A program made the position numbers and the translations under genes. From Eledone cirrhosa (Eukaryota), in the NCBI GenBank assembly GCA_964016885.1, contig OZ024745.1, positions 73,222,001 through 73,286,000 of the forward strand: a stretch of DNA of 64,000 nt, read 5' to 3'. Shown here one piece after another: positions 1-64,000 of the stretch. The notes beneath the pieces are model-generated. The model was not told where the DNA came from. It did no database searches and saw only the letters and a program-made list of their open reading frames with translations. Every line of letters begins with the position of its first letter. The stretch's first letter is position 1.

Positions 1-89
1 CTCTCCTCCTGCTTGAGGTCTTACTCCAGCCACAAACCTCATCCGTCGCCTCTAGTAAGTTATTTATTATATATATAAAAGTTATTTAT

Positions 90-120
<31 letters not shown>

Positions 121-146
121 GTGTGTGTATATATATATATATATAT

Positions 147-737
147 CATCATCATCATCACCGTTTTACGTCCGTTCTTCCACGCTAGTATGGGTTAGAC
201 GGGTTGTCCTGTTGTGGGCAGTATCTGGTCGGCTGACCATGCCTTGCTCATACAGGAACTGATCTGGCTTGATTTCTACAGCTGGATGCCCTTCCTAACA
301 CGAACCTCATTTACAGTGAGTGCTGGGTACTTTTTCGTGGCGCCTACACGTCCACTTTACAGTGTGGGCTGGGTGCTTTTTTGCCGTGGGACCTCCACGA
401 CCACCTTGCGGTGGGGGGTGTGGGGGCATATTGTCTATATGCTTCAGCTTGTACCCATGGGAGGTCGGGTACTCTGTATTACTGCGTGACGCCAGAAGTC
501 ACGGTCGTGTGTCATTGTCTTTGAGTGGTGTAATTGAGGAAGGTCGGCTTTTATCACCTCATCCCAGGTCATCTTGGGTCTCCACACTCCGCGGTTTCCA
601 TCAACTTCTAGTGCTCTGCACCTTTTTATGCAGCTGTCATCCTTCATACGCATCACATGTCCATACCAGCGCAACCGCCTCTCCTGCACACAGCATTTGA
701 TTCCTCTTATGATCAGTCTCTCTCTCAATTCATTTAT
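147..737 (-). mobile_element. RTE-clade LINE family A, 5'-truncated 3' fragment
   Basis: (GAT)n tail at 147-161 on minus; ORF 444-728 has the RTE C-terminal motifs [12 protein letters not shown] and GVWRPKMTW; near-identical to 1317-2414. Confidence 0.9.
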
Positions 738-1316
738 ATGTGTATATATATATGTGTATATATATATATATGTGTATATATATATGTATGTATATATATA
801 TGTATATGTATATATATATGTATATGTATATGTATATATATATGTATATATATATGTATATATATATGTATATATATATGTATATATATATGTATATATA
901 TATGTATATATATATGTATATATATATGTATATATATATGTGTATATATATATGTATATATATATGTATATATATATGTATATATATATGTATATATATA
1001 TGTATATATATATGTATATATATATGTATATATATGTGTATATATATATGTGTGTATATATATTTGTGTATATATATGTGTGTATATATATGTGTGTATA
1101 TATATGTGTGTATATATATGTGTGTATATATATGTGTATATATATATGTGTATATATATATGTGTATATATATATGTGTATATATATGTGTATATATATG
1201 TGTATATATATATGTGTATATATATATGTGTATATATATATGTGTATATATATATGTGTATATATATATGTGTATATATATATGTGTATATATATATGTA
1301 TATATATATGTGTATA
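738..1316. repeat. Imperfect (TA)n/(TATG) microsatellite
   Basis: Alternating TA with periodic G on the + strand. Confidence 0.98.
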
Positions 1317-2414
1317 TCATCATCATCACCGTTTTACGTCCGTTCTTCCACGCTAGCATGGGTTAGACGGGTTGTCCTGTTGTGGGCAGTGTCTGGTCGG
1401 CTGACCATGCCTTGCTCATACAGGAACTGATCTGGCTTGATTTCTACAGCTGGATGCCCTTCCTAACACCAACCTCATTTACAGTGAGTGCTGGGTGCTT
1501 TTTCGTGGCGCCTACACGTCCACTTTACAGTGTGGGCTGGGTGCTTTTTTGCCGTGGCACCTCCACGACCACCTTGCGGTGGGGGGGGGGGGGGCATATT
1601 GTTTATATGCTTCAGCATGTACCCATGGGAGGTCGGGTACCCTGTATTACTGCGTGACGCCAGAAGTCACGGTCGTGTGTCATTGACTTTGAGAGGTGTA
1701 GTTGGGTAAGGTCGGCTTTTATCACCTCATCCCAAGTCATCTTGGATCTCCCCACTCCGCGGTTTCCATCAACTTCTAGTGCTCTGCACCTTTTTATGCA
1801 GCTGTCATCCTTCATACGCATCACATGTCCATACCAGCGTAACCGCCTCTCCTGCACGCAGCATTTGATTCCTCTTATGCTCAGTCTCTCTCTCAATTCA
1901 TTTATGCTTTGTCGTTCACGTATATTACTGTTACACATCCATCGGAGCATGCAGGCTTCGTTTCTCTCTAATCTACGTAAGTCTTCCACCTTCAGCGCCC
2001 AGGTCTCACTACCATGCAACATCGCTGTTCGGATACACGCATCATACAGTCTGCCTTTCATTCTGAGGGAGAAGCCTTTTGCAGCTAGCAGTGGTAGTAG
2101 TTCCCTAAACTTCTTCCATCCCGTTCTTACCCTAGTTATTGTACTTTCTGAGCACCCACCTCCGTTGCTAATTCGGTCACCTAGGTAGCAGAAGCTGTCT
2201 ACTGTTTCTACAGGGCCCTCCCAGAGATTGGTGGTACTTGTTTCCTGTGGCTGTTTGCTTGCTGTTTCAGCACAGCTGCTGCATGTGAATCCTACATTCT
2301 TAATTAAGCTTCCTGAGATCCCGCTACATCTCTTGTGTACCCATTGTTTGCATTTGGGGCAAAGAATGGAGTTCCTACCTACACCGGGCAAAGAATGGAG
2401 TTCCTACCTACACC
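1317..2414 (-). mobile_element. RTE-clade LINE family A, 5'-truncated (PHD-like finger plus ORF2 C-terminus)
   Basis: ORF 1612-2391 with [35 protein letters not shown]; (GAT)n tail; 29-bp tandem duplication at the 5' junction. Confidence 0.92.
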
Positions 2415-5430
<3,016 letters not shown>

Positions 5431-5561
5431 TGGAAAGTTATATTTAAAATTGTTGGGTTACAACTAGTAAATATTTATAACTGATATAAAAGCACTCGAC
5501 AAATATTTGGAGTATATTTACAATATTAAATAAATGGAAACTATATTTATAAAACCATATT

Positions 5562-5627
5562 TATTTCATTATATATATTTCAGGGATATCATATTAACAA
5601 TATGCTATGCCTTCCTCAGACAAAATA
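5562..5627 (-). ncRNA. Type I hammerhead ribozyme (mirror copy of 5801-5866)
   Basis: Reverse complement of 5801-5866. Confidence 0.65.
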
Positions 5628-5800
5628 CAATATAAACAGTTTTATAGATAAATAGATTCGACATACCGTAACAACATCGACTTGCATTTGAAGAGGTTGA
5701 TTTGGCAGGTTGATTTGGACTGCCAAATCAACCTCTTCAAATGCAAGTCGATGTTGTTACGGTATGTCGAATCTATTTATCTATAAAACTGTTTATATTG

Positions 5801-5866
5801 TATTTTGTCTGAGGAAGGCATAGCATATTGTTAATATGATATCCCTGAAATATATATAATGAAATA
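5801..5866 (+). ncRNA. Type I hammerhead ribozyme
   Basis: Stem I TATTTTGT/ATGAAATA, core CTGAGGA (5809-5815), long stem II AGG..CATATT-GTT-AATATG..CCT, GAAA (5847-5850), palindromic TATATA, then TA. Confidence 0.65.
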
Positions 5867-5909
5867 AATATGGTTTTATAAATATAGTTTCCATTTATTT
5901 AATATTGTA

Positions 5910-7080
<1,171 letters not shown>

Positions 7081-7488
7081 TGGGAGAGACGGCCCCTTAA
7101 CCTTTGTCAAGGTAGAATGCTAGGAGAAGGAAAACTCTGATATAACACCTGCAACCCTGATGGTATCCAATGATGTTGACTTGTTCTTCTTTTTGGTAAA
7201 TATCATCTTGGTTAAGAGAGTGGGACTGGCTTTGTGCAGTGCCTTTGCTAACTATAAAAGCTTCACGGCACAGGCATTGCTTTATATCTAGAGATCTCTC
7301 TGCACTTGTCGTCACATGGTACCATGGGCCTAGTACTATGTGTCAATAATTGTCACAAGTGTAGTGTTTGTACCAGAGTTTTCAAGTCGCTGGCTGGACT
7401 AAAGTCACATTCGTTCAGCGCATCGGTAGGAGTTCTCCTACATGGATATAATGTAGTGGCCATACTCGAAAGCGAGTTGGCAGCCACC
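7081..7488 (+). mobile_element. Non-autonomous RTE-derived element, copy 1 (5'-truncated)
   Basis: RTE-like 5'UTR motif AGGAGAAGGAAAACTCTGA; C2H2 remnant [17 protein letters not shown]; ends GGCAGCCACC like four other copies. Confidence 0.75.
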
Positions 7489-7489
7489 A

Positions 7490-7524
<35 letters not shown>

Positions 7525-7581
7525 GTATATGTATATATATGTATATATGTATATATATGTATATATATATATATATGTATG

Positions 7582-7612
<31 letters not shown>

Positions 7613-7827
7613 GTATATGTATATATATGTATATGTATATATATGTATATGTATATATATATGTATATATATGTATACGTATATGTATATATATATATGT
7701 ATATGTATATAAATGTATATATATGTATATGTATATATATGTATATGTATGTATATATATGTATATGTATGTATATGTGTATATGTATATATATGTATAT
7801 GTATATGTATATATATATATATATACA

Positions 7828-8355
7828 TATAGGCAGACCTAGGAAAACCTGGGACGAGCTGATAAACTCCGACATCACACACTTACACCTCTCCAAGACA
7901 ATGTCACTGGACCGAGACCTTTGGCGGTACTCAGTAACAGAGAAGACCCGCCTTACCTAAATATATAGTAAAACCTACTCCAGCCAGTAGGCATCTCTAA
8001 CAAAATACACCCCGTCCCACCACCCCCGCCCCCACCCCATCCACACCACACCGTTCTATGTAAAGTTATGTTGGTGCCGCGCCATCGAGGCCGAAACAAA
8101 TGAGATCGTGTAGGTGTCACGACAAAAAAACACACAGTCCACGCTGTAATGTGGCCGTGTAGGCAACACGGTAAAAACCTCCCAGACCCACACTGTAAAT
8201 GTGGTTGGTGTTAGGAAGGGCATCCAACTGTAGAAAACCTGCCAGACAGTCCTATGCGAGCAAGACAATCACTCTTGCCTCAAGTGGAACTACCCCCGTC
8301 CAAACCATGCAAGCGTGGAACACGGACGTTAAACGTTGATGATGATGATGATGAT
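7828..8355 (+). mobile_element. RTE-clade LINE family C, 3' fragment
   Basis: [18 protein letters not shown]-terminus, 3'UTR, GGACGTTAAACG(T)(GAT)n tail. Confidence 0.9.
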
Positions 8356-8656
8356 ATGTATGTATATGTATATATATGTATATATATGTATATATATATA
8401 TATGTATATGTATGTATATGTATGTATATGTATATATATATATATGTATATATATGTATATATGTATATGTATATATATATGTATGTATGTATATATGTA
8501 TATATATATATATGTATATATGTATATATATATATATGTACATATATATATATGTATATATGTATATATATATATGTATATATGTATATATATATATATA
8601 TATGTATATGTATATATATATATATGTATATATATATATGTGTATATATATATGTG

Positions 8657-8723
<67 letters not shown>

Positions 8724-9236
8724 GTATATATATATGTATATATATATGTGTATATATGTATGTGTATATATATATATGTATATATATATGTGTATATATA
8801 TATATATATGTATATATATATGTGTATATATATATATGTATATTATATATATATGTGTATATATATATATGTGTATATATATATATGTATATATATATGT
8901 GTATATATATATGTGTATATGTATATATATAGTATATGTTATATATGTATATGTATATATGTATATATGTATGTATATATATATATGTATGTATATATAT
9001 ATATGTGTATATATATATGTATATATATATATGTGTATATATATATGTGTATATATATATATGTGTATATATATATGTGTATATATATATGTATATATAT
9101 ATATGTGTATATATATATGTATATATATATATGTGTATATATATATGTGTATATATATATGTGTATATATATATGTATATATATATATGTGTATATATAT
9201 ATGTGTATATATATATGTGTATATATATATGTGTAT
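8356..9236. repeat. Imperfect (TA)n microsatellite
   Basis: Direct reading. Confidence 0.98.
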
Positions 9237-9571
9237 ATCATCATTTCATTTTACGTCCACCTTTCCCTGCTTGCAAGGGTGGGACGGGAACTGATTCTGG
9301 CTTGATTTCTACAGCTGGATGCCCTTCCTACCACCAACCTCATTTACAGTGAGTGCTGGGTGCCTTTTTGCTGTGGCACCTCTACGACCACTTTGCAGTG
9401 GAATGATATGGACCCCAGTCCCTATCATCTCATTTCTACAGCTGAGTAAACTGGAGCAATGTGAAATAAAGTGCCTTGCTCAAGGAAACAACACATCACC
9501 CAGTCTGAGAATTGAACTCACAACCTTTCGATTGCAAGGCCAATGCTCTAACCACTAAGCCATGTGCCTCC
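9237..9571 (-). mobile_element. tRNA-derived SINE with RTE-derived 3' tail
   Basis: Minus strand head GGAGGCACATGGCTTAGTGG (A box) and GAGTTCAATTC (B box); central CCTTGAGCAAGGCAC; 3' half matches the RTE 3'UTR (AGGAAGGGCATCCAGCTGTAGAAA..GGACGTAAAATGA). Confidence 0.85.
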
Positions 9572-9578
9572 ATATGTG

Positions 9579-9633
<55 letters not shown>

Positions 9634-9838
9634 GTATATATGTGTATATGTATATATGTGTATATGTATATATGTGTATATATATATATGTGTATGTGTA
9701 TATGTATATATGTGTATATGTATATATGTGTATATATATATATGTGTATATGTATATATGTGTATATATATATATGTGTATATATATATGTGTATATATA
9801 TATATGTGTATATATATATGTGTGTATATATATATGTG

Positions 9839-9869
<31 letters not shown>

Positions 9870-9964
9870 GTGTATATATATATATATGTATATATGTGTA
9901 TATATATATATATGTATATATATGTATATATGTGTATATATATATATATGTATATATATGTATA

Positions 9965-10011
<47 letters not shown>

Positions 10012-10152
10012 GTATATATGTATATATATATATGTGTATGTATATATATGTATGTGTATATATATATGTGTATATATATATGTGTATATATATATATGTG
10101 TGTATATATATATATATGTGTATATATATATGTGTATATATATATATGTGTG

Positions 10153-10249
<97 letters not shown>

Positions 10250-10360
10250 GTATATATATATGTATATATATGTATATATGTATATATATATATGTGTATA
10301 TATATATATATGTATATATGTATATATATATGTGTATATGTATATATGTATATATGTATG

Positions 10361-10395
<35 letters not shown>

Positions 10396-10470
10396 GTGTA
10401 TATATATATGTGTGTATATATATATATATGTGTATATATATATATGTGTATATATATATATGTATATATG

Positions 10471-10501
<31 letters not shown>

Positions 10502-10689
10502 GTATATATATGTGTATATATATATGTATATATATATATGTATATATATATATGTATATATATATGTATATATATATATGTATATATATATATGTATATA
10601 TATATACGTATATATATATATGTATATATATATGTATATATATATATGTATATATATATACGTATATATATATATGTATATATATATAC

Positions 10690-10739
<50 letters not shown>

Positions 10740-10920
10740 ATATATATATGTATATATATATATGTATATATATATATATGTATATATATATATGTATATA
10801 TATATATGTATATATATATATGTATATATATATATGTATATATATATATGTATATATATATACGTATATATATATATGTATATATATATACGTATATATA
10901 TATATGTATATATATATACG

Positions 10921-10953
<33 letters not shown>

Positions 10954-10978
10954 CTATATATATGTATATATATATACG

Positions 10979-11010
<32 letters not shown>

Positions 11011-11656
11011 TGTGTATATGTATATATGTATATGTATATATATATATGTATATGTATATATATATATGTATATATGTATATATATATATCTATGTATATA
11101 TGTATATATATATATCTATATATATATGTATATATATATATGTGTATATATATATGTGTATATATATATATATGTATATGTATATATATATATGTATATA
11201 TATATATGTATATATATATGTGTATATATATATATGTGTATATATATATATGTGTATATATATATATGTGTATATATATGTATATATATATATGTGTATA
11301 TGTATATATATATATGCATATGTGTATATGTATATGCATATGTGTATATGTATATATATATATGTATATATGTATATATATATATGTATATATGTATATA
11401 TATATATGTATATATATATATGTATATATATATATGTATATATATATATGTATATATATATATGTATATATATATATGTATATATATATATGTATATATA
11501 TATATGTATATATATATATGTATATATATATATGTATATATATATATGTATATATATATATGTATATATATATATGTATATATATATATGTATATATATA
11601 TATGTATATATATATATGTATATATATATATGTATATATATATATGTATATATATG

Positions 11657-11707
<51 letters not shown>

Positions 11708-11718
11708 GTATATATATG

Positions 11719-11811
<93 letters not shown>

Positions 11812-12699
11812 GTATATATATATGTATATATATATATGTATATATATATGTATATATATATGTATATATATATATGTATATATATATGTATATATATATA
11901 TGTGTATATGTATATATATATACGTATATATGTATATGTATATATATATATTATTATATATATATGTATATATATGTATGTGTATGTATATATATATGTG
12001 TATATATATATATGTATATATATATATGTGTATATATATATGTGTATATATATTATATGTGTATATATATATATATGTATATATATATGTGTATATATAT
12101 ATATGTATATATATATATGTGTATATATATATATGTGTATATATATATATGTGTATATATATATATATGTATATATATATGTGTATATATATATATATGT
12201 ATATATATATATGTGTATATATATGTGTATATATATATATATGTATATATATATGTGTATATATATATATATGTATATATATATATGTATATATATATAT
12301 ATGTATATATATATGTATATATATATATGTATATATATATGTGTATATATATATATGTATATATATATGTGTATATATATATATATATGTATATATATAT
12401 GTGTATATATATATATATGTATATATATATGTGTATATATATATATATGTATATATATATGTGTATATATATATATATGTGTATATATATATATGTGTAT
12501 ATATATGTGTATATATATATATATATGTGTATATATATATGTGTGTATATATATGTGTATATATATATATATGTGTATATATATATGTGTATATATATAT
12601 ATGTGTATATATATGTGTATATATATATATATGTGTATATATATATATGTGTATATATATATATGTGTATATATATATATGTGTATATATATATATGTG

Positions 12700-12729
<30 letters not shown>
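9572..12729. repeat. 3.2-kb imperfect (TA)n microsatellite
   Basis: Direct reading; homogeneous 12-mer block near 11400-11640. Confidence 0.98.
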
Positions 12730-12730
<1 letters not shown>

Positions 12731-13853
12731 CATCATCATCATCATCATCATTTTACGTCCGCTTTTCCCTGCTTGCAAGGGTGGTCCGGATCTTATTCAG
12801 CACAGCATCTCTCCACTCGTCACGGTCCCTCGTCATCTCCACCGTGAGCTTCAATGATCTGAGGTCTGTTCTCACCACCTCCGCCCATGTTTTTCGTGGT
12901 CTACCTCTACCACGTCTTCCTTCAACTGGCATTTCCTGGCACTTCTTCACCCATCGGTCATCCTCCATGCGCATCACATGTCCATACCACCTCAGTCTCC
13001 TCTCCTGTACACTACATTCTATCCCTCTCAGACACAGTTTCTCTCTCAACACATTTATGCTGGGTCGTTCACGCACATTTACACTGCACATCCAACGGAG
13101 CATGCTTGCCTCATTTCTCTCCAGCCATCGCATATCCTCTGCGGTTGCTGCCCATGTCTCACTACCATGCAGCATCGCGCTCCTCACACAGGCATCATAC
13201 AACCGGCCTTACGTACGCAGGGAGAAACCCTTCTTCGTCAACAGAGGAAGCAGCTCCATAAACTTCTTCCAACCCGTCCTTATTCTAGATACTATGGCCT
13301 CGGAACACCCTCCTCCCGTGCTAATCTGATCTCCTAGGTACCGGAAGCTATCCACCACTTCTATAGCGCCCTCTCACATTTGAAAAATGTGTCTATCAGT
13401 GCGACTTCTACTGTCTAATTTCCCTGTACATCTACTGCATACATATTTCTCCCTACCTGTTAGTTTGCCTGCTATCCCGCTACATCTCTTGTGTACCCAG
13501 GACCTGCATTGTGTGCATTTTATAGAATTTATGCCAGTTCCTTTTCTGCATATCGAACATGGCCATTTCCCTGACGGAATCAGGGTTTTGTCCTCTTTTC
13601 TACTCATCAACACTTTTCTCTTAGCTAGATTTACTCTCAGTCCTCTTGCTTCCAACTGCTGTTTCCATAGCCAGAATTTATTCTCTAGCTCCTCTACTGA
13701 TTCTGCTATAAGAGCCAGATCGTCAGCATAGAGAAGTTCCCATGGACAGCCAGTCTTAAACTCCTCTGTTATGGCTTGGAGGATTATAATGAACAAGAGC
13801 GGGCTGAGGAACGAACCCTGATGTACTCCTACTTGTATCTGGAATTCCTCACT
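12730..13853 (-). mobile_element. RTE-clade LINE family B, 5'-truncated (RT core end, PHD-like finger, C-terminus)
   Basis: HQGSxLSPLLF, [40 protein letters not shown]; ORF runs almost to the (GAT)n tail; frameshifted. Confidence 0.92.
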
Positions 13854-13876
13854 ATATGTATGTATATATATATATG

Positions 13877-13925
<49 letters not shown>

Positions 13926-14341
13926 ATATATATATGTATATATATATATGTATATATATATATGTATATATATGTATATATATATGTATATATGTATATG
14001 TATATATATATATGTATATGTATATATATATATGTATATATATGTATATATATATATATGTATATATATATGTATATATATATGTATATATATATATGTA
14101 TATATATGTATATATGTATATATATATATATATGTATGTATATATATGTATATATATATATATGTATATATGTATATGTATATATATATATGTATATGTA
14201 TATATATGTGTATATGTATATATATGTATATATATATATGTATATATGTATATGGATATATGTATATATATATATGTATATATGTATATGTATATATGTA
14301 TATATATATATGTATATATATATATATGTATATGTATATAT

Positions 14342-14389
<48 letters not shown>

Positions 14390-14476
14390 ATATATATATG
14401 TATATATATATATGTATATATATATATGTATATGTATATATATATATATGTATATATATGTATGTATATATATATG

Positions 14477-14507
<31 letters not shown>

Positions 14508-14576
14508 GTATATATGTATATATGTATATATATATATGTATATATATGTATATATATATGTATATATATATATATG

Positions 14577-14651
<75 letters not shown>

Positions 14652-15143
14652 GTATATATATATGTATATATATATATGTATGTATATGTATATATGTATA
14701 TGTATATATATATATGTATATATATATATGTATGTATATATATATATGTATATGTATATATATATATGTATATATATATATGTATGTATATATATATATG
14801 TATATATATATATGTGTATATGTATATATATATATGTATATATATATATGTATATATGTATATATATATATGTATATGTATATATGTATATGTATATGTA
14901 TATATGTATATGTATATATATATATGTATATATATGTATATATATATATATGTATATGTATATGTATATGTATATATATCTATGTATATATATATATATG
15001 TATATGTATATATATATATGTATATGTATATGTATATATATCTATGTATATATATATATATGTATATGTATATATATGTATATGTATATGTATATATATC
15101 TATGTATATATATATATATGTATATGTATATATATATATGTGT

Positions 15144-15189
<46 letters not shown>

Positions 15190-15210
15190 GTATATATATA
15201 TATGTATATG

Positions 15211-15242
<32 letters not shown>

Positions 15243-15272
15243 TGTATATATATGTATGTATATATATATATG
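13854..15272. repeat. Imperfect (TA)n microsatellite
   Basis: Direct reading. Confidence 0.98.
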
Positions 15273-15668
15273 TTGGATTAAATGCTCTGAAATAGCGATA
15301 TATATGTGAAGATAGACATAGAATATTCGAAAATATTCTGTATGTTTATAATAAACATTTTGAAGACCTAATCGCTATAGAATAGAATCCAATTTCTAAT
15401 TTCTGCCGGACCGGCAACCGCTCTTTCAAACCAGTTCCTGTACACAGCTAAGTATTCTATAAGTCTCTAGCTGTGTCATTCTCGATAAGAGCACTGGATA
15501 TGTAATCCTGAAGATTTCTAATAAGAATGAAACGCGTAGGTTACTTCCCTTGCTTTTATCGAGAATCTAATTGTAATACGTGACGTATTCTATTCTATAG
15601 CGATTAGGTCTTCAAAATGTTTATTATAAACATACAGAATATTTTCGAATATTCTATGTCTATCTTCA
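15273..15668. mobile_element. ORF-less Penelope-like cassette with inverted arms and a central hammerhead
   Basis: 82-bp inverted arms 15307-15388 and 15587-15668, short tail 15273-15306, (TA)n flanks. Confidence 0.75.
15478..15566 (+). ncRNA. Minimal type I hammerhead ribozyme with extended stem I
   Basis: GTAATC-CTGAAGA-T TTCT aata AGAA T-GAAA-CGCG-TA-GGTTAC; outer 16-bp helix ATTCTCGATAAGAGCA/TGCTTTTATCGAGAAT. Confidence 0.85.
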
Positions 15669-15766
15669 TATATATATGTATATATATATATGTATATATA
15701 TATATGTATGTATATATATGTATATGTATATATATATATGTATATATATATATGTATATATATATA

Positions 15767-16693
15767 TCATCATCATCATCATCATCAACGTTTAACGTCC
15801 GTGTTCCACCGCTTGCATGGGTTTGGACGGGGGTAGTCCCACTTGAGGCAAGAGTGATTGTCTTGCTCGCATAGGACTGTCTGGCAGGTTTTCTACAGTT
15901 GGATGCCCTTCCTAACACCAACCACATTTACAGTGTGGGTCTGGAGGTTTTTACCGTGTTGCCTACACGGCCACATTACAGCGTGGACTGTGTGTTTTTT
16001 TGTCGTGACACCTACACGATCTCATTTGTTTCGGCCTCGATGGCGCGGCACCACATAACTTTACATAGAACGGGGGTGGTGTGGATCGGGTGGGGGTGGT
16101 GGGACGGGGTGTATTTGTTAGAGATGCCTACTGGCTGGAGTATGTTTTACTATATATTTAGGTAAGGCGGGTCTTCTCTGTTACTGAGTACCGCCAAAGG
16201 TCTCGGTCCAGTGACATTGTCTTGGAGAGGTGTAAGTGTGTGATGTCGGAGTTTATCAGCTCGTCCCAGGTTTTTCTAGGTCTGCCTATTCCGTGACTAC
16301 CGTCTATCTTTATTGCCCTGCACTTTGTTATACAGCTATCGACTTTCATGCGCATCACGTGTCCATACCAACGTAGCCTTCTCTCGAGTAAACAACATCT
16401 GATCCCTCTTATCTCTAATTTATTCCTTAGTTCGTTTATGCTTTGCCGTTCACGTATATTACTGTTACACATCCAGCGGAGCATGCAAGCTTCGTTCCTC
16501 TCTAGTCTGCGTATATCCTCTGCACACAATGCCCAGGTCTCACTGCCATGCAGCATTGCTGTTCGTATGCAGGCATCGTACAACCTGCCTTTCATTTTTA
16601 GTGAGAACCCTTTAGCAGCTAATAGTGGTATAAGCTCTCTGAACTTTTTCCAACCAGTTCTGACTCTAGCTACAGTACTTTCAGAGCACCCTC
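15767..16693 (-). mobile_element. RTE-clade LINE family C, 5'-truncated
   Basis: ORF 16158-16595 ([24 protein letters not shown]); (GAT)n tail. Confidence 0.92.
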
Positions 16694-16943
16694 TGTATAT
16701 ATATATATGTATATGTATATATATATATTTCGTTTCTGAATTTGTTTAGCAAGATTCTTTATCTGAAATCGTGTGTTGAAACCGATATTGTTATACTTTG
16801 GGAGGGTCATGTTGCCAATAAGAAACACACGCACCAGTTGCTTTCACTTCAATTTAATTTATTATATATTTATAAATTTACAAATTTATAAATTTCTGGT
16901 TGTTTGGTTGGTTCCACAACCAGATAGTTGTTTATATATATAT

Positions 16944-16988
16944 AGTCATAGTTCTTTCGTCACACACTCTGTGACCTCTTCAGTGACT
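16944..16988 (-). ncRNA. Hammerhead-like motif in the PLE 3' region (slightly degenerate)
   Basis: AGTCA-CTGAAGA-G GTCAC agagtgt GTGAC-GAAA-GAAC-TA-TGACT. Confidence 0.65.
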
Positions 16989-17293
16989 GGGGATTTCTTT
17001 CTTTGTTTCTCTGCCTTTCCTTTCTTCTATCCTACGCCATTTTGTTTGTGTGTGGGTTGCGTGCTCAGTTTGCGTATGCGCCACATCCGGGTGTCTGTGT
17101 GTGTTTGTGTTCATTTTTCTATTTTTCTATTTATATTTTTCTATTTGTTTGTTTATTTATTTATTGTTGGTTGGTTGTTTGTTTGTTCTATGTGTGTGTG
17201 TGTTTTCATTTTGTCTTGTGTGTGTTTTCATTTTGTGTGTGTTTTCAATTGTAAGTTGTTTGTTCTATGTGTGTGTGTGTTTTCATTTTGTCC

Positions 17294-18226
17294 TTAATTG
17301 TAAGTTGTGATGTTGCTGTTCCACTCATATTTTCTATTTAATTTTGGTTTTAATTCTTTTATGCTTACTGCCTCTGTAATTTGCCTAAACATTGCGTCTT
17401 TCTTGTGTGTGGATTCTATTTTTATTTCTATGCTCTTTAATTTACCCCTGTGTTCTATCTTAGCATGTTGGTAGAGCACAGATGATTCTTTATTATCTTG
17501 GAGGTCTCGCCAGTGTTCATTTATTCGTTCCCCTATACTACGAGCTGTCTCACCTATGTACACTATATTTTTGTTTCTACATTGTCCTTCAGTACATCTT
17601 ATGCTATATACTACATTTCTAGTTTTACAGTTAATATGGGGGCTTATTTTACAGGTTATACATTTCTTATCTATACATGAGGGTCTTTGGAACGGGTATG
17701 TCTTGCTAATAAGTGTTTTTACGGAGGTACCAGGTCTTTCTACTATCTTAATATTGAGATTATGTTTCTTTAGGGCCCTTCTAAATTTGTAGGCTAGTTC
17801 GCCTCTAGGGGTTGTATTGATGAACATTACACTCTGGTATTTATTGCTATCATACCATGAGTTTATTCTATTGGCCTTGTTCTTAGTTCTTTCTATTCTA
17901 TTCCAAAATTTGCTCCTATACAAGGGGCAGGTCCCATTTATGTCATTATTTACCATTTTTTCCCATTTGGTTCTGGCTCCTTTATACACTCTGATTCTAT
18001 CTCTCTGATTGTAGCCAGAGAACTGCATACGGTGGATGAAGTGTTGTATGTGTCTCTCTAGTTCTTCGGGGTTGCACATGCGGGACACATTTCTCATCAC
18101 CCGTACCAAATCCGCAATCAGTATGTTGATTTCGGTATGGTCCGAAATGGCCGAGTTTCGGTGGATCAGATGTTTGGAAGTCATGGGTTTGGCATAATGG
18201 GAATGGAGGATTTGTTTTACAAAAAC
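17294..18226 (-). pseudogene. PLE C-terminal region with GIY-YIG endonuclease
   Basis: CIDKKCITC..NCKTRNVVYSIRC..VYIGETARSIGERINEH..S.LYQH..H..RQITEAVSI..LNRKYEW; the predicted N-terminal residues come from an adjacent RTE. Confidence 0.88.
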
Positions 18227-18851
18227 AGACCCAGAAAAACCTGGGACGAGCTGATAAATTCCGACCTCACACACTTACACCTCTCCAAGACAATGTCACT
18301 GGACCGAGACCTTTGGCGGTACTCAGTAATAGAGAAGACCCGCCTTACCTAAATACAAAGTAAAACCTACTACAGTCAGTAGGCATCTCTAACAAAATAC
18401 ACCCCGTCCCACCACCCCCACCCCATCCACACTGCCCCTTTCAATGTAAAGTTATGTTGGTGCCACAAAATCCAGGCCGAAACAAATGAGATCGTGTAGG
18501 TGTCACGACAAAAAAACACACAGTCCACGCTGTAATGTGACCGTGTAGGCAACACGGTAAAAACCTCTCAGTCCCACACTGTAAATGTGGTTGGTGTTAG
18601 GAAGGGCATCCAGCTGTAGAAAACCCGCCAGACAGTCCACGCTGTAATGTGGCCATGTAGGCAACACGGTAAAAACCTCCCAGCCCCACACTGTAAATGT
18701 GGTTGGTGTTAGGAAGGGCATCCAACTGTAGAAAACCCGCCAGACAGTCCTATGCGAGCAAGACAACCACTCTTGCCTCAAGTGGGAAAACTCCCGTCCA
18801 AACCCATGCAAGTGTGGAACATGGACGTTAAACGATGATGATGATGATGAT
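18227..18851 (+). mobile_element. RTE-clade LINE family C, 3' fragment with an internal 112-bp tandem duplication
   Basis: [10 protein letters not shown]; duplicated 3'UTR block 18521-18632/18633-18744; (GAT)n tail. Confidence 0.9.
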
Positions 18852-18877
18852 ATATACATATATATATATATACATAA

Positions 18878-18924
<47 letters not shown>

Positions 18925-19101
18925 CATAAACATATATACATATATATACATAAGGATTAGAATACTGGAGCGTGTTTGAGTCAAACACCCTCTTCGTATT
19001 ATAGAAATGTCAGTAAAAGGTATAGCTCAATGCAGTTAAACAGAGCCGAAAAATTAAGAGAGTAAAACAAAAATCCTTTAAAACATCAAAAGTTTTTATT
19101 A

Positions 19102-19139
19102 GCCGACAATGTTTCGTCCTATTAAGGACCCATCAGGGC
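19102..19139 (-). ncRNA. Hammerhead ribozyme with core substitution CTGATGG
   Basis: GCC-CTGATGG-GTCCT taat AGGAC-GAAA-CATTG-TC-GGC. Confidence 0.7.
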
Positions 19140-19468
19140 AATCAAAACAACAAGAGGTAATTTCGGCAGATACAAGCCAGAAACTCTGAAGAATATGGAG
19201 TTTACATACACTAATGTTTTACAAAGATATACTATAATAAAAATGAAGATAAAAATAATAAAATTATAATAACTAAGGATGTAGATAACATTAAGAACCA
19301 TATTACAAATATAGTCCAAAGTCACCAACTTAAATCTAAACAAATTTGGTTATATAGAGCAGGAATTATATATAACACAGTATAATACATTATAATAATA
19401 ATATATCTATACCAACACTGAAATTCCAAATCAAAAATCAAAAGGTACAATATATACATGTATATATG

Positions 19469-19505
<37 letters not shown>

Positions 19506-20491
19506 TACAATACACATATCTATTTTCTATTACACAGAAATTAAGCCCTATTGGAAGTTTGAACATCAAAAATATCAAAAATAAGCATGGTAATAGTGAA
19601 AATAATGCTAACACATCCACCCAATATACATGAGGCAATAATTACAAGAAACACTTATAATAAATAATAAACAACAAAATTATATAATACAATACAATAT
19701 AATAAAGTAGAATATATATAATAATATATATAATCTCCGGTTAATTTACAGAAACAATATAGATGTCACAGTGAAATACAATGATAAATTGTTAACATTA
19801 TATTAACAATTACCATAAGCAATATGTACAACATGATTCATACTGGGTTACATAATAAATGGGGAAATATCCATCATATAATATAATACAATAATACTAA
19901 AAAAAACTATATTGGTACAGGGAACAATTATGATGTTACAGAAAAAATATGTTGTTACAGAAAAAATATAGACATCTAACATGATATGTAAAGTCTAAAT
20001 ACCATAATGTTACATATTACAATATTAAAATATTAAAATAATATAAAGTTTAACTATCTTAATGTTATATATAATAAACGGTAAGTAATAAGGATCTATA
20101 TCATAATGTAATATATTTTAAAAATTGGCATATAATATATAAATAAATACTTATAAAATTTCAAAGTTAGTAGACAGACATGTGTTGATGAGTGAACGAA
20201 GCCAGAATTTCAGTGTTGGTATAGATATATTATTATTATAATGTATTATACTGTGTTATATATAATTCCTGCTCTATATAACCAAATTTGTTTAGATTTA
20301 AGTTGGTGACTTTGGACTATATTTGTAATATGGTTCTTAATGTTATCTACATCCTTAGTTATTATAATTTTATTATTTTTATCTTCATTTTTATTATAGT
20401 ATATCTTTGTAAAACATTAGTGTATGTAAACTCCATATTCTTCAGAGTTTCTGGCTTGTATCTGCCGAAATTACCTCTTGTTGTTTTGATT

Positions 20492-20529
20492 GCCCTGATG
20501 AGTCCTTAATAGGACAAAACATTGTCGGC
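20492..20529 (+). ncRNA. Hammerhead ribozyme with GAAA changed to AAAA
   Basis: GCC-CTGATGA-GTCCT taat AGGAC-AAAA-CATTG-TC-GGC. Confidence 0.7.
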
Positions 20530-20602
20530 TAATAAAAACTTTTGATGTTTTAAAGGATTCTTTGTTTTACTCTCTTAATAAATATACATATATATATATA
20601 CA

Positions 20603-20652
<50 letters not shown>

Positions 20653-20689
20653 CATATATATACACATATATATATATATATACATATAT

Positions 20690-20727
<38 letters not shown>

Positions 20728-20729
<2 letters not shown>

Positions 20730-23700
20730 CGGAGGAAATGTGGTAAGGAACCAGGTGGACCATAACGCACCAAAGTACTCAATACTTAGTGTAGTAGAGT
20801 GGGTAATAGGAACGAGTAGGACCCCGATGGCTGAGCTCAAGCCGTTTCGACGGCTAATTCTGGACTAAATGAACATTTTTATCCTGGTATTTGAATAGAC
20901 GAGCTTCTTAAGGGGTAATTCCATATATGGTAAAAGTGATTGTCACAAGGATTGGTCAAAAGTTTGTTGTTTAGACATAATAATTCTATCATGGCAATTT
21001 GTGGGTGAAAGGGGTAGCTGAACCTGCCAGTAGGAGAAAAAGGGAGAAGGGGTGGAGGAGACCCAGTCATGCGTTGATAGTGCTGACTACAGCTGGGCAT
21101 GAGGTCAAAGAAGATACTAGGGAGGGGAAGTCGAGACAATAAGTAAAACAATATGGGGTAAATATATAGAAAAATACCGAGTGTTAAAAAGCAATTATAT
21201 GTAAAAAAAAAAAAACAATTTCTGTTTACTACGACCTAAGTCTCTCACTGGTACTGCTAGGCTAAAGAAAGGTTTACTAGGTGGGACGGAATTATAATGA
21301 GACCCTTTTAAGAGGTATAAGCAATAAACCGAGTATATCTTACGGTGACGGGTCAACAAGTGAGGGGCCAAAATACTAAAGAAACTACCACGAAATAATA
21401 AATAAAGGTTTCTACCCCATGCACAAGGCCAGCAACCACCCAGTGCAAAAAAATAAACTTATACGAAATAATAATTCAGAATCCTGAAAAAGAATACTAA
21501 TACTATCTCTAAGGGTGCCGCCACGATACAAAAATTCTAGTGCAAACTACATAAATGCTCGTACGAAGTATATGTAAAATTTGATACGGAAAATTAATTC
21601 AGAACCCCCCCCCCCCCCCCCATAAACAAATACTGATATACGAGAAATTAAAGCAAAGATACCACTAAGAAATATAGAAAGCACGGAAAAGGGCCAGCGA
21701 TCGGATAAGAAGGCAAGTATCCGGGGTCTAACATATCTGCTATAAAAAGCGGAGTCGGCCAAATCTATCATAGAATAGGGGAAGAAGGTGGGGTACCGAG
21801 GCTACAAAGGACCGAAGGGCTGCCTCGGGTGGGCGAGAAAATGAAAAGGACGACGACAAAGAAAGAGGACTGGGGTGGAAGGACTAGGGAGGGATGGGGG
21901 GAAGAAGGAAATATAGAGGAAGCGATAAAAAGATATAAAAGAAGATCTTATGTCTACCTTTGCAAGCAGGGGTTACCCATTACAAAATCGGCAAGTGGGG
22001 TGTTATAGCCCTAGTCTACCCCCCGGGTCATTATGGGGTTTGAGGGCGAGATAAGTCCTATGCAATCTGTGTTTACATGCAGTAACCAGTTCATCTTTCT
22101 TGTTTAGGAATTGGTCCGTCGAAAACAGCATTTGTAAAGTTTCCTCCGAGCATAAATTGCACGGACGGTGTCCTCCCATGTAAGAGTTGGCTCTGGACAG
22201 TAAGCTCAAAGTGAGATCATAGGTAATGTTGTTATCCTTGAGGTCCCATATGTGGCCCGAAAGTGTAGTGGCATGACGCCGAGCTGGGTTTCAGAAGGTA
22301 TGTCTGTGTTGGTATAGCTGGGTCTTGAAGTCACATGCGGTTAATCCTATATAAGCTTTGTTGGAGGTGTCCGTCCTCACCTTGCACTGGTAGATCACAT
22401 TACGATCTCTGCATCTGTTGTCGAGGGGGCAAAGGGATCCATCAGGACAGATGCACCTCCTGGTCGGCTCTCCACTGCTATTTAGGTTATTTCTTCCATA
22501 GGGGTTGAGTTTTTTGTTGTTAGAGGAGACAATGTTTTGTGCAAAGTTTGGTGTGGTGCTGTAAGAGAGTTTGATGGTATTTTTGTTAATTATGTTGTGG
22601 TAGCGGTGTTGTAGTGGGAAGTGTTTTTCAATGAGCCTAAAGAAGATTTTCTCGATTGTCACCTCAGGATTGAACCATGTTACATTGCGTGAGCGGCGGT
22701 GTCGCCTGCTGGTTCCGCTAAGGGAAGCTGGACAGTAGGATATTTCCTCCCGGAAACCACTCCGCTTGAGGGCCTGGTTGTAATAAGGCGCATGTTCCTT
22801 GAATATCTGCTCATTAGCTGACAAACGGGATATGCGGAGGGAAATGTTTTTAACCAGGTTATTGGTGATGTTCCTAGGATGGTTTGACCGGCGGTGGATG
22901 TAGTGCAGGTTGTCGTTAGGTTTCCTGTATGGGTAGTACAGATCATTATCGAGGTCAAGGGTAACGTCCAGGAAGTTTACTCGGGTCAGGGACGTTTGTA
23001 GGGTTATTTTAAATCCCCAGTCGCGGAAGAAGCTGATTAATTGTTTATGGACCCGATCTGTACTACTGGGGTTGTACCCTTTAAGGGTAAGGAGCCCATC
23101 ATCACGGTACAATCCACCGCCGAATGCAGGAAACATATCGGTGAGTTTGGCTATTAGGAATAATCCTATAAGATCTGTGACCTCAGCCGAATCCGTCGCA
23201 CCCATGCTGACGTCGAAGGGTGAGTCGGGAGCTCTCTTTATTCATTTGGAGTTGTCGAAGAGTAAGAATGTCTTCCTGGTGTGGAGGATGATGTTTCTTT
23301 CCTGGTCGGTGATGGGCACAAGTGCTTCGTCAAAGTCGAAGGCAGCCATAAGTAGCGGTAAGGTGATTGAATTAATTTTCCGTATCAAATTTTACATATA
23401 CTTCGTACGAGCATTTATGTAGTTTGCACTAGAATTTTTGTATCGTGGCGGCACCCTTAGAGATAGTATTAGTATTCTTTTTCGGGATTCTGAATTATTA
23501 TTTCGTATTAGTTTATTTTTTTGCACTGGGTGGTTGCTGGCCTTGTGCATGGGGTCGAAACCTTTATTTATTATTTCGTGGTAGTTTCTTTAGTATTTTG
23601 GCCCCTCACTTGTTGACCCGTCACCGTAAGATATACTCGGTTTATTACTTATACCTCTTAAAAGGGTCTCATTATAATTCCATCCCACCTAGTAAACCTT

Positions 23701-24164
23701 TCTTTAGCCTAGCAGTACCAGTGAGAGACTTAGGTTGTAGTAACCAGAAATTGTTTATTTTTTTTACATTTAATTGCTTTTTAACACTCTCGGTATTTTT
23801 CTATATATTTACCCCATATCATTTTACTTATTGTCTCGACTTCCCCTCCCTAGTATCTTCTTTAACCTCATGCCCAGCTGTAGTTGGCACTATCAACGCA
23901 TGACTGGGTCTCCTCAACCCTCTCTCCCTCTTTCTCCTACTGGCAGGTTCAGCTACCCCTTCCCCCCACAAATTGCCATGATAGAATTATTATGTCTCAA
24001 CAACAAACTTTTGACCAATCCTTGTGACAATCACTTTTACCATATATGGAATTACCCCTTAAGAAGCTCGTCTATTCAAATACCAGGATAAAAATGTTCA
24101 TTTAGTCCAGAATTAGCCGTCGAAACGGCTTGAGCTCAGCCGTCGGGGTCCTACTCGTTCCTAT
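20728..24164 (-). mobile_element. Penelope-like element (Naiad-like), 5'-truncated, with inverted pLTR
   Basis: About 795-bp inverted repeats 20806-21601 and 23368-24164 around an RT plus GIY-YIG ORF; tail 20728-20805. Confidence 0.9.
22003..23367 (-). pseudogene. PLE reverse transcriptase (C-terminal half) plus GIY-YIG endonuclease, one in-frame TGA
   Basis: FDVSMGATDSAEVTDLIG, LYRDDGL, NFLDVTL, VTWFNP, CPLDNRC..VIYQC..YIGLT, and after the TGA at 22291 LSGHIW..CNLCSEE..LNKKDELVTACKH. Confidence 0.9.
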
Positions 24165-24296
24165 ATATATATATACATATATACATATATATATATGCAT
24201 ATATATATACACATATATATATACCCCACTCTCAAGAGCGTGAAACTAATAAACCTTTGTTCGTACTGCCTCTCTGTTCTGTTCCCATTCAATTTT

Positions 24297-24343
<47 letters not shown>

Positions 24344-24352
24344 GTATATATA

Positions 24353-24391
24353 TTATTTGATAATGCATAAAAATGCTGAAACCGGTAATAG
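24353..24391 (+). ncRNA. Variant-core minimal hammerhead-like motif heading an orphan PLE 3' fragment
   Basis: TTAT-TTGATAA-T GCAT aaaa ATGC T-GAAA-CCGG-TA-ATAG. Confidence 0.55.
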
Positions 24392-25023
24392 ACAATTATT
24401 AAATATACAAATAGATAAATAAATGCCATTGTTAATTAATAAATAAATCAACTAATACCTTAACACTTCACAGAAAGTAAAATATGTTGTTTTAATCATT
24501 TTCTAACCCAGAAAAAATAGAAAGAAATAAAAAGGGAAAAAAAATATTTTTCTTCCTAATAATTGTCTTTTTCTCCCTGTTTTCATATATACATATATAT
24601 ACATATATATATATATATCCTAACTCGTGTGCTCCTTCTCCACATTTTATTATTATTATATACATATATGTATACATATATATATATACATATATATATA
24701 TGCATGAAAATAAAACAGAAAACAACACAGCAAATGATACAGCACAATGAAGATATATATTAGTTTAATGCTTGATATAGTAGGAAACGAGTCTTTATAT
24801 GATAGAACAAGAAATAAAATAGAAAGGTAGAGGAGAGTGAGAAGTGGAAGAAACAGAAAAAACATTTTTTTTAGAAAATATATGTTTAACATCTATTTTC
24901 CATGCTTGCATAGGTTAGATAGTGATATACATACTTACAGATAGAGAAATAGTGACTTTTATTTCTGTTTCGATTGCCTTATTTTTGTGATTATAGTCTT
25001 TATACAATGATATTTTTTTCCAG

Positions 25024-25058
25024 GCGAATGATTTTAAAGTTGAGACAAATATGACATG
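25024..25058 (+). other. Candidate host micro-exon (ANDFKVETNMT)
   Basis: TTTTTTTCCAG acceptor and GTATGT donor; only one open frame; no homology recognised. Confidence 0.3.
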
Positions 25059-26276
25059 GTATGTTTTCAGAATCAAACAAGGTTGTGATTATCATATAAA
25101 AGTAAGTTATTCATTTCAAGTTTGTTTCAATAATCATTACACAATTTAATTTTGAAATAACATTTCCTGAAGACATATCAATAGAATTTAGGTCCTACTT
25201 AGAGTCAAACCTAAATGTCTTAGATATTTCAGCAAGTGTGTTTACAGGATAGAAAATTCTTATGAGGAATATTGTTTTGACTGCTGGGTGAAGTGCAGAG
25301 TTAATATACTTAATATTGTCTGGTTGATGGCCACATATTTAAGTGTATTTTCATGAACTTATTAATCTTTATGAAATAAAAAATTAAAAAGATCTAGCTT
25401 AGATCAATAAGCGGCTATTCATTATATAAATTATAGTCCAGACTAAAATTTACTACCACAAATCTAGAATATTAACTATACTTATCCTTAAGAATCTTGC
25501 TTGTTCAGGCTATTTTATCATCAGATTTAAGGTTTGTTCAATTTTCTTATTTGTGTATGTAAACATAATTTGTATTCCTAATTTTGAGTGAAAACTAATG
25601 TCTTTGTGAGATTATGATTAGTAACTGGGTAAACACAATTTTCTTCTGAATTGTTTTAAGCTTATAATGTTACATGCTATATAATGTATTGTATAGCTAT
25701 CTCCCAACATTTTTGCACATGAAAAACGGAGAACACATGTCTCTATTATACTGTGCATGGGAAAACTCTGAATATTGAAATTACAATACTCCAGCTAGCA
25801 ATCACATATTATAAAGTTGAAATGTAACCAAAAACAAATTTTTCAGCAAGTCTAATTCAGTTTACATTGAAAAACAGTTTATAACATTTGCTGTTTGTTG
25901 AAATGTATAATCAATGTACAATTTGATCTTAAATATCAGCATTTATGAGATATTATTTATAGAAAATATAGTTGAATGTTGTGTAATTTATATAGATCTC
26001 TTCATGTTGTACATTAATTATATTATTGTTTTTGGTAACATTTGGTAACCTTTTTGTTTAAAAGGATTCTATTCTTTGATCTATTAGTCACTGATGTTGA
26101 TTGATATTCACTTGTGTCAGCTATTATATGTTGTATGAAGAAAAGATGCAGTTACTAAGGTAGTTCTATGATGTAAATGTGTTACTTATTGGGATATTAG
26201 GGTACTTTTCTATACTGATTTCATGTAGTGTGTTAAAGGAAAATACTCTGTTGTGAACCCATTATTAGCTAACAAA

Positions 26277-26464
26277 ATGGTGGATTGGCAGTATCGGTAG
26301 AGAGTCGGACGCCATGCTTTCCAACATAGTTATGTCCCTTTACAGACTGAGTTCAATCCTGCCGAGGTTAACTTTGCCTTTCATCCTTACGTGGTTGATA
26401 AAATAAAGTACCAGTAATGTACTGGTTAATTGCTGGCCTTGTGCCAAATGTAGAAACAATTATT
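26277..26464 (+). mobile_element. tRNA-derived SINE (diverged, MetaSINE-like core)
   Basis: TGGCAGTATCGG A box, GAGTTCAATCC B box, CTTTGCCTTTCATCC..GATAAAATAAAGTACCAG core; second partial copy at 30601-30700. Confidence 0.7.
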
Positions 26465-26916
26465 AGTTAACAAAACACATATCAATAATGAAGTACTCAG
26501 TCCCTATTCATCTGGTCCATTAGTAATATTCTGATTTGACTAAGCACTTAGGTTTTTAACAATCTTTATTGCTTCAGAGTCACAGTTAGTTGAGTAAAAA
26601 TGTTGTTGGCTTGCCATCTAAAAGATTAAATCACTCATGTTTTATCATGAATGCTCTGGTGGATTCATAGTCAAGTTATTTGGCTTCTTTAGTGCATTCC
26701 ATCTAGTTGTACATAAGTTTCATAATATGTACAAATACGTATTATAGTTGATCATAAATTACAAATTATAACTTACAGATATTATAGCAGTCAGTATTTG
26801 AACAGATTTCTGTTGTGTGTTGACATTTAAATGACTGTACATTACATCAGTTAATTAATGTTAATAAGAATTTTACAAGATCAGGGAATTGCAGCCATTT
26901 AATTGCTGAGCATATA

Positions 26917-28190
26917 CTGGGTGTAACAGGTAAATTGGGACAATTGAAATATCTTTATTATAATTGGTATAACTTGGAAAATCCAAACACTGCAAATTTT
27001 ATGTTTATGCCAATTTATTATGGATTGTTTAGTACTTATTTCAGTTCAATGTAACTGCCATTTGCTTTCTTTACCAGTTCAATCCATTTAGTAAATGATG
27101 CACATGCTTTAACTATTTCTTCCTTTTTCATTTTACTGAATGCTCGCTTGATCGAAGCCTTCAGTGAAGACACACAGTTGTGAGAAGTTGCCTTGGATAT
27201 TACTTCAACTACGCCCCATAGCCAAAAATCACACTGATTCAAATCTGGTGAGCTAGAGGGCCAGATATCTTTAGGGACAAACATGGGCAATTCCTTCTTC
27301 AAAAACTCTTGCACACCTTTTGAAGAATAGGTGGGCATGGGGTCCTGTACAAACATGACTTGACATGCATCATAATGCTTTCTATTCCAAAGCAACAAAA
27401 CTTTTAAAATTTTGAGTTTCTCTGCTGGTTGATTTTAAGACCTGCTTCAATAAAATAGGGCGTCAATTTCCCATCACTTGTAACAGCTCCAAAGATCATA
27501 ATGGAAGCTGAATTCTTGCTATGCATAGCTGTAGGAACTTGAAAAGAGTTGTATGCTATCACTTGTGAGTTTTGACAATTTGCAACTTCATCTACCATGA
27601 ACTTTATTCCATCCACAAAGATGCATCTCCACCATGACATTTCTGATAATTAAGAAGTTTGGGACATCTTTCAGCTCAAATGGCTTTGGAGCGGGTAGTT
27701 AGGATGTTGCAGTGTTTCCTCATGTAATATTTCATATGAAGGTTTGTCTCACAGCCCTTAGAAAGGGTCATTTTACTGATTCCTCGATCTTGAGCCCACT
27801 TTGCCATCGATTTTGACTGGTTCAACTCAATTGATCTTTTAAGTCTTGTAAAGAGGCGAGGTGTATGTTTTGGATCATTGCAAGGACTTGAGGCTTTCTC
27901 TGAAAATCCTGACTTTTCTTCAAATTGGTTACAACTCTATAAACAGTAGATTTGGCATACTTTGTGACTCTAACAATCTCTCCAGTACTGTTGTCAGTGC
28001 AGAATAGTTCGGCAATTATACTTCTATGGTTTAATTCTTTATTAACATTCATAATTTATTCAACCTAAAATAAAAAAATAGCATCAGTGATTATCAAGCT
28101 GGTAATATTTAAAATTTAGATTTCAACAAAATCTATACAATTAGAAATATATCAAGTTGAAATTTGTCCCAATTTACCTGGTACATCCTG
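26917..28190 (-). mobile_element. Tc1/mariner DNA transposon, DD37D (maT-type), decayed
   Basis: TA on both sides; imperfect TIRs CTGGGTGTAACAGGTAAATTGGGACAA / TTGTCCCAATTTACCTGGTACATCCTG; about 1.27 kb. Confidence 0.9.
27036..28052 (-). pseudogene. Frameshifted DD37D transposase
   Basis: HTH-like AKSTVYRVV; FVQD-(37 aa)-D with WPSSSPDLNQCDFWLW; split over several ORFs. Confidence 0.88.
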
Positions 28191-28625
28191 TATGTGTTTT
28201 CTTTTTTAACCGTAGGTTATAGCTCCCAAAGTACTTCACAGTGAAATTAAACATTTTACATATTCCAAATGTATTATAGAACCAGCAATGTATAAGAATA
28301 TTTTCAAAACAAATTTTGTACCTGGATGAAAAAGACATTAAAAGTAAAATGAAATATAGGTGCTGAGTGATTAGCTGTGAAGACTAAAAAATCTCAAATT
28401 GAAGATAACACCTTGACATAATTGTTTTGTCCTTGGTATTTCAGATTTCTTAGCTTAGAGGGAATTGGATATGGCAGTCTATAGCAAATAGTAAATATAA
28501 TTTCACATTAGAAATAAGAGAAAATTAATGATACAATAAACAAAATAAAACAAAAGCAGATGATTTAAGATATCCTAAAATGAAAATTAATATTGAAAAT
28601 TACATTATTTAAAAAATCTTTTTAG

Positions 28626-28689
28626 ATTTTAGCATATTCCATGACAAAAGGGAAACCAGCCAGCTACCTTGTTCGAACAAAATCCTTTG
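28626..28689 (+). other. Candidate host exon (64 bp)
   Basis: TCTTTTTAG acceptor, consensus G/GTAAGT donor, two open frames, GC richer than its flanks. Confidence 0.35.
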
Positions 28690-30600
28690 GTAAGTCAAAT
28701 ACTTATAAACATTTTAAAATCTATTTTCCCAAGATAATGTGGAATAATTAAATATTTATACGAGAAAACGAAGCCAAAGAATCTTTTATTTAATACTCAG
28801 CTCAGAATTCCTCTTCTTTTTTCAACTGCAGCAAAGTATTCTGCCCATTACTAAGTGCTTCACCACTAAATTTATTCATTTTTCTTTATCTTCTACTATT
28901 CTCAGATTGCCAATGCTGTAAAAACTAACACTTTCAAAACTTAATTTGATTCCAACTCTATTCTTGGCAGTCTATTATGTTTTTTTAGTTTAACATATAA
29001 GTGTAACCAGCCATGTCTTTTAATAGGTCTTTTAACACAAGTATAATGGCATAGCACAGTCCACAGATATTTTGTTAGTTTGTGATGTTGATTAGAAGTT
29101 AAAGCAATTTCCTGGAATACTGATGTTTTATTTTGGAGCAATCTTATCATATCCTACCTCAGCATCATTAAGAAACACCTCAGTTAAATCTAAGTCTCTA
29201 ATAGCTATGCTATCTCCTTGACCATTTAGAAAACATGATCATACTGAGGATTTGGTTCCAATATGTCAACTTTTACAATTAAAGGATCTTTTATAATACA
29301 GAAATACCTCTTCAAGTGAGTAAAGTGAGGTTGGCATGTTTATTCCAGTGGGTGTTTTTCAAGGTAAAATTAGATGATCATGAAGTGTTCAGTTTGTGGA
29401 TGTACTTTAAATATTGCACTGGAAGCATGGCATCAATTAGAACAGAAGCATGGCACCAATTAGAAAGATTCCACATGGGGAAAGGTATTTTTTATATTCT
29501 AAAACTGTCACAACTTTCTAGATCACAGCAACTCATAATGACCCTTTTTTGTAGGGTGATATGGAGATTTAGAGGTTTGTTGAGACACTGCTATCATATA
29601 AGACATGATGTTGGTTTCTCAACTTTAGTGGACATATCCAGATAAACTGAAAATAGAAAATAAGGTGGTTATCCCTCACTGCTTTGGCTGGAATCCACTA
29701 GACGGCGCTGGCCATCAGCATTTCAATACTCATAGCTGGGCTTTCAAAATGTATATTTATTAAACATACCGTATATCTTTAGATATATGAAATTCACATG
29801 CATATATATATATATGTATAGCTATTTTGAAGCTAAATTTTAATTTTACTTTTAAGTTGAGCCAACTTTACAGCTTCATATGCAAATGAGGCTAATCGGC
29901 CCACCTACACAGGTGAAAATACTATATATTCTTGCCTGTTCTCAAGTTCCAGCAGAAAACAGCAGGGAGGCACTGTCCCAATAAGAGCCATCAGCTTTAA
30001 ATACGTATAGGCAGTTATCCCTCGCTGCTTCTGCTGGAACCTGCCTGACAGCGCTGGCCATCAGCCATTCAATATCCATAGCTGGGCTTTCAAAATGTTT
30101 ATTTAATATATATACCAGACATATGAGATTCACATACATATATGTTTACAATTATGTTGAAGCTAAATCTTAAATATATATATATATATATAATACTGTG
30201 TACGAATTGAAGTTGTAACCGCAATATAGCAGATACTTATCAAATTGTTCGAGGCAGTCACAGAGCAATAAATGAAGCAAGAAGTGAATACATTATCGTC
30301 CAGAGTAAACACAAAGTTAAGAAAGTGTGGCACCAAGAACAACAATCAAAAGCAGTGGCCATATTTATACCACAACAAGGATAAGTACAAATAGGTTAAT
30401 CTTCAACCTATTTGTAATTTGGTCACTTTTCTTGGTGTCGCACTTTAACTTTATATATATATATATACAAGAGTGTTGTTTATCTTAGTTGTTACGTAGT
30501 AACTTCCTGACGATAAGCAGGTCCTAGCAATCCAAAGCACTACACGTCAGTAGTTTATCCCAGGTAGGTGATACTGAGTGACAGAGTATTCATTTATCAA

Positions 30601-30700
30601 ATAATTGTTTCTACTTTTGGCACAAGGCCAGCAATTATCCCAGTGCATTACTGGTACTTTATTTTATTGACCCCGTAAGATTGAAAAGCAAAGTTAACCT
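30601..30700 (-). mobile_element. SINE 3' fragment, same family as 26277-26464
   Basis: Reverse complement match to TTGCTGGCCTTGTGCCAAA..GTAGAAACAATTAT and the core. Confidence 0.7.
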
Positions 30701-30814
30701 TTCATCCTTATCAAATTCATTTATCAAATAATGGTAGTTAAGATGTGATTAAATCACCATAATTGTTTATTGCATTATATATATTTCTGTTACATGGTTA
30801 TTCAGATGATTACG

Positions 30815-30940
30815 CAATCATTGGTGCAGTTATGCAATCATTGTGATACAATATGCCGGTTGTCATGCATGACCATCAAGTAGATGGACGTGCATGACCA
30901 CCGGTATATCACAATGATTGCATAACTGCACCAATGATTG
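30815..30940. repeat. 126-bp imperfect palindrome (MITE-like hairpin)
   Basis: CAATCATTGGTGCAGTTATGCAATCATTGTGATA ... TATCACAATGATTGCATAACTGCACCAATGATTG. Confidence 0.8.
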
Positions 30941-31029
30941 GTAAGGATAAAATCTATCTGGCTGGTGTAATCTATCTGGCTATAGGTAATCAAGTGATTG
31001 TCTCATTATTTGAAGTTTCTGTTACAGAT

Positions 31030-31786
31030 AGTTAAGTCATTGGCATCACAGAATTCCAGGATACTGAAACCTTCCTTGTTTCTAGTACCAAATCCATAAC
31101 CTCCATGGATCCCATCATAGCCATCATAGCCCATCAATGTCACCAGCAATGATTATGTAATCATTGCCAACTATTGCAAGGCAATGTGTCAGTGTAAATC
31201 AGGATGTTGTTGGAGATAACTGTGTCTGAAATGATGCCAGTACACTTAGCGTCACTGATGTTCAGAAAAAGGAGGCCTGGAAATGTCACTATGAGAGACT
31301 GATGAATGTTGAGAATGAATGGGAGAGAGAGACACTACCCCCAGCAGACCCAACAGTGGGAGTTTGTTATTGAGGTCGATGACTATAGAGTCAAAGAAGC
31401 AATTAAAGAAATGAAAAGTGTTAAGGCCAATGGACCATCAGGGATAGTCGCTGAGATGTTAAAGGCACTAAAGGAACTAAACTAGTTACACACATTGTCA
31501 ATCAAGTTATATATGGCGAAGTCATACCACAAAGACTGGTCCAGCAGTATACTTGTAAATTGTTACAAAGCTAAAGGGGATGCTCTGGAAAGGAGCACTT
31601 ATAGGGGCATAAAACTGATGAATCAGGTTATGAAAGTAACAGAAAGAGTGCTAGCACAACTAATTAGAGAAAGAGTCAAATTAGATGAGATGTAGTTTGG
31701 TTTTGTGCCTGGGAAAAGTACAATAGATGCCCTCTCCTTAGTGAGATAACTACAAGTGAGGTTCTTAGAGAAGAATAAGCCACTCC
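31030..31786 (+). pseudogene. Old RTE fragment: RT piece on +, preceded by an inverted APE endonuclease piece
   Basis: YRGIKLMNQVMKVTERVL..LDEM*FGFVPGKST on +; GYDGIHGGYGFGTRN on minus at about 31070-31135. Confidence 0.75.
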
Positions 31787-34700
31787 CTTCTCTCACCAAA
31801 TATAAATAAACCTGTTGCGAGGTACGAATCTCAGAATTTGTCAACGCTTATTAATGGTCAGACCTGCCCCCCACCCCTGCGAAATGTAATGTAAAATGCC
31901 ATTTTTTTCTTGTCTCTCCAGCCTCTCGGTCCATTCATTCATATATCCGTATCATCGCCCAGAATCCAATCTTTTGCTCTCTCTCAATGCTATTCTATAA
32001 TTCTGTCTGGTTGTTCTAAATAATCTTCTTGTATTTTAAAATCACATTATTCGCTTATTATTACTGTTATATGCTTGTCCAATTATGCCCAAAATTCGAA
32101 GATTTTATTTAAACCCTCTTGCTAACTACCCCATACCCCTCCCACCCGCCGCCACTCTCCACCATTATTATTAGGACCAATCATAAGTCAGCGGCCTATG
32201 CTATCACTTCTGGTTGCTTTTTGATATGATGGATGGACTAAGGAATTCTGGAGAGTCTGAAAAATCTGGACACTCGGTGACGATGCCAAAGATAAAGACA
32301 AATTCACCTCATGCTGCCGGACGAAAAGGGAAGGACTCCTCCTCTTTGTTTCGGCCGCGGATGGCCAACATAACCCAACCCCATCCCCCTCACCCCTCCC
32401 CGCGCCCCACCGTTCCCACCCACCAAACGCAATCCAAAACTTCAGAGTTGGTACCATAAATGTAGGCACCTCAAAAGGTCGCTCTAACGAGGTTGTAGAA
32501 ATGCTTGAAGGTAAGGAGGTTGATGTTTGCTGTATCCAAGAGACGAGGTGGAGGGGTGGGTCTACTAGATTCATTGTGGGTAAAAAACGTTGCTATAAGC
32601 TTTTCTGGGGGTGGGGTGGGGGATGACAATGGGCTGGGGGATGACAATGGGCTGGGTGGGGTAGGAATCATATTAGCAGAAAAATGGGTAGATAAGATAA
32701 TAGACATAAATAGAGTGAATGACAGAATAATTAAAATAAGACTTGTCCTAAATAGAACTACTGTGACAGTAATATCTGCGTATACACCCCAATCCGGACT
32801 GCCTGGCGCTATAAAAGACAGATTCTATGAGACGTTGATGCTCACTACCTCCCAAATAACTGACAGTGACTACATAATTATTGCTGGCGACCGAAATGGT
32901 CGCGTTGGACAACATTGTGACGGCTATGACGGAATCCATGGAGGCTATGGGTTTGGTACTAGAAATGAGGAAGGCTCCAGAATCCTGGAATTCTGTGACG
33001 CAAATATCCTAACTATCTGTAACACTAACTTAAAAAAACGAGACAATCACTTGATCACCTATAGATCAGGGGAACACGCCAGTCAGATAGATTATATCCT
33101 TACCAGAAGACGTGATAGAGTGTCTGTTCTAAACACTAAATCCCTCCCCCATGAAGAATGCACCTCCCAACATAGACTCATAGTCAGGACAAGATGTACT
33201 CGACAACAGAGGAGGACTATCCTCAGGAAAAAAATATGGAAGCTAAAGGACCCCACAGCCAGTAATAAATTTAAAAGCATATTACTTGATGCTTTTGACA
33301 GTAAGGAAGAGCAATTAGAGTTGTACAATATAGAGGAACAGTGGGAATTCCTGAAAGCTAACCTGCTGAAGGCAGCACATGATGTCTGTGGCTGGAACAG
33401 GCCTATGGGCAGGAGGAGAGTAACGTGGTGGTGGAACAGTAAGGTGGAGGAGTCAATTAAGGCCAAAAAGCAGGCTTGGAAAGTATGGCGGGATGGGGGA
33501 AGTAGAGAAGACTATCAAGTGGCCAGGAGGGAAGCTAGGAGACAAGTGTACTTCGCAAGAAGGGAAGCAGAGGAAAGAGAGTTCAAGCATGTTCTACAAC
33601 GTGAGGACCAAAAACGTGAGGTGTTCAGGATTGCTAGGCAATGTGTCAAGGAAAGCCGTGATATTGTTGCAGAGAAGTGTGTCCTTAATGATGATGGTGT
33701 GCTTGCCATCACTGACGCTGATAAGAAGGTAGCTTGGCAGTGTCACTACAAAAGCTACTAAATGAGGAGAATAAATGGGAGAAAGACAGTCTCCCCCACA
33801 TCGAACCAATAGAGGGACCAGCAGTGCTAGTTGAAGGTAGTATAATAAGTAAGGCAATCAAAGATATGAAGACGGGTAAGGCGGCTGGGCCTTCGGAAAT
33901 ATTTGCTGAAATGTTGAAAGCATCTGGAACGGTGAGACACACTATGGTCACCCAGATAGTAAACCAAGTCATACAGAATGGGGCCGTTCCGAAGGACTGG
34001 CGTAGCAGCATCATCATTAACAGCTACACGGGTAAAGGAGATGTCCTAGATAGGTGTAACTATAGAGGCATTAAATTAATCGACCAGGTCATGAAGATCA
34101 CAGAAAAAGTAATAGCGCAACTAATCAGAGAACGAATTGATCTAGATGAAATGCAGTTCGGGTTTGTGTCAGGTAAAAGTACCACAGACGCACTTTTCAT
34201 TGCTCGACAACTACAGAAGTAGCAGCTAGCTAAAAGTAAACCCCTATACTTAGCTTTTGTTGACTTGGAGAAAGCCTTTGACAGAGTCCCCCGCTCCATT
34301 ATCTGGTCGGCTCTTAGAAAACTAGGTGTTGTTGAATGGCTTGTGAGGGCTATACAAGCCATGTATAAAGAAACGGTCAGCAAGGTTAGAATTAACAACG
34401 AATATAGTGAAGAGTTTAGTGTAAAAGTTGGTGTTCATCAGGGCTCTGTTCTTAGCCCCCTACTATTTATTATTGCCCTTCAGGCTATAACAGAGGAGTT
34501 CAAGACCGCCTGCCCATGGGAACTCCTATATGCAGATGATCTAACGCTCATAGCTGAATCAATGGCTGAACTAGAGAAGAAATTCCAAACATTGAAGCAT
34601 GGCCTTGAATCTAAAGGCCTTAAAGTTAACTTGTGTAAGACTAAAGTTCTAGTTTGTAGGAAGTAAAATAGGGCACCGGTCCCATCTGGGAAATGGCCAT

Positions 34701-35903
34701 GCTCAGTGTGTAGTAAAGGAGTAGTCAGAAACTCCATGTTATGTCCCAAATGCAAAGTATGGGTGCATAAAAGATGTAGTGGGATCACAGGTAAGGTAAC
34801 TAAGAATATAGATTTTATATGTGGCCGGTGCTCTGGTGCAATAAGTAGCAGCAAGTGCCCAGAGAATACTAGCTCATTCCATTGCACAGATGGTTCTATA
34901 GAAATAGTGGACACCTTCCGTTACCTGGGTGACAAAATCAACAGTGGGGGAGGGTGCTCTGAAACTACAGTAGCTAGAGTTAGAACGGGATGGAAAAAGT
35001 TCAGAGCTTATACCACTATTGGCCGCTAAAGGGTTCTCTCTAAAAATGAAAGGCAGATTGTATGATGCTTGTATACGAATAGCAATGCTACATGGCAGTG
35101 AAACATGGGCATTGCGTGCAGAGGACTTGTGTCGACTGGAAAGGAACGAAGCATGCATGCTCCGTTGGATGTGTAATAGTAATATACGTGAACGGCAAAG
35201 CATAAATGAACTAAGTGAGAAATTAGGAATAAGAGGGATCAGATGCTGTTAACTCGAGAGAAGACTACGTTGGTATGGCCATGTGATGCGCATGAAAGAC
35301 GACAGCTGTATAAAAAAGTGCAGGGCGATCAAAATTGATGGTAGTTACGGAGTAGGTAGACCCAGAAAAACCTGGGACAATCTGATAAATTCCGACCTTA
35401 CACACTTGCACCTTCTAAGACAATGTCACTGGACCGAGATCTTTGGCGCTACGCAGTAATACAGAAGACCCGCCTTGCCTATGTACAAAGCAAAGTCTAC
35501 AGTCAGTAGGCACCTCTTAACCAAATATACAGCCCAACCCACTACCCCTACACTATCCTCCCACTCCCACCAACACCACCCCCTCTCTATAAAGTTGTTA
35601 CTACAACATCCAGTCCAAATAAATGAGATAAATGACATCGAGATCGTGTAGGTATCACGAGAAAAAAAACACACAGTCCACGCTGTAATGTGGTCGTGTA
35701 GGTAACATGGTAAAAAGTTCCCAGTTCCACACTGTAAATGTGGTTGGTGTTAGGAAGGGCATCCAGCGTAGAAAACCTGCCAGATAGTCCTATATGAGCG
35801 AGACACGGTCACCCGACCAACCTTGCCTCAAGTGGGACAACTCCCGTCTAACCCATGCTAGCGTGGAAAGTGGACGTTAAACGAAGATGATCATGATGAT
35901 GAT
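31787..35903 (+). mobile_element. Near full-length RTE-clade LINE (family C relative), inactivated
   Basis: Putative 5'UTR, APE endonuclease, RT, PHD-like finger, C-terminus, 3'UTR and (GAT)n tail; 5' boundary approximate. Confidence 0.9.
32227..35483 (+). pseudogene. RTE ORF2 (APE endonuclease plus reverse transcriptase) with several frameshifts and stops
   Basis: [72 protein letters not shown]. Confidence 0.92.
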
Positions 35904-35929
35904 ACATCCATGCACACACATATATATAT

Positions 35930-36244
35930 GTACGTATGGATTTACCGAGCGTTTATTATAATGCTCGGTTTGTTTGTAAACAAACATCCTGAATTAAGCT
36001 GTACAGTGTTTAGCAACCATTGTTGCCCTTTTGTTCAACACTGACAAAGGAACGATGTACTAGTTTCAAGCTTATTAGCTATCGTTCGATTAACTCACTC
36101 GATATGCAAATTAGGCTTCTCGCCCATTAATATGCATAAGGAAAGTATATACTTTCAGATGTTCAATCATCTGGCAGAAAGGTATATGGTGTTGACGATA
36201 GCTAATAAGCTTGAAACTAGTACATCGTTCCTTTGTCAGTGTTG
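35930..36244. mobile_element. ORF-less Penelope-like cassette with inverted arms and hammerhead
   Basis: 50-bp inverted arms 36036-36085 and 36195-36244, tail 35930-36035. Confidence 0.7.
36186..36228 (+). ncRNA. Minimal hammerhead with TTGACGA core
   Basis: ATGGTG-TTGACGA-T AGCT aata AGCT T-GAAA-CTAG-TA-CATCGT. Confidence 0.7.
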
Positions 36245-36342
36245 TATATATATATGTATATATATATGTATATGTATATATGTATATATATATATATATG
36301 TATATGTATATATGTATATATATATATGTATATGTATATATG

Positions 36343-36389
<47 letters not shown>

Positions 36390-36399
36390 ATATATATAT

Positions 36400-36939
36400 G
36401 TCGTCTAAACTGGCAACCCCACCAAGGTTTCTTGGTGAGGAGGGTGACTTTGGACATCCTGCAGGACTAAAAACAAAACCTGTCAAAGGGCAAAGGAGCT
36501 CTTAAGAGTCAATGGCCATCCAAAATCACCGGGAGAGATGACCCCTTAGCCTTTGTCAAGGCAGAATTCTAGGAGAAGGAAAACTCTGATATAACACCTG
36601 CAACCCTGATGGTATCCAATGATGTTGACTTGTTCTTCTTTTTGGTAAATATCATCTTGGTTAAGAGAGTGGGACTGGCTTTGTGCAGTGCCTTTGCTCA
36701 CTATAAAAGCTTCACGGCACAGGCATTGCTTTATATCTGGAGATCTCTCTGCACTTGTCGTCACATGGTACCATGGGCCCAGCACTATGTGTCAGTAATT
36801 GTCACAAGTGTAGTGTTTGTACCAGAGTTTTCAAGTCGCTGGCTGGACTAAAAAGTCACACTCGTTCAGCGCATCGGTAGGGGTTCTCCTACATGGATAT
36901 AAAGTAGTGGCCGTACTCGAAAACGAGTTGGCAGCCACC
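36400..36939 (+). mobile_element. Non-autonomous RTE-derived element, copy 2
   Basis: Near-identical to 43245-43856; ends GGCAGCCACC. Confidence 0.8.
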
Positions 36940-36944
36940 ATATA

Positions 36945-37002
<58 letters not shown>

Positions 37003-37064
37003 GGTATATGTATATGTATATATGTAGGTATATGTATATGTATATATGTATATATGTATATATG

Positions 37065-37115
<51 letters not shown>

Positions 37116-37136
37116 GTATATGTATATCTATATATG

Positions 37137-37224
<88 letters not shown>

Positions 37225-37230
37225 AATGTG

Positions 37231-37293
<63 letters not shown>

Positions 37294-37314
37294 GTATATG
37301 TATATCTATATAAG

Positions 37315-37367
<53 letters not shown>

Positions 37368-37372
37368 GTATG

Positions 37373-37405
<33 letters not shown>

Positions 37406-37426
37406 GTATATGTATATCTATATAAG

Positions 37427-37495
<69 letters not shown>

Positions 37496-37516
37496 GTATA
37501 TGTATATCTATATAAG

Positions 37517-37555
<39 letters not shown>

Positions 37556-37566
37556 GTATATATATG

Positions 37567-37616
<50 letters not shown>

Positions 37617-37640
37617 TGTATGTATATGTATAGGTATATA

Positions 37641-37677
<37 letters not shown>

Positions 37678-37944
37678 ATATATATATATATATATGTGTA
37701 TATATATGTATATATATGTATATATATATATATATGTGTATATATATATATGTATATATATGTGTATATATATATATGTATATATATGTGTATATATATG
37801 TGTATATATATATGTATATATATGTGTATATATATATGTATATATATATGTATATATATATGTATATATGTATATATATATGTATATATGTATATATGTA
37901 TATATATATGTATATATGTATATATGTATATATGTATATATATA

Positions 37945-37977
<33 letters not shown>

Positions 37978-38024
37978 ATATATATGTATATATATGTATA
38001 TATGTATATATGTATATATATATG
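36940..38024. repeat. Imperfect (TA)n microsatellite
   Basis: Direct reading; TCTATATAAG marker recurs three times (about 37305, 37417, 37507). Confidence 0.98.
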
Positions 38025-38434
38025 TTGGGAGAGATGACCCCTTAGCCTTTGTCAAGGCAGAATTCTAGGAGAAGGAAAACTCTGATATAACACCTGCAAC
38101 CCTGATGGTATCCAATGATGTTGACTTGTTCTACTTTTGGTAAATATCATCTTGGTTAAGAGAGTGGGACTGGCTCTGTGCAATTCCTTTGCTCACTATA
38201 AAAGCTTCATGGCACAGGCATTGCTTTATATCTGGAGATCTCTCTGCACTTGTCGTCACATGGTACCATGGGCCCAGCACTATGTGTCAATAATTGTCAC
38301 AAGTGTAGTGTTTGTACCAGAGTTTTCAAGTCGCTGGCTGGACTCAAAAGTCACACTCGTTCAGCGCATCGGTAGGGGTTCTCCTACATGGATATAAAGT
38401 AGTGGCCGTACTCGAAAACGAGTTGGCAGCCACC
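38025..38434 (+). mobile_element. Non-autonomous RTE-derived element, copy 3
   Basis: Same 5' start (TGGGAGAGA) as copy 1. Confidence 0.8.
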
Positions 38435-39759
38435 ATATATATATGTATATATATGTATATATGTATATATATATGTATATATATGTATATATGTATATAT
38501 GTATATATGTATATATGTATATATATATATATATGTATATATATATGTATATATATATGTATATATGTATATATATATGTATATATGTATATATGTATAT
38601 ATATATGTATATATATATGTATATATATATGTATATATGTATATATATATGTATATATATATGTATATATATATGTATATATGTATATATGTATATATAT
38701 ATGTATATATATATGTATATATGTATATATATATGTATATATATATGTATATATATATATATATATGTATGTATATATATATATGTATGTATATATATAT
38801 ATACATGTATATATATATATATGTATATATATATGTATATATATATATGTATATATATATATATGTATATATATGTATATGTATATGTATATATATGTAT
38901 ATATATATGTATATGTATATGTATACATATGTATATGTATGTATGTATATATATATGTATGTATATATATATGTATGTATATATATATATATGTATATGT
39001 ATATGTATGTATATATATATATATGTATATATATATGTATATGTATGTATGTATATATATATGTATATGTATATGTATGTATATATATATATATGTATAT
39101 ATATATGTATATGTATGTATGTATATATATATGTATATATATATGTATATATATATATGTATATATATATATGTATATATATGTATATATATATATGTAT
39201 ATATATATATGTATATATATATATGTATATATATATATGTATATATATATATGTATATATATATATGTATATATATATGTATATATATATATGTATATAT
39301 ATATATGTATATGTATATATATATATATGTATATGTATATATATGTATATGTATATATATGTATATGTATATATATGTATATGTATATGTATACATATAT
39401 ATATGTATATGTATGTATGTATATATATATATGTATGTATATATATATATATGTATATATATATGTATGTATATATATATATATATATGTATATGTATGT
39501 ATGTATATATATATGTATATATATATGTATATGTATGTATATATATATATGTATATATATGTATGTATGTATATATATGTATATATATATGTATATATAT
39601 GTATATATATATATGTATATATATATATGTATATATATATATGTATATATATGTATATATATATATGTATATATATATATGTATATATATATGTATATAT
39701 ATATGTATATATATATGTATATATATATGTATATATATATGTATATATATATGTATATA
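38435..39759. repeat. Imperfect (TA)n microsatellite
   Basis: Direct reading. Confidence 0.98.
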
Positions 39760-40574
39760 TCATCATCATCATCACCGTTTAACGTCCGTGTTCCACGCCT
39801 GCATGGGTTTGGACGGGGGTAGTCCCACTTGAGGCAAGAGTGATTGTCTTGCTCGCATAGGACTGTCTGGCAGGTTTTCTACAGTTGGATGCCCTTCCTA
39901 ACACCAACCACATTTACAGTGTGGGTCTGGGAGGTTTTTACCGTGTTGCCTACACGGCCACATTACAGCGTGGACTGTGTGTTTTTTTGTCGTGACACCT
40001 ACACGATCTCATTTGTTTCGGCCTGGATGGTGTGGCACCAACACAACTTTACATAGAACGGGGTGGCGTGGATGGGTTGGGGGTGGTGGGACGGGGGTGG
40101 GGGTGGGGGGGTATTTTGTTAGATGCCTACTGGCTGTAGTAGGTTTTACTATGTATTTAGGTAAGGCGGGTCTTCTCTGTTACTGAGTACCGCCAAAGGT
40201 CTCGGTCCAGTGACATTGTCTTGGAGAGGTGTAAGTGTGTGAGGTCAGAGTTTATCAGCTCGTCTCAGTTTTTTCTATGTCTGCCTATTCCGTGGCTACC
40301 GTCTATCTTTATTGCCCTGCACTTTGTTATACAGCTATCGACTTTCATGCGCATCACGTGTCCATACCAACGTAGCCTTCTCTCGAGTAAACAACATCTG
40401 ATCCCTCTTATTTCTAATTTTTCCTTAGTTCGTTTATGCTTTGCCGTTCACGTATATTACTGTTACACATCCAGCGGAGCATGCAAGCTTCGTTCCTCTC
40501 TAGTCTGCGTATATCCTCTGCACACAATGCCCAGGTGTCACTGCCATGCAACATTGCTGTTCGTATGCAGGCAT
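39760..40574 (-). mobile_element. RTE-clade LINE family C, 3' fragment
   Basis: (GAT)n tail, 3'UTR, C-terminal coding region. Confidence 0.9.
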
Positions 40575-40759
40575 ATATGTATATATATATGTGTATATAT
40601 ATATGTATATATGTATATATATGTATATATATATATATGTATAGATGTGTATATATATATGTGTATATATATATGTATATATGTATATATATATGTATAT
40701 GTATATATGTATATATATGTATATATGTATATATATATATATATATGTATATGTATATA

Positions 40760-41849
40760 TCATCATCATCATCATCATCATCAACGTTTAACGTCCGTGT
40801 TCCACGCTTGCATGGGTTTGGACGGGGGTAGTCCCACTTGAGGCAAGAGTGATTGTCTTGCTCGCATAGGACTGTCTGGCAGGTTTTCTACAGTTGGATG
40901 CCCTTCCTAACACCAACCACATTTACAGTGTGGGTCTGGGAGGTTTTTACCGTGTTGCCTACACGGCCACATTACAGCGTGGACTGTGTGTTTTTTTGTC
41001 GTGACACCTACACGATCTCATTTGTTTCGGCCTGGATGGCGCGGCACCAACATAACTTTACATAGAACGGGGTGGTGTGGATGGGGTGGGGGTGGCGGCG
41101 GGAAGGGTGTATTTTGTTAGAGATGCCTACTGGCAAGGCGGGTCTTCTCTGTTACTGAGTACCGCCAAAGGTCACGGTCCAGTGACATTGTCTTGGAGAG
41201 GTGTAAGTGTGTGAGGTCGGAGTTTATCAGCTCATCCCATGTTTTTCTAGGTCTGCCTATTCCGTGGCTACCGTCTATCTTTATTGCCCTGCACTTTGTA
41301 ATACAGCTATCGACTTTCATGCGCATCACGTGTCCATACCAACGCAGCCTTCTCTCGAGTAAACAACATCTGATCCCTCTTATCTCTAATTTTTTCCTTA
41401 GTTCGTTTATGCTTTGCCGTTCACGTATATTACTGTTACACATCCAGCGGAGCATGCAAGCTTCGTTCCTCTCTAGTCTGCATATATCCTCTGCACACAA
41501 TGCCCAGGTCTCACTACCATGCAACATTGCTGTTCGTATGCAGGCATCGTACAACCTGCCTTTCATTTTTAGGGAGAACCCTTTAGCAGCTAATAGTGGT
41601 ATAAGCTCTCTGAACTTTTTCCAACCAGTTCTGACTCTAGCTACAGTACTTTCAGAGCACCCTCCCCCACTGCTGATTTTATCGCCCAGGTAACGGAAGC
41701 TGTCCACTATTTCTATAGAACCCTCTGCGCAATTGAAAGAGCTAGTATTTTATGGGCACTTGCTGCTACTTATTGCACCAGAACACCGGCCACATGTAAA
41801 GTCTATGTTCTTAGTTAGCTTACCTGTGATCCCACTACATCTTTTATGC
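40760..41849 (-). mobile_element. RTE-clade LINE family C, 5'-truncated
   Basis: ORF 41117-41707 ([23 protein letters not shown]); (GAT)n tail. Confidence 0.92.
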
Positions 41850-42202
41850 GTATATATATATGTATATATGTATATATATATATGTATATATGTATATATA
41901 TGTATGTATATATGTATATATGTATATATGTATATATGTATATATATATGTATATATATATGTATATATGTATATATATATGTATATATATATGTATATA
42001 TATGTATATATATATGTATATATATATGTATATATATGTATATATATATGTATATATATATGTATATATATGTGTATATATATGTATATATATATGTATG
42101 TATGTATGTATATATGTATATATATATATATGTATATATATATGTATATATATATGTGTATATATATGTATATATATATGTATATATGTATATATATATG
42201 TA

Positions 42203-43124
42203 TAACTTTGAATAACTTTGGCCAGTATTGGCCCAGGCAATGTCTAACTTAATAGCACCACCTGGCGAAGTCTTTCAATTCAGGATTTGGGCACCATGGC
42301 CCATTCGAGAAGAGAATTACTGTTTGCGGAGACATATCCGGGTGTGGGTGGTTTGTCCGGGATTACTTGGAGGAATTTGTCCAAAGACTTCTTGAATTTT
42401 GTGTGGTCAGTTTCTGTTTTGACGTGTCCTGGTGTGATGTTGAAGAGAGCAGGGCCGATTGAGGTGAAATAATTGTGCCGTATTGTTGTTATGAGTTGCG
42501 ATTTAGATTTTTGAATGGGACGGATATCACGGGGCCCAAGCCTTGGGTGTATCTTGAAGGCGATGCCAACATCATTTGGGCAGTGATGATGGAACATTTT
42601 CCACATCATGCAGATAATATAACGCTCATGGCGACGTTGGAGTGAGTCAAGTTTCAGGTTTTCTAATCGACCCCAGTAGTCAAGGTCTGACATGCCATCT
42701 ATCTTTTTCGTGATTGCCCTTTGAGGAGCTTCAAGTTTCATGATACTTTGTTTCGTGTGGGGAGACCACAGTGGACAACAGTATTCAAGGTGTGGTCGGG
42801 CAAAAGTAGAGAAGAGAAGGATAATGGTGCGGGAATCTCTCGACTGGAAGGTTCTGAGGATCCAGGAACACATTCTGCGGGCCATGTCAACTTTGCTGCT
42901 TATATGCGTGGTCCAGCTTATGTTGCTGTCCACGGTTACTCCCAAGTCTCTGATGTTGTTAGATGCCACGAGAGTTTCCCCGGAGGGAAGGGAGTACTGG
43001 AGTTTCAGAGCATCCTCTTTTCCAAAGTGGATCAGTTCGAATTTGTCTTCGTTCAGTAACATGTTGTTCTTTTCCGCCCATTGGGTAACAGCCAGTAGGT
43101 CTGACTGAAGGCTTATCCGGCCAT
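42203..43124 (-). mobile_element. CR1-group LINE, 3' fragment
   Basis: ORF 42280-43062 ([23 protein letters not shown]); TTCAAAGTTA-type tail. Confidence 0.88.
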
Positions 43125-43155
43125 TATGTATGTATGTATATATATATATGTATGT

Positions 43156-43193
<38 letters not shown>

Positions 43194-43194
43194 G

Positions 43195-43229
<35 letters not shown>

Positions 43230-43244
43230 GTATATATATATATT

Positions 43245-43856
43245 CGGGTCAGGTCACCAGTTGGTGCTACTGGTAACATGTATCACAGTACAACCTGTCT
43301 CATGGTCGGGTCGTTGGCGACTAAACTGGCAACCCCACCAAGGTTTCTTGGTGAGGAGGGTGACTTTAGACATCCTGCAGGACTAAAAACAAAACCTGTC
43401 AAAGGGCAAAGGAGCTCTTAAGAGTCAATGGCCTTCCAAAATCACCGGGAGAGATGACCCCTTAGCCTTTGTCAAGGCAGAATTCTAGGAGAAGGAAAAC
43501 TCTGATATAACACCTGCAACCCTGATGGTATCCAATAATGTTGACTTGTTCTTCTTTTTGGTAAACATCATCTTGGTTAAGAGAGTGGGACTGGCTTTGT
43601 GCAATGCCTTTGCTCACTATAAAAGCTTCACGGCACAGGCATTGCTTTATATCTGGAGATCTCTCTGCACTTGTCATCACATGGTACCATGGGCCCAGCA
43701 CTGTGTGTCAAATAATTGTCACAGGTGTAGTGTTTGTACCAGAGTTTTCAAGTCGCTGGCTGGACTAAAAAGTCACACTCGTTCAGCGCATCGGTAGGGG
43801 TTTTCCTACATGGATATAAAGTAGTGGCCGTACTCGAAAACGAGTTGGCAGCCACC
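43245..43856 (+). mobile_element. Non-autonomous RTE-derived element, copy 4 (longest 5' end)
   Basis: About 610 bp; RTE-like 5'UTR fused to C2H2 remnant [19 protein letters not shown]. Confidence 0.8.
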
Positions 43857-44060
43857 ATATATATATGTATATATATGTATATATATATGTATATATATGT
43901 ATATATATGTATATATATATGTATATATATATATATGTATGTATATATATATGTATATATATATGTATATATGTATATGTATATATATGTATATATATAT
44001 ATGTATATATATGTATATATATATATATACATATGTATATACATATATATATATATATGT

Positions 44061-44091
<31 letters not shown>

Positions 44092-44461
44092 CATATGTAT
44101 ATACATATATATATATATATGTATACATATGTATATATATATGTATATATATGTATATATGTATATATATATATATGTATATATATGTATATATATATAT
44201 ATGTATATATGTATATATATGTATATATATACATATGTATATGTATATATATATATACATATGTATATAGATATATATATATGTATATATATATATGTAT
44301 ATATATGTATATATATATGTATGTATATATATGTATATATATATGTATGTATATATATGTATATATATATGTATATATATGTATATATATATATGTGTAT
44401 ATATATATATGTATATATATATATATGTGTATATATATATATGTATATATATATATATGTG

Positions 44462-44492
<31 letters not shown>

Positions 44493-44509
44493 GTGTATAT
44501 ATATATATG

Positions 44510-44556
<47 letters not shown>

Positions 44557-44773
44557 GTATATATATATGTATATATATATGTATATATATATGTATATAT
44601 ATATATATGTATATATATATGTATATATATATGTATATATATATGTGTATATATATATATGTGTATATATATATATATGTATATATATATGTATATATAT
44701 ATATATGTGTATGTGTATATATATATGTATATATATATATATGTGTATGTGTATATATATGTATATATATATG

Positions 44774-44806
<33 letters not shown>

Positions 44807-44879
44807 GTATATATATATGTATATATATATATGTATATATATATATGTATATATATATGTATATGTATATATATATATG

Positions 44880-44910
<31 letters not shown>

Positions 44911-44935
44911 GTATATATATATGTATATATATATG

Positions 44936-45000
<65 letters not shown>

Positions 45001-45196
45001 GTGTATATATATGTATATATATATGTATATATATATGTATATATATATATATATGTATATATATGTATATATATATGTATATATATATATATATGTATAT
45101 ATATATGTATATATATATGTATATATATATGTATATATATATGTATATATATATGTATATATATGTATATATATATGTATATATATATGTATATAT

Positions 45197-45228
<32 letters not shown>

Positions 45229-45265
45229 GTATATATATATGTATATGTATATGTATATATATATG

Positions 45266-45298
<33 letters not shown>

Positions 45299-45308
45299 GT
45301 ATATGTAT

Positions 45309-45340
<32 letters not shown>

Positions 45341-45428
45341 GTATATATATATGTATATGTATATATATATGTATATATATATATATATGTATATGTATAT
45401 ATATATGTATATGTATATGTATATATAT

Positions 45429-45476
<48 letters not shown>

Positions 45477-45663
45477 GTATATGTATATATATATGTATAT
45501 GTATATGTATATATATATGTATATGTATATGTATATATATATGTATATGTATATGTATATATACATGTATATATATATGTATATATATATGTATATATAT
45601 ATGTATATATATATGTATATATATATATATATGTATATATATGTATATATATATGTATATATA

Positions 45664-45724
<61 letters not shown>

Positions 45725-45892
45725 GTATATGTATATATATATGTATATATATATGTATATATATATGTATATATATATGTATATATATATGTATATATAT
45801 ATGTATATATGTATATATATATGTATATATATATGTATATATATATGTATATATATATGTATATATATATGTATATATATATGTATATATAT
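43857..45892. repeat. 2-kb imperfect (TA)n microsatellite
   Basis: Direct reading. Confidence 0.98.
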
Positions 45893-47623
45893 ACTAATCA
45901 GAGAGCGAATTGATCTAGATGAAATGCAGTTCGGGTTTGAGTCAGGAAAAAGTACCACAGACGCTCTTTTCATTGTACGACAACTACAGGAGAAGTACCT
46001 AGCTAAAAGTAAACCCCTATACTTAGCTTTCGTCGACTTGGAGAAGGCCTTCGACAGAGTCCCCCGTTCCATTATCTGGTGGGCTCTTAGAAAACTAGGT
46101 GTCGATGAATGGCTTGTGAGAGCTATACAAGCCATGTATAAAGAAACAGTCAGCAAGGTTAGAATTAACAACGAATATAGTGAAGAGTTTAGTGTAAAAG
46201 TTGGTGTTCATCAGGGCTCTGTTCTTAGCCCCCTACTATTTATTGTTGCCTTCCAGGCTATAACAGTGGAGTTCAAGACCGGCTGCCCATGGGAACTCCT
46301 ATACGCAGATGATCTAACGCTCATAGCTGAATCAATGGCCGAGCTAGAGAAGAAATTCCAAACTTGGAAGCACGGGCTAGAATCAAAAGACCTTAAAATT
46401 AACCTGGCTAAGACTAAAGTTCTAGTTTGTAAGAAAGAAAATAAGGCGGCGGTCCCCTCTGGGAAGTGAAAAGGCGTAGGTAGAAATTCCATTTTGTGTC
46501 CCAAATGCAAAGTTTGGGTTCATAAAAGATGTAGTGGGATCACAGGTAAGCTAAGAACATAGATTTTACATGTGGCCGGTGTTCTGGGGCAATAAGTAGC
46601 AGCAAGTGCCCACAAAATACTAGCTCTTTCAACTGCGCAGAGGGTTCTATAGAAATAGTGGACAGCTTCCGTTACCTGGGTGACAAAATCAGCAGTGGGG
46701 GAGGGTGCTCTGAAAGTACAGTAGCTAGAGTTAGAACTGGGTGGAAAAAGTTCAGAGAGCTTATACCACTATTAGCCGCTAAAGGGTTCTCCCTAAAAAT
46801 GAAAGGCAGGTTGTACGATGCCTGCATACGAACAGCAATGTTGCATGGCAGTGAGACCTGGGCATTGTGTGCAGAGGATATACACAGACTAGAGAGAAAC
46901 GAAGCTTGCATGCTCCGCTGGATGTGTAATAGTAATATACGCGAACGGCAAAGCATAAACGAACTAAGGAAAAAATTAGAAATAAGAGGGATCAGATGTT
47001 GTTTACTAGAGAGAAGGCTACGTTAGTATGGTCACGTGATGCGCATGAAGGACGATAGCTGTATAAAAAAGTGCAGGGCAATAAAGATAGACGGTAGCCA
47101 CGGAATAGGCAGACCCAGAAAAACCTGGGACGAGCTGATAAACTCCGACCTCACCCAGTTACACCTCACCAAGACAATGTCACTGGACCGAGACCTTTGG
47201 CGGTACTCAGTAATAGAGAAGACCCGCCTTACCTAAATACAAAGTAAAACCTACTACAGTCAGTAGGCATCTCTAACAAAATACACCCCCGTCCCACCAC
47301 CCCCACCCTATCCACACCGCCCCCTCTATGTAAAGTTATGTTGGTGCCACACCATCCAGGCCGAAACAAATGAGATCGTGTAGGTGTCACGACAAAAAAA
47401 CACACAGTCCACGCTGTAATGTGGCCGTGTAGGCAACACGGTAAAAACCTCCCAGACCCACACTGTAAATGTGGTTGGTGTTAGGAAGGGCATCCAACTT
47501 TAGAAAACCCGCCAGACAGTCCTATGCGAGCAAGACAATCACTCTTGCCTCAAGTGGGAAAACCCCCGTCCAAACCCATGCAAGCGTGGAACACGGACGT
47601 TAAACGATGATGATGATGATGAT
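45893..47623 (+). mobile_element. RTE-clade LINE family C, 5'-truncated within RT
   Basis: [29 protein letters not shown], then C-terminus and (GAT)n tail; small deletion near 46468, stop near 47024. Confidence 0.93.
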
Positions 47624-47698
47624 ATATATATGTATATATATATATATATGTATATATATGTATATATATATATATGTATATATATGTATATGTATATA

Positions 47699-47741
<43 letters not shown>

Positions 47742-47764
47742 GTATATATATATGTATATATATG

Positions 47765-47811
<47 letters not shown>

Positions 47812-47818
47812 GTATATA

Positions 47819-49533
47819 TAAAAAACATAACCTCCAAAACAACATAATGTCCCTCATCAACAATCAGAGAAGAGCTGAAGAGGCCCTCTAATTGATGAAA
47901 ATGGCACTCTTCAAGACAATGCTAAAACCATGGGTGAGATACTGCAGAAACAATACTGCTCTGTTTTCAGCAATCCTGATATGGCCGATCTGGGCTGTAT
48001 CGGCGATGTTACTCCCCATTACACCTTATCGGACATAACGTTTGGCGCCCCTGATGTCTTGGCGGCAATAAAGGAAATCAAGCATAATTCAGCAGTAGGT
48101 CCCGATAGGTTCCCTGCTTGTGTCTTGAAGGCGTGTCAACACCAACTTGCTTCTCCTCTTGCCAATCTGTGGCGGAACTCACTGGATGCTGGATATGTGC
48201 CAGAAAACCTTCTATCCCAGTCTGTTGTCCCAGTTTTCAAAAAGGGAAACAAATCCCTTGCTGTGAATTACCGTCCAATCTCACTCACCTCTCATATCAT
48301 TAAGGTATTTGAGCGAGTGGTGAGATCGCGAATGACCCACTTCCTTGAGAGTAACAATATGCTGAACTCCAACCAGCTGCAGTGGATCAAGAGCTTCCTG
48401 TCAAACAGAACCCAACATGTTGTAGTTGAGGGAGTCAAATCAAGCCCAGCCAAAGTCAGTAGTGGGGTGCCACAAGGCACTGTGTTGGGCCCACTTCTCT
48501 TCATCATCTATATTAATGACATCACTGACATCATCAAACACAGCAACATTAAAATTTTCGCTGATGATTCCAAGCTCCAAAAGGTCATCAATGGCGTGGA
48601 TGACCGGATAGGCCTTCAGTCAGACCTACTGGCTGTTACCCAATGGGCAGAAAAGAACAACATGTTACTGAACGAAGACAAATTCGAACTGATCCACTTT
48701 GGAAAAGAGGATGCTCTGAAACTCCCGTACTCCCTTCCCTCCGGGGAAACTCTCGTGGCATCTAACAACATCAGAGACTTGGGAGTAACCGTGGACAGCA
48801 ACATAAGCTGGACCACGCATATAAGCAGCAAAGTTGACATGGCCCGCAGAATGTGTTCCTGGATCCTCAGAACCTTCCAGTCGAGAGATTCCCGCACCAT
48901 TATCCTTCTCTTCTCTACTTTCGCCCGACCACACCTTGAATACTGTTGTCCACTGTGGTCTCCCCACACGAAACAAAGTATCATGAAACTTGAAGCTCCT
49001 CAAAGGGCAATCACGAAAAAGATAGATGGCATGTCAGACCTTGACTACTGGGGTCGATTGGAAAACCTGAAACTTTACTCACTCCAACGTCGCCGTGAGC
49101 GTTATATTATCTGCATGATGTGGAAAATGTTCCATCATCACTGCCCAAATGATGTTGGCATCGCCTTCAAGATACACCCAAGGCTTGGGCCCCGTGCTAT
49201 CCGTCCCATTCAAAAATCTAAATCGCAACTCATAACAACAATACGGCACAATTATTTCACCTCAATCGGCCCTGCTCTCTTCAACATCACACCAGGACAC
49301 GTCAAAACAGAAACTGACCACACAAAATTCAAGAAGTCTTTGGACAAATTCCTCCAAGTAATCCCGGACAAACCACCCACACCCGGATATGTCTCCGCAA
49401 ACAGTAATTCTCTTCTCGAATGGGCCATGGTGCCCAAATCCTGAATTGAAAGACTTCGCCAGGTGGTGCTATTAAGTTAGACATGGCCTGGGCCAATACT
49501 GGCCAAAACATTTCAAAGTTCAAAGTTAAAAGT
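47819..49533 (+). mobile_element. CR1-group LINE, 5'-truncated, two internal deletions
   Basis: ORF 47930-49444 nearly identical to 57148-59016 but missing 61 aa including LDFSKAFD. Confidence 0.92.
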
Positions 49534-49548
49534 ATATGTATATATATG

Positions 49549-49579
<31 letters not shown>

Positions 49580-49807
49580 GTATATATATATGTATATATA
49601 TATATATGTATATATATATGTAGATAAATCTACCAAGAGTTTACTGTAGTGTCCAATCCGTATGAAGAACTCAATGTATTCCGGATATCATGGAAAGAAG
49701 AAATGTAATGAAAAATCACTTTCGGTGAAAGATAAACGGTATACAGAGTCAAGATAAAATATTAAACAAATAATGAATAAACAATTCCTTATATTAAACA
49801 AAAAAAG

Positions 49808-49961
49808 TTCATTATTTAACGATCGTTTCTAGGATATATATGTGTTAGAGTTGGCATGCATATTCAACAGATCTATGTACAAAATTATATAAAATTATAC
49901 AAACTATCAAGATTAAATATACATACCAACACATATATACGCCGTCTTCAGAAATAATGAA
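49808..49961 (-). ncRNA. Type I hammerhead with about 115-nt stem II expansion
   Basis: Perfect 10-bp stem I TTCATTATTT/AAATAATGAA, CTGAAGA, stem II based on TATATATGTGTT/AACACATATATA, GAAA-CGATCG-TT. Confidence 0.75.
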
Positions 49962-50596
49962 ATATATTTATTGATAATAACAACAATTCAAACTTTCAGG
50001 TCCGTTTGGGAACAAAATTGACCAATGAAAATACAAAAGGTTTAATGCCGTTCGGTGTGTGTATATACATGTAACAACCCTTACACATATTTTACAAAAA
50101 TGTATGCACAACCTGTATACTCATACAAAAAGGATGGATGCAAATACAAAATTTCAAGGTTAATGTCTCTGTAAGTTTATAATGCACAGATAAGATGCGT
50201 ATAGATACATAAATATGAAATAAGTGTATACACATATTTTCATACTAACACATATCCGTACAATCACACATACACGCGCGTATATGCATAAACATACACA
50301 TAAACTACAAACATACAAACACACACACACACCACCACTCACATATATATATGTGGATATAAAATCCTAAGCACATGGATATTAATTCACTCACATAAAC
50401 ACTGGCACACACATTTAGATAAAGATACAGAAATTAGGTGGGAGGGGGGGGGGGAGGTCAGTATTCAACGGTTTGGGCTGCCTGCTTAATATAGATGTAT
50501 CTATAAACTAAGAAAATAAAAAATAATAATAAATAATAAATAAACATTAAAAAGGAAAGAAAAGAAAAAGAAAAAAGAAAAAAGAAATATATCAAG

Positions 50597-50599
<3 letters not shown>

Positions 50600-50631
<32 letters not shown>

Positions 50632-50849
50632 TTATATATATATATTTATATATATATATACATACATATATATATACATACATACACACACACACACACA
50701 TATACATATACACATACACATATACAAACACATACATACATATACACACATCCACACTTAGAACATAACATACACACACATATATAAACATATACATATA
50801 CACACATAGATACATATACACACATACATATAAATACACATATACATAT

Positions 50850-50888
<39 letters not shown>

Positions 50889-51205
50889 TACATACACTCA
50901 TACATACGCATATAATCACACATACTATATAGACACACATATATATACACACATACATACACATATACCTACACTTACATACATATATACATACAGATAT
51001 ACACATACATACCTATATATACACACAAATACATACAGACATATATACATATATACAGACAAATACTTACGCATCTATATATCGGTATATACATACAAAC
51101 ACCACTACACTCTCACACAACTCAGACATACAAAGAAAAAGGTATATACCCATACACATATACATATACAAATAGAGAAACATATACATATATATATATA
51201 TACAC

Positions 51206-51236
<31 letters not shown>

Positions 51237-51459
51237 CATACACATACATATACACATACACACATACACATACAAACACATACATACATGTACACACACA
51301 TAGATATATATACACACACATACACACATACACATACATATATAGTCATACACACACATACACCTACACGAACATACACATACACATATACAAAGATATA
51401 TATACACACACACACACACATACACACACACACATATATATAAAAAAAATAAAGATATA

Positions 51460-51519
<60 letters not shown>

Positions 51520-52130
51520 CACATACATACACACATACATAGACATATATGTACATACATACATATACATAGATACATACACACACATACATACATATAT
51601 ATATACACACATAGACATATACATACATACACACACAACATACATACCCACATATATACTCATACATAGAATTAGATATATAAACATACATAGATACGCA
51701 CTTACATATATACAAATACAAACGCATCCATATATGCGTATATACATAGAAACACCACTACACCCTCACCCAACTCAGATATACGAAGAAAAAAGCATAT
51801 ACATATATACACGCATTAATAGAGATATATATACACATACATATATATATATATATATGCGTGTACACACATACACTTATATACATATACCCACACACAT
51901 ATACAACCATAAATACACATACAAACACCCACATATATAAATATATACACATATATATATATATACACACACATAAAAAACAGACATGCACACATATATA
52001 TTTTTTTACACATACATATACACATATATATACATATACACACCCTCACATATACACATACACATAAGTTATATTATAATAATAAATAATATATATATAT
52101 ATACACACATACATATATATACATATATAC

Positions 52131-52161
<31 letters not shown>

Positions 52162-52454
52162 CACACACATATGAATATAGACATATAAACACACATAGAT
52201 ATATATACATACATATATACACATACATATACACACACACACATATACACATTCACATATACATGTGTGTGCATACACACATATATATACATACACACAT
52301 ATACACATAAACACATATATGTGTATACATGCACACACACACATATATCCACATAGATACCAAGATATACATATAAATAGAGAGACATACATATATATAC
52401 ACACACACACATATACATACATACACACACACATATATATATATATACATATAC

Positions 52455-52509
<55 letters not shown>

Positions 52510-52700
52510 CAGACATACACATACATATACACACATGCATATATACACACATATACACATACATACACACATATATATATATATATACACACAATCATAC
52601 ATTCTTATTTGCATGCGCATATATGTATTTTTATATTCAGATATAAATACCCAAATATATATACACCTACCTACATATATATTCATACATACACGCTTAC
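50600..52700. repeat. Degenerate (CA/TA)n low-complexity region
   Basis: ACAC/ACAT mixture with C on +, opposite polarity to the large arrays. Confidence 0.9.
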
Positions 52701-53816
52701 AAACACAGATGATAATAGTATGGGGGAAAGGGGGGGGGTTGGAGAAGGGGATTATAGTAAATATATGTTTCAAGAAACATAGAATATTATCCGTATCTAG
52801 ATCCAATGTATGTTTATACATAGTATCAGTGTTAGGAAATACAATAAACAAGGAATAAGGCAAAATTTATGCAATTCAAAATAAATAAGTATACCATTAA
52901 TTATATGTTAACTAAACTAAAGATAGTTAACATATTGATTTCTAAGGTGTAAATTAGTTAGGTTTATAATATTTGAAGCAGAATTTTGAAGTTAAATAGT
53001 AGTAGAGTATTAATTATAGTATAACTAAATTAAAGTTAATAACTTTATGGTATCAATATTAGGAAATGAATTTAGTAATAGGGAAAAAACAAATAAAGTA
53101 TTACATCGGTAGTAGAATATAAAATATAGGTTAATTAAATTAAAAATTATATATTTATTTCTATAGTATATGTTAATTAGGTATATAATAAATAAAACAG
53201 ATATTGTTTTTATCAATAGCAGAATATAATTATATGCAAATAGAAATCAAAATTAATACATATACATATACATATACATACACATATATATACATATATA
53301 TATACATATATACACATATACATACGCACACACATACACATACACATATACATATACATATTTTTTCAAAAATTGCAAAGAATATATTAACTAGGTATAA
53401 ATCCAAAACACATCCCATTCTATGATTAGATGACATTCTGCAATTCGTCTGTATAAGGATATTAATTTTAAGCCAATTAAATTAAATTTTTAGGTTGATT
53501 AAAATTAAAACCAAATTATAAATATATTTCTAAAATGTATATTAATTAGGTCTATATTACTAAAAATTATTTCTCTGTCATTGGATACACTATATTTTGT
53601 TATATTTTATCTGTAAAAGAATTATAATAAAAGGTTTAAATAAATTAAAATTAATCTATAAATTAAAATACTAAGTATATATTAGTAATATTTAAAGGTT
53701 TTTCACAATTTATGATTACATAATATTTTATATTCTCATCTGTAATAGAATTTTAATTAAATTAAATTTATAGGTTAACTAACATTTAAATTAAATTAAT
53801 TTCTAAAATAATGTTA

Positions 53817-54182
53817 TTAATTAGGTTTATAATATTTAAATGTTTTTTTTAGTTTATGATTACACGATATAATTAATTCCTGTCGTTTATTTAATAGGAT
53901 ATCCTTAGATTTCATTATTTCAAATAGTTCTTGGGAACATAATCTACATTCATTTCTATTATTTTGATAAGGGGTGGCTCTTTTGAGCACACTCCAGGTC
54001 AAATCATATTCTATATTCTTATTTTTATAACTATTGATTTTTTCTGCTAGAGATGTTGTATTAGCCAGTGCGGCATTTTTAAAACTATGCTTATGGGTAT
54101 TAAACCTTGTCTTAAAATTGTTAGAGGTAGCTCCTATATATGAGCAAATAGAATCTTTAGCTCTAGATAGAAGTGGCCACAA
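53817..54182 (-). pseudogene. PLE GIY-YIG endonuclease C-terminal fragment
   Basis: [47 protein letters not shown], homologous to 22003-22400. Confidence 0.85.
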
Positions 54183-54211
54183 AAATAGATTAGAATATAT
54201 ACCTTATTTTG

Positions 54212-55460
54212 TATATATATATGTATATATATATGTATATATGTATGTATGTATATATATATGTATATATATATATATGTATATATATGTATATATATAT
54301 GTATATGTATATATATATATATGTATATATATGTGTATATATATGTATATGTATATATATATATATGTGTATATATGTATATATATATGTATATATATGT
54401 ATATGTATATATATATATATGTGTATATATGTATATATATATGTATATGTATATATATGTATATATATATATGTATATATATGTATATATATGTATATAT
54501 ATATATGTATATATATGTATATATATATATGTATATATATGTATATATATATGTATATATATGTGTATATATATATGTACATATATATATATATGTATAT
54601 ATGTATATATATATATATATGTATATATATATGTATATATATATGTATATATATATGTATATATATATATGTATATATGTATATATATATATGTATATAT
54701 GTATATATATATATGTATATATATATATGTATGTATATATATATATGTATATATATATATGTATGTATATATATATGTATATATATATATGTATATATAT
54801 ATATGTATATATATATATATGTATATGTATATATGTATATATGTATATGTATATATATATGTATATATGTATATGTATATATATATGTATATATATATAT
54901 GTGTATATATATATGTATATATATATATGTGTATATATATATGTATATATATATATGTGTATATATATATGTATATATATATATGTATATATATATATGT
55001 ATATATATATATATGTGTATATATATATGTATATATATATATGTATATATATATATGTATATATATATATGTATATATATATATGTATATATATATATGT
55101 ATATATATATGTATATATATATATGTATATATATATGTATATATATATATGTATATATATATATGTATATATATATATGTATATATATATATGTATATAT
55201 ATATATATGTATATATATGTATATATATATATGTATATATATATATGTATATATATGGATATATATATATGGATATATATATATGGATATATATATATGT
55301 ATATATATGTATGTATATATATGTATATATATATATGTATATATATATATGTATATATATATATATGTATATATATATATGTATATATATATATGTATAT
55401 ATATATATGTATATATGTATATATATATATGTATATGTATATATATATATGTATATGTAT

Positions 55461-55528
<68 letters not shown>
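54212..55528. repeat. Imperfect (TA)n microsatellite
   Basis: Direct reading. Confidence 0.98.
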
Positions 55529-55529
<1 letters not shown>

Positions 55530-55566
55530 ATATAAGATCAAAAGATGGTTAAAGGAGTTCCATATA

Positions 55567-55633
55567 TTTTATTATGCGCATTTCAAAAACAAACATCATC
55601 AAGCAATAATATTTGTGTTTTCATCAGATAAAA
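55567..55633 (-). ncRNA. Type I hammerhead in a 240-bp orphan insert (55529-55768)
   Basis: TTTTAT-CTGATGA-AAAC.CAAATATT..GATGTTTG.TTTT-GAAA-TGCGCA-TA-ATAAAA. Confidence 0.78.
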
Positions 55634-55820
55634 CAGGAGAACATGATATGAAGGCTAAAAAAACACTTATTGATAGTGCAGTTTTAAATCAACATATGAA
55701 AAACTGTAGAGTGCTTCTTATCCGATATCTGCATTGCTTTATTGTACTACAATAAAACTCACCTCCTACATATATGTATATATATACATATATATATATG
55801 TATATATGTATATATATATG

Positions 55821-55870
<50 letters not shown>

Positions 55871-55873
55871 TGT

Positions 55874-55914
<41 letters not shown>

Positions 55915-55956
55915 TATGTATATATATATGTATGTATATATATGTATATATATATG

Positions 55957-56001
<45 letters not shown>

Positions 56002-56078
56002 GTATATATGTATATATATATATGTATATATATGTATATATATATGTATATATATGTATATATATGTATATATATATG

Positions 56079-56111
<33 letters not shown>

Positions 56112-56166
56112 GTATATATATGTATATATATATGTATATATATGTATATATATGTATATATATATG

Positions 56167-56201
<35 letters not shown>

Positions 56202-56403
56202 GTATATATATGTATATATATATGTATATATATGTATATATATATGTATATATATATGTATATATATGTATATATATATGTATATATATATGTATATATA
56301 TATGTATATATATATGTATATATATATGTATATATATATGTATGTATATATATATGTATATATATATGTATATATATATGTATATATATATATATGTATA
56401 TAT

Positions 56404-56650
56404 ATATAGATGAGATTCTACAGGACTAGAACTGTTTCATTCATTAGAAATCATCAGGAATCTGATGGGATTAGAAATCATCAGGGATTAGAAATCATCA
56501 TTAGAAATCATCAGGGATTCCTGATGATTTCTAATGAATGAAACAGTTCTAGTCCTGTAGAATCTCATCTATATTAAAACTGTTATACTCTGCTATGTAT
56601 TGAGTACCTTACTTACTGTGGTTACCTCCGATTCAACCCGGAATAACGTA
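56404..56650. mobile_element. ORF-less palindromic Penelope-like cassette with a reiterated spacer
   Basis: 59-bp inverted arms 56404-56462 and 56516-56574, tail 56575-56650. Confidence 0.75.
56514..56557 (+). ncRNA. Minimal hammerhead (mirror copy on minus at about 56421-56462)
   Basis: GGATTC-CTGATGA-T TTC taat GAA T-GAAA-CAGT-TC-TAGTCC. Confidence 0.65.
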
Positions 56651-56656
56651 CATATG

Positions 56657-56692
<36 letters not shown>

Positions 56693-56694
56693 CG

Positions 56695-56755
<61 letters not shown>

Positions 56756-57060
56756 GTATATGTATATATATGTATATATATGTATATGTATATATATGTA
56801 TATATATGTATATATATGTATATGTATATATATGTATATATATGTATATGTATATATATGTATATGTATATATATGTATATATATGTATATGTATATATA
56901 TGTATATATATGTATATATATGTATATATATGTATATATATATATGTATATATATATATATGTATATATATGTATATATGTATATATATGTATATATATA
57001 TATGTATATATATATATATGTATATATATGTATATATATATATGTATATATATGTATATA

Positions 57061-59050
57061 TAACTTTGAATAACTTTGAAATGTTTTGGCCAGTATTGGC
57101 CCAGGCCATGTCTAACTTAATAGCACCACCTGGCGAAGTCTTTCAATTCAGGATTTGGGCACCATGGCCCATTCGAGAAGAGAATTACTGTTTGCGGAGA
57201 CATATCCGGGTGTGGGTGGTTTGTCCGGGATTACTTGGAGGAATTTGTCCAAAGACTTCTTGAATCTTGTGTGGTCAGTTTCTGTTTTGACGTGTCCTGG
57301 TGTGATGTTGAAGAGAGCAGGGCCGATTGAGGTGAAATAATTGTGCCGTATTGTTGTTATGAGTTGCGATTTAGATTTTTGAATGGGACGGATAGCACGG
57401 GGCCCAAGCCTTGGGTGTATCTTGAAGGCGATGCCAACATCATTTGGGCAGTGATGATGGAACATTTTCCACATCATGCAGATAATATAACGCTCACGGC
57501 GACGTTGGAGTGAGTAAAGTTTCAGGTTTTCCAATCGACCCCAGTAGTCAAGGTCTGACATGCCATCTATCTTTTTCGTGATTGCCCTTTGAGGAGCTTC
57601 AAGTTTCATGATACTTTGTTTCGTGTGGGGAGACCACAGTGGACAACAGTATTCAAGGTGTGGTCGGGCGAAAGTAGAGAAGAGAAGGATAATGGTGCGG
57701 GAATCTCTCGACTGGAAGGTTCTGAGGATCCAGGAACACATTCTGCGGGCCATGTCAACTTTGCTGCTTATATGCGTGGTCCAGCTTATGTTGCTGTCCA
57801 CGGTTACTCCCAAGTCTCTGATGTTGTTAGATGCCACGAGAGTTTCCCCGGAGGGAAGGGAGTACGGGAGTTTCAGAGCATCCTCTTTTCCAAAGTGGAT
57901 CAGTTCGAATTTGTCTTCGTTCAGTAACATGTTGTTCTTTTCTGCCCATTGGGTAACAGCCAGTAGGTCTGACTGAAGGCTTATCCGGTCATCCACGCCA
58001 TTGATGACCTTTTGGAGCTTGGAATCATCAGCGAAAATTTTAATGTTGCTGTGTTTGATGATGTCAGTGATGTCATTAATATAGATGATGAAGAGAAGTG
58101 GGCCCAACACAGTGCCTTGTGGGACTCCACTACTGACTTTGGCTGGGCTTGATTTGACTCCCTCAACTACAACATGTTGGGTTCTGTTTGACAGGAAGCT
58201 CTTGATCCACTGCAGCAGCTTTCCAGTGACACCAATATTGGACAGCTTTCTCAGTAGAATGTTATGATCAACCCTGTCAAAGGCCTTGCTGAAATCAAGG
58301 TAGATAACATCAGTGTTGGAACCCTCTCCCAAGGCTCTCAAAATGTCATCAAAGTGATGCAGTAGTTGCGTCAGGCAATCCCTTCCATTACGGAATCCAT
58401 GCTGGTTGGAGTTCAGCATATTGTTACTCTCAAGGAAGTGGGTCATTCGCGATCTCACCACTCGCTCAAATACCTTAATGATATGAGAGGTGAGTGAGAT
58501 TGGACGGTAATTCACGGCAAGGGATTTGTTTCCCTTTTTGAAAACTGGGACAACAGACTGGGATAGAAGGTTTTCTGGCACATATCCAGCATCCAGTGAG
58601 TTCCGCCACAGATTGGCAAGAGGAGAAGCAAGTTGGTGTTGACACGCCTTCAAGACACAAGCAGGGAACCTATCGGGACCTACTGCTGAATTATGTTTGA
58701 TTTCCTTTATTGCCGCCAAGACATCAGGGGCGCCAAACGTTATGTCCGATAAGGTGTAATGGGGAGTAACATCGCCGATACAGCCCAGATCGGCCATATC
58801 AGGATTGCTGAAAACAGAGCAGTATTGTTTCTGCAGTATCTCACCCATGGTTTTAGCATTGTCTTGAAGAGTGCCATTTTCATCAATTAGAGGGCCAACA
58901 GTAGAGCCAGTGATTTTGTGTTTTTTTGCAAATGAAAAGAACACTTTGGGATTGAGTTTGATCTTCTCAATGGCCCAGGCCTCTTCAGCTCTTCTCTGAT
59001 TGTTGATGAGGGACATTATGTTGTTTTGGAGGTTATGTTTTTTAATCTCT
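57061..59050 (-). mobile_element. CR1-group LINE, 5'-truncated, young
   Basis: Uninterrupted RT ORF, short 3'UTR, (TTCAAAGTTA)2 tail. Confidence 0.93.
57148..59016 (-). CDS. LINE ORF2 reverse transcriptase (622 aa open; endonuclease lost by 5' truncation)
   Basis: [58 protein letters not shown]. Confidence 0.9.
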
Positions 59051-59097
59051 ATACATATATGTATATATATGTATATGTATATATATGTATATATATG

Positions 59098-59160
<63 letters not shown>

Positions 59161-59181
59161 GTATATATATGTATATATATG

Positions 59182-59214
<33 letters not shown>

Positions 59215-59273
59215 GTATATATATGTATATATATATATGTATATATATGTATATATATATATGTATATATATG

Positions 59274-59320
<47 letters not shown>

Positions 59321-59329
59321 GTATATATG

Positions 59330-59367
<38 letters not shown>

Positions 59368-59395
59368 TATATGTATATATATATATATGTATATA

Positions 59396-59464
<69 letters not shown>

Positions 59465-59513
59465 ATATATATATATATGTATATATGTATATATGTATAT
59501 ATATGTATATATG

Positions 59514-59546
<33 letters not shown>

Positions 59547-59959
59547 GTATATATGTATATATATGTATATATGTATATATGTATATATGTATATATATGT
59601 ATATATGTATATATGTATATATATATGTATATATGTATATATATATGTATATATGTATATATATATGTATATATGTATATATGTATATATATATGTATAT
59701 ATGTATATATGTATATATATATGTATATATGTATATATATATGTATATATGTATATATGTATGTATGTATATATATATGTATATATATGTTTATATATAT
59801 ATATGTATATATATGTTTATATATATATATGTATATATATGTTTATATATGTATATATATATATATGTATATATATGTATATATATATATATGTATATAT
59901 ATATGTATATATATGTATATATATATATATGTATATATGTATATATATGTATATATATG

Positions 59960-59994
<35 letters not shown>

Positions 59995-60005
59995 GTATAT
60001 ATATG

Positions 60006-60040
<35 letters not shown>

Positions 60041-60131
60041 GTATATATATGTATATATATATATATATGTATATATATGTATATATGTATATGTATATAT
60101 ATGTATATATATATATATGTATATATATATG

Positions 60132-60182
<51 letters not shown>

Positions 60183-60242
60183 GTATATATATGTATATAT
60201 ATATATATGTATATATGTATATATATATATGTATATATACAC

Positions 60243-60275
<33 letters not shown>

Positions 60276-60297
60276 TATATGTATATATATGTATATA

Positions 60298-60338
<41 letters not shown>

Positions 60339-60339
60339 G

Positions 60340-60370
<31 letters not shown>

Positions 60371-60917
60371 GTATATATATATATGTATATATATGTATAT
60401 ATATATATGTATATATATGTATATATATATGTATATATATATATATGTATATATATATGTATATATATATATATGTATATATATGTGTATATATATGTAT
60501 ATATATATGTATATATATATGTGTATATATATGTGTATATATATGTGTATATATATATGTATATATATATGTGTATATATATATGTATATGTATATGTAT
60601 ATATATGTATATATATATGTGTATATATATATGTATATGTATATGTATATATATGTATATATATATGTGTATATGTATATGTATATATATGTATATATAT
60701 ATGTGTATATGTATATGTATATGTATATATATATGTATATATATATGTATATATATATCTATATCTATATGTATATATATATGTATGTATATATATATAT
60801 GTATATATATATGTGTATATATATATGTATATATATATGTATATATATATGTATATATATATATGTATATATATATATGTATATATATATATGTATGTAT
60901 ATATGTATATATATATG

Positions 60918-61000
<83 letters not shown>

Positions 61001-61023
61001 GTATGTATATATGTATGTATATA

Positions 61024-61064
<41 letters not shown>

Positions 61065-61107
61065 ATATGTATGTATATATGTATGTATATATATATGTAT
61101 ATATATG

Positions 61108-61140
<33 letters not shown>

Positions 61141-61141
61141 G

Positions 61142-61218
<77 letters not shown>
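59051..61218. repeat. 2.2-kb imperfect (TA)n microsatellite
   Basis: Direct reading. Confidence 0.98.
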
Positions 61219-61219
<1 letters not shown>

Positions 61220-61675
61220 GAAAAAGAGATGAAATCGAAAATGCAACTGAAGTCTTATTTTTCTAAAAAATATATATATTTATTTGGTTCCTTTACCGGT
61301 TTCGCAGTTCTTCTGCTTTTCAAAAGGTGAGTTGAGATGGAGGGTCTGTGGGATGTGATAAAAACCATGTGGGATGTGAGAAAAACCATGTGAGAAAAAC
61401 CACAGACCCTCCATCTCAAGAGAAAAACCATGTGAGAAAACCATGTGGGATGTGAGAAAAACCATGTGAGAAAAACCACAGACCCTTCATCTCAACTCAC
61501 CTTTTGAAAAGCAGAAGAACTGCGAAACCGGTATAGGAACCAAATAAATATATATATTTTTTAGAAAAATAAGACTTCAGTTGCATTTTCGATTTCATCT
61601 ATTTTTCTTTATACTTTCACTCGTGTAGGACACCTCGGTTATTTTTCATTTTGTAAAAATAACCTCACTTTCTAA
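61219..61675. mobile_element. ORF-less palindromic Penelope-like cassette with a reiterated spacer
   Basis: 133-bp inverted arms 61219-61351 and 61476-61608, tail 61609-61675. Confidence 0.75.
61500..61537 (+). ncRNA. Variant-core hammerhead-like motif (mirror copy on minus at 61290-61327)
   Basis: CCTT-TTGAAAA-GCAG aagaa CTGC-GAAA-CCGG-TA-(T/A)AGG. Confidence 0.6.
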
Positions 61676-61701
61676 TGTATATATATATATATATATGTAT
61701 A

Positions 61702-61780
<79 letters not shown>

Positions 61781-61908
61781 ATATATATATATATATATGT
61801 GTATATATATATGTATATATATGTATATATATGTATATATATGTATGTATATATGTATATATATATGTATATATGTATATATGTATGTATATATGTATAT
61901 ATATTTAT

Positions 61909-62545
61909 GTCAGGTCACCAGTTGGTGCTACTGGTAACATGTATCCCAGTACAACCTGTCTCATGGTCGGGTCGTTGGCGACTAAACTGGCAACCCCACC
62001 AAGGTTTCTTGGTGAGGAGGGTGACTTTGGACATCCTGCAGGACTAAAAACAAAACCTGTCAAAGGGCAAAGGAGCTCTTAAGAGTCAATGGCCATCCAA
62101 AATCACCGGGAGAGATGACCCCTTTAGCCTTAGTCAAGGCAGAATTCTAGGAGAAGGAAAACTCTGATATAACACCTGCAACCCTGATGGTATCCAATGA
62201 TGTTGACTTGTTCTTCTTTTTGGTAAATAGCATCTTGGTTAAGAGAGTGGGACTGGCTTTGTGCAGTGCCTTTGCTCACTATAAAAGCTTCACGGCACAG
62301 GCATTGCTTTATATCTGGAGATCTCTCTGCACTTGTCCTCACATGAGCCCAGCACTATGTGTCAATAATTGTCCTACCATGGGCCTAGCACTATGTGTCA
62401 ATAATTGTCACAGGTGTAGTGTTTGTACCAGAGGTTTCAAGTCGCTGGCTGGACTAAAAAGTCACACTCGTTCAGCGCTTCGGTAGGGGTTATCCTACAT
62501 GGATGTAAAGTAGTGGCCGTACTCGAAAACGAGTTGGCAGCCACC
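61909..62545 (+). mobile_element. Non-autonomous RTE-derived element, copy 5
   Basis: Near-identical to copy 4, with a small internal duplication near 62347-62410. Confidence 0.8.
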
Positions 62546-63020
62546 ATATGTATGTATATATGTATATATATGTATGTATATATATATATATATGTATGTA
62601 TATATATGTATATATATATATGTATATATATGTATATATATGTATGTATATATATGTATATATATGTATATATGTATATATATATATATATGTATATATA
62701 TGTATATATATATGTATATATATGTATATATATGTATATATATGTATGTATATGTATGTATATATATGTATATATATGTATATGTATATATATGTATATA
62801 TATGTATATGTATATATATGTATATGTATATATATGTATATATATGTATATGTATATATATGTATATATATGTATATATATGTATATATATGTATATATA
62901 TATATGTATATATATATATATGTATATATATGTATATATGTATATATATGTATATATATATATGTATATATATATATATGTATATATATGTATATATATA
63001 TATGTATATATATGTATATA

Positions 63021-64000
63021 TAACTTTGAATAACTTTGAAATGTTTTGGCCAGTATTGGCCCAGGCCATGTCTAACTTAATAGCACCACCTGGCGAAGTC
63101 TTTCAATTCAGGATTTGGGCACCATGGCCCATTCGAGAAGAGAATTACTGTTTGCGGAGACATATCCGGGTGTGGGTGGTTTGTCCGGGATTACTTGGAG
63201 GAATTTGTCCAAAGACTTCTTGAATCTTGTGTGGTCAGTTTCTGTTTTGACGTGTCCTGGTGTGATGTTGAAGAGAGCAGGGCCGATTGAGGTGAAATAA
63301 TTGTGCCGTATTGTTGTTATGAGTTGCGATTTAGATTTTTGAATGGGACGGATAGCACGGGGCCCAAGCCTTGGGTGTATCTTGAAGGCGATGCCAACAT
63401 CATTTGGGCAGTGATGATGGAACATTTTCCACATCATGCAGATAATATAACGCTCACGGCGACGTTGGAGTGAGTAAAGTTTCAGGTTTTCCAATCGACC
63501 CCAGTAGTCAAGGTCTGACATGCCATCTATCTTTTTCGTGATTGCCCTTTGAGGAGCTTCAAGTTTCATGATACTTTGTTTCGTGTGGGGAGACCACAGT
63601 GGACAACAGTATTCAAGGTGTGGTCGGGCGAAAGTAGAGAAGAGAAGGATAATGGTGCGGGAATCTCTCGACTGGAAGGTTCTGAGGATCCAGGAACACA
63701 TTCTGCGGGCCATGTCAACTTTGCTGCTTATATGCGTGGTCCAGCTTATGTTGCTGTCCACGGTTACTCCCAAGTCTCTGATGTTGTTAGATGCCACGAG
63801 AGTTTCCCCGGAGGGAAGGGAGTACGGGAGTTTCAGAGCATCCTCTTTTCCAAAGTGGATCAGTTCGAATTTGTCTTCGTTCAGTAACATGTTGTTCTTT
63901 TCTGCCCATTGGGTAACAGCCAGTAGGTCTGACTGAAGGCTTATCCGGTCATCCACGCCATTGATGACCTTTTGGAGCTTGGAATCATCAGCGAAAATTT
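63021..64000 (-). mobile_element. CR1-group LINE, 3' part (runs off the window)
   Basis: Appears identical to 57061-58040. Confidence 0.93.

Follow-up and report, generated by a model that had tools for sequence, protein, structure and literature searches.

Structure of the Locus

The window (the whole 64-kb stretch of Eledone cirrhosa DNA analyzed here) is eukaryotic repeat-rich DNA, about 43% of which is masked by TRF; it carries RT-coding LINE remnants (Pfam RVT_1), and microsatellites dominate the repeat search over 50–64 kb. At 56404–56650, two arms complementary at 59/59 positions form a perfect inverted repeat of 59 bp around a 53-nt spacer, with (TA)n microsatellites on both flanks (Table 1). 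The outer ~5 nt of the left arm (ATATA) are common to the element and the (TA)n target. Because the right element continues ~76 nt past its arm, an origin of the right arm by snap-back copying of the left one was rejected. The extension is likely the PLE "tail" between two start sites of reverse transcription.

Table 1. Features of the inverted insertion and of its flanks (positions in the window).
Feature	Position	Strand	Basis or remark
Left flank, (TA)n/(TATG)n microsatellite target	55771–56403		
Left (short) arm	56404–56462	−	Inverted copy of the element's first 59 nt, including the hammerhead; 59/59 complementarity
TGATG, snap-back extension of the left arm end	56463–56467	+	Hairpin CATCAG-GAAT-CTGATG, 1-nt primer; DNA fold; required by both parses
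GGATT, matches the start of the right end	56468–56472	+	Last letters shared with copy 1
Copy 1, 16 nt, direct repeat of 56443–56458	56470–56485	+	
One G and copy 2 (13 nt; 14 nt with the shared A at 56500)	56486–56499	+	
Copy 3, 16 nt	56500–56515	+	On the minus strand, 18-bp hairpin with the right arm, 4-nt loop
Minimal type I hammerhead motif	56514–56566	+	Motif scan; predicted from sequence
Right arm, shared part of the long copy	56516–56574	+	Complementarity to the left arm
Extension of the right copy only, ~76 nt	56575–~56650	+	
Right flank, (TA)n microsatellite target	56651–57059		

According to the motif scan, the predicted hammerhead is composed of stem I (56514–20/56560–66), CUGAUGA (56521–27), stem II (56528–39), GAAA (56540–43), stem III (56544–57), and the cleavage site UA (56558–59), and the left arm has a hammerhead motif on the minus strand at 56457. 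Hence, the preliminary description of the copied piece as antisense to a hammerhead core agrees with the scan, but not with Rfam, which at the gathering threshold yields no hammerhead match (the sole hit is tRNA-like, at 9501–9564), nor with the RNA minimum-energy fold, which differs from a hammerhead (z −0.5 and −1.6). Minimal PLE hammerheads have been described as requiring dimers (PMC4209133).

Endonuclease-positive (EN+) PLEs have been described as inserting head to head into TA targets, with a hammerhead and a tail on one side only (PMC8557442; PMC3846280), and all of these features are seen here: a minimal type I hammerhead motif (by the scan), a head-to-head inverted copy with a one-sided tail, and (TA)n on both flanks, so that the PLE context proposed earlier is supported. 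In contrast to EN+ PLEs, where the reported extension is 30–40 nt, it is ~76 nt here, and the locus has no ORF. Because of the latter, assignment to PLEs rests on anatomical features; the element is likely a Penelope-type (PLE) retrotransposon, while a non-autonomous hammerhead element mobilized by a PLE is equally possible (10.64898/2026.07.22.740005). A MITE is ruled out by the hammerhead in both arms and the one-sided extension. Cleavage of AT-rich DNA and extension of both target strands, with two internal start sites, have been shown for the anole PLE protein (PAc) (PMC11167929).

No second copy of the family is present in the 64-kb window, and one text file from the supplement of each of PMC13282606 (octopus repeat annotation) and PMC8557442 contained no match. 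A pattern covering the focal and the 15.5k hammerheads had no match in a collection of prokaryotic contigs, which is uninformative for a eukaryotic family. The element at 15.5k has only the core and stem II in common with the hammerhead studied here and thus yields no consensus.

Composition of the Spacer

Read in order, the spacer (56463–56515) is made up of TGATG, GG, a first 16-mer, a single G, a 13-mer, and a repeat of the 16-mer, and thus mixes orientations and unit lengths. Exact copies of the arm, at least 13 nt each (16, 13 or, with the shared A, 14, and 16 nt), account for 45 out of 53 nt. It had been suggested earlier that the spacer consists of three further copies of a 14–17-nt piece from the end of the left arm. 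This observation is confirmed, with exact coordinates and three exact copies of somewhat different sizes; the rest of that account needs amendment, as 8 nt (TGATGGG and one G) are not copied, TGATG is a sense-strand 5-mer lying before the three copies in the opposite orientation, and the source of the 16-mer (left arm, 56443–56458) stops 4 nt before the arm end.

ATTAGAAATCATCA occurs five times in the 64-kb window, always at this locus, namely, at 56443 in the left arm, at 56470, 56487, and 56500 in the spacer, and on the minus strand in the right arm. Among 200,000 mononucleotide shuffles of the spacer, just 5,613 had at least one 9-mer match to the arm. Neither the arms nor the copies contain substitutions, all 45 copied nucleotides being error-free. 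According to TRF, GGGATTAGAAATCATCA is a 17-nt tandem unit, and the final junction is spanned by a 20-nt direct repeat. The hairpin involving copy 3 is formed by the inverted repeat 56498–56515/56520–56537 (DNA fold −18 kcal/mol, z −8.5). GGATT may be an aborted copy of the opposite end, provided that GG at 56514–56515 is part of the right end.

Reconstruction of the Junction

The region 56404–56650 can be rebuilt exactly from DNA templates alone in seven steps with no untemplated base (route A). The microhomologies are 1, 1, 2, 3, 3, 2, and 3 nt, the extensions are 3–16 nt, and four primings are in cis and three in trans. On this route, snap-back of the left end on a 1-nt primer gives 5 nt, and another 5 nt are then taken from the right end. 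The right end in turn folds back on itself (2-nt primer, 16 nt), is primed again in cis (3 nt, 11 nt), makes an attempt on the left end (3 nt, 3 nt), has one more cis priming (2 nt, 14 nt), and is finally joined to the left end through 3 nt, with resolution by AAT:ATT pairing. All pieces map at most ~22 nt from the two ends, and the 5-nt snap-back precedes the copies rather than coming last. The earlier suggestion of repeated re-priming on a short local template is supported.

Taking the three long pieces from RNA by realignment (route B) also gives an exact rebuild in seven steps with no untemplated base, four of the seven steps still being DNA-templated. Both routes presuppose that GG at 56514–56515 belongs to the right end of the element. 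Since they are mirror images and equally exact, the template (RNA or DNA) cannot be named from the sequence; likewise, the DNA and RNA routes are equivalent for the junction at 5.7k, with two steps each. A purely RNA-templated spacer is ruled out, as the sense-strand pieces remain. The cheapest automatic parse was the one allowing the already made spacer to be re-copied (five segments, no untemplated base), but its cost was ad hoc, and our conclusions rest on the explicit step-by-step reconstruction.

Route B bears on the interpretation offered in the preliminary description, that is, RNA-templated, telomerase-like realignment followed by snap-back. Here, the PLE RT extending the short-arm cDNA would re-copy the single-stranded hammerhead core of the RNA, with stem I as the template boundary. 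A short segment next to a helix is copied repeatedly both here and by telomerase and DRT10, and PLE RTs are related to TERT, with which they group (PMC12632851). The RNA route rebuilds the junction exactly, two out of three copies are the 16-mer ending at the stem I base, one re-priming (UGA...UGA, 3 nt) is a true A–B–A′ realignment, and one realignment of 2 nt would likewise account for the spacer at 5.7k. Telomerase-like slippage has reportedly been invoked already for LINE 3′ tails (UnaL2).

An alignment segment and a template boundary are what define repeat addition by telomerase and DRT10 (PMC12632851). The focal junction departs from the former, and on the latter the observations point both ways. 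Instead of an alignment in each cycle, the template/alignment (A–A′) homology is 0 nt for the 16-mer, although DRT10 is reported to need such homology to synthesize its repeats (PMC12632851), and direct realignment accounts for one out of three RNA primings, producing a single 13-nt A–B–A′ unit. Instead of uniform head-to-tail units, there are three copies only (16, 13, and 16 nt), with interposed G/GG and the sense-strand 5-mer and with DNA-templated interruptions. As to a fixed boundary, two of the three copies end at the base of stem I, but the arm itself shows the RT reading 4 nt beyond it, and the GG priming site explains the shared endpoint of the two 16-mers as well. Finally, telomerase and DRT10 have a dedicated template RNA, which has no counterpart here, and in the in vitro study of a PLE (PMC11167929), the main text nowhere uses the terms "realign," "template jump," or "non-templated." Given the equally exact DNA-only parse, the DNA templates required in four out of seven steps, and the missing homology of the 16-mer, telomerase-like realignment is poorly supported, and we consider it rather improbable.

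The cheapest automatic parse, even with its ad hoc cost, would agree with a two-stage history, in which a near-perfect palindrome or a junction with one insert formed first and hairpin-induced breakage or replication slippage added the central copies later. The 17-nt tandem unit GGGATTAGAAATCATCA, the 20-nt direct repeat across the final junction, and the abundance of tandem repeats in the window point in the same direction, and such remodeling would account for spacers being confined to flush fold-backs (see below). However, the lack of substitutions in the arms and copies leaves little time for it, the 13-nt unit and TGATG would still require template switches, and a broken hairpin would itself probably be mended through the same kind of alternative end joining. 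For these reasons we regard later remodeling as quite improbable.

Other Inverted Insertions and Junctions in the Window

A scan for local inverted repeats, combined with reading of the regions, yielded seven PLE-type inverted insertions, at 5.4–5.9k, 15.3–15.7k, 19.0–20.6k, 20.7–24.2k, 35.9–36.2k, 56.4–56.65k, and 61.2–61.7k. All seven have a one-sided extension of 34–106 nt (limits set by eye). Hammerhead motifs were found in five out of seven by the scan and in a sixth (19–20k) by comparison of its two arms; the seventh has an RT/GIY-YIG-like frame.

Besides the focal one, two fold-backs are flush-ended. The fold-back at 5426–5909 has arms identical at 190/190 positions, a hammerhead motif in both of them, and, as its spacer, a single re-copy of the arm end, 11 nt long. 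The hammerhead fold-back at 61227–61677 has arms identical at 123/125 positions and a 124-nt spacer with many reiterations of 11–21 nt, an aborted fold-back of 20 nt, and a 50-nt block repeated across apparent junctions. It is a richer example than the focal junction, although its repeats may be natural tandem repeats instead. Its hammerhead core is presumably a U3/A8 variant.

Three of the staggered inverted insertions bear hammerheads (15273–15668, 18952–20574, and 35930–36244). In those at 15k and 36k, the tail is on one arm and the longer 5′ sequence on the other; therefore, neither arm is a copy of the other, and this geometry points to two separately primed cDNAs. The hammerhead at 19–20k, canonical in other respects, is mutated in its core in both arms, and the two mutations differ. 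The insertion at 20732–24157 is a 5′-truncated PLE-like element on the minus strand, with RT (YRDDG), a Cys-rich linker, and GIY-YIG-like motifs broken by stops, a 786-bp inverted copy (96.8%), and an 81-nt tail. Its ORF 22291–23241 (minus strand) has YRDDG and VIY...YIG motifs read by eye, and the Atlas neighbors of this ORF carry RVT_1 (12–56%) and GIY-YIG (12%); the Pfam search gave no family and the PDB search no useful match. Judged by eye, the 22.3k element looks Neptune-like. One of the 37 homologues of the 22.3k ORF is from Argonauta hians. A second remnant of a GIY-YIG endonuclease (53820–54211, minus strand) is 36% identical to the frame 22006–22287 (E 7e-15) and is 5′-truncated into a TA tract; as it lies inside 52.9–54.2k, a mitochondrial origin of that segment is ruled out.

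Reiterated spacers are present at three out of three flush-ended fold-backs and at none of the four staggered ones (p = 0.029; 0.067 without the focal locus), with the reservation that the sample is small and the split post hoc. This is as expected if the trigger is the geometry of the ends. All three flush junctions also have GG(G)A on the sense side (5717–5719, 56514–56516, and 61350–61352), which could reflect addition of C at the RNA 5′ end or merely preferred G:C priming.

In the within-window version of the comparison of PLE and LINE junctions proposed earlier, a direct repeat of at least 10 nt was found at three out of seven inverted elements (eight positions tested, two of them for 19–20k), two out of 20 LINE/SINE junctions, neither being multi-copy, and five out of 323 background tiles. 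The excess at PLE over LINE/SINE junctions has the anticipated direction but is not significant (Fisher p = 0.09, or 0.04 if only the repeat exactly at the LINE junction is counted; 0.22 and 0.12, respectively, without the focal locus), and the classes were made after seeing the data, the scanned spans differ between classes, and the LINE/SINE junctions were placed by eye. The counts leave out the RTE at 32.4k, whose 5′ end was not located, a CR1-type copy running off the window, and the non-inverted PLE remnant at 53.8–54.2k. One of the LINE cases is clear, namely, the RTE copy ending at 2415, which has a perfect, frame-breaking duplication of 29 nt at its 5′ end (2357–2414), single in two related copies.

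Several other repeats of the window have unusual junctions or structures. An imperfect 135-nt hairpin without a hammerhead (30810–30944) adjoins an RTE fragment (30939–31754) with an internal inversion and a 13-nt local repeat. Four copies of a young LINE are 99–100% identical (42202–43120, 47824–49532, 57060–59049, and 63020–64000) and have AACTTTGA-type tails; two of them are truncated at nearly one position (within ~10 nt), and a further feature is an internal deletion in one copy. We take this LINE to be CR1/L2. A tRNA-derived SINE-like element occupies 9284–9572 (Rfam tRNA at 9501–9564, minus strand), its 3′ part resembling the RTE 3′ end. Degenerate DDE transposase-like frames between 17-bp inverted repeats at 26927–28180 (a weak DDE_3 match, below the cutoff) are likely Tc1/mariner. 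Five copies of one more family (7084–7489, 36400–36940, 38026–38435, 43246–43857, and 61900–62540) share one sharp end in TA tracts, and one copy has a 36-nt internal duplication (62333–62409).

The three flush-ended loci also bear on two further explanations. The spacer could be built into the consensus of the family or belong to a master copy moving as a unit, and natural tandem repeats may indeed be present at 61.4k; but the three families are unrelated and each spacer derives from its own arm ends, the focal spacer is antisense to the ribozyme core of its own element, and the left arm ends directly in the TA target, all of which makes this account very improbable. We deem a read chimera or an assembly error at the palindrome just as improbable, although inverted structures of PLEs are known to trouble assemblies (PMC8557442): neither the focal region nor the rest of the window contains an N, coherent microhomologies link the copies, which are exact, three loci show the pattern, each with the geometry of its own element, and the 190-bp fold-back with its 11-nt spacer is cleanly resolved.

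Origin of the Spacer

The favored reading is that the spacer is the scar of host polymerase-theta-type iterative joining of two near-identical cDNA ends of the likely PLE, and this reading is given an even chance. Judging by PLE biochemistry, the element would cut the (TA)n site and prime cDNA on both strands, with start sites ~76 nt apart. Both cDNAs would then halt where the hammerhead has its 5′ edge, no more than ~2 nt apart (the flush ends are seen, their cause is conjecture), leaving two nearly identical 3′ overhangs unable to pair. Given the reconstruction, which is sufficient in itself, a repair polymerase of presumed identity would, in each of seven rounds, prime on 1–3 nt, extend briefly, and let go, now snapping back on its own strand and now turning to the opposite end, until the AAT:ATT pairing holds and the gap is filled. 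The repeats would be functionless, a mere footprint of this process.

The junction has the hallmarks of polymerase-theta end joining (TMEJ): the insert is copied from near the junction, from within ~20 nt of the break; each priming and the resolution involve at least 1 nt of microhomology (given the assignment of GG at 56514–15), the primings being of 1–3 nt; and the tracts are short (below 25 nt; here 3–16 nt), made both in cis and in trans, and iterated, with overlapping copies. In Caenorhabditis elegans, POLQ-dependent inserts are primed by 1 nt, come mostly from within 10 bp of the break, are mostly shorter than 25 nt, and sometimes contain several overlapping copies of one flank (PMC5068794). 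Purified polymerase theta switches among cis snap-back, trans, and untemplated extension, and with Mg2+ mostly arrests after ~10–20 nt (PMC4912351). P-element breaks, where, as would be the case here, the two ends are identical inverted sequences, involve no RT and nevertheless yielded multi-copy inserts of 42 and 49 nt, in a mus308 mutant of the helicase region (PMC2895639). Loss of PolQ reduces the share of retroelement cDNA 5′ junctions with extra nucleotides from 67% to 4–20% (PMC3280974). Within the window, the split between flush and staggered inversions, the 50-nt block repeated at 61.4k, and the 29-nt re-copy at the RTE junction speak for this reading as well. Polymerase-theta repair had been named in the preliminary description among the things that would refute a telomerase-like footprint, and it agrees with published junctions, including those of P-element breaks (PMC2895639).

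Other observations weigh against polymerase theta. The RNA route is equally exact and takes the same number of steps, the 29-nt re-copy at the RTE has no obvious microhomology, and the higher frequency of reiterations at PLE inversions than at LINE/SINE junctions and background tiles would also fit an element-specific activity. About one in three POLQ inserts contains an error (PMC5068794), compared with 45 error-free copied nucleotides here, and the largest P-element inserts come from a mutant allele (PMC2895639). Unlike in typical TMEJ, the ends here would be retroelement cDNAs, and the RNA template would perhaps still be present.

The same chemistry could have been performed by another enzyme, the PLE RT, acting as a DNA-dependent polymerase that joins the ends by repeated snap-back and template switching; we consider this unlikely. 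It relies on the same exact DNA-only parse, and PLE junctions seem enriched for reiterations in the window. A bacterial RT with polymerase-theta-like activities has reportedly been found. Self-priming has been proposed from palindromes at PLE head-to-head junctions (PMC3846280), and cDNA snap-back is a recognized class of R2 junctions (PMC11371274). In R2/PRINT snap-back 5′ junctions and in the retrohoming of linear group II introns, the cDNA 3′ end similarly self-primes or gains locally copied bases; in those systems, however, the cDNA is joined to target DNA, whereas here two element ends are joined together, with three rounds. Furthermore, in vitro switches of a group II intron RT add short, mostly A, stretches, and locally copied inserts in vivo are PolQ-dependent (PMC3280974), and our literature search found no description of such an activity for a PLE RT.

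One more possibility, which we hold to be unlikely, combines both templates: the Penelope RT would resolve its own flush head-to-head intermediates by running off at the RNA 5′ end, adding C, and cycling between RNA or fresh cDNA and the partner end, so that the hammerhead core is re-copied up to stem I. A common step of run-off and C addition would agree with the GG(G)A present at each of the three flush junctions. If true, animal genomes would thereby record a natural, relaxed forerunner of the repeat addition seen in telomerase.

Implications

Palindromes at head-to-head PLE junctions have been published already (PMC3846280), as have iterated templated insertions in general; for multi-copy templated spacers at PLE junctions, our literature search, which covered few subscription papers, found no description. 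In the in vitro PLE study, the steps following cDNA synthesis are left unvalidated (PMC11167929), and natural junctions such as this one are relevant to the question of how PLEs form and seal their inverted 5′ structures.

Taken singly, the focal junction is best interpreted as a scar of repair. Two leads deserve a genome-wide count, namely, the common GG(G)A and the contrast between flush and staggered inversions. The window provides a simple, countable rule: iterated templated spacers at flush-ended inversions and none at staggered ones. If this rule is true genome-wide, it would support two separately primed cDNAs and an end-joining polymerase, and would provide many natural junctions to type. 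If, on the other hand, the spacers are the work of the RT and not of POLQ, PLE enzymes would possess an activity that generates repeats, with a bearing on how telomerase arose.
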